From NCBI GenBank assembly GCA_963748815.1, contig CAVVKJ010000005.1, positions 1-64,000 on the forward strand: a DNA stretch of 64,000 bases, given 5' to 3'. The notes under the pieces are model-generated. The model saw only the letters and a list, made by a program, of their open reading frames with translations, searched no databases and had not been told where the DNA came from. Origin of the DNA: an uncultured Gemmatimonadales bacterium. Its GTDB lineage: Bacteria; Gemmatimonadota; Gemmatimonadetes; Gemmatimonadales; GWC2-71-9. Of this stretch, positions 1-64,000 are shown in pieces. The stretch's first letter is position 1, and the number at the start of each line of letters is the position of its first letter. The position numbers and the translations under genes were made by a program.

Positions 1-862
1 GGTACCACCATCTCCTCGATGGCTGGCGGCGGCGGCACCACGACCTCCTCCTCCTCCCGCGGCACCTCCACCACCTCGCCCCGCATCCGCCGCAGGATCA
101 GGTCCCGCCGCCAGCGCATCCGGCCGGTGCGGTACGCCGGATTGGAGGAGAGGGGAAAGGGGAGCGACCCCGCCAGCGATGCCGCCTGGGCGGGCGTCAT
201 CCGGCTCGCCGGCCGGTCGAAATAGAACTGGCTCGCCGCCTCGGCGCCCCAGATGTTCGGCCCGAACTCCGCCACGTTGAGATAGAGCTCCATCAGCCGC
301 CGCTTGCTGAGGCCCGCCTCCAGCCGATAGGCCGTCACCCCCTCCTTCACCTTGCGCAACGGATTCCGGTCCGGAGAGAGGTAGAGGTTCTTGGCCAGCT
401 GCTGTGTGATGGTGCTGGCGCCGCGCAGCTTCCCGCGTCGACTCCAAAGGGAGCCCAGGGTATACCGGAGCTCAGCCCGGTCCTTCGGGTCGCCCCAGGC
501 GAACTCTGCGCGGCGGTAGCCCAGCGCTTCGAGGATGGCGATGTAGTCAATGCCGTGGTGCTCGAGGAAGCGGTTGTCTTCCCCGATCATCGCGGCGCGC
601 GGGAGCCAGATCGGAGATGGAATCGATTGGAACCGGGCCGGTAGGTGGGCTGCGCAGGGAAGCTACGACTCCGTGCTTTCCCCGCCCCCCTGCCTTGCTG
701 CCCCGCTGCCCCGCCATCCAACGCGTTGCCTCGCATCGACATGAACGCCGTCTGCGCCGGCCAGTGCGTGCGGTACCAGAGGGGCGGTGGCCAGACCGCC
801 ATCAACCAGAGGAGGAAGACTCCCCCGGCGATGGCGGTCCAGCGAACTGCGGCGCGTAACAC
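1..862 (-). CDS. mtgA: Monofunctional peptidoglycan transglycosylase (GT51); runs off the left edge; two apparent +1 frameshifts near 612 and 635
   Basis: Manual minus-strand translation gives an N-terminal TM helix, then EDNRFLEHHGID, RGASTITQQLAKNLYL, RKVKE and ELYLNVAEFGPNIWGAEAAS (GT51 motifs). The ORF track shows only the N-terminal fragment 587..862. Confidence 0.9.
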
Positions 863-869
863 GCGCGAT

Positions 870-1673
870 CTAGAACGAGCTGATCGTGATGATCGTGTGG
901 GTCTTGAGCGGGATCGGCACCGGGGCCTGGCTGGTGGTGATGATCAGGTCCGAGTCCACGGTGTTGTTGCCACCGAGGTACGTGCCGTCCTTGGTCACGT
1001 AGTAGGCGCCGATGCCGTTGCCGGTCCCTTCAATCTGCAGGTCGCCGCCCCCGCCCTCCTGGCTGGCCACCGACGAGGTGACGCTCGTCGTGTTGATGGT
1101 CAACGCCTTGCTGTTGTTGTACATCCCCTCGCCCGCGGCGGTGAAGGTCGTCTCCATCTTGATGCTCGTGGAGCCGGCGTCGGAGGTGGAATTGTAGGTC
1201 AGGGTGTCGGTCCAGACGTCACCCTTCTTCTTCGTGTGGGCCGCGCCCCGGGGGAAGAAGCCCGCCAGCACCGCCTCGAACTGCTGCGCGCCGGGGCCGC
1301 CCTGCACGAACACGAGGTTGTCGATCTTCCCCTTCTCCGTGAGCAGCCCCTTCCAGCTCGAGCCACGCGACGAGTCGGCGGCGGCCTGGAGCATCGCCTG
1401 GCCCTGTGTGGCGCTGTCGATGGACATGCTGTCGAGCACGACGGTCAGCGCCTTGCCGCCGGTCGTGTCCTTGAGCGTCATGGTGAAGTACCCGGTGAAG
1501 CCGCTGGTGTTCTTCTGCTCGCCAGCGCCCATTGCGGAGAGGTCGATCGTCGAGTGGGCGACGATGCCGACCTTGTAGTGCAGCGTCGTGATGGCTGTCG
1601 CGGGGTCCGGCTGGACCGGGGTGACGGCGAGCCCGCCGGCCAGGGCCGCGGTCGAAAGCAAGCGAACGAACAT
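870..1673 (-). CDS. Secreted hypothetical protein (signal peptide, Thr/Ser/Gly-rich, predicted beta-rich)
   Basis: ATG at 1673 (MFVRLLSTAALAGGLA...) with GAGGA upstream; typical high-GC3 codon usage. Confidence 0.75.
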   Translation of the reverse strand: MFVRLLSTAALAGGLAVTPVQPDPATAITTLHYKVGIVAHSTIDLSAMGAGEQKNTSGFTGYFTMTLKDTTGGKALTVVLDSMSIDSATQGQAMLQAAADSSRGSSWKGLLTEKGKIDNLVFVQGGPGAQQFEAVLAGFFPRGAAHTKKKGDVWTDTLTYNSTSDAGSTSIKMETTFTAAGEGMYNNSKALTINTTSVTSSVASQEGGGGDLQIEGTGNGIGAYYVTKDGTYLGGNNTVDSDLIITTSQAPVPIPLKTHTIITISSF

Positions 1674-1755
1674 GGGATCCTCGGTGTGGGGGCGAACGCG
1701 GGAGCCCCGGACCGCTGGGCGCGGGCCGGCTCTCGCTGGGGAGAATCTATAACGA

Positions 1756-1785
1756 ACGCCGCCCCGGCGGGGGCCGGGGCGGCGT
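1756..1785 (-). terminator. GC-rich hairpin directly downstream of rnpB
   Basis: 13-bp perfect stem acgccgccccggc/gccggggcggcgt with a 4-nt loop, followed on the minus strand by TCGTTAT. Confidence 0.6.
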
Positions 1786-2160
1786 GGGGCGGGCCATAAG
1801 CCGAGTTCTGTACCCTGTTGCCAGGGGATGGTCATCTGTCTGGGACGGTCGTCGCCGACCGCCTCGAGCAGCCTACCCGCGGCTCACCGTTGCCGGTGGG
1901 GTCGGTGCGGGCCGCACCTCGCCGCTTATTTGGCCTTGCTCCGACTGGGGGTTGCCGTGCCGTCGCTGTTACCAGCGACGCGGTGGGCTCTTACCCCACC
2001 CTTTCACCCTTACCCTCCGGCGCTTGCGCACCATCGGGCGGTTTGCTTTCTGTTGCCCTGTCCGTCGCCTTGCGGCGCCCAGGCGTTACCTGGCAGTCTG
2101 CCCTGTGGAGCTCGGACTTTCCTCGGATGCCGAAGCACCCGCGACCATCGAGCCTGCCCC
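1786..2160 (-). ncRNA. rnpB: RNase P RNA, bacterial type A
   Basis: Minus strand carries GAGGAAAGTCCGAGCTCC near the 5' end, GGTAAGGGTGAAAGGGTGGGGTAAGAGC and GAGCAAGGCCAAATA internally, and ACAGAACTCGGCTTAT near the 3' end. The ends pair (GGGGCAGGC/GCCCGCCCC). TATATT -10-like box at 2168-2173. Confidence 0.97.
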
Positions 2161-2204
2161 GGGGGGGAATATAGCGCCCTGGAGTTGCGGATGCCCGGTG
2201 TGCT

Positions 2205-2340
2205 GGAGGAAAGAGAAAGAGGACTAGGGACTAGGAGGGGAGGAAGGAGAAAGGCGGAAGGGCAATCCCGTGAGCTGCCCGTTTCTCCTTCAGCCTTTCC
2301 CCCTCCAAGTCCTCAAGTCCCCTTTCTCTTTTCCCCTCCC
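2205..2340. repeat. Imperfect palindromic intergenic element, family A, copy 1
   Basis: Purine arm GGAGGAAAGAGAAAGAGGACTAGGGACTAGGAGGGG and pyrimidine arm CCCCTCCAAGTCCTCAAGTCCCCTTTCTCTTTTCCCC; homologous to 13169-13300 and 45343-45484. Confidence 0.85.
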
Positions 2341-2341
2341 C

Positions 2342-5300
2342 TTATCCCCTCCCCTGCACCCGCGCCAGCCCGGCCTCTGCATCCTGGATGAACTTCTCCA
2401 GCGCCGGGTCGGCCGACTTCCACTGATCCAGCACCAGCTGATACTGCTCGGCGGCCTCCGCCCGGCGGCCCAGCTTTTCATACGCCATCCCACGGAGCAG
2501 CCGCATCCGGCCGATCGACGCCCAGCGGGAGTCGAACCCGCGGGTGTTGAAGTATTCGGGTTCGAAATGCTGCAGTGTCTTCACGGTGCCCGCATAGTCG
2601 CCGAGGAGAAACTGCGCCTGGGCGCGCACCGGCAACCACCCAGGGTACATCTCGCGGGGGCCGTCGGGAGTCGCCAGGGCGGCACGCGCCGCCACGGTAT
2701 CGTTCTCGCATCAGCGCCAGGATCGCGGCGATTTCCGGGGGCAGGCTCCTCCCCGCTGATCGCCGCGTACTCCTCTGCGGGGCGGGGATTCCACGCCGGA
2801 CCGACGAGCAGCCCCAGCGCCGCGCTCTGCCCGCCCTTCAGCGCCTCCATCCGCTTGTCGGCCGGCACGCTTCGCGCCTCCTCGGCGGCGGCCTCCCAGA
2901 GGCGGAGCAGCGTCGCCTCGGGCACCGTCACCGATCCGTACAGGCCGGAGAGCATCATCCGGTTCCAGTCGCTTCCCTTCATCGACTGCGGCATCGAGGC
3001 GGGTAGGACGTCGGTGCGGATTTCGTCGACCAGCTCGATGACGCGCGCGGCGCTGGAGAGATCGCCGTAGTACGCGAAGATGTTGGCGCCCGCCAGCACG
3101 TCGGTCATGAGGGTGGGGGCATCCTCGGCGCCGGCAAAGTCCCCCGGTGTGATGGTGGCCAGCGCCGACTTCAGCTCCGCGGCCGCCCGCGGCCCCTCGC
3201 CGCCGACGAAGCGTACCCGCGCCTGGAGGAACGGCAATTCCGGATTGGTCGGATCGGCCGAGCGGAACCGCGCCACCTCGGCGAGCGCGTCGGGATACTG
3301 CTGATTGGCCAGGAAGGCGTCCACCATCGCCAGGTGGGCCCGCCCGGTGCCGGGCTGGGCGGTGCTCCAGGCCCGTGCCGACTCCAGCCCGGCCAGCCGC
3401 GCCCGTGTCATCGCGGCCACGCGTGAGGCGCTGTCGGCAGTGGAGGCGGGTGCAAACGAATCGGGGGTCACCAGCAGCACAGGCGTCCCCGGTCCGCTCG
3501 CCATGTTCAGCATCGCCTGCACATGCTCGTACGCCAGCGCGTAGTCAGGGGCGAGCGCGAGCGTCCGGCGGAAGGCGCGGAGCGACTCCGTGAACCGGAT
3601 ATCGAGCCCGGGCTTCAGGTCGTGGAACCAGGCGTCGCCCAGGCCGTACCAGGCGTCGGCGTCGCGCGGATTCTTGGCCAGCAGCTGCTCGTAGATGTTG
3701 CGCGAGGCGGTGTTCTGTCCGAGCAGGAAGAACCGGTAGGCGGCAATCACCGCACGATCGTGGGCCGGCAGTTGCTGCGAATAGAGCACCGCGCGGTCGA
3801 TCGCCACCTGGCCCGTGGAGTCCTGGGTTCCCACCAGCCAGCCCCGGGTCAGCGCCAGCTTGTAGTACGCGAGCCCGAAGGTGGTGTCCACCTGGACCGC
3901 CCGTTCGAAGTTCCGCTGCGCGGCCGCGAGTTCCCACCGGCCGAGCCGGTCCAGCCCGCTGAGATAGGAACGGTAGGCCTCGATCGAGGGGGTGGTGACC
4001 GAGGCCAGATCGGCCCACGTCTCCCCGGGCGCGCCCGAAATGTCCAGGAGCCGCAGCGCGAGCCGGTCGAACTCCGGGCGCGGGTCGTCGGAAGCCGGGG
4101 CGCTGACTTCCGCCACGTCCTCGCGCGTCCCGGTGGCCACGTCGTACACCCGCGCGGTGAGGTGGAGCGAGTCGCCGACTTCCTGGTAGTCGCCCAGCAC
4201 TACCGTCCACACCCCCGCCTCGCGCGCGAGCTTGCGCGCCATGTCGAGCCCGATGTCGTCGGTTGCGGACAGGTTGTGGCGGGCCAGCAGGTCGTGGACC
4301 CGCTCGTGATCGACCACCGTCATGTCTTTCCACTGCGACATGTTGAGCGCCAGCATGTTGACGCTGCCGTTGCGGAGCCATTCGATGCTCTGGTCGTCGC
4401 GCAGGTTGTCAAACGGGAGCACCAGCACCGAGAGCCGCGGGTTGACGCCGTCGGGTGGGCCGGCCGGACGGCGGGCCACCACGGTCGCGACGATGGCCAC
4501 CAGCGCCAGGGCCGCGCCGGCCAGGAGGGCGCGCCGGTTCCGCCGCCGGCTGAACAGCGGCACCGGGGTGGGCGTCCCGCCGAGCGCGGCGCGGAACTCC
4601 GAGCCCGACTGGAACCGGTCGCCTGGCGCCTTGGCCAGCACCCGCATGATGCCCGCGCCGAGGTCGGCGGGACACTCGGGCCGGATGCGGGTCAGCGTCG
4701 TCGGCTGCTCGGAGATGTGTTTCGAGACCACCACCCGGTTCGGCCCGACGAACGGGGGGTGCCCCGCCACCATCTCGTACGCCACGACCCCGAGCGAGTA
4801 GAGGTCGCTCCGGGAGTCCACGTCCTCGCCCGCCGCCTGCTCCGGGCTCATGTAGTTGGGGGTCCCGACCACCATCCCGCTCCCGGTGACCGGCCCGGCC
4901 GGGCCTGCTGGCTCCTGGGCGAGTGCCCGCGCGATGCCGAAGTCGGCCAGCAGCGCCCGCCCGCTTCCCGCCTCCAGGAGGATGTTCTCCGGCTTCACAT
5001 CGCGGTGGACCAGCCCGGCACCGGCCGCGGCGTCGATCGCGGCGGCGATGTCCATGGTGATCCGACGCGCCTCCTCCGGCGGCAGCTTGCCCTCGCGGTT
5101 GAGCCGCTCCCGCAGCGATTCGCCCGGGACGCGGTCCATGACGAAATAGAGGATGTCATCGGCTTCGCCGGCGGTGTAGACCGTGACGATGTTCGGGTGC
5201 CGGAGCCGCGCGATCATGCGGGCCTCGGCGAGGAAGCGCGCGGCGATGGAGGAGTGGATGGCCAGCTCGGGATGGACGGCCTTGACCGCCACGTCCCGCG

Positions 5301-5433
5301 CGAGGGTGACGTCCCGCGCCAGGAAGACGACCCCCATGCCGCCACGGCCGAGCTCCGGCCCCAGCGCGTACTGGGGTCCGAGCGCGGCCTGCAGCCGCTC
5401 AGCGAGTCCGGGGCCGGTGTGGGGCTTGGTCAC
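2342..5433 (-). CDS. Ser/Thr protein kinase with TM helix, TolB-N-like domain and TPR repeats; two apparent +1 frameshifts near 2706 and 2740
   Basis: GRGGMGVV, VAVK, HRDVKPEN, DFG and GTPNYMSPEQ motifs. The C-terminal TPR segment continues in ORF 2342..2695. GTG start at 5433 is inferred. Confidence 0.9.
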
Positions 5434-5664
5434 CCGCGGGCTCCACGTGAGAGAAGGGTCGTCTGAGACGGGCGGTGGGGCCGCACCGCCGGCTGGCTCC
5501 TCAAAATACACCCCGGCCCCCTTCCACACAGGGAGATGTACGGGTGGGATGCCTGCTGCGGACAAAAGGTTGCCCCGTCGGCCCCCCCGCCCCCGCTCCG
5601 GTTGGACTGCTGTTGAAGGGAGACGCTTACCGTGCGCCCCACCACACCACTACGGAGCGCGCCC

Positions 5665-6564
5665 GTGCCTGATTCACTCCTTCCGACCCAGGACGGTCCA
5701 CCCACCATCGCCGCCGTCCTCCTCCCCGCCGAGCGGCCGCGGGTGGAGGCCGCCGGGCAGGGGTGTTTCACCCTCCTCCACCGCGACTCCGTGCCCGAGG
5801 CGATGCGCGCGGTGCGCGAGCGCCCGGTGGACGGGATTCTCCTCTCGGTCCACCGCTGTCCCCCCACCGCCGTGCAGGAGGTCAGGCGCCTGGTCCACGA
5901 CTTCCCGGGCATCCCCACCGTTGCGCTGGTCTCGGCCCACGACGCCTCCGCCAGCGAAATCCTCCTCCAGCTCGGCGCCACGGGGCTCCGGCAGGTGGTG
6001 GACGTCACCGGTCCGTCCGGCTGGCAGCGCCTCCGCCAACTGATGGCCGCGCCGGTCACCCGGGCCGCGGCGCGCATCCAGGGGCCCCTCATCACCACCC
6101 TCGGCGAGGCGCCGGGCGACCTCCGGTTCTTCTTCGAGATGCTGGTCCGCATGGCGCCCGACATCACCACCGTCCGCGCCCTCTGCCGCGCCTGCCAGGT
6201 GCGCCCCAGCACGCTGATGTCGCGCTTCGCGCGGGCCGGCTTGCCGTCGCCGAAAGGGTACCTGGCCAGCGTGCGACTCCTCCATGCCGCGCACCTCCTC
6301 GAGGCCCCGGGACGTTCCATCGCCGACGTCGCCTACCGGATGGAGTACTCGTCGCCCCAGAGCTTCGGGCGGCACATCCGGGCGATGCTCGGCATCACGA
6401 GCCTCGAGTTCCGGCGCCGGTTTCCTTTTCCCACCGCGCTCGCCCGGTTTCTCGACCTCATGATTGTGCCGTACGGAGGCGTCTGGCCCGTCTTCCATCC
6501 CCTGGAAACAGGGAGCTGGGACAGCGGACACTGTCTGGCGGGTCAGGCACCTCCCTCTCCCTGA
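5665..6564 (+). CDS. AraC-family transcriptional regulator with a degenerate receiver-like N-terminal domain
   Basis: C-terminal RLLHAAHLLE...SIADVAYRMEYSSPQSFGRHIR...GITSLEFR (AraC HTH); GTG start with GGAG upstream. Confidence 0.85.
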   Translation: MPDSLLPTQDGPPTIAAVLLPAERPRVEAAGQGCFTLLHRDSVPEAMRAVRERPVDGILLSVHRCPPTAVQEVRRLVHDFPGIPTVALVSAHDASASEILLQLGATGLRQVVDVTGPSGWQRLRQLMAAPVTRAAARIQGPLITTLGEAPGDLRFFFEMLVRMAPDITTVRALCRACQVRPSTLMSRFARAGLPSPKGYLASVRLLHAAHLLEAPGRSIADVAYRMEYSSPQSFGRHIRAMLGITSLEFRRRFPFPTALARFLDLMIVPYGGVWPVFHPLETGSWDSGHCLAGQAPPSP

Positions 6565-6633
6565 CGACGGAGTTGCGGCGGGACACGGCCCGCCCCTACC
6601 TTGGGCCGGGTCTCCCTTACCGCGAGCGTTCCC

Positions 6634-7407
6634 GTGTCCGTCCCTCGTCTGCTGCTCTTCGTGGTCCTGCTCGGCGCGGCCGCCTGTTCGCGTGACCCCT
6701 CCCCGGAGGCGCTGCAACGCACGCTGAGCGCGCACCCCGAAATCCTCGCGGCCGCCATCCGCGCGCACCCCACCGAGTTCATGCAGGCCGTCAACGCCGC
6801 CTTCCAGGCCTCGCAGGCGGCGCAGCAACAGTCGGCGGCCGACCGGCTCGAGTCGGAGTTTCGGAATCCGAAGCAGCCCGACCTGACCGACCGGGTGTCG
6901 CTGGGGAATGCGGCGGCGCCCGTCACCATCGTCGAGTACACCGACTTCGAGTGCCCCTACTGCCGCCAGTCGGTGGCGGTCATGCACCAACTCCTCGAGC
7001 GCTACCCGGGAAAGCTCCGGCTGGTGATCAAGCAGACGCCGCTGGAAATGCACCCCAACGCGATGCCCGCCGCGCTGATGTTCGAGGCGCTGGCGCTGCA
7101 GGGAAGCGACAAGGCGTTCAAGTTCTACGAGGTGGTGTACGCCGAGCAGGAGCAGTTGAAAGCGGGCGGCCAGCGGTTTGTGGAGGAGGTGGCACGGCGG
7201 GTGGGGGCGGATGTGCCGCGGGCGTTGCGCGACCAGGAGAGTGACGCGGTGCGTGCCCGCGTGGCCGCGGACATGGCCGAAGGGCAGGCGTTTGGCTTCA
7301 CCGGGACGCCGGCCTTCGTGGTCAACGGCGTGTCACTCGAGGGCGCGCACCCCGTCAACAATTTTGTGCCGATCATCGACCGGCACCTGGCGGCGGCCGC
7401 GCGCTAG
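6634..7407 (+). CDS. DsbA-family thiol-disulfide oxidoreductase lipoprotein
   Basis: Lipobox-like LGAAAC, EYTDFECPYC active site, GTP cis-Pro motif. Confidence 0.88.
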   Translation: MSVPRLLLFVVLLGAAACSRDPSPEALQRTLSAHPEILAAAIRAHPTEFMQAVNAAFQASQAAQQQSAADRLESEFRNPKQPDLTDRVSLGNAAAPVTIVEYTDFECPYCRQSVAVMHQLLERYPGKLRLVIKQTPLEMHPNAMPAALMFEALALQGSDKAFKFYEVVYAEQEQLKAGGQRFVEEVARRVGADVPRALRDQESDAVRARVAADMAEGQAFGFTGTPAFVVNGVSLEGAHPVNNFVPIIDRHLAAAAR

Positions 7408-7954
7408 CTCAGTCCCAGCTCTGTCGCCGTGGTCAGCACCGCCACGGCGACTCCCCGCCCGGTGAGCGCCGCGCGTCCCCCCTGCTCCCGGTCCACCACC
7501 GCGAGAACCCCCAGCACCCTGCCCCCCGCCTCCTCGACCGCGGCGATCGCCTGAATGGCCGACCCGCCCGACGTGATCACGTCCTCCACGACCACGACCC
7601 CGTCTCCCTCGCGGAAATTGCCCTCGACCCGCCGCCTGGTCCCGTGGCCCTTCGCCTCCTTGCGGACGCTGAAGGCATCGATAATCGGCGGCGCGCCCCG
7701 GCTGGCGAGGGCCACCGCGTAGGCCACGGGGTCCGCGCCCATCGTGAGTCCCCCCACCGAGGCGGGGGCCCACCCCTGGGCCCGGATGGCGACGACGCCG
7801 AGGCGGCCGATGAGGTGCAGCCCCTCGGCGGACATCGTGGTGGGTCGCGCGTCGATGTAGTAGGTGGAGCGGGCGCCGGAGGCGAGAGTGAAGTCGCCGT
7901 GGCGAATGGAGCGGTCGTGGAGGAGTCGCAGGAGGGCGGCGTGCTCGTCCACCG

Positions 7955-7958
<4 letters not shown>
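7404..7958 (-). CDS. pyrE: Orotate phosphoribosyltransferase
   Basis: GDFTLASGARSTYYIDAR, VRKEAKGHG and VVVEDVITSGGS (PRPP-binding) motifs. Confidence 0.95.
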
Positions 7959-8848
<890 letters not shown>

Positions 8849-8988
8849 GAGAGTGAGGGAAGGTACTTCCCGACGGCGAGAGCGGCAAGCAGCAATCCGG
8901 CTCGCGCTTGACCGTCCTTCGCCGCTGGGGATACCCTTCCGCCTGCGTTGCGCGCCCTGCATTCCCGCCAGTTCCCGAAGGGGGCCTC

Positions 8989-10329
8989 GTGCTCCGGTAC
9001 CGCTCCAGTCTGCTCCTCCTCCTGCCGCTGCTGGCCTGCAGTTCGTGGCAGCGCGTGGGGCACAACTCCACGCCCTCCCCGGAGGAAACCCTCACCAGCC
9101 TGTTCGACATGCCGGCGGTGTACCGCTCCATGGGGCGCCTGGCGGCCGGGCCGCCGCTCCCCTTCGTCGGCACGATGGCGGTCGCCGCCGGCCCAGGCGA
9201 CTCGGTCAAGGCAATCCTCGGGCTGTCCATCGAGAACCGGGCGCTCTCGTTCCGGAAAGACGGGGCCTCGTTCCTGGCGCAGTATCGGGTCGAGATGTAC
9301 CTCGAATCGCCCGATGCCCCGCCGATTCGCTTCGCGCGGGACCAGGAGGTGCGCGTCACCGAATTCGCGGAGACGATGCGCAACGACGAGAGCGTGCTGT
9401 TCCAGCAGCTGTTCCACCTGAAGAGCGGGGCGTATCGCGTCACCGTCTCGGTCCGCGACCCTGTCTCCGGCCGGCAAACCCAGTCCGACGCCAACTTCGT
9501 CGCCCCGGACTTCGCCGCGGCGTCGTACAGCGCCCCGATCCTCGCCTACCAGGTCACGGGACGGCGGAGCCGGGACCAGGACCTCGCGGTCGTGCTCAGC
9601 CCCCGCGGGACCGTCAGCTACGGGGGGGACACCCTGCTCGCTCTGGTCGAGGGGTACAACTACACGGCGCCGACCAACGTCCCGTTCGAGATCATCGACG
9701 ACTTCGACAGCATCGTCACCCGGGACACGCTCCGGTTCACCGGCGCGCGCGAGGTCGAATCCCAGGTCATCCGGATCGTCCCCGACAACCAGCCCCTCGG
9801 CGAGCTGCGGATCCGGGTCGGCACCGACTCGGCAATGCGGCAGACCAGCGCGCTGGTCTCGTTCTCGGGCGCGTGGATCCTCACCAACTACTCGGACATG
9901 CTCGACCTGCTGCGCTACTTCGGGCACGAGGACCTGATCAAGCAGCTCAAGAAGGCCTCCCCCGACGACCGCCCCCGCCTCTGGCAGGAGTTCTACCGGA
10001 AGACGGACCCGGTGCCGGCCACACCGGAGAACGAGGCGCTCGATCAGTACTTCGGCCGGATGGCGATCGCCAACCAGCGGTTCACCGACGAGGAAGTGCC
10101 TGGCTGGCGCACCGACCGCGGCATGGTCTTCATCACCCTGGGCGACCCGGAGGAGATCTACAACGGGAGCTCGACCACCCAGGGCCGCATCATCCGGTGG
10201 ACCTACACCCAGCTCCGGCTGGAGGTCGTCTTCGAGGACACCTCCGCCGTCAGCCGGTTCCGGCTTACCTCCGATTCCCGCGCCGCGTACGAGCGGGTCC
10301 TCTCGCGGGTGCGCCGGGGAGAGTCGTGA
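8989..10329 (+). CDS. GWxTD domain-containing lipoprotein
   Basis: Lipobox LLAC; C-terminal DPVPATPENE...ANQRF...PGWRTDRGMVFITLGDP. Confidence 0.88.
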   Translation: MLRYRSSLLLLLPLLACSSWQRVGHNSTPSPEETLTSLFDMPAVYRSMGRLAAGPPLPFVGTMAVAAGPGDSVKAILGLSIENRALSFRKDGASFLAQYRVEMYLESPDAPPIRFARDQEVRVTEFAETMRNDESVLFQQLFHLKSGAYRVTVSVRDPVSGRQTQSDANFVAPDFAAASYSAPILAYQVTGRRSRDQDLAVVLSPRGTVSYGGDTLLALVEGYNYTAPTNVPFEIIDDFDSIVTRDTLRFTGAREVESQVIRIVPDNQPLGELRIRVGTDSAMRQTSALVSFSGAWILTNYSDMLDLLRYFGHEDLIKQLKKASPDDRPRLWQEFYRKTDPVPATPENEALDQYFGRMAIANQRFTDEEVPGWRTDRGMVFITLGDPEEIYNGSSTTQGRIIRWTYTQLRLEVVFEDTSAVSRFRLTSDSRAAYERVLSRVRRGES

Positions 10330-13163
10330 CCGGACCGCCGGCCACCGGGGAGACCCCCCGGCTCTTCCTCATCGACGGGTTCGCGCTGATCTATCGCGCA
10401 TTCTTCGCGATGATCTCCCGCCCCCTCCGCACCGCCAAGGGGGAGAACACCTCCGCCGCGTGGGGCGTGGCCAATTTCCTGGCCCGGCTACTCGACACCC
10501 ACCAGCCCACCTACGTGGCGTGGGTACATGACGCCGGCGATTCCTTCCGGACCGCGAAGTACGCCGAGTACAAGTCCACCCGCGAAAAGCTCGACGACGA
10601 ACTCCAGGCCGACTTCGACACTGCGGTAGTGCGCGTCACGCAGCTCCTCGCCGCCTGGCACGTGCCCCTCGTGGCCGTCGAGGGGTACGAGGCCGACGAC
10701 GTCATCGGCACCCTGGCGGGGCAAGCCGCCGCACAGGACATCCAGGTGGTCATCGTCTCGGGCGACAAGGACTTCTACCAGCTCATCGGCCCCCGGGTGG
10801 CGCTGCTCAACCCGGGCCGCGGCGGACCGGGTGCCGTCGAGGAGATCTATGTCGACGAATCCAACGCCGCCGACCGCCTCGGCGTCCCGCCGAAACAGGT
10901 CACCGACTATCTCGCCATGGTGGGCGACAGTTCCGACAATGTTCCCGGCGTGAAGGGCATCGGCGACAAGGGCGCGCGCAAGCTCCTCGAGGAATACGGC
11001 GACCTCGACGCGATCCTCGCCCACGCGGCGGAGCTGTCGGGCAAGCGCGCCCGCGAGGCGCTGCTGGAGCACGCCGACCTGGCCCGTCTCTCCCGCGAGC
11101 TGGTCACGATCCAGAAAGACGTGCCCACGACGTTCGATCCAGTCATGATGGCGCGCCGGGAGCCGGACCGCGAGGCCCTCGCGAAGGTGCTGGCGGAATT
11201 GGAGTTCTACGGGTTGGCGAGGAGGCTCGGACTTGGCGGGGCAGCTGGGCCGGGGGGCAGCGGGGCCGTGGAGGTTGCGAGCGAGACTGCCCCGCAGCCC
11301 CGCCGCCCCGCCGAGGGCGCGTTCGACGAACTACAGGTCACGGTCGTCGATAACGTGAGCGCCCTCTCGGCACTCGCCGAGCGACTGCGACTCGCCCCTC
11401 TCCTCGCGCTCGACACCGAGACGACGTCGCTGGAGCCGCACGACGCCGAGTTGCTTGGCCTCTCGCTCGCGGCAAGCGCCACCGAGGTGTGGTACCTCCC
11501 CTTTGGCCACCGGCCCCGCGCGGGCGCCCTCGCGGCGCCCGCGCCGGTCACGAACCTGCCCCCGATCACCGATCCCGCTTGCGCGCCGATCGCCGAGTTG
11601 CTTCGCGACGCTTCCGTCCCGAAGGCGGGGCAGAACATCAAGTACGACTGGCAGGTGCTGCGGCGCGCCGGCGTCGAGCTGGCCGGGGTGGCGTACGACT
11701 CGATGCTGGCCAGCTTCGTCCTCGATCCGGGCCGTCGCTCCCACGCCATCGACGCGCTCAGCCTGGAGCACCTCGGGCGCGGGATGCGGAGTTACACCGA
11801 CCTCACCGGCAAGGGGGCGGCGCAGATTCCGTTCGCGGAGGTGGATGTCGCCGACGCCGCGGCCTACTGCGGCGCCGACAGCGCCACGGTCCTGGCGCTG
11901 CACGACATCTTCGCGCCGCTGCTCAGGGAAATGGCGCTCGAGCCGCTTTTCCAGACGCTCGAGATGCCGCTGGTCGAGGTGCTGGTGGACATGGAATGGG
12001 CGGGGATCGCCATCGATCACGCCCTCTTCGAGCGGCTCTCCCGCGAGATGGCGGTGGAGCTCGCGCGGCTCGAGACCGAAATTCACTCGGCGGCGGGCAC
12101 CACCTTCAACCTCAACTCGCCGAAACAGCTGGGACAGGTGCTCTTCGAGCAGCACCAGCTGCCGGTGCTGAAGAAGACGCGCACCGGCCCCTCCACCGAC
12201 GCCGACGTGCTCGAGCAGCTGGCCGCGATGGGCCACGAGGTCCCCCGGCTGATCCTCGAGTACCGCGAACTGCAGAAGCTCCGCTCGACCTACGTGGAAG
12301 TCCTCCCGGCGCGGGTCAACGCCGCCACGGGGCGGATCCACACCAGCTTCAACCAGACCGGCGCCGCCACCGGCCGACTCAGTTCATCCGATCCCAACCT
12401 GCAGAACATTCCGGTCCGCACTCCGCGCGGCGAGGAGATTCGCGCCGGGTTCATCCCGGCGCCGGGGTCCCTCTTCCTGGCGGCGGACTATTCGCAGATC
12501 GAACTCCGGCTGATGGCGCACCTCTCCGGCGATCCCGCCTTCACCACCGCGTTCCGCCAGGGCGACGACATCCACCGGCAGACGGCGGCCATCATCTTCG
12601 GGGTCCCGCTCGCGGAGGTGACCTCCGAGATGCGTGCCCGCGCCAAGACGATCAATTTCGGCACCATCTACGGGCAGGGGCCCTTCGCGCTCTCGAAGCA
12701 GCTGGGGATTTCCCAGGACGAAGCGAAGGAGTTCATCGCGCAGTACTTCGAGCGCTTCGCGGGCGTGCGGACGTTTCTGGACCGGCAGGTGGAGATTGCC
12801 CGGGAGCAGGGCTACGTGGAGACGCTTCTCGGCCGCCGGCGCTACATCACCGACATCCGGGACAAGAATTTCAATGTGCGGGCGTTCGCGGAACGGACGG
12901 CGCAGAACACGCCGCTGCAGGGGTCGGCCGCCGACCTCATCAAGGTCGCGATGCGCCGGATTCACGACGCGCTGCGCGAGGGCGGCTACCGCACCCGGAT
13001 GCTGCTGCAGGTGCACGACGAACTGGTCTTCGAGGCGCCGGAGGAGGAGGTCGAACGGGTGCGGCCGCTGGTGAAGGACCTGATGGAGGGGGCGGCGACG
13101 CTTTCCGTGCCGCTGGTGGTGGATGTGGGGGTGGGGAAGAACTGGCTGGAGGCGAAGCGGTGA
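10326..13163 (+). CDS. polA: DNA polymerase I
   Basis: LFLIDG...YEADDVIGT (5'-3' exonuclease), ALDTETTSL (3'-5' exonuclease), TGRLSSSDPNLQNIP, ADYSQIELR, KTINFGTIYG, LQVHDEL. True start is the GTG at 10326. Confidence 0.98.
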   Translation: MTGPPATGETPRLFLIDGFALIYRAFFAMISRPLRTAKGENTSAAWGVANFLARLLDTHQPTYVAWVHDAGDSFRTAKYAEYKSTREKLDDELQADFDTAVVRVTQLLAAWHVPLVAVEGYEADDVIGTLAGQAAAQDIQVVIVSGDKDFYQLIGPRVALLNPGRGGPGAVEEIYVDESNAADRLGVPPKQVTDYLAMVGDSSDNVPGVKGIGDKGARKLLEEYGDLDAILAHAAELSGKRAREALLEHADLARLSRELVTIQKDVPTTFDPVMMARREPDREALAKVLAELEFYGLARRLGLGGAAGPGGSGAVEVASETAPQPRRPAEGAFDELQVTVVDNVSALSALAERLRLAPLLALDTETTSLEPHDAELLGLSLAASATEVWYLPFGHRPRAGALAAPAPVTNLPPITDPACAPIAELLRDASVPKAGQNIKYDWQVLRRAGVELAGVAYDSMLASFVLDPGRRSHAIDALSLEHLGRGMRSYTDLTGKGAAQIPFAEVDVADAAAYCGADSATVLALHDIFAPLLREMALEPLFQTLEMPLVEVLVDMEWAGIAIDHALFERLSREMAVELARLETEIHSAAGTTFNLNSPKQLGQVLFEQHQLPVLKKTRTGPSTDADVLEQLAAMGHEVPRLILEYRELQKLRSTYVEVLPARVNAATGRIHTSFNQTGAATGRLSSSDPNLQNIPVRTPRGEEIRAGFIPAPGSLFLAADYSQIELRLMAHLSGDPAFTTAFRQGDDIHRQTAAIIFGVPLAEVTSEMRARAKTINFGTIYGQGPFALSKQLGISQDEAKEFIAQYFERFAGVRTFLDRQVEIAREQGYVETLLGRRRYITDIRDKNFNVRAFAERTAQNTPLQGSAADLIKVAMRRIHDALREGGYRTRMLLQVHDELVFEAPEEEVERVRPLVKDLMEGAATLSVPLVVDVGVGKNWLEAKR

Positions 13164-13168
13164 GAACT

Positions 13169-13333
13169 GGGGGAAGGAGAAAGAGGACTTGTGGACTTGG
13201 AGGAGCGGACGGAGAAAGGCGGAAGGAGGGGCACTCGCCGACTCCACCATTCTCCTTCCGTCTTCAGCCCCTCCAAGTCCCAAGTCCCTTTTGTCCTGCC
13301 TCCTGCCCTTCTCAGTCCTCAGTCCTCAGTCCC
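13169..13333. repeat. Palindromic element family A, copy 2, plus a (CTCAGTC)3 heptamer tail
   Basis: GGGGGAAGGAGAAAGAGGACTTGTGGACTTGGAGGAG...CCCCTCCAAGTCCCAAGTCCCTTTTGTCC between convergent polA and MMPL genes. Confidence 0.85.
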
Positions 13334-15567
13334 TTCCTGACTCCCGGCCACCAGTTCCAGCGCCCGGCGATGTGCATGAAGGCCGGCACCAGCACCATGC
13401 GGATCAGGGTGGCGTCGAGGAGCACGGCGACGGCCAGGCCGAAGCCGAGGAACTGCACCATCAGCACCCGCGCGAAGGCAAAGGCGCCGAAGACGAAGAT
13501 CATGATGAGCGCCGCCGAAGTGATCACGGACGCGGTGGCGGAGAGGCCCTCCATCGTCGCCTCGTCGTTCTTGCCGGTGCGGTCGTACGCTTCCTTGATC
13601 CGGCTCAGCAGGAACACCTCGTAGTCCATGCTCAGGCCGAACACGATCGCGAAGACCATGACCGGCACCACCACGTAGATCGCCGACGTGGGGCCGTCGA
13701 GCCCGAACAGCCCCGCCCCCCATCCATACTGGAAGACCAGCACGCTGAGCCCGAAGGTCGCGCTCACCGAGAGGCTGTTCATCACGATCGCCTTGATCGG
13801 GACCAGCACCGAGCGGAACGCGATGGCCAGCATCAGCGCCGTGACGCCGAGCACCACCCCGATGAGCAGCGGGAAGATGGCCAGCAGGTCGTCCTGGAAG
13901 TCGGTGGCCGACGCGGTGTACCCGCCGACGACGATCGTGGCGCCCTTGAGACCGCGGATCGGTTCCCGGACGATGACGCGGATGTCGCGCACCAGGTCCA
14001 TCGACGTGGTCAGGCTCGTGGTGTCGGCCGGGATGACGTCCACCAGCGCGATGCGCTGGTCGGTGCCGAGGTAGGCGTCGAGGAAGTCCCCCATTTCGGC
14101 GCGCGCCGACGGGATGTCGCTGTAGAGGACGGAGTACTCGAGGAGCGAAGCGCCCCGGCGCGCGGTCATCAGGCTGGTGACGCGGCCGACCCGCGGGTCC
14201 GCCGCCAGCGAGTCGGTGAGGTTGCGGAGGCCGCGAAGCCGGGCCGCCGTTGTGATCGTTTCACCCTCCGGCAGCTCGACCAGGACGCGGATGGGTAGCA
14301 TGACCCCGGACGCGCCCATGGCCGAGAGGGTCTCCGCGCCGCGGCCCGCTTCGGTGGCGCTCGGCCACCAGTGGCGGGAGGGGAGGCCGATCTTGATGAG
14401 GAAGACCGGGGCGGTCAGCAGCGTGACCCCGAGGCCGCCGAGGGTGAGCGCGCGGTAGGGATGCCGGCTGAGGGAACGGGCCCACCGCTCCCAGATGGTC
14501 GGGGCGTGGTACCAGGCGAGTCGCTTGGCCAGCCAGCGCGGCTCGTCGATGGCGCGCCCGAGAATGGCGAGCAGCGCGGGCAGGAGCGTGGTCGAGAGCA
14601 TCACCGCCACGGCCACCACGACCAGCCCGCTCAAGCCGATGCTCCGGGTCTCCACCATCGGCGGGATGAGGAGGGCCGCAAAGCCGACCAGCACCGTCAG
14701 CCCCGAGGTGATAACGGCGGAGCCCGCTGTGGCGAGGGTGCGCCGCGCCGCCTCGTGCCGCCGGAGACCGCGTTTCAGCTCTTCGCGGAAGCGGGTCACG
14801 ATGAGCAGGGAGTAGTCGATCCCGACCCCGAGCCCGATCATCGTCGTCAGGTTCAGTACGAACACCGACATCGGGGTGAAGAGCGCCACCACGCCGATGA
14901 GGGCGAGCGCCACGAAGATGGCCAGGATGCCGACCGCGACCGGGAGGAGCGCCGCGACCAGCGCGCCGAAGGCCAGCACCAGCACGATCAGGGTGAGCGG
15001 GAGGACCCGCATCTCGCTGCGCCGGCTGTCGTCCGCACTCACGCTGCGGATGTCGAGGTCGAGGGCGGCGCGGCCCGTCACGATGACCCGGTAGTCGCCG
15101 GCGTCCGGGAAGTGGGACAGCGCGCGGCGGATCGCGGTGCGGGCGGGGATCACGTACTCCCCGGCGTCCGCGCCCTCGACGTTCAGCGCGGCCAGAATTA
15201 GCGTGGTCCGCCCATCGGCGCTGACGAAGAGTGAGTCGCCGAGGGTGGGGAAGGAGAGGATGGACCGGACGTAGGGCTCGCGGCGGAGCACCGCGATGAG
15301 CGAGTCGAGCACGGCGGCGGGCCCGGGGCGATCGATCGGGCTGGGCGCCTCGAGGGTGATCGCAAAGAACTCGCCGATGGAACGGCTGAACCGGCTCTGG
15401 AGGAGCCGGTCGGCCAGCACGGCCTCGGTTTCCCGCGTGCTCCCGCCCCGGATGTCGAGGCGCTCAGGCGTGTGCCGCGCCTGAATCACCGCCACCGTCC
15501 CGATGACCCCCCAGAGCCCGATGACCGCCCAGCGATACTTGACGACGGCCCGCGCGAACAGCCTCAT
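13312..15567 (-). CDS. MMPL-family (RND) transporter
   Basis: Two membrane repeats with GLGVGIDYSLLIVTRFREE and FGLSMDYEVFLLSRIKE motifs; ATG at 15567. Confidence 0.93.
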   Translation of the reverse strand: MRLFARAVVKYRWAVIGLWGVIGTVAVIQARHTPERLDIRGGSTRETEAVLADRLLQSRFSRSIGEFFAITLEAPSPIDRPGPAAVLDSLIAVLRREPYVRSILSFPTLGDSLFVSADGRTTLILAALNVEGADAGEYVIPARTAIRRALSHFPDAGDYRVIVTGRAALDLDIRSVSADDSRRSEMRVLPLTLIVLVLAFGALVAALLPVAVGILAIFVALALIGVVALFTPMSVFVLNLTTMIGLGVGIDYSLLIVTRFREELKRGLRRHEAARRTLATAGSAVITSGLTVLVGFAALLIPPMVETRSIGLSGLVVVAVAVMLSTTLLPALLAILGRAIDEPRWLAKRLAWYHAPTIWERWARSLSRHPYRALTLGGLGVTLLTAPVFLIKIGLPSRHWWPSATEAGRGAETLSAMGASGVMLPIRVLVELPEGETITTAARLRGLRNLTDSLAADPRVGRVTSLMTARRGASLLEYSVLYSDIPSARAEMGDFLDAYLGTDQRIALVDVIPADTTSLTTSMDLVRDIRVIVREPIRGLKGATIVVGGYTASATDFQDDLLAIFPLLIGVVLGVTALMLAIAFRSVLVPIKAIVMNSLSVSATFGLSVLVFQYGWGAGLFGLDGPTSAIYVVVPVMVFAIVFGLSMDYEVFLLSRIKEAYDRTGKNDEATMEGLSATASVITSAALIMIFVFGAFAFARVLMVQFLGFGLAVAVLLDATLIRMVLVPAFMHIAGRWNWWPGVRKGLRTED

Positions 15568-15709
15568 GAACACTGCGTGGTCGTCTCCTGGCCGACTGGG
15601 CCATGGGAAGGGGGGGGGCGGCCTGAATCCGCCAATGTTAGGGGACGCGGGTCCGCGCCGCCACCCGATGTGGCGGCGGTTCGGTCCTCCGGCCCATATT
15701 TCCCCGTTG

Positions 15710-16447
15710 ATGCAACGAACACTCACCCTGATGCTGACGGCGCTCGTCGCCCTGCTGTTGATCGGCACCGCCCGGCGTTACCGGGCCGCGCGGGCGCAAC
15801 AGTCCCTCGCCGCGGCCCGCGCGCCCGAAGTCGACTCCGCGCCCCGGCCGCTGCCGGACAGCGCGCGGTTAGCCGCGCGGGCGCTCCTCGCTCGCGACGC
15901 CGGACAAACATACCTCGATTCCATGCTGGTGAGCACCGATTCTCTGGTCCGCCGCTGGCCGGATCGCGGGGGCCGTCCCTTCCGGGTCGCCATCCTCGAG
16001 GGGGGATCCCCCGACTACGGTGTGCGCATGGCCGACGACGTCCGCGAGGCCACCTCGCGGTGGCAGGCGGCGGATGTCGGGCTCTGGTTCTCCTTCACCG
16101 GCGACAGCGCCGATGCGGACATCGTGTTCCAGTGGCGCGAGAGCTTCGGCAACGGCAACCAGGCCGGGGTGACCGACCTCCGATGGTCGAACGCCGGGCC
16201 GGTGGTGCGGGCGTACGTGTCGCTGGCGACCCGGAACGGCGGCGACTCGCTCTTCACCGACGAGGCGCTGCTCGGGGCGGCGGTGCACGAGCTCGGGCAC
16301 GCCGTCGGGCTGCCGCACTCCCCCGACAGCGCCGACGTGATGCACCCCGTCACGCGGGTCACGGTACCGTCGACACGCGACCGCGCCACCGCGCGGTTGC
16401 TCTACTCCCTCCCTCCCGGCTCGCTCCGAACTCCCCGGCCGCGGTAG
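15710..16447 (+). CDS. Matrixin-like zinc metalloprotease, N-terminally anchored
   Basis: HELGHAVGLPHS...VMHP (HExxHxxGxxH plus Met-turn). Confidence 0.88.
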   Translation: MQRTLTLMLTALVALLLIGTARRYRAARAQQSLAAARAPEVDSAPRPLPDSARLAARALLARDAGQTYLDSMLVSTDSLVRRWPDRGGRPFRVAILEGGSPDYGVRMADDVREATSRWQAADVGLWFSFTGDSADADIVFQWRESFGNGNQAGVTDLRWSNAGPVVRAYVSLATRNGGDSLFTDEALLGAAVHELGHAVGLPHSPDSADVMHPVTRVTVPSTRDRATARLLYSLPPGSLRTPRPR

Positions 16448-16454
16448 CGGCCCG

Positions 16455-16829
16455 ATGCCCGACCGTCCGCTGGTCCTCTACGATGGCCGCTGCGGCTTCT
16501 GCCGCGATTGGTCGCACCGCCTCGCGCGCTGGGACGGCCAGGGTCGTCTCCGGCAAGTTCCCTATCAGGAGCGCCACGGGGTGGCGGGGGTCCCGGACCT
16601 GTCGGACGCCGAGCTCGAGCAGGCGCTCCATGTCGTTCTCCCTGACGGCACGGTGGCGGTCGGCGCCCGCGGCATTATCGCGTTGCTTCCCTGGCTGCGT
16701 GGAGGGCGTCCATTGTGCTGGCTCGCTGGGCTCCCCGGCGTGGTTCCGCTGGCCGAGGGTGGCTACCGATGGGTTGCCCGGCGGCGCCACGGCCTGGGGA
16801 ATGGGGACGAGGCCTGCACGCTGCGTTGA
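16455..16829 (+). CDS. DCC1-like thiol-disulfide oxidoreductase (DUF393)
   Basis: LVLYDGRCGFC (DxxCxxC) and C-terminal YRWVARRRH. Confidence 0.88.
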   Translation: MPDRPLVLYDGRCGFCRDWSHRLARWDGQGRLRQVPYQERHGVAGVPDLSDAELEQALHVVLPDGTVAVGARGIIALLPWLRGGRPLCWLAGLPGVVPLAEGGYRWVARRRHGLGNGDEACTLR

Positions 16830-16874
16830 CGCGCCGCTGACCGACCCGATAGCTTGCCGGAAAGGAGGTGGACC

Positions 16875-17171
16875 ATGCTGACCACCGATCTGGTGCGGAA
16901 GGCGCTCAAGGGCGTGAAAGACCCCGAATTGGGGCTCAACGTCGTGGACATCGGGCTCATCTACGACGTGACGCTGTCGGAAGCAGGCGATGTGCACATC
17001 ACGATGAGCCTGACCTCGCCGGGGTGCCCTTCGGGTCCGGAAATCATGGGCGACGTGAAGTCCGTGGTGGCCGATCTGGAGGGGGTGAACAGCGTGGAGG
17101 TCGAGTTGGTGTGGGAGCCCTACTGGACGCCCGACCGGATGGACCCGCGGGTGCGGGCCTTCCTCGGCTAG
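16875..17171 (+). CDS. Metal-sulfur cluster assembly factor (SufT/DUF59 family)
   Basis: VKDPELGLNVVDIGLIY, MSLTSPGCP, VWEPYW; strong AGGAGG RBS. Confidence 0.92.
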   Translation: MLTTDLVRKALKGVKDPELGLNVVDIGLIYDVTLSEAGDVHITMSLTSPGCPSGPEIMGDVKSVVADLEGVNSVEVELVWEPYWTPDRMDPRVRAFLG

Positions 17172-17181
17172 CGCCCCTGGA

Positions 17182-18384
17182 TCATCCGCCGGCCGGCGGC
17201 GCAGGAGGCTCCGGCACGGCGGCGAGCAGTTCCTTCCCGAATTCTTCCCGCTGCCAGCGGCGCATCGAGGGAATTGCCTCGAGCGCACCGAGGGTCGTCG
17301 GCGCCTGCCGGGCAATTTCCTCGAGCGTCCCGTTGGGGCAGGCCACGCCGGGGGCAAGCTCGAGCCGCTGCGCGATCAGGTTGCGTGCGGTCTTGAGCCG
17401 TTCCAGCCGGGCGTCGGCCGCGGGGTCGGGGACACGGCGGGGGAGGCGCGGGAGGCGCGGGAGGTCGCGTTCGGGGATCGCCATGGCCTGCTCGACGGCG
17501 TCGAGAATCTCTGCCCCCCGCCGGGCGATCGTCTCGGGCCCGACCCCCTTGACCCGCTGCAGTTCTTCCATCGTCCTGGGCGGCTGCCGAGCCATCGTGA
17601 AGAGCGGCTCGTTGTTCAGGATGCGGAACGAGGCGCGGTCGAGGCGGCGCGCGGTGCCTTCCCGCCAGTCGTAGAGCGCACGCAGTAGCGCCAACTCTCT
17701 CCCCTTGAGCGCCTTCGCGCCCTTGAGGCGCAGGTAGGATGACTCGCCGGGCTCGACCGCCGCCCACGCCACCCCTTCCAGCAGCCCGAACTCCTCCTCC
17801 ACCCAGGCGAGACGGCCCCGGGCCTCGAGCTGTCCGCGCAGTTCGTCGCGCAAGGCGGCGAGGTAGCGGGTGTCGGTGGCCGCGTACGCGAGCATCTCGT
17901 CGGACAGCGGGCGGGCCGACCAGTCGGCCCGCTGATATTTCTTGTTGAGGGTGACGCCGAAATATTTCTGCAGCAGCGCGGCGAGGCCGATGCCCGGTTC
18001 ATTGAGGAACTGGGCCGCAATGCGGGTGTCGAAGAGCCGAGCCGCGCGGATGCCGTACTGCCGTTCGAGGAGACGCAGGTCGTAGTCGGCGTCGTGGAAA
18101 ATCACCTCGATGCGCGGATCGGCGAGCAGCGCGCCAAACCGGTCAAGACGCTCGACTCCAAGCGGATCGACGACGGCGGTCCGGTCGCGGGAGGAGATCT
18201 GGAGCAGGTAGACGCGATCTTCGTAGCGATGAAAGCTCGCCGCTTCGGTGTCGACGGCGAGCAGCGGCTCGTGGGCGAGGCCGTCGAGCAGCCGGTCGAA
18301 AGCTGCCTGGTCGGCTACGACCTCGACATCGGCGGCCGACCCCGCGGCTCCGGCGCGACCAGGTGCGTTGGTGGATGCTGGCAT
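17182..18384 (-). CDS. rnd: Ribonuclease D (DEDD exonuclease with HRDC domains)
   Basis: AVDTE, FHDADYDL, FDTRIAA, ADWSARPL, YAATD; start codon approximate. Confidence 0.92.
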   Translation of the reverse strand: MPASTNAPGRAGAAGSAADVEVVADQAAFDRLLDGLAHEPLLAVDTEAASFHRYEDRVYLLQISSRDRTAVVDPLGVERLDRFGALLADPRIEVIFHDADYDLRLLERQYGIRAARLFDTRIAAQFLNEPGIGLAALLQKYFGVTLNKKYQRADWSARPLSDEMLAYAATDTRYLAALRDELRGQLEARGRLAWVEEEFGLLEGVAWAAVEPGESSYLRLKGAKALKGRELALLRALYDWREGTARRLDRASFRILNNEPLFTMARQPPRTMEELQRVKGVGPETIARRGAEILDAVEQAMAIPERDLPRLPRLPRRVPDPAADARLERLKTARNLIAQRLELAPGVACPNGTLEEIARQAPTTLGALEAIPSMRRWQREEFGKELLAAVPEPPAPPAGG

Positions 18385-18569
18385 GCCCGAATAGTGCCGG
18401 GACAGGTGGTGCGCCGCAACTACCGGCACTTTCAATCATCCTGTCGCGTTTACGACCAGACACTGTCATCATACTGCTATTACTTGGACCTGACTTATCT
18501 CCCGACCCCGTCTAGATTTCTGCGCTGCAGCATCACTCAACCCCCTTCTGTCCGCCCTGTGGAGCCACG

Positions 18570-19838
18570 ATGTCTCGACCCCTCACATTCCCTTCCCTTC
18601 GCCCGGCCTCCTGGACGGTGGGCGTGCTGGTCCTCCTCGCCGCCTGCGGCGACCGGCCTGCGGTCGTGCCGGAGTCTGATGCAGGGCCGCTCGTGTCCGA
18701 TTCCGTCGGGGTGCAGGCGAACCAGCAGTCCGCGCCGGCGTGGGGGACGACGCCGCAGTGGATCGTGGCCGACACTCCGACGCTGGACCTCGGCGAATCG
18801 GAGCAGTCGTTCGCCGGCCTCGCGCCCGTCCTGCGGCTCAGTGATGGTCGCATCGTCGTGGCCGACGGTTCCCAGCAGACGATCCGCTATTTCGATGCGA
18901 GCGGGAAGCTGCTGACGAGCATCGGTGGCCGCGGTCCCGACGACGGGGAGTTTCATGCGCTCGGTTGGATCGGTCGCGGGGCGGCGGACACCCTCGTGAC
19001 CTATGACTTCATCGCTCGCCGTCTGACGTTGTTCGATGGCAAGGGCAAGTTCGTCCGCAACGCCTCCCTCGCGCCGGCCGATCCGCAGGCCCTGGCCGAA
19101 CCGATCGCGTCCTTCCCCGACGGCAGCGTCCTCTTTCGCCTGGCCAAGTCCCTGAATCCCTTCCCCGGCAAGGCCGGCACGGTCGTGCGCGACTCGGCCG
19201 CCTACCTCCGATTCGGCCTGGACGGCATGCCCTACGAGGCCTTTGGCGTCTTTCCGCAGAGCGAGGCGTTCGGCGTGCAGGTTCGCGCGGACCGGCCCAC
19301 GGCGCCCTTCCCGGTTCCATTCGGCCTGGTGACGGTGACGGCCTTGCGAGGCGACACGATGCTCATCGGCACCGGCACGAGCTTCGAAGTGGCGCTCATC
19401 GGTCCCGGCGGTACGCCGGTCGGACTCCTCAAGGCGCCCATCGAGCGGGAGGCCATCACGCCGGCGGAGCGGCAGGCCTTTACCGAGGCGGCCCTCACCC
19501 GCCTCCGGGCGGGCTCGAGGACGCTCAACACGCCGCTCGACAGCAGCCTCATTCGTGCGCTCGAGAAGGCGCCGTTCCCGACCCGGAAGCCCGCCTTCGG
19601 TCGCATGCTCGTCGACCGGACTGGCGCGCTCTGGCTCTCGGCGCCGCTCAACCCGCCGGCATCGGCCTCGAGCTGGACGGTGTTTGCGCCGGACGGCACC
19701 TGGCTCGGGACCGTCACCACCCCGGAGGGGCTGCGGGTCGACGAGATCGGGGCGGACTACGTGCTGGGCGTTTACCGGGAGCGGCACGGCGAGGAGCGCG
19801 TGCGGATGTACCCGCTCGCCCGCGGCGCGGCGAACTGA
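18570..19838 (+). CDS. Beta-propeller-type lipoprotein of unknown function
   Basis: Lipobox LAAC; RLSDGRIVVAD, GGRGPDDGEF and VFAPDGTWLGTV repeats typical of 6-bladed propeller proteins. Confidence 0.75.
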   Translation: MSRPLTFPSLRPASWTVGVLVLLAACGDRPAVVPESDAGPLVSDSVGVQANQQSAPAWGTTPQWIVADTPTLDLGESEQSFAGLAPVLRLSDGRIVVADGSQQTIRYFDASGKLLTSIGGRGPDDGEFHALGWIGRGAADTLVTYDFIARRLTLFDGKGKFVRNASLAPADPQALAEPIASFPDGSVLFRLAKSLNPFPGKAGTVVRDSAAYLRFGLDGMPYEAFGVFPQSEAFGVQVRADRPTAPFPVPFGLVTVTALRGDTMLIGTGTSFEVALIGPGGTPVGLLKAPIEREAITPAERQAFTEAALTRLRAGSRTLNTPLDSSLIRALEKAPFPTRKPAFGRMLVDRTGALWLSAPLNPPASASSWTVFAPDGTWLGTVTTPEGLRVDEIGADYVLGVYRERHGEERVRMYPLARGAAN

Positions 19839-19839
19839 G

Positions 19840-20010
19840 TCAGTCGCGCTTGGCTACCAGTTCGAGGCCGTTGGCGATCTCCTCGAAGGCCTTGGCGAGC
19901 GTCTTGTAAAACTCGGCGTCGGGGGCCGGGGCCCCGCCGAGGGCGGCGTCCAGCTGGATCTTGCGGGCCAGCCGCGCGGCGTGGCGGATGTAGTCGGTGG
20001 TCGGGGGCAT
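19840..20010 (-). CDS. Small hypothetical protein, 56 aa (absent from the ORF track)
   Basis: MPPTTDYIRHAARLARKIQLDAALGGAPAPDAEFYKTLAKAFEEIANGLELVAKRD*; GGAG RBS 6 nt upstream; nearly all codons end in G/C; fills the intergenic gap. Confidence 0.75.
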   Translation of the reverse strand: MPPTTDYIRHAARLARKIQLDAALGGAPAPDAEFYKTLAKAFEEIANGLELVAKRD

Positions 20011-20075
20011 CGACAACTCCCGGATGGGGTGGGACGGTTCGCGTGGGTGCGGTCTGCTGAGAGGGAGAATAGCCG

Positions 20076-21299
20076 ATGACCGAGGCGCCTGTCCTCTTCA
20101 CCGTGTATCCCGGGGACTGCGACACCTACGGGCACCTCAACCAGGCGTCCTTCCTCGCCTATTTCGAGCGGGCGCGGTGGCAGATGCTCGCCGCCGGTCC
20201 TGGCATGGATCTCTTCGAGCGCGCCGGTGTCTGGCCGGCCGTCCGGCGGGCGGTCGTCGAGTATCACGCCCCCGCCTATCCCGGTCAGGCGCTCCGCTTC
20301 CAGCTGGCCGTCACCCGGCTCGGTCGGACGAGCTTCACGATGCGGCAGGTCGCGCGCCGCGAGGCCGATGACGTGCTCATCGCCACCGCCGAGTCGGTCT
20401 TCGTCTGCATCGACCGCAAGGGCTCGGCGGTCCCGATCCCGCCCCCCGTCAGGGAATTCCTCCTCCCCGCCCTTCCGTCGGCGACCGCCTCGCAGCGTCG
20501 CATCGCCGTCCACGGAGTGGAACTGGCTCTCGACGACCGCGGCAGCGGGCCGGCGCTGCTCTTCGTCCACGGATATCCCCTGGACGGCACCCTCTGGCGG
20601 CATCAGGCGGGCGCCTTCCCTGGATGGCGGACCCTGGTGCCCGACCTCCGCGGGCTGGGACGTTCTGACGCGCCGGATCTCGGCTACAGCATGGCCACCT
20701 ACGTCGACGATCTGGTCGCCCTGCTCGACGCCATCGGCGTCGACGACGTGGTGTTGGTGGGGTTGTCGATGGGAGGCTACGTCGCATTCGAGTTCCTCCG
20801 CCGTCATCGGCCTCGGGTGCGAGGCCTGGCGCTTGTCGACACGCGAGCCCAGGCCGACAGCGCGGAGGGGCGCCGCGCCCGGGAGACCGCCATGGCCGAT
20901 GCCCGTGAGGGCGGGGCGCCGCTCATCGCCGACCAGATGTTGCCGAAACTCCTTGCGACGGGCGCTCCGGAGCCGCTGCGCGAGGCGGTGCGGTCCATGA
21001 TGGCGGCCAATCCGGTGCCGGGGATTGTCGGCGCGCTCGCCGCCATGCGCGATCGTCCCGATGCAACGGAACTGCTCCCCTCGCTCGGCGGCTTGCCCAC
21101 GCTCGTGGTGGTCGGTGGGGAGGACGTCATCACCCCTCCGGCGACGGCGGAGGCGATGGCCAAGTCGATTCCCGGAGCGAGATTGGCGCTGATCCCGGGG
21201 GCCGGGCACCTGTCTCCCCTGGAGCAGCCGGAGGTGTTCAACCGGCACCTTCAGATGCTGCTGGACCAGGTGGGCGGGAGTGGCGGGCCGGGAAGGTGA
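20076..21299 (+). CDS. Fusion of a hotdog acyl-CoA thioesterase and an alpha/beta hydrolase
   Basis: N-terminal DCDTYGHLNQASFLAYFERAR (4HBT-like); C-terminal HGYPLD, DLRGLGRS, GLSMGG, GEDVIT, GAGHL. Confidence 0.88.
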   Translation: MTEAPVLFTVYPGDCDTYGHLNQASFLAYFERARWQMLAAGPGMDLFERAGVWPAVRRAVVEYHAPAYPGQALRFQLAVTRLGRTSFTMRQVARREADDVLIATAESVFVCIDRKGSAVPIPPPVREFLLPALPSATASQRRIAVHGVELALDDRGSGPALLFVHGYPLDGTLWRHQAGAFPGWRTLVPDLRGLGRSDAPDLGYSMATYVDDLVALLDAIGVDDVVLVGLSMGGYVAFEFLRRHRPRVRGLALVDTRAQADSAEGRRARETAMADAREGGAPLIADQMLPKLLATGAPEPLREAVRSMMAANPVPGIVGALAAMRDRPDATELLPSLGGLPTLVVVGGEDVITPPATAEAMAKSIPGARLALIPGAGHLSPLEQPEVFNRHLQMLLDQVGGSGGPGR

Positions 21300-21334
21300 A
21301 ACCTTTTGGCCCTCTCAGGTGTCTTATCTAGTGA

Positions 21335-21527
21335 GGCGCCGGTTCGGCTGGTATCACGCCGGCCTCCGACGTTTCAGTAATCCTTCCAACTACGGCTCCG
21401 GGACCGCGGCCAGGCAGTACGGTTCCGGGGCCGCCTCGCGTCCAGCCCCCAACCACTTTATCCGCGCGTCGCACCGACTCGCCCTTGCCTGCCACTGGGT
21501 GCCGGGCGAACCTTTGGGTTCGGCACC
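21335..21527 (+). ncRNA. Candidate structured non-coding RNA (rod with central bubble, 6S-like)
   Basis: Long-range stem GGTTCGGCTGGTATC/GGTGCCGGGCGAACC, short CGACG/CGTCG pairing, 14-bp apical stem CGGCTCCGGGACCG/CGGTTCCGGGGCCG. Five G-U pairs work only on the + strand. Lies in a 286-nt gap between convergent genes. Confidence 0.5.
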
Positions 21528-21532
21528 GTACA

Positions 21533-21563
21533 CAGAAACGGCGCCACCTTCCGGGCGGCGCCG
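21533..21563 (-). terminator. Intrinsic terminator of the ferredoxin gene
   Basis: Minus strand: CGGCGCCGCC-CGGAA-GGTGGCGCCG followed by TTTCTG. Confidence 0.7.
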
Positions 21564-21585
21564 CGTCGTTCATCCGGCGGTTGGG

Positions 21586-21849
21586 TTAGCGGTCGGGCCG
21601 GCCGGGCGGATTGTCGCCCTCGAATACTTCCTTGTTCTTCTCGATGAATGCGGTGTACTGCGGCGGAACGTCCTCTTCCGGGAAGATCGCGGTGACCGGG
21701 CACTCCGGTTCGCAGGCGCCACAATCGATGCACTCGTCCGCGTTGATGTAGAGCTGGTCTTCGCCTTCGTAGATGCAATCCACCGGGCAAACGTCGACGC
21801 ATGCCCGATCCTTGACACCGATGCAGGGTTCCGTGATCACGTACGTCAT
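21586..21849 (-). CDS. Ferredoxin (FdxA / 7Fe-8Fe dicluster family)
   Basis: [26 protein letters not shown]...[14 protein letters not shown]. Confidence 0.95.
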
Positions 21850-21892
21850 CTTGCCAGCCGCTCCCTCGGGAAGATGGTCCGCCGCACAGGGG

Positions 21893-24019
21893 GTGCGGCG
21901 TGTCCTGCGGCAAGTATTGCGGACTCCCTTCCCGCGGCGCAAGGGGTGGGTCGTCGCGACCTTCGCCGTGCTGGCGGCGGCCGCGGTGCCGCTGGCGGCA
22001 CAGGCCCCCACCTGCACCGCCGGTCGGACCGCGCTCGTCCTCTCCGGCGGCGGAGCCAAGGGAGTCGCTCATCTCGGGGTCATCGCCGCCCTCGACAGCC
22101 TGGGCGTGCGGCCGGACTACGTGGTCGGCACCAGCATGGGTGCGATCATCGGCGCGCTCTACGCCGGCGGCGCTTCATCGCGCGAGGCCGACTCGCTTGC
22201 AGCCGTCTACAGCCCGACCATGCTGTTTGGTTCATCGACTCCGGGCGGCCCGCGCTCCTGGCAGCCGTTTTCCCCGCTCCTGACCTGGGCGGTGGGGACG
22301 AAGGGGTTCACCCTCCAGAGTCCAACCGTCAACGAGGCCGACGCCAACGCCCTCATTTCGGCGCTGCTCCTGCGGCCCAACTTGCTGGCCCAAGGCGATT
22401 TCGACCGGCTGCCAATCCCGTTCCGCGCCGTGGCGACGGACCTCGTCACTCGCGATCCCGTCGTGCTCGCTTCCGGCGACCTGGCGCAGGCGGTTCGCGC
22501 GAGCATGTCGGTTCCCCTCGTCTTTCCCCCGGAGGAGATCGACGGTCGCCTCCTCATCGATGGCGGACTTTCCGCCAACGTCCCGGTCGCGATTGCGCGT
22601 GCGCTACCCGGCGTCACCCGGGTGATCGTGTCCGATGTCTCCTCCCAGCTGCTCACGGCGGAGGAGCTCGGCGCCGGTCCCCTCGCGGTGGCCGACCAGC
22701 TCGCCGGCTTTCTTTTCGTCCAGCCGGCGGATTCGCTGGGTCCCGACGACATCCACGTTCGTCCGGAGCTCAAGCAGTTCAAGAATCTCGACTTTGCGCC
22801 TGCGACGATGGACTCGATCTGGCGGCGCGGTCGCCGGGCCGCCGATTCGGCGCTTGCCGTTGCCGTCTGCCTCCCGACGGGACCTGCTCCATCCGGCACG
22901 CTGCCCCGTGCGGTCGCCAGTTTCACCCTGAGCGGCGGGGCGCCGACCGACGCCACCCTGCTCCAGCGATACCTCGGGCTCTTTCCCGGCTCGCCGATCG
23001 ACGCCGCGGCGCTCGCGCGCCAGGTCAATGGGGTGAGCCGGCTGGGGGCCTATACCGACGTCTGGCTGCACCCGACCCCGGCTTCGCGGGATCGGGTGGC
23101 GTTTCGTGCCACCGTGGTGCCCGCGCCTGCCAAGCTCGTCGGGGTGGCGGTGGCCTACGACCGGGACCTCGGGGCCAGGGCCGGGATGATGTATCTCGAC
23201 CGACGACTGGCCGGAGGGCCGGTCGAGTTGAGCGCGATGCTCGGTGTCGGGACCCTCACCAACGACGTCACGCTCGGCTTTCGCCGCTACTTCGGCGCGG
23301 GCCTCACCTGGCTGGCCCCCACCGCCACGATGCACCTCGAGAATCAGGCGATCAATTTCTACACCGATGACGGGATCGACGCAGGCAGCACCGACACTCG
23401 GCAGGGTGTGCTCTTCGCCGGTGTCGAGCAGGGGTTTTCGGCCGGCTGGGTGCTCGGGGTGGGGTTCGATGGCCGAAGCTGGAACGGCGGGGAGGTCCCG
23501 CTGGGAAGCACCGACTCGACCTCCGACGGTTCGAGCGCGGGGGTACGGTTCTTCGCCCGAGGGCTACAGGGCGCCTGGACAACGGACGCGGCCCTGGTCT
23601 GGTCGAACTCGTATCAACGAGCAGCGCTTGAGACTTCGTACCGATTCGCCTTCGGAAAATTGTCGCTGACCCCGATCGCCCGGCTTGGCTGGGGTGCCGA
23701 CCTGCCGCTCCAGGATCAGTTTCCACTTGGTGGTGCGGCGGGGTTTCCGGGGTTGTCTGTCGAGCAGCTCCGCGGCGACCGGGAGCTCTTTGGGGGCCTC
23801 GAGCTTTCGCATCCGATTCAGGGCTCGTTCCGGTGGGAAGTGCTGGGAGCGGTGGGACGGAGCGCCGATGGCGGTGATCTCTTCAGTGACAGCGACTGGC
23901 TGGGAGGTGTCCGCGCAGGAATCGCCGTGGACACGCCGGTGGGCGACGTGCGTGCCGCCTATGGCTTGACGACCACCGGAATCGACAACGTCTTCGTGCG
24001 GATCGGGCGCTGGTTCTAG
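21893..24019 (+). CDS. Patatin-like phospholipase with probable C-terminal outer-membrane beta-barrel (PlpD-like)
   Basis: [13 protein letters not shown] and DGG patatin motifs; signal peptide; amphipathic strands ending in FVRIGRWF. Confidence 0.88.
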
Positions 24020-24025
24020 CCCTGC

Positions 24026-24598
24026 TCAGATGAGTCCGGTGAGGGGCGTGGCATAGCTGGCGTGCCGGGGCTCCGGTTCGCCGTAGCGACCTTCCGCGGC
24101 GTGGAGCCGGTTCCACTCCTCGCGGAGGCAAAACGGGTCGAGTCCATGCGGACGATCGACCGCCAGCACGCCGTCGAGGTGCTCGATTTCGTGCTGCAGG
24201 AGCTCTGCCCGATCCCCTTCCAGGTCCACCTCGTGCGTCTCGCCCTTGATGTCCTGGTACTGCACCCGGATTCGGGAGGCGCGTGAGACCTGCACCATCA
24301 GGGTCGGGAAGGAAAAGCAGTCGTCCCAAACGGTGAAATCCTCGGTGCCGATGTCGATGATCTCCGGATTGATCAGCGCCCAGGGTTTGTCCATCTCCAC
24401 GTAGACCATCCGCACCGGGGCGCCAATCTGCGGCGCCGCGATGGCGCGTCCGCTCCCAAACCGGGACTGCCAGTCGCGCAGGGTCTCGCGCATGTCGTCG
24501 AGAATCACCCGGACCGCAGTCGACCGTGGCTTGGTGATGGGCTCGCAGCGGGCGCGGAGGATCGGGTCGCCGAGGAGGCGAATGCGATGGATGGTCAT
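24026..24598 (-). CDS. def: Peptide deformylase-family protein with divergent motifs
   Basis: IRLLGDPILR, AIAAPQIG, INPEI, DDCFS, QHEIEHLDG. Confidence 0.85.
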   Translation of the reverse strand: MTIHRIRLLGDPILRARCEPITKPRSTAVRVILDDMRETLRDWQSRFGSGRAIAAPQIGAPVRMVYVEMDKPWALINPEIIDIGTEDFTVWDDCFSFPTLMVQVSRASRIRVQYQDIKGETHEVDLEGDRAELLQHEIEHLDGVLAVDRPHGLDPFCLREEWNRLHAAEGRYGEPEPRHASYATPLTGLI

Positions 24599-24825
24599 GG
24601 CCTAAGATTGCATTCTAACGGGGTGGAAACAAGAGAGACTGGGAAGGTTGTGAGGTAGTGGTATATACAACTACGTACGTGGATGCGCGGCGCAGCATGG
24701 ACTTACTGTTCCTGGTTGGTGAGCGGGGGGGGCAGCGCGGGGAGCGGGTGAATATTGGGCGAATCGACTGGGGCGGGTGGTTGGTCCGCATCCAGGGCCG
24801 CCTCGTACCTGGTGGGTGCATTGAG

Positions 24826-24902
24826 GGGGTGGGCACCAATCCCGATCCCATAGCAATCGCATCCGTGGGCTCATCGACCGGGGTGGGCATATGCCCACCC
24901 CT
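24826..24902. repeat. REP-like composite ending in a perfect 22-bp palindrome
   Basis: GGGGTGGGCATATGCCCACCCC at 24880-24901; the unit is homologous to 34646-34725. Confidence 0.75.
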
Positions 24903-25004
24903 ATTCAAACGGGTTCGACCCAATGTGCCAGATGCCAAGGATCCCCGCGGTTAAGCAATTCCCTGTGGCTGCCCTTGACACCTTGACAGCCGTTCGCACC
25001 TTCG

Positions 25005-25069
25005 GCCCCGCTGCCCCGCTGCCGCTGCCCCGCTGCCCCGCTGCCCCGCTGCCCCGCTGCCCCGCTGCC
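25005..25069. repeat. Octamer tandem repeat (GCCCCGCT)n
   Basis: Seven full GCCCCGCT units, one 6-nt unit and a partial unit, read directly from the sequence. Confidence 0.95.
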
Positions 25070-25124
25070 ATAAGCCACTGTGATATATAAGATTACGAAT
25101 TCACACCAATAATGCCACGCGAAC

Positions 25125-25153
25125 TTGACAATCCCGAACACGGAACCTAGAAT
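25125..25153 (+). promoter_or_regulatory. Sigma70-type promoter of the sufR-suf operon
   Basis: TTGACA (25125-25130), 17-nt spacer, TAGAAT (25148-25153); the ATG follows 9 nt later. Confidence 0.85.
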
Positions 25154-25162
25154 TCCCTCCAT

Positions 25163-25867
25163 ATGGCCATACCGATCGCCCATCTTCGCGCATCCGCCGC
25201 CCTTCCGGTCGGCTACAAGGGGCCACGAGCATCCATTCTCGTGGAACTCAAGCTCGCCCCCGGCGTGACGGCCAAGGAGCTCGCGGGGCGTCTCGGACTC
25301 TCGCTGAACGCGATCCGGCATCACCTCAAGGAACTCGAGGTCGACGGGCTGCTGGAGCACGAGCGCGAGCAGCGGGGCGTTGGTGCGCCGGTGTTTGCCT
25401 ATCGGCTGTCGCCGGCCGGGGAGCAGGTCTTCCCGCGGCGGTACGAGTCGGCGCTGACCGACGTCCTCGAGACGCTGGTGGAGCGGGAGGGCCGTGAGGC
25501 GGTCGTGGGTGCCCTCGAGGCGCGGTACGCCGCACTCCTCCGGCGCCTGCCGGCCGACCTCGCGGAGCTGCCGTCCGAGCGACGCCTGGCTGCCGTCACC
25601 CGGCTGCTGAACGAGGACGGCTTCATGCCGGGGTGGGAGGGTTCGGCGGAGGGGGGCACCCTCACCGAACACAACTGCGCCATCCGCGCTGTCGCGGAGC
25701 GCTTTCCTGAAATCTGCGCCGCTGAAGAGCGGTTCCTGAGCGCCGCCCTCGGCGCCTCCGTCGACCTGCAGGCGCACGTCCTCGACGGCTGTGCCGCCTG
25801 CGAATACCAGGTGCAGTTCACCCCGCCGGTGTCCATCGGGATCACCCGGCCCCAGGGAGTCAATTGA
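25163..25867 (+). CDS. sufR: SufR-like HTH transcriptional regulator
   Basis: N-terminal HTH ([23 protein letters not shown]), FPRRY, C-terminal HNC...CAAE...CAAC Fe-S ligands; first gene of the suf operon. Confidence 0.85.
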
Positions 25868-27303
25868 TGACCTCGCCCGTCGAATCCTACGTGCAGCAGG
25901 ACTACAAGTACGGCTTCGTGACCGACATCGAGGCTGATACCGTCCCGCGCGGCCTCAGCGAAGACACCATCCGGCTGATTTCCGCCAAGAAGGAAGAGCC
26001 GGCCTTTCTGCTGGAGTGGCGGCTGGCCGCCTACCGGCGCTGGCTCACGATGACGGAACCGCACTGGCCCAACGTGCAGTATCCGCCCATCGACTACCAG
26101 GACATCATCTACTACTCGGCGCCCAGGCAGGTGAAGCCGCTCGGCTCGCTCGACGAGGTCGATCCGGAGCTCCTCGCCACCTACGAAAAGCTCGGCATTT
26201 CGCTCTCCGAGCAGAAGCGGCTCTCCGGCGTGGCGGTGGACGCCATCTTCGACAGCGTCTCGGTGGCCACCACCTTCAAGGAGAAGCTGAAGGAGTCCGG
26301 CGTCATATTCTGCTCGTTCTCCGAGGCGGTCAAGGAACACCCCGAGCTCGTAAAGCAGTACCTGGGCAGCGTGGTGCCGGCGGGCGACAACTTTTTCGCC
26401 GCGCTCAACGCCGCGGTGTTCACCGACGGGTCGTTCGTGTTCATTCCGAAGGGCGTGACGTGCCCGATGGAGCTGTCCACGTACTTCCGCATCAACGCCG
26501 CCGACACCGGCCAGTTCGAGCGCACCCTCATCGTGGCCGAGGAAGGCGCCACCGTGAGCTATCTCGAGGGGTGCACCGCGCCCAAGCGGGACACCAACCA
26601 GTTGCACGCCGCGGTGGTCGAGTTGGTGGCGCTCGAGGGGGCCACCATCAAGTACAGCACGGTCCAGAACTGGTACGCGGGCGACAGCGAGGGTGTGGGG
26701 GGCATCTACAACTTCGTGACCAAGCGGGGGAAGTGCGCCGGCGCGCGCTCGCGCATCACCTGGACGCAGGTCGAGACGGGGTCGTCCATCACCTGGAAGT
26801 ATCCCAGCGTCATTCTCCAGGGCGACGACTCGATCGGCGAGTTCTACTCGGTGGCCGTGGTGAACAACCGCCAGCAGGCGGACACCGGCACCAAGATGAT
26901 CCACGTCGGGAAAAACACGAAGAGCACCATCATTTCCAAGGGCATCTCCGCCGGCCGCGGGCAGAACAGCTATCGCGGCCTGGTCAAGATGCTCCCCAAG
27001 GCCATCGGCGCCCGCAACTACACGCAGTGCGACTCGATGCTCATCGGGAACGCCTGCGGGGCCCACACCTTCCCGTATATCGACGTGCAGCATCCGAGCG
27101 CGTCGGTGGAGCACGAGGCGTCTACGTCGAAGATCGGCGAGGACCAGATTTTCTACTGCAAGCAGCGCGGCCTCGACACCGAGGACGCGATCTCGATGAT
27201 CGTCAACGGGTTCTGCAAGGACGTCTTCCAGAACCTGCCCATGGAATTCGCCGTCGAGGCGCAGAAGCTCCTCGGCATCAGCCTCGAAGGCAGCGTCGGC
27301 TGA
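25867..27303 (+). CDS. sufB: Fe-S cluster assembly protein SufB
   Basis: [59 protein letters not shown]. Confidence 0.98.
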
Positions 27304-27348
27304 ATCACCGGCGCCCGCTCGGCGGGCGCCATTCGGGAGACCACGCAC

Positions 27349-28107
27349 GTGCTTGAAATCAAGAACCTGACCGCCACCGCCAGCGGCGTTGAAATCCTTC
27401 GCGGCATTTCCCTCACCGTCCACGCCGGCGAGGTCCACGCCATCATGGGCCCGAACGGCAGCGGCAAGAGCACGCTGGCGCAGGTGCTGGCGGGCCACCC
27501 CGCCTACGAAGTGACCGGCGGGTCCGTGACCTACAAGGGGCAGGATCTGCTCGACATGGAGCCGGAGGCGCGGGCGCAGGCCGGCGTTTTCCTGGCGTTC
27601 CAGTATCCGGTGGAAATCCCCGGCGTCACCAACGCCTATTTCCTGCGCGCCGCGTATAACGCCAAGCGGACGGCCGAGGGGAAGGAAGAGCTCGACCCGA
27701 TGGACTTCCTCGACCTGCTCGAGGAGAAGCTCAAGCTGGTCGAGTGGGGTCCCGAGATCATGAGCCGCGCGGTCAACGCCGGCTTCTCCGGCGGTGAAAA
27801 GAAGCGGAACGAGATCCTCCAGATGGCGGTGCTCGAGCCGTCGCTCGCGATCCTGGATGAAACCGACTCCGGGCTCGACATCGACGCGCTCAAGATCGTC
27901 GCCGAGGGGGTGAACTCCCTCCGGCGCGCTGACAGCGCCACCATCGTGGTGACGCACTACCAGCGGCTCCTGAACCACATCGTGCCCGACTACGTGCACG
28001 TCCTCGCCGGCGGGCGCATCGTCCGCTCGGGCGGCAAGGAGCTGGCCTTGGAGCTCGAGGAGCGCGGGTACGAGTGGCTTACCGAGGCGGCAGGAGCCGT
28101 CGCGTGA
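27349..28107 (+). CDS. sufC: Fe-S cluster assembly ATPase SufC
   Basis: GPNGSGKST, FQYPVEIPGV, FSGGEKKRNE, LDETDSGLDIDAL. Confidence 0.98.
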   Translation: MLEIKNLTATASGVEILRGISLTVHAGEVHAIMGPNGSGKSTLAQVLAGHPAYEVTGGSVTYKGQDLLDMEPEARAQAGVFLAFQYPVEIPGVTNAYFLRAAYNAKRTAEGKEELDPMDFLDLLEEKLKLVEWGPEIMSRAVNAGFSGGEKKRNEILQMAVLEPSLAILDETDSGLDIDALKIVAEGVNSLRRADSATIVVTHYQRLLNHIVPDYVHVLAGGRIVRSGGKELALELEERGYEWLTEAAGAVA

Positions 28108-29435
28108 CCGCCACCCGAACTCCCGTGGCCCCGTCGCCCCGCGTCACCGAACCGGGGTGGGTCGCGGAATGGCGGCGCGACGGCGCGGCCCGGTATGAAG
28201 GGTTGCGCCTCCCGACCACGCGTGACGAAGACTGGCGCTTTACCGACCTGTCGCCCATCACCAAGGCGGCCCTCGGCCCCGCCCGCGCCCCCGGGGTGCT
28301 GACCGACGCCGACATCGCCCCGTTCCTGTTCGGGCACGCCGAATGGCCGAGGCTCGTCTTTGCCAACGGTCGCTATCAGCCGTCGCTCTCGAAGGTGACG
28401 GCCCTGCCGAAGGGCGCCCGCGTCGGCCCGCTCGCCGAGCTCCTCGCTGACGCACCCGAACTGGTCAAGGGCACCCTTGGGGCCCTCGCCGTACAGCCGG
28501 CGGCCGCGGCAATCGTCGGCCAGAACGCCTCGGCGTTCCTCGACGGCTACGCCATTGTGCTGCCCGCCGGCGCCGTGGTCGACACCCCGATCCACGTGCT
28601 CTTCGTCTCCGACAGCCGCGCCGCGCAGGGCGCCGTATTTCCGCGCAACGTCGTGGTGCTGGGAGCCAACGCGGTCGCATCCGTCGTCGAGAGTTATGTG
28701 ACCCTCGCAGACCAGGTGGCCCTGACCAACACCGTCACCGAGGCCAGCCTGGCGGCCGGCGCGCGGTTCGACCACTGCAAGATCCAGCGGGAGAGCGCCC
28801 AGGCGTTCCACCTCGCCACCCTCGAAGTGCGCCAGGAGCGGGACAGCTACCTCAACTCGTTCTCCTTTGCGCAGGGCGCGGCGTTGTCGCGCACCAACAT
28901 CTACACCACGCTGGCGGGGCCGGGCGCCCACGCCACCCTCTACGGGCTGTACCTGGCCGAGGGGCGTCAGCACGTCGACCACCAGACCCGCATCGAGCAC
29001 GCCGCCCCCGACTGCACCAGCTGGGAGGTGTACAAGGGCATCCTCGATGGCCACGGCCACGGGGTGTTCAACGGCAAGGTGTATGTGCACCCGGAGGCGC
29101 AGAAGACAGACGGCAAGCAGACCAACAAGAACCTGCTGCTGTCCGAGACGGCCAAGGTGGACACCAAGCCGCAGCTCGAGATCTTCGCCGACGACGTGAA
29201 GTGCACCCACGGCGCCACGGTGGGCAGCCTCGACGCCGTGCCGCTCTTCTACTGCCGGAGCCGCGGGATCGCCGAGGCGGAGGCGCGGACCCTCCTGACC
29301 TACGCGTTCGCGGCGGATGTGCTGGAAGAAATCCGGAACCGGCCGGTGGTGGATCATCTCGAGGAGCTGATGCGTGGGTGGTTGTCGAAAGCGGGCAGGC
29401 GGGGAAGCGGGTCGGTGGGGAAGGAAGCGATCTGA
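28104..29435 (+). CDS. sufD: Fe-S cluster assembly protein SufD
   Basis: EDWRFTDL, VFNGKVYV, AQKTD, KPQLEIFADDVKCTHGATVG. Confidence 0.97.
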   Translation: MTATRTPVAPSPRVTEPGWVAEWRRDGAARYEGLRLPTTRDEDWRFTDLSPITKAALGPARAPGVLTDADIAPFLFGHAEWPRLVFANGRYQPSLSKVTALPKGARVGPLAELLADAPELVKGTLGALAVQPAAAAIVGQNASAFLDGYAIVLPAGAVVDTPIHVLFVSDSRAAQGAVFPRNVVVLGANAVASVVESYVTLADQVALTNTVTEASLAAGARFDHCKIQRESAQAFHLATLEVRQERDSYLNSFSFAQGAALSRTNIYTTLAGPGAHATLYGLYLAEGRQHVDHQTRIEHAAPDCTSWEVYKGILDGHGHGVFNGKVYVHPEAQKTDGKQTNKNLLLSETAKVDTKPQLEIFADDVKCTHGATVGSLDAVPLFYCRSRGIAEAEARTLLTYAFAADVLEEIRNRPVVDHLEELMRGWLSKAGRRGSGSVGKEAI

Positions 29436-29437
29436 CC

Positions 29438-30700
29438 GTGTCCGCCACATCGGCTTCCCCGCTTCCCCGCGTCCCCGCCAAGGGCCTCGACGTCGCCTCC
29501 ATCCGCGCCGATTTTCCCATTCTCGGCACACGGGTCAACGGGAAGCCGCTGGTGTATCTCGACAACGCGGCAACGGCCCAGCGGCCGCTCGCGGTGATCG
29601 ACGCGGTGCGGCGGTCGATGGCGGAGGAGAACGCCAACATCCACCGCGGGGTGCACTACCTGAGCGAGCGGGCCACGCTGGAGTACGACGCGGTGCGGGA
29701 GGACGCGCGGGCGTTCCTCAACGCCCCCGCCAGCCACGAAGTGATTTTCGTGCGTGGCACGACCGAGGGGATCAACCTGGTGGCGCAGAGCTATGGCCGG
29801 AGTACCCTCCAGCCCGGCGACGAAATCCTCCTCACCACCATGGAACACCACAGCAATATCGTCCCCTGGCAGATCGTGGCCGGGCAGACCGGTGCGGTGG
29901 TCCGCCCCATCCCGATCACCGACGCCGGCGAAGTCGACCTCGACGCCTATCGGAAGCTGCTGAGCCCGCGCACCCGCATCGTCGGCGTCGTGCACATCTC
30001 CAACGCCCTGGGAACCATCAATCCGGTGGCGGAGATGACCCGCCTGGCGCACGAGGTCGGCGCGGTGGTGGTGGTCGACGGCGCGCAGGCTGCCCCGCAC
30101 ACGCCGGTGGATGTGCAGGCGCTGGGCTGTGACTTCTATGCCTGTTCCGGCCACAAGATGTTCGGGCCCACCGGCGTCGGGCTCCTCTGGGGCCGCTCCG
30201 TGCTCCTCGAGTCGATGCCCCCCTGGCAGGGGGGCGGCGACATGATCCACACCGTGAGCTTTGCGGGGACGACCTTCGCGCCGCTGCCGGCCAAGTTCGA
30301 GGCGGGCACGCCGGCCATTGCCGAGGTGATCGGTCTGGGGGCCGCGATCCGCTATATCCGGAGCGTCGGTTTCGAGGCCATCGGGGCCTGGGAACACGAG
30401 CTCCTGACCCGTGCCACCGAAGCGGTGCGCGAGGTGCCGGGCATTCGGCTTGTCGGCACCGCACGCGAGAAGGCGGGCGTCCTCTCCTTCACGCTGGAGG
30501 GGGTGCACCCGCACGATCTCGGCACCATCCTCGACGCTGACGGGGTGGCCATCCGGGCGGGACACCATTGCGCCCAGCCGGTCATGGAGCGCTTCGGCGT
30601 GCACGCCACCGCGCGCGCCTCGTTTGCCTTCTACAACACGCTTGAAGAAATCGACGTGCTGGTGCGCGGGCTGCACCGGGCCCGGGAGGTCTTTGCGTGA
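29438..30700 (+). CDS. sufS: Cysteine desulfurase SufS
   Basis: LVYLDNAAT, NIHRGVH, MEHHSNIVPWQ, SGHKMFGPTG, RAGHHCAQP. Confidence 0.97.
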   Translation: MSATSASPLPRVPAKGLDVASIRADFPILGTRVNGKPLVYLDNAATAQRPLAVIDAVRRSMAEENANIHRGVHYLSERATLEYDAVREDARAFLNAPASHEVIFVRGTTEGINLVAQSYGRSTLQPGDEILLTTMEHHSNIVPWQIVAGQTGAVVRPIPITDAGEVDLDAYRKLLSPRTRIVGVVHISNALGTINPVAEMTRLAHEVGAVVVVDGAQAAPHTPVDVQALGCDFYACSGHKMFGPTGVGLLWGRSVLLESMPPWQGGGDMIHTVSFAGTTFAPLPAKFEAGTPAIAEVIGLGAAIRYIRSVGFEAIGAWEHELLTRATEAVREVPGIRLVGTAREKAGVLSFTLEGVHPHDLGTILDADGVAIRAGHHCAQPVMERFGVHATARASFAFYNTLEEIDVLVRGLHRAREVFA

Positions 30701-31152
30701 GTCGCGACCTGGACGACCTGTACCAGAGCGTCATCCTCGATCACAACAAGACGCCGAGGAACTTCCACGAACTGCCGCCGCCGGCGAGCCACGCCGATGG
30801 GCACAACCCGCTCTGCGGCGACCGTCTCACGGTCTGGGTCGACCTGGAGGGCGACACCGTCAGGGACGTGGCCTTCCTGGGCAACGGCTGCGCCATCTCC
30901 AAGGCCAGCGCCTCGATGATGACGGCCGCGGTCAAGGGAAAGTCCCGCGCCGAGGCGATGGCCCTCGCCGATGAGTTCCAGAAGCTGGTGACGGGGAAGC
31001 TGGAGGGCGCGGCAGAGCGGAAGGCACTCGGCAAGCTGCAGTCGCTGGCGGGCGTCGCCGAATATCCGGTGCGGGTCAAGTGCGCCAGCCTGGCGTGGCA
31101 CACGCTGAAGGCGGCCATCGCCGGCGCCGCGGAACCGATTTCGACCGAGTAA
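30697..31152 (+). CDS. sufU: SUF system NifU-family sulfur-transfer protein SufU
   Basis: NPLCGD, GCAISKAS, RVKCASLAW; lacks the IscU LPPVK motif. Confidence 0.95.
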   Translation: MSRDLDDLYQSVILDHNKTPRNFHELPPPASHADGHNPLCGDRLTVWVDLEGDTVRDVAFLGNGCAISKASASMMTAAVKGKSRAEAMALADEFQKLVTGKLEGAAERKALGKLQSLAGVAEYPVRVKCASLAWHTLKAAIAGAAEPISTE

Positions 31153-31203
31153 GTACCGGGACCCGAACGGTCCCGTTCAACCGAACCCTGGAGAAGCGCA
31201 CGC

Positions 31204-31638
31204 ATGCCGTATCCTGAATCCCTGGTGGCCCCGATGCGGGCCGAGATGACGGCGATGGGCGCCGCGGAACTGCGGACCGTGGCCGATGTCGACGCCGCCA
31301 TCGGCGCCACGACCGGAACCACCCTCGTGTTCGTGAACTCGGTCTGCGGCTGCGCCGCCGGCAACGCCCGGCCGGCCGTGAAGATGGCGCTCGGCCACGG
31401 CGCCCTGCCGGACCGGACCGTCACAGTCTTCGCCGGCCAGGACCTCGACGCGGTCGCGCGGGCCCGGAGCTATTTCGGGGAGTACCAGCCGAGCTCGCCG
31501 TCGATGGCGCTGCTCCGCGACGGCGAGGTGGTCCATTTCGTCCACCGCCACCAGATCGAGGGGCGGAGCCCGCAGGCCATCGCCGCCGACCTGACCAAGG
31601 CCTTCGACACCTACTGCAGCAACTCCGTCCGCGCGTGA
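31204..31638 (+). CDS. BrxA/BrxB (YphP/YqiW) family bacilliredoxin
   Basis: NSVCGCAAGNARP (CGC motif), TVFAGQD, PSSPSMALL, RHQIEG. Confidence 0.92.
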   Translation: MPYPESLVAPMRAEMTAMGAAELRTVADVDAAIGATTGTTLVFVNSVCGCAAGNARPAVKMALGHGALPDRTVTVFAGQDLDAVARARSYFGEYQPSSPSMALLRDGEVVHFVHRHQIEGRSPQAIAADLTKAFDTYCSNSVRA

Positions 31639-31916
31639 GCGGGCATGTCTTTCATCCCGGACACCACGACCTTCACGGCGTGACCGTGGTGCTGGAAACG
31701 GACCGGGAACTGTGGGTGGGGCGCTTCGATTCGGTCACCCCGAAAGGGGTGCTGCTCCACGATGCCGGATGCTACGAGGACGGGGTGACGGAGGGGACCC
31801 GCGAGGAGTACCTCCGGAAGACGCTCAAGTTCGGGGTGCGGGCGACCACGAAGAACAAGCTGATTCCGGAAACAGACGTTCGGGGGATGAGGCAGCTGGG
31901 GGGACCCGAGGGGTGA
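31635..31916 (+). CDS. Hypothetical protein with His-rich N-terminus; last gene of the suf operon
   Basis: GTGA overlap with the brx stop; MSGHVFHPGHHDLHGVTVVLETDRELWVGRFDS... Confidence 0.8.
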   Translation: MSGHVFHPGHHDLHGVTVVLETDRELWVGRFDSVTPKGVLLHDAGCYEDGVTEGTREEYLRKTLKFGVRATTKNKLIPETDVRGMRQLGGPEG

Positions 31917-31938
31917 CCGTAGGGGCGCGCCCCTACGG
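31917..31938. repeat. GTAG-type REP-like perfect palindrome
   Basis: CCGTAGGGGCGCGCCCCTACGG between convergent genes; contains the ferredoxin stop codon. Confidence 0.75.
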
Positions 31939-32148
31939 CCAGACCTGATCGCCGTGCTCGTCGATCAGCGTGATGGCGTCCACCGGGCAGGCCCGGGCGG
32001 CGTCGAGGACCATCTCATCTTCGGCGCCTTCGGGGTCGATGACAACGGAAATGTTGTCACTGTCCTGGGCGAAGACCTCCGGCGCGAGGCCCACGCAGTC
32101 CCCGTACCCGCTGCACAGGTTCCGGTCGATCTTGATCGTGTAGGGCAT
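31933..32148 (-). CDS. Single-cluster ferredoxin, probably 3Fe-4S
   Basis: CSGYGDC...APEVF...ACPVDAI (Tyr replaces the second Cys). Confidence 0.9.
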   Translation of the reverse strand: MPYTIKIDRNLCSGYGDCVGLAPEVFAQDSDNISVVIDPEGAEDEMVLDAARACPVDAITLIDEHGDQVWP

Positions 32149-32294
32149 AGGGCGAACATACAAAACCGACTTTTATCCTGCCAGAGGGGTCCGCCGCCCC
32201 CGCTCCCCGCCCTCGCGCTCTTGCCAACCCGCCCCCGCCCTCCTCTCTTTCGTCGTCCGTTCGCCCAGCCTGCCCCCCTCGTCCGGGCCCCGCG

Positions 32295-33251
32295 ATGCCA
32301 GAGATCGTCGTCTCGGTAGACCGCATCACGAAGCGATTCGCCGGTCATACCGCCGTGGACTCCCTGTCCCTGTCCGTGCCTGGGGGTGGCGTGTTCGGCC
32401 TCCTCGGCCCGAACGGCGCCGGGAAGTCGACCACCATTCGCATGATCATGCACATTCTCGAGCCGGACGAGGGGCGGGTGACGCTCTTCGGCGGGCCCGG
32501 AACCGGGCGCGAGCTCTCGGCCCGTATCGGATTCCTCCCTGAGGAGCGCGGGCTCTATCCGCGGATGGAGGTACTCGAGCACCTGGTCTTCCTCGGCGAG
32601 ACGAAGGGCCTCCGGCGACGGGATGCGCGCGAGCGCGCCACCCGATGGCTCGAGCGACTGGGGCTCGGCGACTGGACCAGGCGCAAGGTGCAGGAGCTTT
32701 CCAAGGGAATGCAGCAGAAGGTGCAGTTCATCGGGACGCTGCTGCACGACCCGGAGCTGGTCATTCTCGACGAGCCCTTCAGCGGACTGGATCCGGTCAA
32801 CCTGCAGGTGATGAAGGACGTGGTGGTGGAGATCGCCCGGTCGGGGCGGACCGTGCTCTTCTCCACGCACATCATGGAGCAGGCCGAGAAGATGTGCGAT
32901 CGAATCGCGATCATCGCCCGGGGCGAGAAGGTGGTGGACGGGCGGATCGCCGACATCAAGGCCGAAGGGGGGAAACGCCACGTGTACCTCTCCTTTGCGC
33001 ATGACGGTGCCAAGGCCGGCCCCATCCTGGCCGACCGGACGCTGGTGGCGCGAGCCGACGACTCCGGGGCCACGGCGGAAGCGGAACTCGCGGTTGGCGC
33101 CAACCCTGACCGGCTGCTGCGCGCCCTGATGGAGGCGGGGGTCGGGTTGAGCCGTTTCGAGGTGGCGGAGCCGTCGCTGCAGTCGATCTTCATCGCCAAG
33201 GTCGGACAACAGGCCGCCACCGCCCCGGCGCAGGAGAAGGCCCATGCGTAA
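32295..33251 (+). CDS. ABC-2 type transporter ATP-binding protein (NatA/YhaQ-like)
   Basis: GPNGAGKST, GFLPEERGLY, LSKGMQQKVQF, LDEPFSGLDP. Confidence 0.93.
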   Translation: MPEIVVSVDRITKRFAGHTAVDSLSLSVPGGGVFGLLGPNGAGKSTTIRMIMHILEPDEGRVTLFGGPGTGRELSARIGFLPEERGLYPRMEVLEHLVFLGETKGLRRRDARERATRWLERLGLGDWTRRKVQELSKGMQQKVQFIGTLLHDPELVILDEPFSGLDPVNLQVMKDVVVEIARSGRTVLFSTHIMEQAEKMCDRIAIIARGEKVVDGRIADIKAEGGKRHVYLSFAHDGAKAGPILADRTLVARADDSGATAEAELAVGANPDRLLRALMEAGVGLSRFEVAEPSLQSIFIAKVGQQAATAPAQEKAHA

Positions 33252-34558
33252 GCTCATCGCGGTCATTCGCCGGGAATTCATGGTCCGGGTGCACACCAGG
33301 GCGTTCGTGATCGGGACGGTCCTCGGCCCGGTCCTCATGGGCTTTCTGTTCGTTTTTCCGATGCTGCTTGAGTCGCGAGACCGGGCGCCGAAGCGGCTGG
33401 TCGTGCTCGATGCGGCGGACGGCGGGTTCGGGGGTCGCGTGACGGAGGCGCTCGCGAGCGCCCGCCGGGGCGTCGGCCCCGATGCGGCTCCGCGCTACCA
33501 GGTGATGCGCCTCGAGGCAGGCCCGGGAAACATCGCTCCCCTCGATTCCCTTATCCCGCTGACTGGCGCCAAGAATGCCGGCGGCGAGTCGCTGGTCGGG
33601 GTGGTGCTGGTCACTGACTCCGTGCTCGACGACCGGCCGGATGCACTACTACGGGAGCAATGTCGGCAGCCTCTCCGAGATGGGCGACCTCCAGCGCATT
33701 CTTCGGCAGGCGGTGGTCGGGGAACGACTCGGCCGGGCCGGAGTCGACCCGACGATCCTCATGGTGGCCACCGCACCGATTTCTCTGGAAACCTCCCGGG
33801 TGAGCAACGGGCAGATCAGCGGGGAGAGCGGAGAATCCTCGTTCATCCTTGCCTACGTGATGTCCTTCCTCCTCTACATGGCGCTGCTGCTCTACGGAAA
33901 CCAGGTGATGGGATCGGTGCTCGAGGAGAAGAGCAACCGGATCATGGAGGTGCTCGTCTCCAGCCTGAGTCCCTTCGAGTTGATGCTCGGCAAGGTGCTG
34001 GGCGTCGGGTCGGTGGCCCTGCTCCAGCTCGGCATCTGGACCGGCACCGCCAAGGTGCTGACCTCGCAGCGGGTCGCCATCGCCGGGCTCCTCGGCGCCG
34101 CGCCGTCCGACGCCATGAGCATGCCGATCCCGACGATCAGCGGCGGGCTGCTTGCGGTGTATCTCTCGTTCTTCGTGCTGGGATTCTTTCTCTATTCGGC
34201 GGCGTACGCTGCGGTAGCGGCCACGGTCAGCACCCAGCAGGAGGCGCAGCAGGCGGCCCTCCCGGTGACCATGTGTATCGTGGTCGGGCTCATCATGATG
34301 TTCGGGCTCCTCGATGAGCCGAACGGCACGCTCGCGAGGACGATGAGCCTGATCCCCCTCTTCGCCCCGTTCGTGACGCCGGTGCGGTATTCGCTCAGCC
34401 CACTTCCCCTCATGGAGGTGCTGGCCTCAGCCGGGCTCACTGCGCTCGGCGTTCTGGCCGTGGCCTGGGTGGCGGGCCGGATCTATCGGGTGGGGATTCT
34501 GATGTACGGCAAGCGGGCGTCGGTCATGGAGATCCTCCGCTGGGTGCGGACCGGGTAG
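33244..34558 (+). CDS. ABC-2 type transporter permease (NatB/YhaP-like); apparent +1 frameshift near 33628
   Basis: N-terminal half in ORF 33244, C-terminal half (EEKSNRIMEVLVSS...GKVLG, IYRVGILMYGK) in ORF 33575. Confidence 0.88.
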
Positions 34559-34631
34559 AACGGCGGGGCCGCGGGGCTGCGGGGCAGGAGGGGTCGGGCT
34601 CGGGCACCGGATCGCTTCATCGCGACCTCGG

Positions 34632-34870
34632 TTGGGCGGACCCCAGGGGTGGGCGCCCGCATGATTCCATAGGATTCCGATGTCATTTGGGCGGATCCCC
34701 GGGGTGGGCTCACGCCCACCCCGGGAACGGCGAAAGCGCGACGCCGTTTCATTGGCGACGCGACGGATTTTATCCTCGGCTTCCAGCGTAACTGTCTGAC
34801 ACTTTCGATCCCTCTTCGGGCACATATTTGCGGTTTTCGCATTATCAGGGGCGGGCATATGCCCGCCCCT
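34632..34870. repeat. Cluster of REP-like palindromes
   Basis: Direct repeat TTGGGCGGA..CCC.GGGGTGGGC at 34632 and 34687; hairpin CCCGGGGTGGGC-TCAC-GCCCACCCCGGG at 34698-34725; perfect palindrome AGGGGCGGGCATATGCCCGCCCCT at 34847-34870. Confidence 0.75.
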
Positions 34871-34955
34871 GTATGGGCCCGCCCCCGAGGCCGCCTGTCT
34901 GCCGCCCTGCCCCGCTGCCTCCCTGCCCACCAGCCTCCCTGTCTATCTTCACTTC

Positions 34956-36806
34956 ATGCACTATGACGTAATCGTCATCGGCGGCGGCCACGCCGGGGCC
35001 GAAGCGGCCGCGCTCGCTTCGCGCGCCGGTGCGCGCACCCTCTTGCTCACCCAAAACCTCGAGACCATCGGGCAGATGTCGTGCAACCCCGCCATCGGCG
35101 GGATTGCCAAGGGGACGGTGGTGCGGGAGGTCGATGCGCTCGGCGGGGTGATGGGGCGTGCGACCGATCTCGCGCGCATCCAGTTCCGCATGCTCAACCG
35201 CTCGAAGGGCCCCGCCGTCTGGTCGCCTCGCGCCCAGTGCGACCGGGCCTTGTACCGCCGCGCTGTGCGACAACTGCTCGAAGCCCAGCCCAACCTCCGA
35301 TTCGCGCAGGGGACCGCCGCTTCGTTCGTGATCCGAAGCGGTCGCGTGAGTGGCGTGGTGACCAGGGAGGGACTCACCTTCGAGGCGCGCGCCGTTGTGC
35401 TGACCACCGGTACCTTCCTTCGGGGCGCCATCCACCTGGGCCTCGATCCGCTGGTGCCCGCCGGACGCGCCGGCGAATCTCCGGCAATAGAAATCTCACA
35501 AGCTATTGCAGAGCAAGGGATTACAAGAGAACGATTCAAGACTGGGACCCCGCCAAGAATCGATGGACGGACCGTCGATTTCTCCCGTCTCACCCGCCAG
35601 GACGGCGACCGCGGGTCCTACTGGTTCAGCCAGTACGAGCGGGGCGCCCACCCGGAGCAATTGCCCTGCTGGCTGACGTGGGCAGGCGCCGAGGTGAAGG
35701 AGATCATCCAGCGCCACATTCGGGAATCGGCGCTCTACGGCGGCGCGATCAGCGGTCGGGGTCCGCGCTATTGCCCATCGGTGGAAGACAAAGTTGTCCG
35801 GTTCCCGGAGGCCGCCCGGCACCAGGTGTTTCTCGAGCCCGAGGGGCTGGGGACCGCCGAAATCTACGTGAACGGCCTCTCGACCTCGCTCCCGGCCACT
35901 GTTCAGCTCGCTTTTCTACGGGCGGTGCCCGGCCTCGAAACGGTCGAGATGACCCGGCCGGGGTACGCCATCGAGTATGACTACTTCCCCCCGACGCAAC
36001 TTCATCCGACACTCGAGTCCCGCGCCCTTCCCGGGCTGTTCTTTGCCGGGCAGGTGAATGGCACCACCGGCTACGAGGAGGCGGCTGGGCAGGGCGCGCT
36101 CGCGGGACTGAACGCGGCACTCCAGGTGCAGGACCGGGAGCCGGTCGTGCTGGGCCGGGACGAGGCGATGGCGGGAGTCCTGGTGGACGATCTGGTCCAC
36201 CGCGGAGTCGACGAGCCGTACCGCCTCTTCACCAGCCGCGCGGAGTTCCGGATCCTGCTCCGGCAGGACAATGCGCTCCGACGGCTTTATCCGCTCGCCC
36301 GGAGGTTGGGGCTCCTGAACGAAGGGGAGATTCGGATTGCCGAGGCGCGGCTGGAGGGGGAGGCAGATGCGTCGCGACAGGCCGTCGAAACGGCCATCTC
36401 CCCCGAGGCGGCGAACCCGATTCTGGCGGCGGCCGGGGAATCTCCAATCGGGGAGCCGGCTCGACTCAAGGAGCTCTGCCGCCGACCCGGTGTGGCGCTT
36501 TCCTCCCTCCTGGGCGCGATGGGAAGCGATACCGCCCCAGAACACGCCGAGTGGGCTGATATCGAGATCAAGTACGAGGGCTACCTGGTCAGGGAGCGGG
36601 ACGCCGCCGCGCGACTCGCGGAGCTGGACGATGTTCCCCTTCCGGCGGCCCTCGAGTACCACGCGATCAAGACGATTTCCTGGGAGGCACGCGAAAAACT
36701 CACTGCCGTCCAGCCAACCTCGATCGGCCAGGCGGGGAGGGTGCCCGGCGTTTCTCCCGCCGATCTCCAGAACCTCGCCTTCGCGGTGCTCCGGCAGCGG
36801 GTCTAG
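34956..36806 (+). CDS. mnmG: tRNA U34 5-carboxymethylaminomethyl modification enzyme MnmG (GidA)
   Basis: GGGHAGAEAA, MSCNPAIGG, RFKTGTPPR, GPRYCPSVEDK, AGQVNGTTGYEEAAGQG, EPYRLFTSRAE. Confidence 0.98.
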   Translation: MHYDVIVIGGGHAGAEAAALASRAGARTLLLTQNLETIGQMSCNPAIGGIAKGTVVREVDALGGVMGRATDLARIQFRMLNRSKGPAVWSPRAQCDRALYRRAVRQLLEAQPNLRFAQGTAASFVIRSGRVSGVVTREGLTFEARAVVLTTGTFLRGAIHLGLDPLVPAGRAGESPAIEISQAIAEQGITRERFKTGTPPRIDGRTVDFSRLTRQDGDRGSYWFSQYERGAHPEQLPCWLTWAGAEVKEIIQRHIRESALYGGAISGRGPRYCPSVEDKVVRFPEAARHQVFLEPEGLGTAEIYVNGLSTSLPATVQLAFLRAVPGLETVEMTRPGYAIEYDYFPPTQLHPTLESRALPGLFFAGQVNGTTGYEEAAGQGALAGLNAALQVQDREPVVLGRDEAMAGVLVDDLVHRGVDEPYRLFTSRAEFRILLRQDNALRRLYPLARRLGLLNEGEIRIAEARLEGEADASRQAVETAISPEAANPILAAAGESPIGEPARLKELCRRPGVALSSLLGAMGSDTAPEHAEWADIEIKYEGYLVRERDAAARLAELDDVPLPAALEYHAIKTISWEAREKLTAVQPTSIGQAGRVPGVSPADLQNLAFAVLRQRV

Positions 36807-36867
36807 CTACGATGGCTTGAGTTCACGCGAAGACGCGAAGCCGCGAAAGTCCCTCCACGATAGATAC

Positions 36868-36883
36868 CGTTTCACGTGGAACA
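36868..36883. promoter_or_regulatory. parS site 1
   Basis: CGTTTCACGTGGAACA matches the parS consensus TGTTTCACGTGAAACA. Confidence 0.9.
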
Positions 36884-36901
36884 GCCCCGACTCGGGCCAT
36901 C

Positions 36902-36917
36902 CGTTTCACGTGAAACA
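36902..36917. promoter_or_regulatory. parS site 2
   Basis: CGTTTCACGTGAAACA, 15/16 match to consensus, just upstream of parA. Confidence 0.92.
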
Positions 36918-37182
36918 CCCCAATTTCTTGGCCTGATTCCACCCTTCGACGCCTCCCGTCCTTGCCATCGTCTCCGTTGAAAATTGTAGTATTCTGTATT
37001 GTAACTTATTGTCTGTTAACATGTTGCATAACTATAAGCGCTTTGTCTCTTCGCGTCTTCGCGCCTTCGCGTGCCCCCTTGAGCCCGAACGCCAACCTTC
37101 CCAAGTCGCCTCCGCCCGCATAATCGTCTATATTCCTGTCCTCCCTGACCTTACCTCTTCGACCCAGGCGCGCACCCCGTCC

Positions 37183-37973
<791 letters not shown>

Positions 37974-37977
<4 letters not shown>

Positions 37978-38856
37978 GTGAAGCCCGTCGTCTCGGCCGC
38001 GGCCTCGAAGCGCTGCTCGGCCCGGTCTCCAAAGAGCAGGCGGAAAAGGAGGGGAACCTCCGCGAGCTCCCCGTCGCCGCCATCCGCCCGAACCCGTTCC
38101 AGCCACGCACGCGTGTGGACGAGGAGCCGCTGAAGGAGCTGGTGGCCAGCATCCAGGCATCGGGGCTGCTGCAGCCAGTGGTCGTGCGCCCGCAGGGATC
38201 GAGCTACGAGTTGATTGCCGGCGAACGACGCTGGCGCGCGGTGCAGCGCCTGGGGTGGACGCGCATCCCCGCCGTCATCAAGGAAGCGGACGACAAGACG
38301 CTGCTGACGCTGGCGCTCGATCGAGAACCTGCAGCGCGACGACCTCTCACCGATCGACGAGGCGCTCGGGTATCAGCGCCTGCAGGAACAGTTCGGCGTC
38401 GCCCAGGCGGAAGTGGCGCGGCTCGTCGGACGCGACCGGTCCACCGTGGCGAACCTGCTCCGCCTCCTGGCGCTGCCCGAGGCGGTGCGCGACCTCGTCG
38501 ACCACGGAGCGCTGTCCGCCGGACACGCCCGCGCCCTCCTGGGCCTGACCGATGCCAAGCTGATCGTGAAGCTCGGCCGACAGGCGGTGGCGGACGGCTG
38601 GTCGGTGCGTGAAATGGAGGCCCGGGTCCGGCAGGGGCCGGAGTCGGCGAAGCGCCCGCGAACCAGGCGCACCGCACCGGGGCCGGTCAGCGCCGAAGCG
38701 CAACGCGTCGAGGATGCGCTCCGCAAGCACCTCGGGACCGACGTGCGGGTGACGCAGCGTCGCAAGGGCCGGGGCATCGTGCAGTTGAACTACTACTCCA
38801 ACGACGATCTTGCCCGCCTGCTGGAACTCATCCTCGGCGCCCCCTTCGAGGGATGA
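37974..38856 (+). CDS. parB: Chromosome partitioning protein ParB/Spo0J; apparent +1 frameshift at about 38319
   Basis: LGRGLEALL, NPFQPR, LIAGERRWRA; deleting one G restores ALIENLQRDDLSPIDEA followed by the HTH RSTVANLLRLL and LSAGHARALL. Confidence 0.95.
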
Positions 38857-39651
38857 AGACTCCGCGCCCGCAGATCACGGTGATGGTGCACCGCGACGGG
38901 GAGGTGAACTCACGCACCTTCCGGATGCCGATCTGGCTCTTCCGCGTCGCTGATGGCGACCGGGGCGGTGCTGCTGGTGGCGGCGCTCGTCCTCGGCGCC
39001 TGGTACGCGCCGCTGCTCAGGGCCGCGGCGAGCGTGCCCCGGCTGCGCGAGGACGTGGCGCGGCTGGAGGCTGAAACCGCCAAGGTGCGGGAACTCGCCG
39101 CGGCGCTCGACAGCGCGGAGCGGCGGTATGGCCGGCTCCGCGAGATGGTCGGCGCGGACATCGTTCCCGATCCGATCGCCCTCGCCTACTCGCTGCCGCT
39201 GGCCCCCCCCGTCAACGCGGCGGCGCCGGGGCCGCGCGCCGCCCCGCCGACCGGGCCGTCGGTCCCCAACCGCTGGCCGCTCGATGCCGCCGGGTACATG
39301 ACCCGCGGACTCGTGCCCGCCGGCGGTACGGAGGAGGCCCACACCGGCGTCGATCTGGCCGTGACCATCGGCACGCCGGTCCGCGCCGCGGGCGGCGGGA
39401 CCGTGCTGGACAGCGGCAACGATCCGGAGTACGGCATCTTCGTGCTCCTCGGCCATCCGAATGGCTACGAGTCGAAGTACGGCCACCTCTCCCGGTCGCT
39501 GGTCCTCACCGGCCAGGTGGTCGGCGCGGGTGAGGTCATCGGCCTCTCCGGCAACACGGGGCGCTCGACCGCGCCCCACCTGCATCTCGAAATTCGTCGG
39601 GGCGACGAGACAATCGATCCCCTCACCATGGTGAACGAGGACTCACGATAA
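38853..39651 (+). CDS. M23-family peptidase with TM helix and coiled coil; apparent +1 frameshift at about 38950
   Basis: HTGVD, YGHL, GNTGRSTAPHLH motifs; N-terminus in ORF 38853, remainder in ORF 38953. Confidence 0.9.
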
Positions 39652-40091
39652 TGGCCATCTTCTCCAACACACCACGCGAACCCGAAGTCAACCAGATGCG
39701 TCGGCGTACCGACCATACCTCGCTCTCGATCATCGCCAAGGACCTGACCGTCACCGGCGATCTCCAGACCGAGGGCGTCGTGAAGATCGAAGGCAAGGTC
39801 AAGGGCGTCATTCGCGCCAACACCCAGGCACTCGTCGCACCGGGGGCGCTGGTGCAGGGCGACATCCACACCGCCGAGGCGGTGATCGGTGGCCGCGTGG
39901 AGGGGAACGTCCACGCGACGGACCGGGTCGAGGTGCAGGCGACCGCCGAAGTGCAGGGCGACGTGTTCACCCGGCGCATCGTCGTGCTGGAAGGCGGCAG
40001 CGTGAACGGGTCGATCAAGATGGGATCCGTGCAGGATCCGAAGGCGGCACCGAAGCCGGCCCCCAAGCCGGAGCTCGGTCCCAACGGGTGA
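39651..40091 (+). CDS. Bactofilin (polymer-forming cytoskeletal protein)
   Basis: SIIAKDLTVTGDL...VKIEGKVKG...VIGGRVEGNV...VQGDV...SVNGSIKM beta-helix repeats. Confidence 0.93.
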   Translation: MAIFSNTPREPEVNQMRRRTDHTSLSIIAKDLTVTGDLQTEGVVKIEGKVKGVIRANTQALVAPGALVQGDIHTAEAVIGGRVEGNVHATDRVEVQATAEVQGDVFTRRIVVLEGGSVNGSIKMGSVQDPKAAPKPAPKPELGPNG

Positions 40092-41047
40092 TGGCGCACC
40101 GCACGCTGGGCTGGATGCTCGCCAGCGCGCTGTTGGCGAGTTGTGCCACACGGGAGGCGCCGGCGCCATTCCGCGTGGCACTTGTCACACCGGGCTCCAT
40201 TGCCGATGCCGCGTGGAACTCCGGGGCGTACACCGGCCTCGGCCAGATTCACGACTCCCTCCACGTTCCCGTCAGTCACGTCGAGGCGCGCACGCCCGCG
40301 GAGCAGGAGGAGGCGCTGCGGACCTATGCGGCCCAGGGCTACAACCTGGTGTTCGGCCACGGGTTTGAGTTCCAGGGACCGGCGGAGCGGGTCGGCGCCG
40401 ACTACCCGACCGTGATCTTCATCATCACCTCGGGAGAGCGGGTGCGCGGCAATGTCGCGCCGTTGATCTTCCGGTTGCACGAGGCGAGTTTCCTCGCGGG
40501 AATGGTGGCGGGCGGGATGTCGAAGAGCGGGGTGATTGGCTTTGTGGGTGGCGTAGAGTTGCCGCCGGTACGCGAAGCCTCGGAGGCGTGGGTGGCCGGT
40601 GCGCGTGCGGTCAACCCGCAGATACAGAGCCGGATGACCTACCTCAACAACTGGGACGACGCCGCACTGGGCCGCGAGGCGGCGCGGGCGCTGATCCGCG
40701 TGGGCGCGGACATGCTGCACCACAACGCCGATGCCGCCGCCATCGGCGTGTTCCAGGCGGCGAAGGAAACGCCGGGGGTGTACCTCTTCGGCGCCAATGC
40801 CGACCAGACCGACCTGGCCCCGCAGCGCGTGCTTGGCTCCGCGGTGATCGACCTGCCGCGCGCCCTCCTGCTGGTGGCGCGCGAGGTCCAGGGGGGTACT
40901 TTCGTTCCGAAGGTCGAGTCGTTCGGGCTGGCCAGTGGCGTCGTGCGCTATGCGCCGAATCCCGCGCTCGATTCGATGGTTCCAGCCGCCTTGGCGGCGC
41001 GCGTCCGCGCCGCCGAGGACAGCATTCGCCAGCAGGATGGCCCATGA
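40088..41047 (+). CDS. BMP-family ABC transporter substrate-binding lipoprotein
   Basis: Lipobox LASC; PGSIADAAWN, GHGFEF, EASFLAGMVAG. Confidence 0.9.
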   Translation: MMAHRTLGWMLASALLASCATREAPAPFRVALVTPGSIADAAWNSGAYTGLGQIHDSLHVPVSHVEARTPAEQEEALRTYAAQGYNLVFGHGFEFQGPAERVGADYPTVIFIITSGERVRGNVAPLIFRLHEASFLAGMVAGGMSKSGVIGFVGGVELPPVREASEAWVAGARAVNPQIQSRMTYLNNWDDAALGREAARALIRVGADMLHHNADAAAIGVFQAAKETPGVYLFGANADQTDLAPQRVLGSAVIDLPRALLLVAREVQGGTFVPKVESFGLASGVVRYAPNPALDSMVPAALAARVRAAEDSIRQQDGP

Positions 41048-41820
41048 GCGAGCACGCGGTGTCCCTCTCCGAAATCAGCGAGTATCTCGACACCTTCCTC
41101 CGGGTGCGGGACATCCCCGACGCCGACGACGCCGTCAACGGACTCCAGGTGGAGAACGGCGGAACGGTGGACCGGATCGTCGCGGCGGTGGATGCCTCGC
41201 TCGAGGCGATCGAGCACGCCGCGCCGCCAGGCAGCCCGGGCGGCACCTTCCTCCTCGTGCACCACGGGCTGTTCTGGGACGGCAACATCCCGCTGACCGG
41301 GCGCCGGCACCGGCGAGTCCGGGCGCTCTTTGACCGGAACATCGCCCTTTATTCCGCGCACATCCCGCTGGACCTCCATCCGGACGTCGGCAACAACATC
41401 GTGCTGGCGCGCCGCCTCGAGCTCGAGCTGGAGGGCTGGTTTGGGGAATACCGCGGCCAGCGGCTCGGCGTCTACGGGGAGCTGGCCCTGCCGCGGGAAG
41501 AGCTGGTCAAGCGCATCGAGGGACAGCTGACCGCCACGGCCCGGCTGATCCCCGGTGGGCCGGAGACCACGCACCGCGTCGGCATCGTAACCGGGAGCGG
41601 CGGGGGGTTCATTGCCGAGGCGATCGCCGCCGGCATCGACACGCTCATCAGCGGCGAAGGCGCGCACCACACCTATTTCGACGCCATGGAACTCGGCATC
41701 AACCTGATTTACGCCGGGCACTATGCCACGGAACAGGTCGGGGTCCAGGCGCTGGCGCAGCACCTCGGGCTGCGATTCGAGCTGCCGTGGGAATTTCACA
41801 GGCACCCGACCGGCATGTAG
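41044..41820 (+). CDS. Nif3-like dinuclear metal center hexameric protein (YbgI/DUF34)
   Basis: NGLQVE, LVHHGLFW, HIPLDLHP.VGNN, AGHYATE. Confidence 0.93.
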   Translation: MSEHAVSLSEISEYLDTFLRVRDIPDADDAVNGLQVENGGTVDRIVAAVDASLEAIEHAAPPGSPGGTFLLVHHGLFWDGNIPLTGRRHRRVRALFDRNIALYSAHIPLDLHPDVGNNIVLARRLELELEGWFGEYRGQRLGVYGELALPREELVKRIEGQLTATARLIPGGPETTHRVGIVTGSGGGFIAEAIAAGIDTLISGEGAHHTYFDAMELGINLIYAGHYATEQVGVQALAQHLGLRFELPWEFHRHPTGM

Positions 41821-41849
41821 GCGGGACCCCTAGCGGCACCTCTATTTCA

Positions 41850-41890
41850 CCTCACCCCCTGTCCCCCTCTCCATGACATGGAGAGGGGGA
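41850..41890. repeat. CCTCACCCC-type palindromic repeat
   Basis: CCTCACCCCCTG followed by a 14-bp inverted repeat TCCCCCTCTCCATG-A-CATGGAGAGGGGGA. Confidence 0.7.
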
Positions 41891-41915
41891 ACGTCCATTG
41901 GGGTTCGATGTCCTG

Positions 41916-43377
41916 ATGCTCCTGTCGCTCTCCGGCATCTCCAAGTCATTCGGCTCCGTTCGAGCACTCGCGGGAGTGGATCTCGCGATTCGTCCCGGCG
42001 AAGTGCACGCCATTCTCGGCGAGAACGGCGCCGGCAAGTCCACGCTGCTCCACATCGCGGACGGGTTGCTGCGCCCCGAGGCGGGCACGATTTCGGTGGA
42101 CGGCGTCCCACTCCGATTCCGTTCCCCGCGCGATGCCCGACGCCGTGGCATCGGGATGGTGCACCAGCATGCCACCGCGGTGCCGGCGTTTTCGGTGATG
42201 GAGAACATCGCGCTCGCCGCCGGCTGGCCGGTGACGCCGGCGGGACTTCACCGCCGCACTGCCGAGTTGACCGCCCGCCTCGCCCTCCATCTCGACCCCC
42301 TGCAGCCCGCCGACGAGCTCTCCGTCGCGCTCAAACAGCGCCTCGAAATCGTGAAGGCGCTGGCGTCGGATGCCCGTCTCCTCCTGCTCGACGAGCCGAC
42401 CGCCGTGCTGGCGCCGGCGGAGGTCACGGAGCTGTTCCGCTTCGTGCGGGCATTCGCGCAATCGGGCGGTGCGGTGGCCGTGATTACCCACAAGCTCGAC
42501 GAAGCGCTGGCCGTTGCAGACCGGATCACGGTGCTGCGGCAGGGGAGGGTGACCCTCGAAGCGCGTGCGCGGCGAGGTGACCGCGGAATCACTGACGGAC
42601 GCGATGATCGGTGCCGCGATCAGCAGGACGCCGCGGACCCGCCCGGCGAGTGCTGGTCCGGTGCTGGTCCAGTGCGACGGGCTCGAGGTGACGGGAGCAT
42701 CCGGTTCGGGACTGCGCGGCGCCTCCTTCACCATTCGCGGCGGGGAACTCGTGGCGGTGGCGGGCGTGGAAGGGAATGGCCAGCGCGAGCTGCTCCGAGC
42801 GGTGGCCCAACTGCAGCCCCCGTTCCGCGGGCTGCTCGAGGTGGCCAGGCCGATCGCGTTTGTGCCGGAGGACCGCACGACCGAGGGGTTGATCCCGCTC
42901 CTGTCGCTCACTGAAAACGTCGTCCTTGGCGTCGGGCGCATCGCGCCCTGGATCCGGGGGCACCGGGTACGCCGGGTGGACTGGAAGGCTGCCGGCCGCC
43001 GGACGGCCGAGCTCATGGCGCAGTTTGATGTCCGCGCGAAGGGGCCCGACACGCCCGCGGGCACCCTCAGCGGGGGCAACCAGCAGAAGCTGCTGATCGC
43101 GCGGGCGCTCGAGCGGCGGCCACGGGTGCTGGTGGCGGAGAACCCGACGCGCGGCCTCGACCTGCAGGCGGCGGCGGACGTCCATGCGCATCTGCGTGCG
43201 GCGGCCTCGGCCGGCGCGGCGGTGCTGGTCTACTCGAACGATATCGATGAAGTCCTGGAGCTGGGGAGCCGGGTCCTGGTGGCGGCGAGCGGCCTGGTGA
43301 CTGAGGCGCCGCCTGGAGTGGACCGCGAGCGGTTGGGCGAGATGATGCTCCGGTCGGAGAGGTCCGATGCGCGGTAA
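41916..43377 (+). CDS. Sugar/nucleoside ABC transporter ATP-binding protein (two ATPase domains); apparent +1 frameshift near 42565
   Basis: GENGAGKST, LDEPTAVL, ITHKLDE; second half GVEGNGQREL, VPEDR, LSGGNQQK. Confidence 0.9.
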
Positions 43378-44426
43378 CCTCCGTGCGCTGGGCACCTCGT
43401 TCCTGGCGCTCGCCGTCGGGCTGCTGTTCCTCGCCATCGGCTTGCAACTCGCGGGGTACGATGCAGGTGCCGCACTCGCGGCGCTGTGGAATGGCGCCTT
43501 CGGTTCGTGGCGCGCCTTCACGGGGGCCACCCTGCTCCGCGCGGTGCCGCTGATCCTGATCGGGCTGGGGTTTGCGCTGGCGCTGCGCGGTGGCGCACTC
43601 AACATCGGGGCGGAGGGGCAGTTCTACGCCGGCGCCATCGCGGCAACGTGGGTCGGAGTGCAGGCCGCGGCGTGGCCGGCATGGCTCGCGCTGCCGACGG
43701 TAGCGCTCGCGGGCATTGCCGGTGGGGCGCTGTGGATGCTCCTGCCGGTGGTTCTCAAACTCCGGTTCGGGGTGCTCGAGGTGATCAGCACCCTGCTGCT
43801 GAATTTTGTGGCCGAGGCGCTGGTCAGCTGGATGGTGCAGGGACCCATGCAGGAGCCGTCGGGAACCTATCCGCAGAGCGCGCCGATCGCGGAGGCGGCT
43901 CGGCTGCCGATGTTGCCCGGCACTCGGCTCCATGCCGGGTTCGCCGTGGCACTGGCGATGGCGGCGCTGCTTGGCTGGGTCTTTGCGCGCACCTGGTGGG
44001 GCTTCCGTTTGCGCGCGCTGGGGGAGGGGCCGCAGGGCCGCGGCGGTGAGTGGACGGGTTCGCGCTGGGGGAATGATCGCCGTTGCGCTCTTCGCCTCGG
44101 GTGGGCTGGCCGGGCTGTCGGGGGCCTTCGAGGTGAGCGGCGTGTCGTACGCGCTCTACCAGAACCTTTCGCCCGGCTATGGATTCACGGCCATCGGCGT
44201 GGCGCTGCTGGCGCGACTGCGACCGTCCGCCATTGTGTTGACCGGTATCGTCTTCGCGGCGCTCGAGGCGGGGGCGGGAGCGATGCAGCGGGATGCAGGA
44301 ATCCCGGCGGTGGCGGTGTATGTCGTGGAGGGGGTGATCATCCTGGTGTTGCTGCTGGGAGAGGCAGTGGCGCGGCGCGGTGCCAGCCCCCAGGTCGCCA
44401 CGCGGTTGACGGACGGTGCAGCATGA
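43367..44426 (+). CDS. Nucleoside-type ABC transporter permease 1; apparent +1 frameshift near 44033
   Basis: LNIGAEGQF, EVISTLLLNF; C-terminus (GYGFTAIGVALLA) in ORF 43806..44426. Confidence 0.88.
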
Positions 44427-45343
44427 TGGCCCCGATGGCGGTGGCGACGGACGTACTGGCGGCGGCGGTGGGCATTGCCACGCCGCTGGCGCTGGCGGCT
44501 ACCGGAGAGACGATCGCTGAGCGATCGGGCGTGGTCAACCTCGGCGTCGAGGGGGCCATGCTGTTCGGGGCGCTTGGCGGCGCCATCGGCGCCACGGTCG
44601 CCGGCCCGGTGGCGGGACTCGGGGTCGGCATCCTGGCCGGGCTGCTGGTGGCCGCGCTCTTCGCCGCAGTGGCGATCGGCGCCGGCGCCGACCAGATCAT
44701 CACCGGGACGGCGGTGACGCTGGCGAGCGTGGGGCTGACGGGGACGATCTACCGGCAATTCTACGGGCCGGCCGGGGTCGGACTGTCACTTCCGACCTTG
44801 TCACCCATTCCATTGCCGGTCCTGGCGGACACCCCGATCGTCGGGTCCGCGCTCTTTACCCATCCCGTCACCACCTACCTGGCCGTGGGTCTCATTCCGC
44901 TCAGCTGGGCGCTGCTCTTTCGCACGCGATTTGGCCTTCGACTTCGCGCGGTGGGAGAGGATCCGGCGGCGGCCCGGGCCGCTGGGGTGCCGGTCCGCGC
45001 GACGCGCGCGATCGCGGTGCTGATCGGCGGCGCGTGTGCGGGGCTGGCCGGTGCCACGCTGGTGCTGGCGCAGGTCGGCACCTTTGCGGAGCGGATGACG
45101 GCGGGGCGCGGGTTCATCGCGATTGCGATCGTGGTGCTGGGGCGGTGGAACCCGGTGGGGGCGGGGCTGGCGGCGCTGCTCTTCGGACTGGCGACGGCGC
45201 TGCAGTTTGCGCTGCAGGCCGCCGGGCTCGATGTGCCGTACCAATTCTTCCTGATGTTCCCCTACCTGCTGACGCTGCTTGCGCTGGCCGGCGCCGTCGG
45301 GCGGGTGAAAGCGCCGGGCGGGCTGGGGAGGAATGAAAGCTAA
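44423..45343 (+). CDS. Nucleoside-type ABC transporter permease 2
   Basis: ERSGVVNLGVEG, ADQIITG, GLRLRAVGEDP, AGRGFIAIA, PYLLTL; ATGA overlap with permease 1. Confidence 0.92.
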   Translation: MMAPMAVATDVLAAAVGIATPLALAATGETIAERSGVVNLGVEGAMLFGALGGAIGATVAGPVAGLGVGILAGLLVAALFAAVAIGAGADQIITGTAVTLASVGLTGTIYRQFYGPAGVGLSLPTLSPIPLPVLADTPIVGSALFTHPVTTYLAVGLIPLSWALLFRTRFGLRLRAVGEDPAAARAAGVPVRATRAIAVLIGGACAGLAGATLVLAQVGTFAERMTAGRGFIAIAIVVLGRWNPVGAGLAALLFGLATALQFALQAAGLDVPYQFFLMFPYLLTLLALAGAVGRVKAPGGLGRNES

Positions 45344-45484
45344 GGAAAGAGAGAAAGCGGACTTGAGGACTGAGAGGGGCCAAAAAGCGCAAGGAGAAAT
45401 GAGGAGCGGCGGTGGCTAAGCCCGCGCTCCCTCCTTCGTCCTTCCGCCCCTCCAAGTCCCAAGTCCCCTTTCTCCTTCCCCCTT
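45343..45484. repeat. Palindromic element family A, copy 3
   Basis: GGAAAGAGAGAAAGCGGACTTGAGGACTGAGAGGGG...CCCCTCCAAGTCCCAAGTCCCCTTTCTCCTTCCCC between convergent genes. Confidence 0.85.
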
Positions 45485-45489
45485 CGTAG

Positions 45490-46125
45490 TCAGTCTCCCG
45501 GATTCTGAATCTTGTAGACCGCCGCCGCTGCCCAGCCACCCAGGAGGGGGGCAACGAGGTAGATCCACGCCTGCCCGAAGGAGCCGCCGGCAAAGATCAT
45601 GTCGGTGATCGTCGGGCCGAGGCCGACGGCCGGGTTAAAGGCGCCGCCGGAAATCGGGCCCGCCGCAAAGGCGCCGACGACCACCGTGAAGCCGATGGCC
45701 AGGCCGTAGAAGGAGTTGCCCTTCGTGGCCGTGGCCGTCGCGGTGTTGAGGACGACGAGCGCCAGCGCGAAGGTGAAGAGGAACTCAAGCACCAGCGAGT
45801 GGATCAGGGCATGTTCGGCCGACGGGGTCACGACCAGCGGAGTGCCCATGACGAGCAGGACGCCATGCGAGGCGGCGATGGCCCCGAGCAGCTGCGCACC
45901 CCAGTAGGGGAGGAGATCCTTCCGGTCCAACTTCCCGCGGAGAAAGGCCGCCAGCGACACGGCCGGATTGTAATGCCCACCCGAAACGTGGCCACCCATG
46001 TACACCATGATCATCAGCGAACAACCGATGGCCAGTGGCGCGAAGGGGTTGCCGCTGAGGACGGTGAGGCCGACGGTCAGCACCAGGAAGAAGGTGCCGA
46101 TGAACTCGGTGAGCAGTTTGGACAT
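45490..46125 (-). CDS. Aquaporin (MIP family)
   Basis: Two NPA motifs: SGGHYNPAV and GGAFNPAV. Confidence 0.95.
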   Translation of the reverse strand: MSKLLTEFIGTFFLVLTVGLTVLSGNPFAPLAIGCSLMIMVYMGGHVSGGHYNPAVSLAAFLRGKLDRKDLLPYWGAQLLGAIAASHGVLLVMGTPLVVTPSAEHALIHSLVLEFLFTFALALVVLNTATATATKGNSFYGLAIGFTVVVGAFAAGPISGGAFNPAVGLGPTITDMIFAGGSFGQAWIYLVAPLLGGWAAAAVYKIQNPGD

Positions 46126-46238
46126 GTGACTCTCCGTAGGGGGAAATCTGCGGTGCGGTGAAGCGCCTATATTGCCCCTCACGAGGAGGTTTCGCCAGAG
46201 GCCTCCGTCCAATTTCGCCCCCGTCCGAGGAGACACCC

Positions 46239-46778
46239 GTGGCCAGTCCATCTCCCTCCCGCCCGCCCGACTCGGAGTACAACTCCTATTATCAGCCGTA
46301 CGTGAAGGAAGTGCCGGAGGGAGACCTGCTGGACACGCTCAAAGCCCAGCGAGATTCCACATCTGCCGTGTTGGCAGGACTATCAGACAAACAGGCCGAT
46401 TTCCGGTATGCAGCCGGGAAATGGAGTATTCGGGAGGTGATTGGGCATGTGTCCGATGCCGAGCGGGTCTTCTCGTACCGGGCGCTGAGGATTGCGCGGG
46501 GCGACACTGTTGATCTTCCCGGGTTCGACGAGAACGCCTGGATGCCGATGGCGGGCTTTGACCGGCGGACGCTGGCCGAGGTTGCGGCGGAGTTCCGGGC
46601 AGTCCGCGAGGCGTCGCTGGCTCTCTTTGGCTCATTCGGCCCCGAGGCATGGCTCCGGATCGGTTCCGCCAGCGGGCATCCGGTCTCGGCACGGGCGCTG
46701 GGATGGATCCTGGCGGGCCACGAGTGCCACCACCTCCGCGTCCTGGAAGAGCGGTATTTCCCCAGTCTCAATTCCTGA
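46239..46778 (+). CDS. DinB-family protein
   Basis: YAAGKWSIREVIGHVSDAERVF, LPGFDEN, AGHECHH. Confidence 0.9.
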   Translation: MASPSPSRPPDSEYNSYYQPYVKEVPEGDLLDTLKAQRDSTSAVLAGLSDKQADFRYAAGKWSIREVIGHVSDAERVFSYRALRIARGDTVDLPGFDENAWMPMAGFDRRTLAEVAAEFRAVREASLALFGSFGPEAWLRIGSASGHPVSARALGWILAGHECHHLRVLEERYFPSLNS

Positions 46779-46911
46779 CTGGGCAAGGGATTCTCCCACC
46801 GGCTTCATCGCTCCTTCACTGCCCAATCGCCATGCTTCACGTCCACCTCCGCCATGCGGCGGGGGTGGCACGCGGCGCGGCACGAGGCCGGCGTCCCGAG
46901 GAGGAGGAACC

Positions 46912-47181
46912 ATGGTCAGCCAGCGAACATTTACGGTGGAAGAGGCCCGGAAGGTCGGCGCCCAAATCGGTGTCAAGTGGAATGAAGTCGATGTGGAGCA
47001 GTTCCGGATGGGGCTGGAGGTGGAGCTCGAGCACGGCGTTCGAAACGTCGTCACCAACGTGACCAACGACGACCTGGTGCTCACCGGGAAGATCGCGCTT
47101 GCGCACCTGATGGAACTGCCGGACTACTACACCCGGCTGCTGCGCATGGAGGAAGAGGCGCGGGTGATGCTGGCCCGGTAG
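46912..47181 (+). CDS. Small conserved hypothetical protein (DUF5661-like)
   Basis: QFRMGLEVELEHG...TNDD...GKIALAHLMELPDYYTRL; GGAGGA RBS. Confidence 0.82.
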   Translation: MVSQRTFTVEEARKVGAQIGVKWNEVDVEQFRMGLEVELEHGVRNVVTNVTNDDLVLTGKIALAHLMELPDYYTRLLRMEEEARVMLAR

Positions 47182-47230
47182 GGCCCGCGCCCACGTTGCG
47201 GCGTCCAGCCGTTGTGGGTAGCGTAGTCGC

Positions 47231-48136
47231 ATGAACATCGAACTGTTGGGCGTCCCGATGGACCTCGGTTCCGGGCGGCGTGGCGTGGACATGGGTCCCT
47301 CGGCGCTCCGGATCGCAGGTGTGGGCCCCGCCCTCTCGGCCCGCGGCCACCGCGTGTTCGACGGCGGCGACCTCGACATCAAGAACATGGAAGAGACCAC
47401 CTTCGGGAGCCGCCACGCGCGGTACCTCGGGGAAATTGCCCGTGCGTCAGGACTCCTGGCCAAGGCGGTGGAGCGGATACTCGACCGCAAGCGGTTCCCC
47501 CTGGTGCTGGGCGGAGACCACTCGATCGCGGTCGGCACGATTTCCGGCGTCGCGTCGTTCGCCCGCAAGAAGCGGAAGCAGCTCGGCCTCCTCTGGATCG
47601 ATGCCCACAGCGACATCCATGTGCCGAAGACCTCTCCCTCCGGCAACATTCACGGGATGCCGCTGGCCGCACTCTTCGGGCTCGGGCCCAAGGAACTCTC
47701 CGCCGTGGGCGGTGCGTGGCCGAAGATCGACGCGGAGCACACGGCGCTGGTCGGCATCCGGAGCCTCGAGGACGGAGAACGCCGCCACCTCGCCGAACTC
47801 GGGATCCGGGTCTACACCATGTCGGAAATCGACCGCGACGGCATCCACGCGGTCATGAGCGACGCGCTGGCCCGGGTCACTGACGGGACCGAGCTGCTGC
47901 ACGTGAGTTTCGACCTCGACGCCGTCGATCCGACCCTGGCGCCGGGCGTCGGCACGCCGGTCAAGGGCGGACTCGACTACCGGGAGGCGCATACCATCAT
48001 GGAACTGATCTCGGCGTCGAAACGGATGACCTCGCTCGAAGTCGTGGAGGTGAACCCGATCCTCGACGAGCGCAACCGCTCGGCGGTGCTCGCCGTGGAA
48101 CTGCTGGAATCAGCGTTCGGAAAGCGGATTCTCTAG
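47231..48136 (+). CDS. rocF: Arginase
   Basis: GVDMGPSALR, GGDHS, DAHSD, SGNIHGMP, SFDLDAVDP, APGVGTP. Confidence 0.95.
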   Translation: MNIELLGVPMDLGSGRRGVDMGPSALRIAGVGPALSARGHRVFDGGDLDIKNMEETTFGSRHARYLGEIARASGLLAKAVERILDRKRFPLVLGGDHSIAVGTISGVASFARKKRKQLGLLWIDAHSDIHVPKTSPSGNIHGMPLAALFGLGPKELSAVGGAWPKIDAEHTALVGIRSLEDGERRHLAELGIRVYTMSEIDRDGIHAVMSDALARVTDGTELLHVSFDLDAVDPTLAPGVGTPVKGGLDYREAHTIMELISASKRMTSLEVVEVNPILDERNRSAVLAVELLESAFGKRIL

Positions 48137-48139
48137 CTC

Positions 48140-50242
48140 ATGCGTGCCCGGCTGATGGGCCTCGTCGGGCTGGTGCTTCTCGGTCTCAGCGCCATCCTCA
48201 TCGACGTCAGCCACGGGCTGTTCAGCGCCGACGATTTTTCACGCCGGGTTGCGGCGAGCCTCGGGGACGAGGGCGTGTCGGGCTACGTGGCCGACAAGAT
48301 CACCGATGTGCTGATCGAGCGGCGACCCAACCTGACCGCCGTGCGTCCGCTCCTCGTCGGCGCCGCCGACGGGCTGGTCGGGAGCGTTCCGTTCCGGGCC
48401 GTCGCGCGGACCGCGCTCAAGTCCGCCCACGAGGCCTTCTTCTCCCAGACCGGCGAAGATGTCCTGCTGTCGGTGCCCGATGTCGGGGTCCTGGTGCAGA
48501 GCGCCCTCGGCGGGATGAATCCGGAGCTCGCGGCCAAGATCCCGAAAAACCTCGAGACGGTCCTTGCCAAGCTGCCGCAGAGCCGGCTCGGCACGACCCT
48601 GGTCACTGCCCGGCGCGTCCTCACGCAGGTGGCCTGGTTTCAGCGGGGCCTCTTTCTGCTCGGCATCGGACTGCTGATCGGCGGGATCCTCCTCGACGCC
48701 GACCGTCGCCGAGGGCTCGCACGGGCAGGCGTGGGGCTCGTGGTCGTGGCGCTCCTGCTGGCGCTCGTGATTCCGGCGGGTCGACTGGTGGCGCTCGCCG
48801 TCACACAGGACGATGCCGCGCGCGCGGCGCTCTTCGGAGTGTGGCGGGCGTACTTCCTGCCGCTCCTGGGATTTGTGTACTCCTTTGCGGGCACCGGCGT
48901 GATTCTGGCCTCCGCCGCCAATTCCCTCCACGAGAAGACCGATCCATTTGAGGGACTGCGGCGCCTGGCCCGCCTCGCGGCCGAACCGCCCGCCGGCCGC
49001 GGCAGCCGCCTGCTCTGGATTCTGGGTACCGCCGTCGCCGGCACGGTCGTACTGACCTGGCCGTCGAGCATCGTCGCCATCGCCGCCGTCATCGGCGGAC
49101 TGCTGCTGATCTTCGCCGCGCTGCGTGAGCTGTTCCGGCTGGTCCTGGAGAACGTGCCCGAACGTTCCGGCCCCTCAGCCGTGGCGACCGGGCGGCGGTG
49201 GCCGCTCCGGGCGCTGGTCGGAGCGGGGCTCGGCGCCGGGCTGATCGCGCTGCTCCTCTTCCTCCGCCGTCCGGACGCCGCCCCTGTTGTGAGCACCGAG
49301 GTCGTGGCCTGCAACGGCGCGCCGGAGCTCTGCGACCGCCGGATCGACCAGGTCTCGTTCCCGGCCACCCACAACGCGATGTCGAACGCCGAAATACCGG
49401 GGTGGCTGTTCCCGCACCATTCGGTCGACTTCACGGGACAGCTGCAATACGGCATCCGGGCCCTGTTGATCGACATCCATTACGGCTTCCCCGGTGCCGA
49501 GCGGATCAAGACGGACCTTGAGGGAGAAGGCGCCACTCGCGAGAAGCTGGTCGGCGCGGTGGGCGAGGAGGGGTTCGAGGCGGCCCAGCGGATCCGGGAC
49601 CGTATGGTCGGCGTCGACGAGGGACGTCGGGGCCTCTACTTCTGCCACGGCTTCTGCGAACTCGGGGCCTATCCCGTGGCGCCGGCGCTCAAGCAGATCC
49701 GGGACTGGCTGCTGGTGAACCCGGACGAGGTGCTCCTGATCGTCATCGAAGATTACGTGACGCCGGAGGAGATTGCCGCGGCCTTCGAGGAGAGCGGACT
49801 GCTCGAGTTCGTCTACACCGGACCGATCACGCCCTGGCCCACCCTGCGCTCGATGATCCTGTCAAACGGGCGGGTGCTGGTGTTCACCGAATCCGGCAAG
49901 CCGGGCGTGGACTGGCTGCACCCCGCGTTCGAGAGTTTTCAGGAAACACCGTACACCTTTCACAGTCCCGCAGAGTTCTCCTGCACGCCGAACCGCGGGG
50001 GCGCCTCCGGGACGCTGTTCCAGGTCAATCACTGGATCGAGACGACGCCGGCCCCGCGGCCGAGCAACGCGGCGATCGTGAACACGTATGACGTGCTCCT
50101 CAAGCGGGCGAAGCAGTGCCAACGAGAGCGCGGACTGCGGCCGACCTACGTTGCGGTCGATTTCGGCGACATCGGGGAGATCGTGAATGTGACGAGGACG
50201 CTCAACGGCCTCGATACACTGGATACAACGACCGGGAACTGA
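48140..50242 (+). CDS. Multi-pass membrane protein with a C-terminal PI-PLC-like phosphodiesterase domain
   Basis: Several TM segments, then CNGAPELCDR...ATHNAM...QLQYGIRALLIDIH...CHGFC...NPDEV. Confidence 0.78.
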   Translation: MRARLMGLVGLVLLGLSAILIDVSHGLFSADDFSRRVAASLGDEGVSGYVADKITDVLIERRPNLTAVRPLLVGAADGLVGSVPFRAVARTALKSAHEAFFSQTGEDVLLSVPDVGVLVQSALGGMNPELAAKIPKNLETVLAKLPQSRLGTTLVTARRVLTQVAWFQRGLFLLGIGLLIGGILLDADRRRGLARAGVGLVVVALLLALVIPAGRLVALAVTQDDAARAALFGVWRAYFLPLLGFVYSFAGTGVILASAANSLHEKTDPFEGLRRLARLAAEPPAGRGSRLLWILGTAVAGTVVLTWPSSIVAIAAVIGGLLLIFAALRELFRLVLENVPERSGPSAVATGRRWPLRALVGAGLGAGLIALLLFLRRPDAAPVVSTEVVACNGAPELCDRRIDQVSFPATHNAMSNAEIPGWLFPHHSVDFTGQLQYGIRALLIDIHYGFPGAERIKTDLEGEGATREKLVGAVGEEGFEAAQRIRDRMVGVDEGRRGLYFCHGFCELGAYPVAPALKQIRDWLLVNPDEVLLIVIEDYVTPEEIAAAFEESGLLEFVYTGPITPWPTLRSMILSNGRVLVFTESGKPGVDWLHPAFESFQETPYTFHSPAEFSCTPNRGGASGTLFQVNHWIETTPAPRPSNAAIVNTYDVLLKRAKQCQRERGLRPTYVAVDFGDIGEIVNVTRTLNGLDTLDTTTGN

Positions 50243-50281
50243 GGACTGAGGACTGGGGACTGCTGGCCGAGAAAGGCACTC

Positions 50282-51958
50282 ATGTCGGACGCATTGGATT
50301 TCGTCATCATAGGCTCCGGTTTCGGCGGCAGCGTCTCCGCGCTGCGGTTGACCGAGAAGGGGTATCGGGTCCGGGTGCTCGAGCGCGGGAAGCGGTTCCG
50401 CGACGAGGACTTCGCGCGCACCAACTGGAACGTGCGCAAGGCGCTCTGGGCCCCTGCCCTCCGCTGCTTCGGCATCCTCCAGATCAGCCCCTTCCGTGAC
50501 ATCTTCGTCCTTCACGGGGCCGGGGTCGGCGGCGGCAGCCTCGGGTACGCCAACGTCCTGATGGCCCCCGGCGACGAGATGTTCTCCGCCGAGGCATGGA
50601 GCCACCTGGCCGACTGGAAGTCCCTCCTCGACCCGCACTATGACACCGCGCGCCGCATGCTTGGCGTCACCGTCAATCCCCGGGTCTGGCCCGCCGACCT
50701 GCTCCTGCAGGACATCGCGGAAGAGCTGGGGACCGCCGACACCTGGCAGTCGACCCCGGTCGGCACCTTCTTCGGGGTGCCGGACGACGAGGGCGAGGAA
50801 GTGCCCGACCCCTACTTCGGCGGGGAGGGTCCCCCACGCGCCGGCTGCATTCACTGCGGCGGATGCATGGTCGGGTGCCGCTACAACGCGAAGAACACCC
50901 TCGTCAAGAACTACCTGTACCTGGCGGAAAAGTGGGGCGCCGAGGTGGAGGCGGAAGTCGAGGTGCGGGACATCGTTCCGCTGCCGGCGGGGCAACCCGA
51001 CGGGGCGCGGTATGAAGTGGTGTACCGCTCGTCGTCGGCCCTGTTGTTCAGGGCCGAGCGGCGGATCCGCACCCGCAACGTCATCGCCGCCGCGGGCGCG
51101 CTCGGCACGATGCGCCTCCTGTTCCGCTGCCGGGACGTGACTGGCTCCCTGCCCCGTCTCTCCCCGCGGCTCGGCGACATGGTCCGCACCAACAACGAGT
51201 CGCTGCTTGGTGTCATCGCCCGCGACGACAGGGCGGACTATTCGCAGGGAATCGCCATCACCTCCATCGTCCACGCCGACGCCAGGACGACCATCGAGCC
51301 GGTGCGCTATTCCCCCGGCTCGTCGATGATGCGTCTCCTGACCGGACCGATCATCGAGTCGGGAGGATTCCTCAGCCGGCTGGCCCAGTCCGTGTGGCAG
51401 GTCGTCGCCCGGCCGGTTGATTTTGCCCGCACCCACTTTCTCCCCCGATGGGCGCAACGGACCACGATTATCCTGGCGATGCAAACAGAGGACACGCGGC
51501 TGCGCTTTCGGTTCGGGCGGAGTCTCTTCACCTTGTTCCGGCGGGGGCTGGTGTCCCATCCCGATCCGGAGAGCGGGCATCCTTCTGCCATCGCCATCAG
51601 CCGGAAGGTGACCCGACGGTTCGCGGAGAAAACCGGCGGGATCGCCGCCGGATCGATCAACGAGGGGTTGCTCGGCATCCCGATGACGGCGCACATCCTC
51701 GGCGGGTGCCCCTTCGGGAAGGATGCGGCCGAGGGTGTCGTGGGCCTCGACGCGCAGATCCACAACTATCCCGGCCTCTACGCCATCGACGGGTCCATCG
51801 TGCCCGCCAATCCCGGGGTGAACCCCAGCCTGACGATCACCGCCCTGGCGGAGTACGCCATGAGCCGGATGCCTGCGAAGCCGGGGGCATCGGTCCGCGC
51901 GCCGATCGGCGTGGGAGCGATCGATGCCATGGAGGCACGCAGCGCTGTTGGCGCCTGA
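50282..51958 (+). CDS. GMC oxidoreductase, cholesterol oxidase (ChoD)-like
   Basis: IIGSGFGGSVSALRLTEKGY, GVGGGSL, CIHCGGCMVGCRYNAKNTL, TAHILGGC, NPGVNPSLTITALAE. Confidence 0.9.
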   Translation: MSDALDFVIIGSGFGGSVSALRLTEKGYRVRVLERGKRFRDEDFARTNWNVRKALWAPALRCFGILQISPFRDIFVLHGAGVGGGSLGYANVLMAPGDEMFSAEAWSHLADWKSLLDPHYDTARRMLGVTVNPRVWPADLLLQDIAEELGTADTWQSTPVGTFFGVPDDEGEEVPDPYFGGEGPPRAGCIHCGGCMVGCRYNAKNTLVKNYLYLAEKWGAEVEAEVEVRDIVPLPAGQPDGARYEVVYRSSSALLFRAERRIRTRNVIAAAGALGTMRLLFRCRDVTGSLPRLSPRLGDMVRTNNESLLGVIARDDRADYSQGIAITSIVHADARTTIEPVRYSPGSSMMRLLTGPIIESGGFLSRLAQSVWQVVARPVDFARTHFLPRWAQRTTIILAMQTEDTRLRFRFGRSLFTLFRRGLVSHPDPESGHPSAIAISRKVTRRFAEKTGGIAAGSINEGLLGIPMTAHILGGCPFGKDAAEGVVGLDAQIHNYPGLYAIDGSIVPANPGVNPSLTITALAEYAMSRMPAKPGASVRAPIGVGAIDAMEARSAVGA

Positions 51959-51974
51959 AGCAAAGGAGCACGCG

Positions 51975-52460
51975 ATGACTCTCACCCTGACGTCCACCAC
52001 CTTCGTGCAGGGCGGCGATATTCCGGTACGCTGCACCTGTGAAGGGAAGGACCTCGCGCCAGGGCTCACCTGGGCGGGACTGCCGGTGGGGACGAGGAGT
52101 CTTGCCCTCATCGTCGACGATCCCGACGCCCCTGATCCGGCCGCCCCCAAGATGACGTACGTGCACTGGGTGCTCTACAATCTCCCGGTCGAGGCGGCCG
52201 GATTGCCGGAGGGCGTCACGCCGGACAGACTGCCGAGCGGCACCCGCGAAGGCCTCAACGACTGGAAGCGCACCGGGTACGGTGGCCCCTGTCCGCCGAT
52301 CGGCCGGCATCGCTATTTCCACAAGCTCTACGCGCTCGACAAGGTCCTGCCCGATCTGGGCGCGGCCACCAAGCCGGTGCTCGAAACCGCCATGGCCGGG
52401 CACATTCTCGGACAGGCGGAGCTGATGGGCACCTACATCAAGAAGGGGACGCAGCCATGA
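51975..52460 (+). CDS. YbhB/YbcL (PEBP) family protein
   Basis: DDPDAP, HWVLYN, YGGPCPP, HRY. Confidence 0.93.
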   Translation: MTLTLTSTTFVQGGDIPVRCTCEGKDLAPGLTWAGLPVGTRSLALIVDDPDAPDPAAPKMTYVHWVLYNLPVEAAGLPEGVTPDRLPSGTREGLNDWKRTGYGGPCPPIGRHRYFHKLYALDKVLPDLGAATKPVLETAMAGHILGQAELMGTYIKKGTQP

Positions 52461-52879
52461 CTACGGCAGCGCTGGCATTCGAGGTGAAGCTTACCGAACC
52501 GTACGCGGAGGCGATCGAGACGGTTACCGCGGCACTGAAGTCCGAAGGGTTTGGCGTCCTGACGCGCATCGACGTGCATGCGACCCTCAAAGAGAAGCTC
52601 GGGGCGGACTTTCGTCCCTATTCCATCCTTGGCGCCTGCAATCCGACGCTCGCGCACCGGGCGCTGAGTCACTACGCCGAGGCGGGGCTGCTTCTGCCCT
52701 GCAACGTGACGGTCGAGGCGGACGGATCGGGGGCGATGGTGCGAATCGCCGATCCCGACGTGATGCTGTCAGTAGGCGGCATGGACCAGGATCCGGCGCT
52801 CCGGTCGGTGGCGACCGAGGCGCGCGTCCGGCTGTCCCGCGTGGCCGAGGCGCTTCGCGCCGATCAGGCGGCCACATGA
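52457..52879 (+). CDS. DUF302 domain protein
   Basis: GFGVLTRID, ILGACNP, LLPCNV. Confidence 0.9.
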   Translation: MTTAALAFEVKLTEPYAEAIETVTAALKSEGFGVLTRIDVHATLKEKLGADFRPYSILGACNPTLAHRALSHYAEAGLLLPCNVTVEADGSGAMVRIADPDVMLSVGGMDQDPALRSVATEARVRLSRVAEALRADQAAT

Positions 52880-53310
52880 TGAAGGACGCGCCGGACCACC
52901 TCGACGCCGACCTCATCCTGAAGCTGTACGACCTGCGGCGCGAGGCCGTGCTGCGCGAAGCGCGGTCCCAGCTGACCAACGAGTTCTGGCCAAAGAACGC
53001 GAAGGAGGCGGTGGCAGTCCTCGATCACGCCCACCCGCTGAATCGGGCGTACCGCCAGGTGTCCACCTACTGGGAGATGGTCTACCGGATGGCCCGCCAC
53101 GGCATCATCCACGGTGACTTTCTGGTCGAAAACAATGCGGAAGGCTTGTTGCTCTACGCGAGAGTGGAGCCGTACCTGAAGGAGATCCGTGCGGCAGCCA
53201 ACCCGGCGTCCTTCCAGAACGCGGAGTGGGTGGCCTGCGAGGTGCCGGCGGGGCGGGCGGTCGCCGAGCGGATGCGCGCCCGGGTCAAGAAGGAGATGGG
53301 CGGGAAATAG
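52876..53310 (+). CDS. Conserved hypothetical protein (DUF4760-like)
   Basis: DADLILKLYDLRRE...YRQVSTYWEM; ATGA overlap with the upstream gene. Confidence 0.72.
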   Translation: MMKDAPDHLDADLILKLYDLRREAVLREARSQLTNEFWPKNAKEAVAVLDHAHPLNRAYRQVSTYWEMVYRMARHGIIHGDFLVENNAEGLLLYARVEPYLKEIRAAANPASFQNAEWVACEVPAGRAVAERMRARVKKEMGGK

Positions 53311-53313
53311 CGC

Positions 53314-54063
53314 TCAGGCCAGCCGCGCCCGAAGGGCATCGCGCGCCGTCTCGATCGTGGCGCGGACGCGCGCCTTGAGCTCGGGCAGGTCATCGAGGGT
53401 CAGGCCGGCGGTGTCGATCGGGGGGAGCACCTCGACGACGGCGCGCGCTCGGCTGAACCGCCAGTCGTGCTTCGGGAGGGCGGTGCCGGTACCCGCCACG
53501 GCGAGCGGCAGGATCGGCACGCCGGCCTCGAGGGCCAGCCGGAAGGCGCCGTCCTTGAACGGCAGCATCCGGCCATCGGGCGAGCGGGTGCCCTCGGGGA
53601 AGAAGACCACCGACACCCGGTTGCGCAGTGATTCCCGGCAGCGTTCCATCGCCTCGACCGCGCTGGGGCCGAAGCCCCGCTTGATCGGGATGTCTCCCGC
53701 CATCCGCATCATCCATCCAATCAACGGAATCTTCAGGATCTCGACCTTCGAGAGCCACTTCATCTCGAAGGGGAGATGGCTGATGAGCAGGATGTCCGCA
53801 AACGACTCGTGGTTGGCGACGATGACGTACGGGTGGCGCGGATGTTCGACCCTCACGCCGGCCCGGCGAAAGCTCCAGTAGGGATTGACAGTGGCCATGG
53901 CCACGCCGAGGCGGCGGAACCACCAGCCGACGACGTACCGACCGCGGTCAAACGGAACGGTGACAAGGAAGACCAGCACCATCGTCGGAAACCAGGCGAC
54001 GATGACGACGGCGATCCAGAACCAGGCCCACGCGGAGCCAATGGTTTGAAGGAAGCGTTGCAT
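53314..54063 (-). CDS. 1-acyl-sn-glycerol-3-phosphate acyltransferase family (PlsC-like)
   Basis: NHESFAD (HX4D), FFPEGTRS, FKDGAF. Confidence 0.93.
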   Translation of the reverse strand: MQRFLQTIGSAWAWFWIAVVIVAWFPTMVLVFLVTVPFDRGRYVVGWWFRRLGVAMATVNPYWSFRRAGVRVEHPRHPYVIVANHESFADILLISHLPFEMKWLSKVEILKIPLIGWMMRMAGDIPIKRGFGPSAVEAMERCRESLRNRVSVVFFPEGTRSPDGRMLPFKDGAFRLALEAGVPILPLAVAGTGTALPKHDWRFSRARAVVEVLPPIDTAGLTLDDLPELKARVRATIETARDALRARLA

Positions 54064-54082
54064 GCCGGAAAATAGACCCGGA

Positions 54083-54109
54083 CGTCACCCCGGCGAAAGC
54101 CGGGGTCCA
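54083..54109. repeat. CGTC-type REP-like hairpin
   Basis: CGTC-ACCCCGGC-GAAA-GCCGGGGT-CCA; followed by a degenerate CTTCGCGT octamer element at 54121-54190. Confidence 0.75.
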
Positions 54110-54188
54110 TGGTGGTTGGGCACGAAGAACACGCACGTTGAGTCGAACGCCGTCGTGCCCTTCGCGTCTTCGTGTGAGTCCCTTCGCG

Positions 54189-56354
54189 TTACCGCAAGCG
54201 TTCGGTGCGCGATCGCGCCCGATCCGACAGCGTCACGTCCAGCGGGCCGCTCGTGTGGTCGAGCATGGCGCTGCCGCCATGAGCGAGCGAGAGAATCTGC
54301 CCGGTGGTGGCGTCGCGGATGACGGCAAGGGGATACTCCGCCGCGTTCCAGCGAACGGTGGAGGTCGAGCCAGAGCGTTCCAGTCGCAGGTTGGCGCTGC
54401 GGCCGGCGGCACCCGCGCCGGTCGTGGTCACTGCGGAACGCTGGCCGCGGCTCTCCAGCTGGAGCCGGGTCAGGGAGCCGCGCACCATCCTGAGCGGCAC
54501 CGCGAAGGCGAAGTGTTCTTCGCTCCCTGGCGCGTCGGCCACCGTCGAGCCACGGAACGCAAGGCGAAACGCCTCGCCGCCGTTGGCGTCGAAGCCCCGC
54601 AGGAGGTTCGGGCCGGCGGTCGCCGGGAGCAGCGCCTCGGTGACCGCCTCGAACGCTGGCTCGAGCACGATCGCTCCGTCACGAATCCGGCCCCACACGA
54701 TCAGGCTCGGCTCCCGCACGCCGCCGAGCTGGACCACCGAAGCGGGGCCGCGCTGGTTCATCACGCCGAGGTAGGTGTAGTCGCTGATCCACGTGCTGTT
54801 GCAGTACCCCATGAGGTCGGTCAGCGTCGGCGCCTTCAGCGCGCCGGTCACAAGGTCGTATCCCCACTGCCCGGTCACGCCGCCGCTGTAGGGGTAGTTC
54901 GGGTCGGACGAGCTGACCCCGCCACAGGGAGCGTGCGACCTCCCGAAATTGTGCCCGAGCTCGTGGGCGATGACGCCGGATGCGCTCGGCAGCTTGTCCC
55001 ACCCGACCGAGGTCTTGCCGGGCACGTAGCCGTATCCGGCAATCCCGCCACCGTAGGGCACCGCGATGACCCCATAATAGTTCTTGGTCCCGCCCTCCGC
55101 GGCGCGGAGCGTGTTGATCTCGCTCAGGATGCGGAGCCAGACGCCGTTGCCGTCGCCGGACTGGATCTGGGCAGTGTCGGTGTAGGTGTAGGCGGCGCGC
55201 ACGTCGACGTTGACGGCAGCGAGCGGGTGCATGCGCACGGTCTGGTCGACGAACTGTGCCGCGTTGGCGACGGTGACATTGCCGGTGGAGTTGTCGGCGG
55301 TGCGGTGCACCGGGACCAGGCGCAAGTCGAGCGTCGCCACGGTGCGCAGATTGAGGGTGACCGGCGTGCCGTTGGCGGGGTAGCTGTTGTCGGCGTCGCT
55401 CGATTCGGCGATGACGTTCGTGGGATCGACGTCGAGCACGACCTCGAGCCCCGGTTCCAGCAGCGAGGCGGGAAGCGTGGCGTTCCAGGTGCGGCTCAAC
55501 GCAGCCTGGCTCCCCACGGTATCGGTCGGGACGCTCGATCCTGGCGCCGGGATCGTCACGGTCTGGATCAGGGCCCCGGCGCGGTAGAAACGGGCCCGCA
55601 CCTCGGGTGCGGCGCTGTTGGCCTGGTTGGCGACCGCGAAGACGCGCAACAGACCGTTGCGCCCGGCGACGAGCGGAACGGATCGTCCGTAGGTCTGCAC
55701 GCTCTGCGTGACGTAGAAGCCGTCGATGCGAAGGTTCAGGGAGGTGGCCGACCGGACCGTGTACGCCACGGAGGCGGATGCGGCCGCGCTGCTCGAGACC
55801 GTCACTTGCTGGCTCGACGGCGTGGGGTCATAGAGGGTGGTCGAGCCGGCCACGCCCGCCGCCACGGTGTATGTGCCCGGCGCGAGGCCGGTGAGCGCGA
55901 CATTGCCGGTCTGGGTGGAGGAGTAGCCGCTCGGTCCCGCTATGGTGACGACGCCGTCGACCCCCGCCGGCAATCCGCTGACGGTCAGGCTGAGCGAGCC
56001 CGGTGTGGCACTGTACACGACGGGGGCAGTGGCGGCGGAACCGGCGGTGACCTGGGCCACCTGGGTGGTCGGCAGCGGAACATAGGCCGCGCCGCCATCG
56101 GTCACGTTCGTCGCCGTGATGGTATAGCTGCCGGGGGCCAGGTCGACCAGGGTCGCGGCGGAGGGTCCCACCACTTGGCTGAAGGCACCGGGTCCGGTCA
56201 CCGTGACACTGGCCGCCGCGGCTGGCGGAAGTCCACTGACGCCAACCACGAGGGAGCCCTTGGTGGGCCCGGTCGACTCCCCGCCGCCGCACGCCGCGAC
56301 GAGGAGCACCAGCAGGATCGGTAGGGGAATGCGAGTAAGTCTGGGCGGAGTCAT
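54189..56354 (-). CDS. Lipoprotein zinc metallopeptidase (M66-like) with Ig-like repeats
   Basis: Lipobox VAAC; two G-S-L-x-x-x-V-S-G-L-P repeats; AHELGHNFGRSHAPCG and DLMGYC. Confidence 0.85.
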   Translation of the reverse strand: MTPPRLTRIPLPILLVLLVAACGGGESTGPTKGSLVVGVSGLPPAAAASVTVTGPGAFSQVVGPSAATLVDLAPGSYTITATNVTDGGAAYVPLPTTQVAQVTAGSAATAPVVYSATPGSLSLTVSGLPAGVDGVVTIAGPSGYSSTQTGNVALTGLAPGTYTVAAGVAGSTTLYDPTPSSQQVTVSSSAAASASVAYTVRSATSLNLRIDGFYVTQSVQTYGRSVPLVAGRNGLLRVFAVANQANSAAPEVRARFYRAGALIQTVTIPAPGSSVPTDTVGSQAALSRTWNATLPASLLEPGLEVVLDVDPTNVIAESSDADNSYPANGTPVTLNLRTVATLDLRLVPVHRTADNSTGNVTVANAAQFVDQTVRMHPLAAVNVDVRAAYTYTDTAQIQSGDGNGVWLRILSEINTLRAAEGGTKNYYGVIAVPYGGGIAGYGYVPGKTSVGWDKLPSASGVIAHELGHNFGRSHAPCGGVSSSDPNYPYSGGVTGQWGYDLVTGALKAPTLTDLMGYCNSTWISDYTYLGVMNQRGPASVVQLGGVREPSLIVWGRIRDGAIVLEPAFEAVTEALLPATAGPNLLRGFDANGGEAFRLAFRGSTVADAPGSEEHFAFAVPLRMVRGSLTRLQLESRGQRSAVTTTGAGAAGRSANLRLERSGSTSTVRWNAAEYPLAVIRDATTGQILSLAHGGSAMLDHTSGPLDVTLSDRARSRTERLR

Positions 56355-56472
56355 GGATACGAGCGGGGCAACCCACGTGCCCACCCTATCGGGGAAGCGG
56401 AAGTAATTATGCCGCAACGTTTTGGATGGCTTCGGCGCGGCCGTTTGCACCCCCTGGCCGGTGCGAAATGCG

Positions 56473-56841
56473 CTACTCGGGGAGCTTCTCCTCCCAGAGG
56501 GCCAGGACGTTTCCGTCCGGGTCGGCCACCATGGCCATGATGCCGAACCCCTGCTGCGTCGGTTCGGTCACAAATCTCACCCCCCGCTGGTGGAGACGTT
56601 CGCAGAAGTCGAGCAGGTTTTCGACATGCAGGGTGATGCCGGTTTCCCGCCCCACCATGGCCAGGGCGTTGGGGTGCACGGCGGGATGCACGCCGAGCCG
56701 GGTCTTGCCCTTCTCGCCCTCCATGAACTCGGCGCCGAACGAACCCTGGTGCAGGAGCGGGAGGCCGAGATGATCGCGGTAGAAGAGCAGCGCGCGGTCG
56801 ATGTCGGTCACGAAGATGGCGATGCTGTGGATGTGGGGCAT
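56473..56841 (-). CDS. VOC/glyoxalase family protein
   Basis: IFVTDIDRALLFYRDHLGL...ADPDGN. Confidence 0.9.
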   Translation of the reverse strand: MPHIHSIAIFVTDIDRALLFYRDHLGLPLLHQGSFGAEFMEGEKGKTRLGVHPAVHPNALAMVGRETGITLHVENLLDFCERLHQRGVRFVTEPTQQGFGIMAMVADPDGNVLALWEEKLPE

Positions 56842-56939
56842 GGGTAATAATTTGGCGGGGAAGCGGGGAAGCGGGGAAGTGAACAGGTGGATCTTGACGG
56901 GTGAAGGATAACCGATATCCCCCTGCTAGGCCGTCGCTC

Positions 56940-57320
56940 CTACCCCGCCAGACTCCGGATATGTCCCGCCACCGCCAGCAGTTCCTTGCCGTTCATCCGC
57001 ATGATGAAGCGCCGGCTCACCGAGCTGATCATCTTGACCGCCCCCGCAATGCCAAGCCTGGCCGATTGCTGGGCCAACTGGCCGGCGTTGGAAAGCTTCA
57101 GCGCCCGCAGGTAGTAGTAGTCCATCCCGGTCTCGGTCAGGTCGGCGACCAGGTCGGCGAGCGCGTCCCGGTGGTCTTCGGGATCGTCCGCCTCCTCGAG
57201 GGCCGCGAGGACCGCGCGCATCCGCGCCGCGGACTCCTCGGAGTGATGAAACCGAAGGGTGGGTCCGCCGGCAGAACCGCCGGCGGAGCGCGTTGCTGAC
57301 TTCCTGTCGGTCGAGGCCAT
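56940..57320 (-). CDS. Hypothetical helical protein
   Basis: High-GC3 ORF filling the gap between genes; no recognisable motif. Confidence 0.7.
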   Translation of the reverse strand: MASTDRKSATRSAGGSAGGPTLRFHHSEESAARMRAVLAALEEADDPEDHRDALADLVADLTETGMDYYYLRALKLSNAGQLAQQSARLGIAGAVKMISSVSRRFIMRMNGKELLAVAGHIRSLAG

Positions 57321-57474
57321 GGGGATCCGCTCACGGGTCGATGGGTTCCTGCGCACGAAGATGCCGCTGCCGTGCGGCGCAATCTACTCGCTGCGGATTG
57401 ATTCTGGGCTCGTTCCCGCTGGCGCCCTTCCCCGCCCCGCCGTACCTTCGACGGTCATCCTCTCTGGAGCGCCC

Positions 57475-58803
57475 GTGGCCGTTACGTATGCGCGTCGTCT
57501 CGGTCTCTTTTCCGGCACCATGTCCGTCATCGGGGGGATCATCGGTGCGGGCATCTTTCTCAATCCAGCCATCGTGGCGCAGCGGGTCGGTACCTCCACC
57601 GCGACCATCGGTGTCTGGGTGGGGGGCGGGTTCGTTGCCCTGATCGGGGCGTTCATTTACGGCGAACTCGGGCAACGGCGGCCCAAGGTGGGTGGCGGGT
57701 ACGCCTACCTCCGCGAGGCGTTCGGTCCCTTTCCGGCCTTTCTCTACGCCTGGGGGCTGCTGCTGATCATCGCCCCCGGCGCCATCGCCGCGGTCGCGGT
57801 TACCGCCGGCAACTACGGCGCGGCGTTCTTCGGGGTCTCGCCCGCGATCGCACGTCCAGCCGCCGTGACAGCGATCCTCCTGCTGACGCTCGTCAATTGC
57901 CTTGGCGTGACCTTCGGCGCTGTGACGCAGAATGTATTTACCGTCCTCAAACTGGCGGCCATTGGCATGGTGGTCGTCGCCGGGATCTTCGCCCTGGGGA
58001 ATCCCGCACCGCCCTGTCTCGATTGCGCCGCGCTGGCGGTGCCTGATGGAGGCGGGGCCATGATCGGCGCCGTGGGGGCAGCACTGGTGCCCGTCCTGTT
58101 TTCCTACGGGGGGTGGCAACAGACCAACTTCATCGCCGAGGAGCTCATCGAGCCCGAGAGGAACCTGCCGAGGGCGCTGGTGCTGGGTGTCGTGGTGGTG
58201 GTGCTGGTCTACGTGCTGGCGAACGCGGCATATCTTGGCGCGCTTGGCGTGACGGGCCTCGCCGCGAGTTCGGCACCGGCGGCGGATACGATGGAAGTGT
58301 TGCTCGGACCGGCGGGCCGCGTCGTGATCACCGCGGGGATCGTCTTTTCCACGTTCGGGTTCCTGAATCTCGTGATTCTCGTGACGCCGCGGGTCTTCCA
58401 GGCGATGGCCGCCGACGGGCTCTTCTTCGAGCGATTCGCCCGGTTGCACCCGAGATTCCGCACGCCGGTGGCGGCCATCGTCTTCCTCGGTGTGTGGTCG
58501 GCTGCGTTGGTGTACTCGGGTCAGTACGGCGCCCTCCTGGACTACGTGGTCTTCGCCGACTGGATCTTCTTCGGCCTCACCGCGCTGACGCTGGTGGTGT
58601 TCCGGCGGCGGGACGGGGTGGCAGGCGTTCGCTTTCGGGTACCGGCCCTTCCGGTGGCGATGACGATCTTTGTCGGAGTGGCTGGGTATGTGGTGGTGGG
58701 CTCGATCCTGTCCAATCCGGGCAATGCGGTTCGCGGGGCGGGCCTACTTGCCCTCGGCTTGCCGGTCTACCTCTACTGGCGTTCGGTAGGTATCCGCAGC
58801 TAG
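57475..58803 (+). CDS. APC-family amino acid permease
   Basis: IIGAGIF, YGELG...GGGYAYL, FSYGGW, RLHPRFRTP; about 12 TM segments. Confidence 0.93.
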   Translation: MAVTYARRLGLFSGTMSVIGGIIGAGIFLNPAIVAQRVGTSTATIGVWVGGGFVALIGAFIYGELGQRRPKVGGGYAYLREAFGPFPAFLYAWGLLLIIAPGAIAAVAVTAGNYGAAFFGVSPAIARPAAVTAILLLTLVNCLGVTFGAVTQNVFTVLKLAAIGMVVVAGIFALGNPAPPCLDCAALAVPDGGGAMIGAVGAALVPVLFSYGGWQQTNFIAEELIEPERNLPRALVLGVVVVVLVYVLANAAYLGALGVTGLAASSAPAADTMEVLLGPAGRVVITAGIVFSTFGFLNLVILVTPRVFQAMAADGLFFERFARLHPRFRTPVAAIVFLGVWSAALVYSGQYGALLDYVVFADWIFFGLTALTLVVFRRRDGVAGVRFRVPALPVAMTIFVGVAGYVVVGSILSNPGNAVRGAGLLALGLPVYLYWRSVGIRS

Positions 58804-59732
58804 CCGTTTCGGAGGGTAGCCCAGGCGTTCCGCCAGTTCCGACGCATCAGCTCGAGCCCGGGGCGCGCCAGCGGAGTGTCTCCGAAGCGGGCCCGGAACT
58901 CTTCCTCCGTCATGATCTCGAAGAAGTCCTCCCCAGCCTCTCGCAATTCACCCCTGTCCCGGAACTCCGTGACGGGCGACTCTGTGGCAAAGCGCAAATT
59001 CCAGGGGCAGACATCGTTGCAGACATCGCAGCCGAACGCCCAACCGCCTAATTGGCCGGCCAGCTCGGCGGGAATCTCATTCTTGTACTCAATTGTGAGG
59101 TAGGAGATGCACTTGGTAGCGTCCAGGACGTAGGGCTCGACGAAGGCGTCCGTTGGGCAGGCGTCGAGGCACTTGGTGCAGCTGCCACAGTGGTCGGTGG
59201 CAAACGGCGGGTCGATGTCGAGAGGGATGTCGGTGAAGATGCTGCCGATGACAAACCAGGAGCCGATTCCGGGGCGGAGGAGCATGGTGTTCTTGCCGAT
59301 CCAGCCCAGGCCGGCCCGCTCGGCGAGCTCCCGCTCCGGCACCGGACCAGTGTCGACATATGGCCGCGCCGTCCTGGCTCCGTGCTTCAGGAGCAATTCT
59401 GCCAACTCATTGATTCTGTTGAAAGTAACTAAGTGGTAGTCTTTGCTACGACTATACATCGCTGTCTTTGGGACGCTGGCCTTGTCGGCTGAATCACGGT
59501 AGTAGTAGTTATCAAGAATAACAACAGCTCTGGTTGCTTCCGTGTCGATCAGGCGGAGGTCCTTTCGCTTCTTCGCCTGGCGGTGGATGTACCGCATGTT
59601 CCCGCCGTATCCCTTATCCAGCCAGCTGGTGAGCGCCCCGGCGCGGGCCGAGGGTCCCAGATCGGTTATGCCGCAGGCCACGAAGCCGAGTTCGGCGGCG
59701 CGCGACTTTACCTCCGCTGCGGTCAGGGTCAT
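58800..59732 (-). CDS. queG: tRNA epoxyqueuosine(34) reductase
   Basis: DYH, VDTGPVPERELA, GLGWIGKN, CGSCTKCLDACPT, CISYLTIE, GCDVCNDVCPWN. Confidence 0.95.
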   Translation of the reverse strand: MTLTAAEVKSRAAELGFVACGITDLGPSARAGALTSWLDKGYGGNMRYIHRQAKKRKDLRLIDTEATRAVVILDNYYYRDSADKASVPKTAMYSRSKDYHLVTFNRINELAELLLKHGARTARPYVDTGPVPERELAERAGLGWIGKNTMLLRPGIGSWFVIGSIFTDIPLDIDPPFATDHCGSCTKCLDACPTDAFVEPYVLDATKCISYLTIEYKNEIPAELAGQLGGWAFGCDVCNDVCPWNLRFATESPVTEFRDRGELREAGEDFFEIMTEEEFRARFGDTPLARPGLELMRRNWRNAWATLRNG

Positions 59733-60988
59733 GTGGGAGACCGCTGATCCTGCCCGGTGATGATCCGGGCTCCTCTCGCGTAGGTGATGTACGAAATGGC
59801 CCACTCGATCATGACCAGGAGCCGGTTGCGGAATCCGATCAGGAAGAAAATGTGGACGAACACCCACGCAAACCACGCGACGAAGCCGCCGAAGTGAAGC
59901 CGACCCAGGTCCGCCACTCCCCGCCCCCGTCCGATCACGGCCAGTTGGCCACGATCCCGGTAGACGAACCGGTCCCGGGAGCGGCCCCCGAGATCCCGCA
60001 GGATGGTGAGGGCGGCGAACCGGCCCTGCTGGATGGCGACGGGGCAGAGCCCGGGGAGGAAGCTGCCCTCACCGGTCTCGAATGCAGCTGCATCGCCGAG
60101 GACAAACACCTCAGCATGGTCGGGGACAGTGCAGTCCGGCCGCACGAGCACCCGGCCGCTTCGATCGAGCGGGGCTCCGAGTGACTCCAGGAGTGGGCTT
60201 GCCCGGTTCCCGGCGGCCCAGACGACGGTATGGGTGGGAATCACCAGCTTGCCGGCCGAGACATGATCCGGCTGGACGTCGGTCACGAACGTTTCGGTGC
60301 GGACCTCGACGCCGAGGCGCCGGAGGGCCTCGCGCGCATCGGCGGCGAGCGTGGCGGGATAGCTGGGCAGCAGCTGGCGTCCCCCCTCGAGCAGCATCAC
60401 CGTCGCGGCACGGGGGTCGATTCGCCGGAAATCTCGGCGGAGGGCGAACTGTCGAATTTCCGCGAGGGCGCCGGCCACTTCCACCCCAGTCGGTCCCCCG
60501 CCGACGACCACGAACGTCAGGAGCGCCCGCCGCTTCTCCACGTCCGGTTCCCGTTCCGCCGCCTCGAACGCGAGGAGCACCCGCCTCCGAACTTCCTCGG
60601 CATCGTCCGCCGTCTTGAGGCCCGGCGCGAACCGCTCCCAGGCGTCGTGCCCGAAGTAGTCGTGGCGCACGCCGGGCGCCAGCAGGAGGTAATCGTACGA
60701 CAGCGCGCTCCCGTCTGCGAGCTTGAGGGAACGGGCGGACAGGTCAACGGCCGCCACCTCCGCCATGAGCACCTCGGTATTCCTCTGGCGCCGGAGGATC
60801 GACCGGATGGGGGAGGCGATATCGCTGGTGTCCAGAGCGGCGGTGGCCACCTGGTAGAGCATCGGCTGGAAGAGGTGGTAGTTGGTTCGATCGATGACGG
60901 TGACGTCGACTGGCGTGCGCCGCAACGCCTTGGCGGCGTACAGGCCGGCAAATCCTCCTCCGACGATTACTACGCGGGGACGCGACAC
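59729..60988 (-). CDS. ndh: Type II NADH dehydrogenase-family FAD oxidoreductase
   Basis: IVGGGFAG, FQPMLYQVATA, APGLK, VGGGPTGVEVAG, WAAG, VHIFFLIGFRNR. Confidence 0.9.
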   Translation of the reverse strand: MSRPRVVIVGGGFAGLYAAKALRRTPVDVTVIDRTNYHLFQPMLYQVATAALDTSDIASPIRSILRRQRNTEVLMAEVAAVDLSARSLKLADGSALSYDYLLLAPGVRHDYFGHDAWERFAPGLKTADDAEEVRRRVLLAFEAAEREPDVEKRRALLTFVVVGGGPTGVEVAGALAEIRQFALRRDFRRIDPRAATVMLLEGGRQLLPSYPATLAADAREALRRLGVEVRTETFVTDVQPDHVSAGKLVIPTHTVVWAAGNRASPLLESLGAPLDRSGRVLVRPDCTVPDHAEVFVLGDAAAFETGEGSFLPGLCPVAIQQGRFAALTILRDLGGRSRDRFVYRDRGQLAVIGRGRGVADLGRLHFGGFVAWFAWVFVHIFFLIGFRNRLLVMIEWAISYITYARGARIITGQDQRSPT

Positions 60989-60993
60989 GCCGA

Positions 60994-61299
60994 TCAGAGT
61001 CCCATCGTCTCCCGGCGCCAGCGGACAAACCGCAGCATGTCCTCGAGCGGCGGGACCGTGTCTTCGGCGCCGTAGGCGGTATACATCCGCCAGCGAAGGT
61101 AGGTCGTGTCCGGGAGCGGAAGGAAGGGGGGCATTGCCCACCACCGGCGGCGACGGAAGGCCCAGCCGGCGCGGAGCAGGTCCACTGCCAGCCGGGGATT
61201 GACTGCCGCACGCAGCGTGGCGGCGGCGAGGAGCGTCACCCAGGACCCACGGAACGCCGCGGCTCCCGGGTGCTCCGGATGGTGGGGGGCGGGGAGCAT
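60994..61299 (-). CDS. Small conserved hypothetical protein, Trp/Arg-rich
   Basis: RRRWWAMPPFLPLPDTTYLRWRMYTAYG; stops 5 nt before the ndh start. Confidence 0.72.
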   Translation of the reverse strand: MLPAPHHPEHPGAAAFRGSWVTLLAAATLRAAVNPRLAVDLLRAGWAFRRRRWWAMPPFLPLPDTTYLRWRMYTAYGAEDTVPPLEDMLRFVRWRRETMGL

Positions 61300-61434
61300 G
61301 GGGGCAATATATACAAGGACGGAGGCGCGGGGATTGAAGGCGGGCGCCGAACGGCGGGGGTGGCAGGCATCCGCGACGGCGGTAGTATTCTCCTGCCGTG
61401 CTGTTGGCCGCGAATCATGCCGTTTGGAGTGTAC

Positions 61435-62490
61435 ATGCTGCTGAGTGCCGTCCTGCTTGGTACCGCGCTTCTTCTGACCCCGCCCTCGGTGCTGGGTCCG
61501 AAGACGGACATCCTGTACATGAAGAATGGCGACAAGCTGACCTGCGAGATCAAGTCGATGGACGCGGGGGGCATCTACGTAAGCCTCGACTATGTCGATG
61601 GAAGCATCTCGGTAGAATGGTCGCGCCTGGCGCGCCTCGAGAGCCCGAACCTCTTCCTCGTGGAACTCGACGACGGCACGGTATACACCGGCAATCTCTC
61701 GATTCATCCGGTGGAAGGGAGCGACTCGGTCCTGGTGGAAATCACTGCGCTGGACGGCCGCCGGGTGGTGTTCGACAAGTCCCAGATTGCCGGGTTCAGC
61801 AGCACGTCGGCTTCGTTCTGGGGTCGTCTCAATGGCAACATCTCGTCGGGCATCAGCTACGCGAAGGGCAATGAGACAACCACCTACAACGTCAGCGCGA
61901 ACGTCAACTATCCGCAGCCGAGGTGGAGCGCCGCCGTCGGGGCCAACTCCAACTTCTCCAACAGTTCGGGCGCGGACGCATCGACCCGCAACCAGCTCCA
62001 GCTCACGTTCGGTCACCTCATGCGCTGGAACAACTGGTACTACACCGGATTCGGCAGCGGGCTTCAGAGCTCCGAGCAGCAAATCAGCGTGCAGACCAAC
62101 CTGGGCGGCGGCGTGGGCCGGTACCTGAAGAAGACCAGCAACGTGCGGATATCCGTGGCGGGTGGGCTGGTCTGGCAGGGGACGACCTACGAGTCCTCGG
62201 TGTCCACGGCGTCGCGAGAAGACATGGTCGGAGCGATGATCCTGGGGACGGTCAACTACGTGAAATTCAAGAAGACCACCCTCACCCTGACCGCCAACGC
62301 GATCCCGTCCCTCAGCGACGCAGGTCGGTTCTACTTCAACACCAACGCCAGCTATTTCCTGAAGCTCTTCGGCCAGGTCAACTGGAATCTCTCCTTTTAC
62401 GGCAACTGGGACACCCAGCCCCCGGCGGGCACCTCCGGCAATGACTACGGCATCAACTCCGGGCTCAGCTTCACCTTTGGCAACCAGTAG
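61435..62490 (+). CDS. DUF481-like outer-membrane beta-barrel protein
   Basis: Signal peptide, DILYMKNGDKLTCEIK N-terminal domain, amphipathic strands ending in GLSFTFGNQ. Confidence 0.82.
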   Translation: MLLSAVLLGTALLLTPPSVLGPKTDILYMKNGDKLTCEIKSMDAGGIYVSLDYVDGSISVEWSRLARLESPNLFLVELDDGTVYTGNLSIHPVEGSDSVLVEITALDGRRVVFDKSQIAGFSSTSASFWGRLNGNISSGISYAKGNETTTYNVSANVNYPQPRWSAAVGANSNFSNSSGADASTRNQLQLTFGHLMRWNNWYYTGFGSGLQSSEQQISVQTNLGGGVGRYLKKTSNVRISVAGGLVWQGTTYESSVSTASREDMVGAMILGTVNYVKFKKTTLTLTANAIPSLSDAGRFYFNTNASYFLKLFGQVNWNLSFYGNWDTQPPAGTSGNDYGINSGLSFTFGNQ

Positions 62491-62494
62491 CGGC

Positions 62495-63634
62495 GTGGCC
62501 CTCGACCTGGCCGCGCGCTACCGCGCCGAATTTCCCATCTTCGACCGCTGTACCTACCTCAACAGCTGTTCGCTGGGCGCCTTGTCCCGGCGCTCCCGGG
62601 CGCGGGTCAACGACTACCTCGACCTCTGGGACAGCCGGGGCGCCTCGGCATGGTATGAGACCTGGTGGGCGGCCCTCGAGGAACTCCGTCGCCGGTACGG
62701 GGCGCTGATCCACGCCCCCTCCGGCGCCGTCGCCCTGCATCCGAACGTATCCAGCGGGCTCGGCGTCGTCGCCTCCGCCATCGACTACACCCGCCGCCCC
62801 AGGGTGGTCGTCACCAGCCTCGACTTCCCCACCATCGGCTACCAGTGGATGGCCAAGGCGCGCGATGGGGTCGAGGTCGTGATCCTCGAGAGTCCGGACG
62901 GCGTCGGGGTGCCGCTGGAGATGTACGAGCGCGCGGTGGACGGGCGCACCGCGCTCGTGGCCACCAGCCATGTGTTCTTCACCAGCGGCGCCATCCAGGA
63001 TGTCCAGGCGCTGGCCGGGATCGCGCACCGCGCCGGCGCACTCTGCCTGGTGGACGGCTACCAGGCGGCCGGCCAGCTGCCGGTGGACGTCCAGTCGCTG
63101 GACGTGGACTTCTATCTCGGGGGCGGGCTCAAGTGGCTGCTGGGAGGGACGGGCGTGGCGTTCGTGTATGCGCGGCCGGGCCTGACCCCCGCCCTGGATC
63201 CCACGGTGACGGGGTGGTTTGCGCATCGGGAGCAGTTCCGCTTTGATTCCCGCGCGCTGGAGCTGCATGACGACGCCCGGCGACTGGAGGCGGGGACGCC
63301 ACCGCTGATGCCGGTGTACGCGCAGCTGGGAGGGCTCGACATCCTCGAGGCGATTGGCATCACGGCGGTGCGTGCCGCCACCGCCGCGCTGACGGAGGAC
63401 TTGATCTCCCTGGCGACGGCCGCCGGTCTCGCGCCGAAGGTGGCGGCGCGTCCAGACGAGCGGAGTGCCATCGTCATGCTCCCGTCGCCCGACCCCGCGG
63501 CGGACGTCCGCCGGCTCGCCGACGCGGGGTTCATCGTGGACGCGCGGCCGGGTCATGTCCGGGTGTCACCCTATTTCTATAACGTGCCCGACGATCACCG
63601 GGCCCTGCTGGAGTGCCTGACCGATGGCCGCTGA
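62495..63634 (+). CDS. Class V PLP-dependent aminotransferase (kynureninase-like)
   Basis: YLNSCSLGAL, DFPT, VDGYQAAG, GGLKWLLGG, RVSPYFYN. Confidence 0.9.
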   Translation: MALDLAARYRAEFPIFDRCTYLNSCSLGALSRRSRARVNDYLDLWDSRGASAWYETWWAALEELRRRYGALIHAPSGAVALHPNVSSGLGVVASAIDYTRRPRVVVTSLDFPTIGYQWMAKARDGVEVVILESPDGVGVPLEMYERAVDGRTALVATSHVFFTSGAIQDVQALAGIAHRAGALCLVDGYQAAGQLPVDVQSLDVDFYLGGGLKWLLGGTGVAFVYARPGLTPALDPTVTGWFAHREQFRFDSRALELHDDARRLEAGTPPLMPVYAQLGGLDILEAIGITAVRAATAALTEDLISLATAAGLAPKVAARPDERSAIVMLPSPDPAADVRRLADAGFIVDARPGHVRVSPYFYNVPDDHRALLECLTDGR

Positions 63635-64000
63635 CGCACCAATCCCGCCCGACCGTCCCGTCGACCGCAGCCTGACCGAGGACGAGCTGCTGTTCGACCG
63701 GTTTGCCACCGATGCCGAGCGGCGGCGCGCCGACGCGCTCAAGATCAGTGATTCATGGCGGGTGCTGCGGATCATGGGGGAGTTCGTCTGGGGGTTCGAC
63801 AACCTGGCGTCCATCAAGGATGGGGTGTCGATCTTCGGTTCGGCCCGGACCAGGCCGGACAACCGGTACTACCGCGACGCGGTGGCCGTTGCCCAGCTGC
63901 TGGCGGCGCACAGGATTCCGGTCATCACCGGCGGCGGCCCTGGCATCATGGAAGCGGGCAATCGCGGCGCCAAAGAGGCGGGTGGCGAATCGGTGGGTTG
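63624..64000 (+). CDS. LOG-family (TIGR00730-type) Rossmann-fold protein; runs off the right edge
   Basis: Manual translation: WRVLRIMGEFV...VSIFGSART...ITGGGPGIMEAGNRGA. Confidence 0.92.
   Translation, partial: MAADAPIPPDRPVDRSLTEDELLFDRFATDAERRRADALKISDSWRVLRIMGEFVWGFDNLASIKDGVSIFGSARTRPDNRYYRDAVAVAQLLAAHRIPVITGGGPGIMEAGNRGAKEAGGESVG

Follow-up and report, generated by a model that had tools for sequence, protein, structure and literature searches.

What occupies the 286-nt gap that separates a hydrolase gene on the + strand from a convergent ferredoxin gene on the - strand in this uncultured Gemmatimonadales genome? The preliminary description, whose account of the gap itself we confirm, saw in it a rod-shaped RNA of ~180 nt on the + strand, either a divergent 6S RNA or an undescribed lineage-specific non-coding RNA, with a hint of a switch between folds. 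Our analysis of the window (the whole 64,000-nt stretch of DNA that was analysed) and of related genomes indicates that the gap holds a conserved, apparently undescribed RNA gene of ~110 nt with its own stress-type promoter. ECF-dependent small RNAs are a kind already known; judging by its sequence, this one is apparently undescribed, and it is shorter and otherwise folded than had been proposed. Conservation, covariation, a dedicated promoter and the lack of a match in Rfam agree with the earlier idea of an undescribed lineage-specific RNA on the + strand that is not a leader riboswitch, while the 6S identity, the rod and the switch find no support. The gap and its borders carry the following features:

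20076 to 21299, + strand: thioesterase (4HBT) and alpha/beta hydrolase fusion by Pfam, its stop codon ending at 21299
21297 to 21302, + strand: TGAAAC, a -35 element of ECF-sigma type, which shares letters with the stop codon of the hydrolase gene and has a T-tract after it
21320 to 21323, + strand: ECF-type -10 element, TGTC, 17 nt after the -35
21332 to 21376, + strand: hairpin 1, variable in sequence, sequestering the 5' end and containing the 5' closing arm of the earlier rod
21377 to 21392, + strand: C/U-rich unpaired linker and putative seed, with TCCTTCC at 21381-21387
21393 to 21433, + strand: hairpin 2, a covarying 14-bp stem with an apical motif at 21407-21419, consensus CGGCCANGCAGTA
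21434 to 21445, + strand: pyrimidine tail, U-rich in the family, with few U in this genus
21485 to 21513, + strand: sigma70-like TTGCCT, 17 nt, GAACCT, genus-specific and overlapping the 3' closing arm of the earlier rod
21538 to 21564, - strand: intrinsic terminator of the ferredoxin gene, a conserved stem separate from the small RNA
21586 to 21849, - strand: 4Fe-4S ferredoxin by Pfam

The unit consists, in order, of an ECF-type promoter, a 5' hairpin, a single-stranded C/U linker and a covarying 3' hairpin with a conserved loop. Its median length over 125 distinct promoter-plus-loop units is 111 nt, and the range of 58-122 nt with free insertions and deletions, together with inverted copies, marks it as non-coding and independent of its neighbours; in this genome no start codon with a ribosome-binding site lies inside it. 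Hairpin 1 is 95-97% paired in 15 genus sequences, with two pairs changed on both sides, and the 5' end of the unit is paired in 101 of 109 long units. At least five homologs (L018, L027, L287, L338 and L342) lack this hairpin, as confirmed by eye within an automated count of 16 that includes a few mis-anchored units. The linker has a median unpaired probability of 0.85 (n = 108), its TCCTTCC is complementary to the Shine-Dalgarno-like GGAAGGA, and CCT[A/T]CC is found in 49 of 64 metagenome matches, or 56 of 64 when the looser CC..CC is allowed.

The 14-bp stem of hairpin 2 had been recognized earlier as an apical stem, and it is here that the comparison with relatives gave a strong signal of covariation: both partners have changed at 8 of the 14 pairs when 14 sequences are aligned with MAFFT (0/500 shuffles), and at 11 of the 14 in 49 model-fitted sequences. 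The loop stays nearly fixed while the stem covaries, and in the main clade it is better conserved than the linker. In a fold of 200 nt, two of the 15 genus sequences, that of this genome being one, replace hairpin 2 by other pairings. Over 136 units, pyrimidines make up 80% of the tail and T 42%, compared with 17% T at the opposite-strand side; as it is pyrimidine-rich on the + strand only, the strand is fixed and termination suggested. Many homologs carry a U-rich tail directly after the formerly "apical" stem, so that the conserved structure ends as an intrinsic terminator does, with a tail that is weak in this genus. Hairpin 2 is likely to be such a terminator, and it is possible that it is also a protein dock.

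The structure of hairpin 2 is established, and so is the coupling of the RNA to a promoter. The -35 TGAAAC is invariant in 15/15 genus sequences, and the 125 distinct units show TGAAAC (102), TGCAAC (18) or CGAAAC (5); the -10 is CGTC, CGTT or CGTA in most homologs, the TGTC of this genome being a minority form (7/125). The start site would lie near 21330-21333, and the "AT-richer stretch" noted upstream of the rod is real, being the end of this -10 element and the start region. Since the -35 lies tens of bases beyond the hydrolase stop in several relatives, it is not a stop-codon artefact. The pattern TG[A/C]AAC, 17 nt, [C/T]GT stands upstream of almost all strong matches to our model, and an independent test, in which metagenomes were searched by the hairpin-2 pattern alone, returned 68 stretches, 64 of them with enough flank (59 distinct). 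Under a strict -10, the promoter motif was found at spacer 17 in 59/64 and otherwise only at spacers 13 (4 times), 20 (10) and 22 (2); a looser -10 gives 22 and 33 at spacers 13 and 15. Across 49 hydrolase loci, RNA and promoter are both present at 27, both missing at 20 and found singly at 2, though these loci are kin, partly overlap the earlier genomes and are not independent samples; they were drawn from 80, after exclusion of six genus loci matching known ones, two truncated loci and those labeled as other phyla. Twenty syntenic loci from genomes without a model match included two with the promoter, both preceding a divergent version of the RNA. Promoter and RNA are also inverted as a block relative to the flanking genes in L193 and L306, which means that no fixed neighbor is needed. 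Together these patterns point to an ECF-type promoter that is the RNA's own, at fixed spacing, and show promoter and RNA gained, lost and inverted together. A scan limited to sigma70 types found no promoter. PMC5758882 gives tgaAACntttt with CGTA/CGTC for the envelope-stress ECF promoters of B. subtilis, a form that the present promoter shares, including the T-tract at spacer positions 2-5.

The nearest relatives of the flanking hydrolase, at 76-85% identity, are recorded as uncultured Gemmatimonadales/Gemmatimonadetes. BLAST detected the gap in 14/16 genus genomes, and gaps beside ferredoxin orthologs in more distant genera share its core. A covariance model of the linker and hairpin 2, built from 14 sequences, matched 56/150 family genomes at E 0.01 and 44/150 at E<1e-6, 12 of the 44 having supplied training sequences; the genome studied here (G000, 86% complete) holds one strong copy. 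In the order's two other families, weak matches occurred in 3/61 and 0/27 genomes, the three being plain hairpins without the promoter, and the 121 class genomes outside the family gave a single weak match. The promoter-plus-seed pattern had 13 scattered matches outside the family, judged by eye not to be this RNA, and viral contigs had none. A paralogous class occupies six loci elsewhere (L077, L080, L279, L289, L307 and L320), where a GCAACC...GCATC promoter and a different linker, with no hairpin 1, precede the same hairpin 2. No copy of this class was found in our genome, in which its promoter type also precedes a third ECF gene. The paralog swaps promoter and linker and keeps hairpin 2, as would be expected if the linker selects targets.

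The promoter motif is enriched before genes, which gives an indication of the regulon. In this genome, by our own rough gene calls, 24 copies of the motif at spacer 17 fall within 120 nt of a gene start, compared with 0-3 for any other spacer. Twelve proteins behind such sites were scanned and seven have Pfam families, among them M48 peptidase, PadR, outer-membrane efflux protein, met-zincin and MacB permease; another site runs into the end of the SigW-like ECF gene described below and precedes the anti-sigma of that factor. With proteases, transporters, PadR regulators and an anti-sigma behind them, these ~24 sites would constitute a SigW-like envelope-stress regulon. Example sites in G000 are C5:464427, C5:475236, C9:22472, C10:976833 and C17:119367. 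The ECF gene at G000:C5:464425-465030, which has a zinc-finger anti-sigma partner, obtains its best NCBIfam score, which falls short of the equivalog cut-off, with SigW. The promoter of a second ECF gene, at C9:144836, is similar in 9/29 genomes and within the genus, but its -10 is mostly ATCC/GTCC across the family, which makes the SigW-like factor the better guess, and it is this factor that most likely drives the RNA. As a separate observation, the ECF genes C9:144836-146106 and C5:218248-218802 have apparently autoregulatory, nearly leaderless promoters, and that of the C9 gene is conserved across the family in a CAACC...TCCAA form.

We favor, with a probability of roughly 0.55, the reading that this is a stand-alone small RNA which acts by base-pairing through its linker as the repressing arm of an envelope-stress regulon. 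That it is a stand-alone, ECF-driven RNA seems to us very probable, and, given this, base-pairing would be its likely mode of action. In the mechanism that we infer, from transcription and sigma factor through to base-pairing, repression and targets, an ECF sigma of the lineage would start transcription just past the hydrolase gene. Hairpin 1 would shield the 5' end of the RNA, and hairpin 2 would end and protect it. The exposed C/U linker would pair with purine-rich ribosome-binding sites of distant mRNAs and block their translation, so that the RNA probably regulates the messages of other genes and would serve, without Hfq, as the repressing non-coding arm of the ECF regulon. A sigma factor alone only activates, and small RNAs add a repressing arm to ECF regulons in Proteobacteria and Fusobacterium; the layout seen here fits that role.

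The layout of a seed followed by a terminator is that of MicA, RybB, VrrA and MicV. The present RNA resembles these in this layout and in its ECF promoter; they need Hfq, however, and its promoter has the B. subtilis SigW/M/V form, unlike theirs. PMC9546586 names MicA and RybB (E. coli) and VrrA and MicV (Vibrio) as the non-coding arm of sigmaE, and FoxI of Fusobacterium nucleatum as a sigmaE-dependent RNA of 87 nt whose C-containing seed pairs across Shine-Dalgarno regions with no Hfq. FoxI and the present element are both short RNAs under ECF-type control with a C-containing seed or linker in a host where Hfq was not found; the present RNA differs in its conserved loop motif and its paralog under a second ECF promoter, and no Rfam hit links the two. 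If our reading is true, the design of an ECF sigma with a repressing small RNA extends to the Gemmatimonadota, an abundant and barely studied phylum, and gains a further case without Hfq. Promoter, seed-like linker and loop motif provide three separate experimental handles, and the paralog amounts to a swap experiment done by nature. By-products of the analysis are the 24-site ECF promoter set and a likely 6S RNA missed by the Rfam cut-off.

Contigs from RNA libraries cover the region but carry neither ends nor strand, and since the best begins before the predicted start, it may derive from DNA or from read-through of the hydrolase gene; eight RNA-library runs contained at most 0.15 of the region's words, and the four compared were all assembled contigs. 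The best genome-wide duplex of the real linker (-19.3) falls within the range of 12 shuffled linkers (-18.8 to -22.6). The ribosome-binding site of dnaJ (G000:C14:167030-167045, L122), which falls within the last part of the gene before it, is complementary to the linker over 13 bp, and across 13 genomes of other genera its combined p is 4e-4, with 4/13 in the top 3% of leaders and poor pairing in the others. The match is nevertheless equalled by 3.4% of our genome's leaders and by shuffled linkers, shows no covariation and barely separates cognate from non-cognate duplexes (-18.8 vs -18.4); with its controls failed, dnaJ is a lead only. Another candidate, the anti-sigma behind the C9 ECF gene, was rejected, as its seed match occurs only within the genus.

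That no mRNA target passed the controls brings the loop forward. Its conservation could mean that the family is modular, with promoter and seed exchangeable between two ECF regulons and a fixed loop docking a novel RNA chaperone; we think this unlikely, and were it true the loop would be bait for finding the chaperone. A protein-binding role of the loop is in any case a serious rival to base-pairing. Stated fully, the same ECF-driven RNA would bind or titrate a protein through the hairpin-2 loop and the linker would be a spacer or nuclease site, which we regard as unlikely. The loop that is nearly fixed over a covarying stem while the linker drifts speaks for it, as does the survival of the loop in a paralog with another promoter and linker. 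Hfq was found in 0/61 family genomes, and CsrA, ProQ and KhpA/B were not found in our 86% complete genome, which is also on the side of this rival. It has to account, however, for a linker that is single-stranded and anti-Shine-Dalgarno-like and that is kept where the loop motif is lost: at least eight homologs (L105, L117, L180, L186, L190, L192, L214 and L224) have lost that motif yet retain promoter, hairpin 1, linker and terminator stem.

A cis-acting element, either a terminator of the hydrolase gene or a means of attenuating the antisense transcription that an ECF factor drives into the ferredoxin gene, with the free RNA irrelevant, would suit the position directly after the hydrolase stop, the hairpin with its U-tail and the contigs that run across the hydrolase end, and covariation of the stem is also expected of terminators. 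This explanation is nonetheless distinctly improbable to us: terminators need no conserved loop, linker or promoter of their own, the block lies the other way round in L193 and L306, stands without an adjacent ferredoxin in L075 and has its paralog elsewhere, and genomes without the RNA keep both flanking genes with an ordinary short gap.

The rod itself could persist in this genus only, if the transcript passed the weak tail to ~21560 and could switch into the longer fold. Its parts are present: the 15-nt arms at 21341-21355 and 21498-21512 with 14/15 pairs possible, the letters of the inner 5-bp CGACG/CGTCG helix, the 14-bp stem at 21393-21433 and five G-U pairs. The letters and pairs stand where they were reported; the rod does not exceed chance. 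The minimum-energy fold of the 193-nt stretch is not the rod (z = -0.89, 37/200 shuffles as stable), and of the 15 genus sequences folded, all 14 with letters at the closing stem give it a pairing probability of 0.00-0.01. Pairing over 15 genus sequences reaches 78% in the closing stem and 54% in the inner helix, and covariation is no better than in shuffles (168/500). The rival two-hairpin fold, by comparison, is 98% paired across the 15 sequences (5/500 shuffles) and more stable than nearly all shuffles (z = -2.68, 3/200 as stable). The rod, and with it the 6S-like fold, was rejected as no more stable than shuffles, devoid of covariation and of near-zero closing-stem probability, and the end-to-end switch loses its footing in that the conserved unit is ~110 nt and the 3' closing arm occurs in this genus only. 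The weak U-tail of the genus and the outer 11 closing-stem pairs, kept in most genus sequences mostly through C/T changes, leave a genus-only rod a slim chance. What is conserved on the 3' arm looks instead like a genus-specific promoter: TTGC[C/T]N, 17-18 nt, NANNNT is found in 15/15 genus sequences, substitutions halfway along the arm disrupt the pairs of the rod, and the last T, unpaired in the rod, is retained together with the upstream TTG. Among 1283 upstream regions genome-wide, the pattern, with a first base other than T, is most frequent at spacer 17. We infer that 21485-21513 is a sigma70-like promoter facing the ferredoxin terminator, and it may give an antisense RNA to ferredoxin.

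A divergent 6S RNA binding the sigma70 holoenzyme is the least credible reading and very nearly negligible, for although the slot looked empty, with no 6S above the Rfam cut-off in 61 genomes of the order and only ~40 nt, too little to fit anything, between zapA and the gene beside it, the element has an ECF promoter, the wrong length (58-122 nt), no rod, no covarying closing stem and a U-rich tail after its "apical" stem in many homologs, and contig C10 carries a rod that is 6S-like over its full length and has a sigma70 promoter. The ~110-nt unit and 6S RNA both have a long stem and an unpaired stretch rich in pyrimidines; two separate hairpins and the lack of a 6S score set the unit apart. 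RF00013 gave no match, whether at its gathering score or with the limit relaxed to E 10. Over the element, Rfam 15 gave nothing near a gathering score either in the window, where scores at E up to 10 were at chance level, or in 14 of the 68 metagenome homolog loci. The best Rfam score over the element, from the actinobacterial small RNA Ms_IGR-5 (RF02471), reflects a similar GC terminator stem and is at chance level (14 bits vs a gathering score of 45, E 0.63). Our literature searches found no paper joining Gemmatimonad and 6S RNA, and Gemmatimonad with small RNA, ECF and sigma gave nothing related and nothing on this lineage's RNAs; the main text of PMC5737381 lacks "gemmatimonad", and its supplements could contain a motif absent from Rfam.

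The C10 sequence (G000:C10:1044140-1044302, - strand; L087:241-403) is probably the 6S RNA of this order. It was reached by synteny from a weak 6S match in one relative and lies upstream of genes that we take to be queD and folE. It aligns to the whole 6S model, at 17.9 bits vs a cut-off of 46.4, has a TTGAC-17-TATCTT promoter and was found in 33/61 genomes, among which the order's two other families are represented. In 19 sequences it forms a rod with a central bulge, and 25/48 pairs of the rod have changed at both positions. According to PMC8414754, 6S RNA is a rod of 160-200 nt with a central bulge that binds the housekeeping holoenzyme, a definition that the rod, bulge and full-length alignment of the C10 sequence fit far better than does the element studied here, which lacks a rod of that length with a covarying closing stem and central bulge.

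Elsewhere in the window, an RNase P RNA of class A lies at 1782-2160 on the - strand (275.6 bits). An HTH regulator followed by SUF-like iron-sulfur assembly genes occupies 25163-30700 on the + strand, near the ferredoxin and an FeS_assembly_P gene; we presume from inspection by eye that these genes are a SUF operon. At ~25000-25060, before the HTH regulator, there is a short tandem repeat-like run whose translation is a repeated GSGAAGQR, and comparable short tandem runs are seen in the gaps of the relatives L029, L031, L039 and L093.
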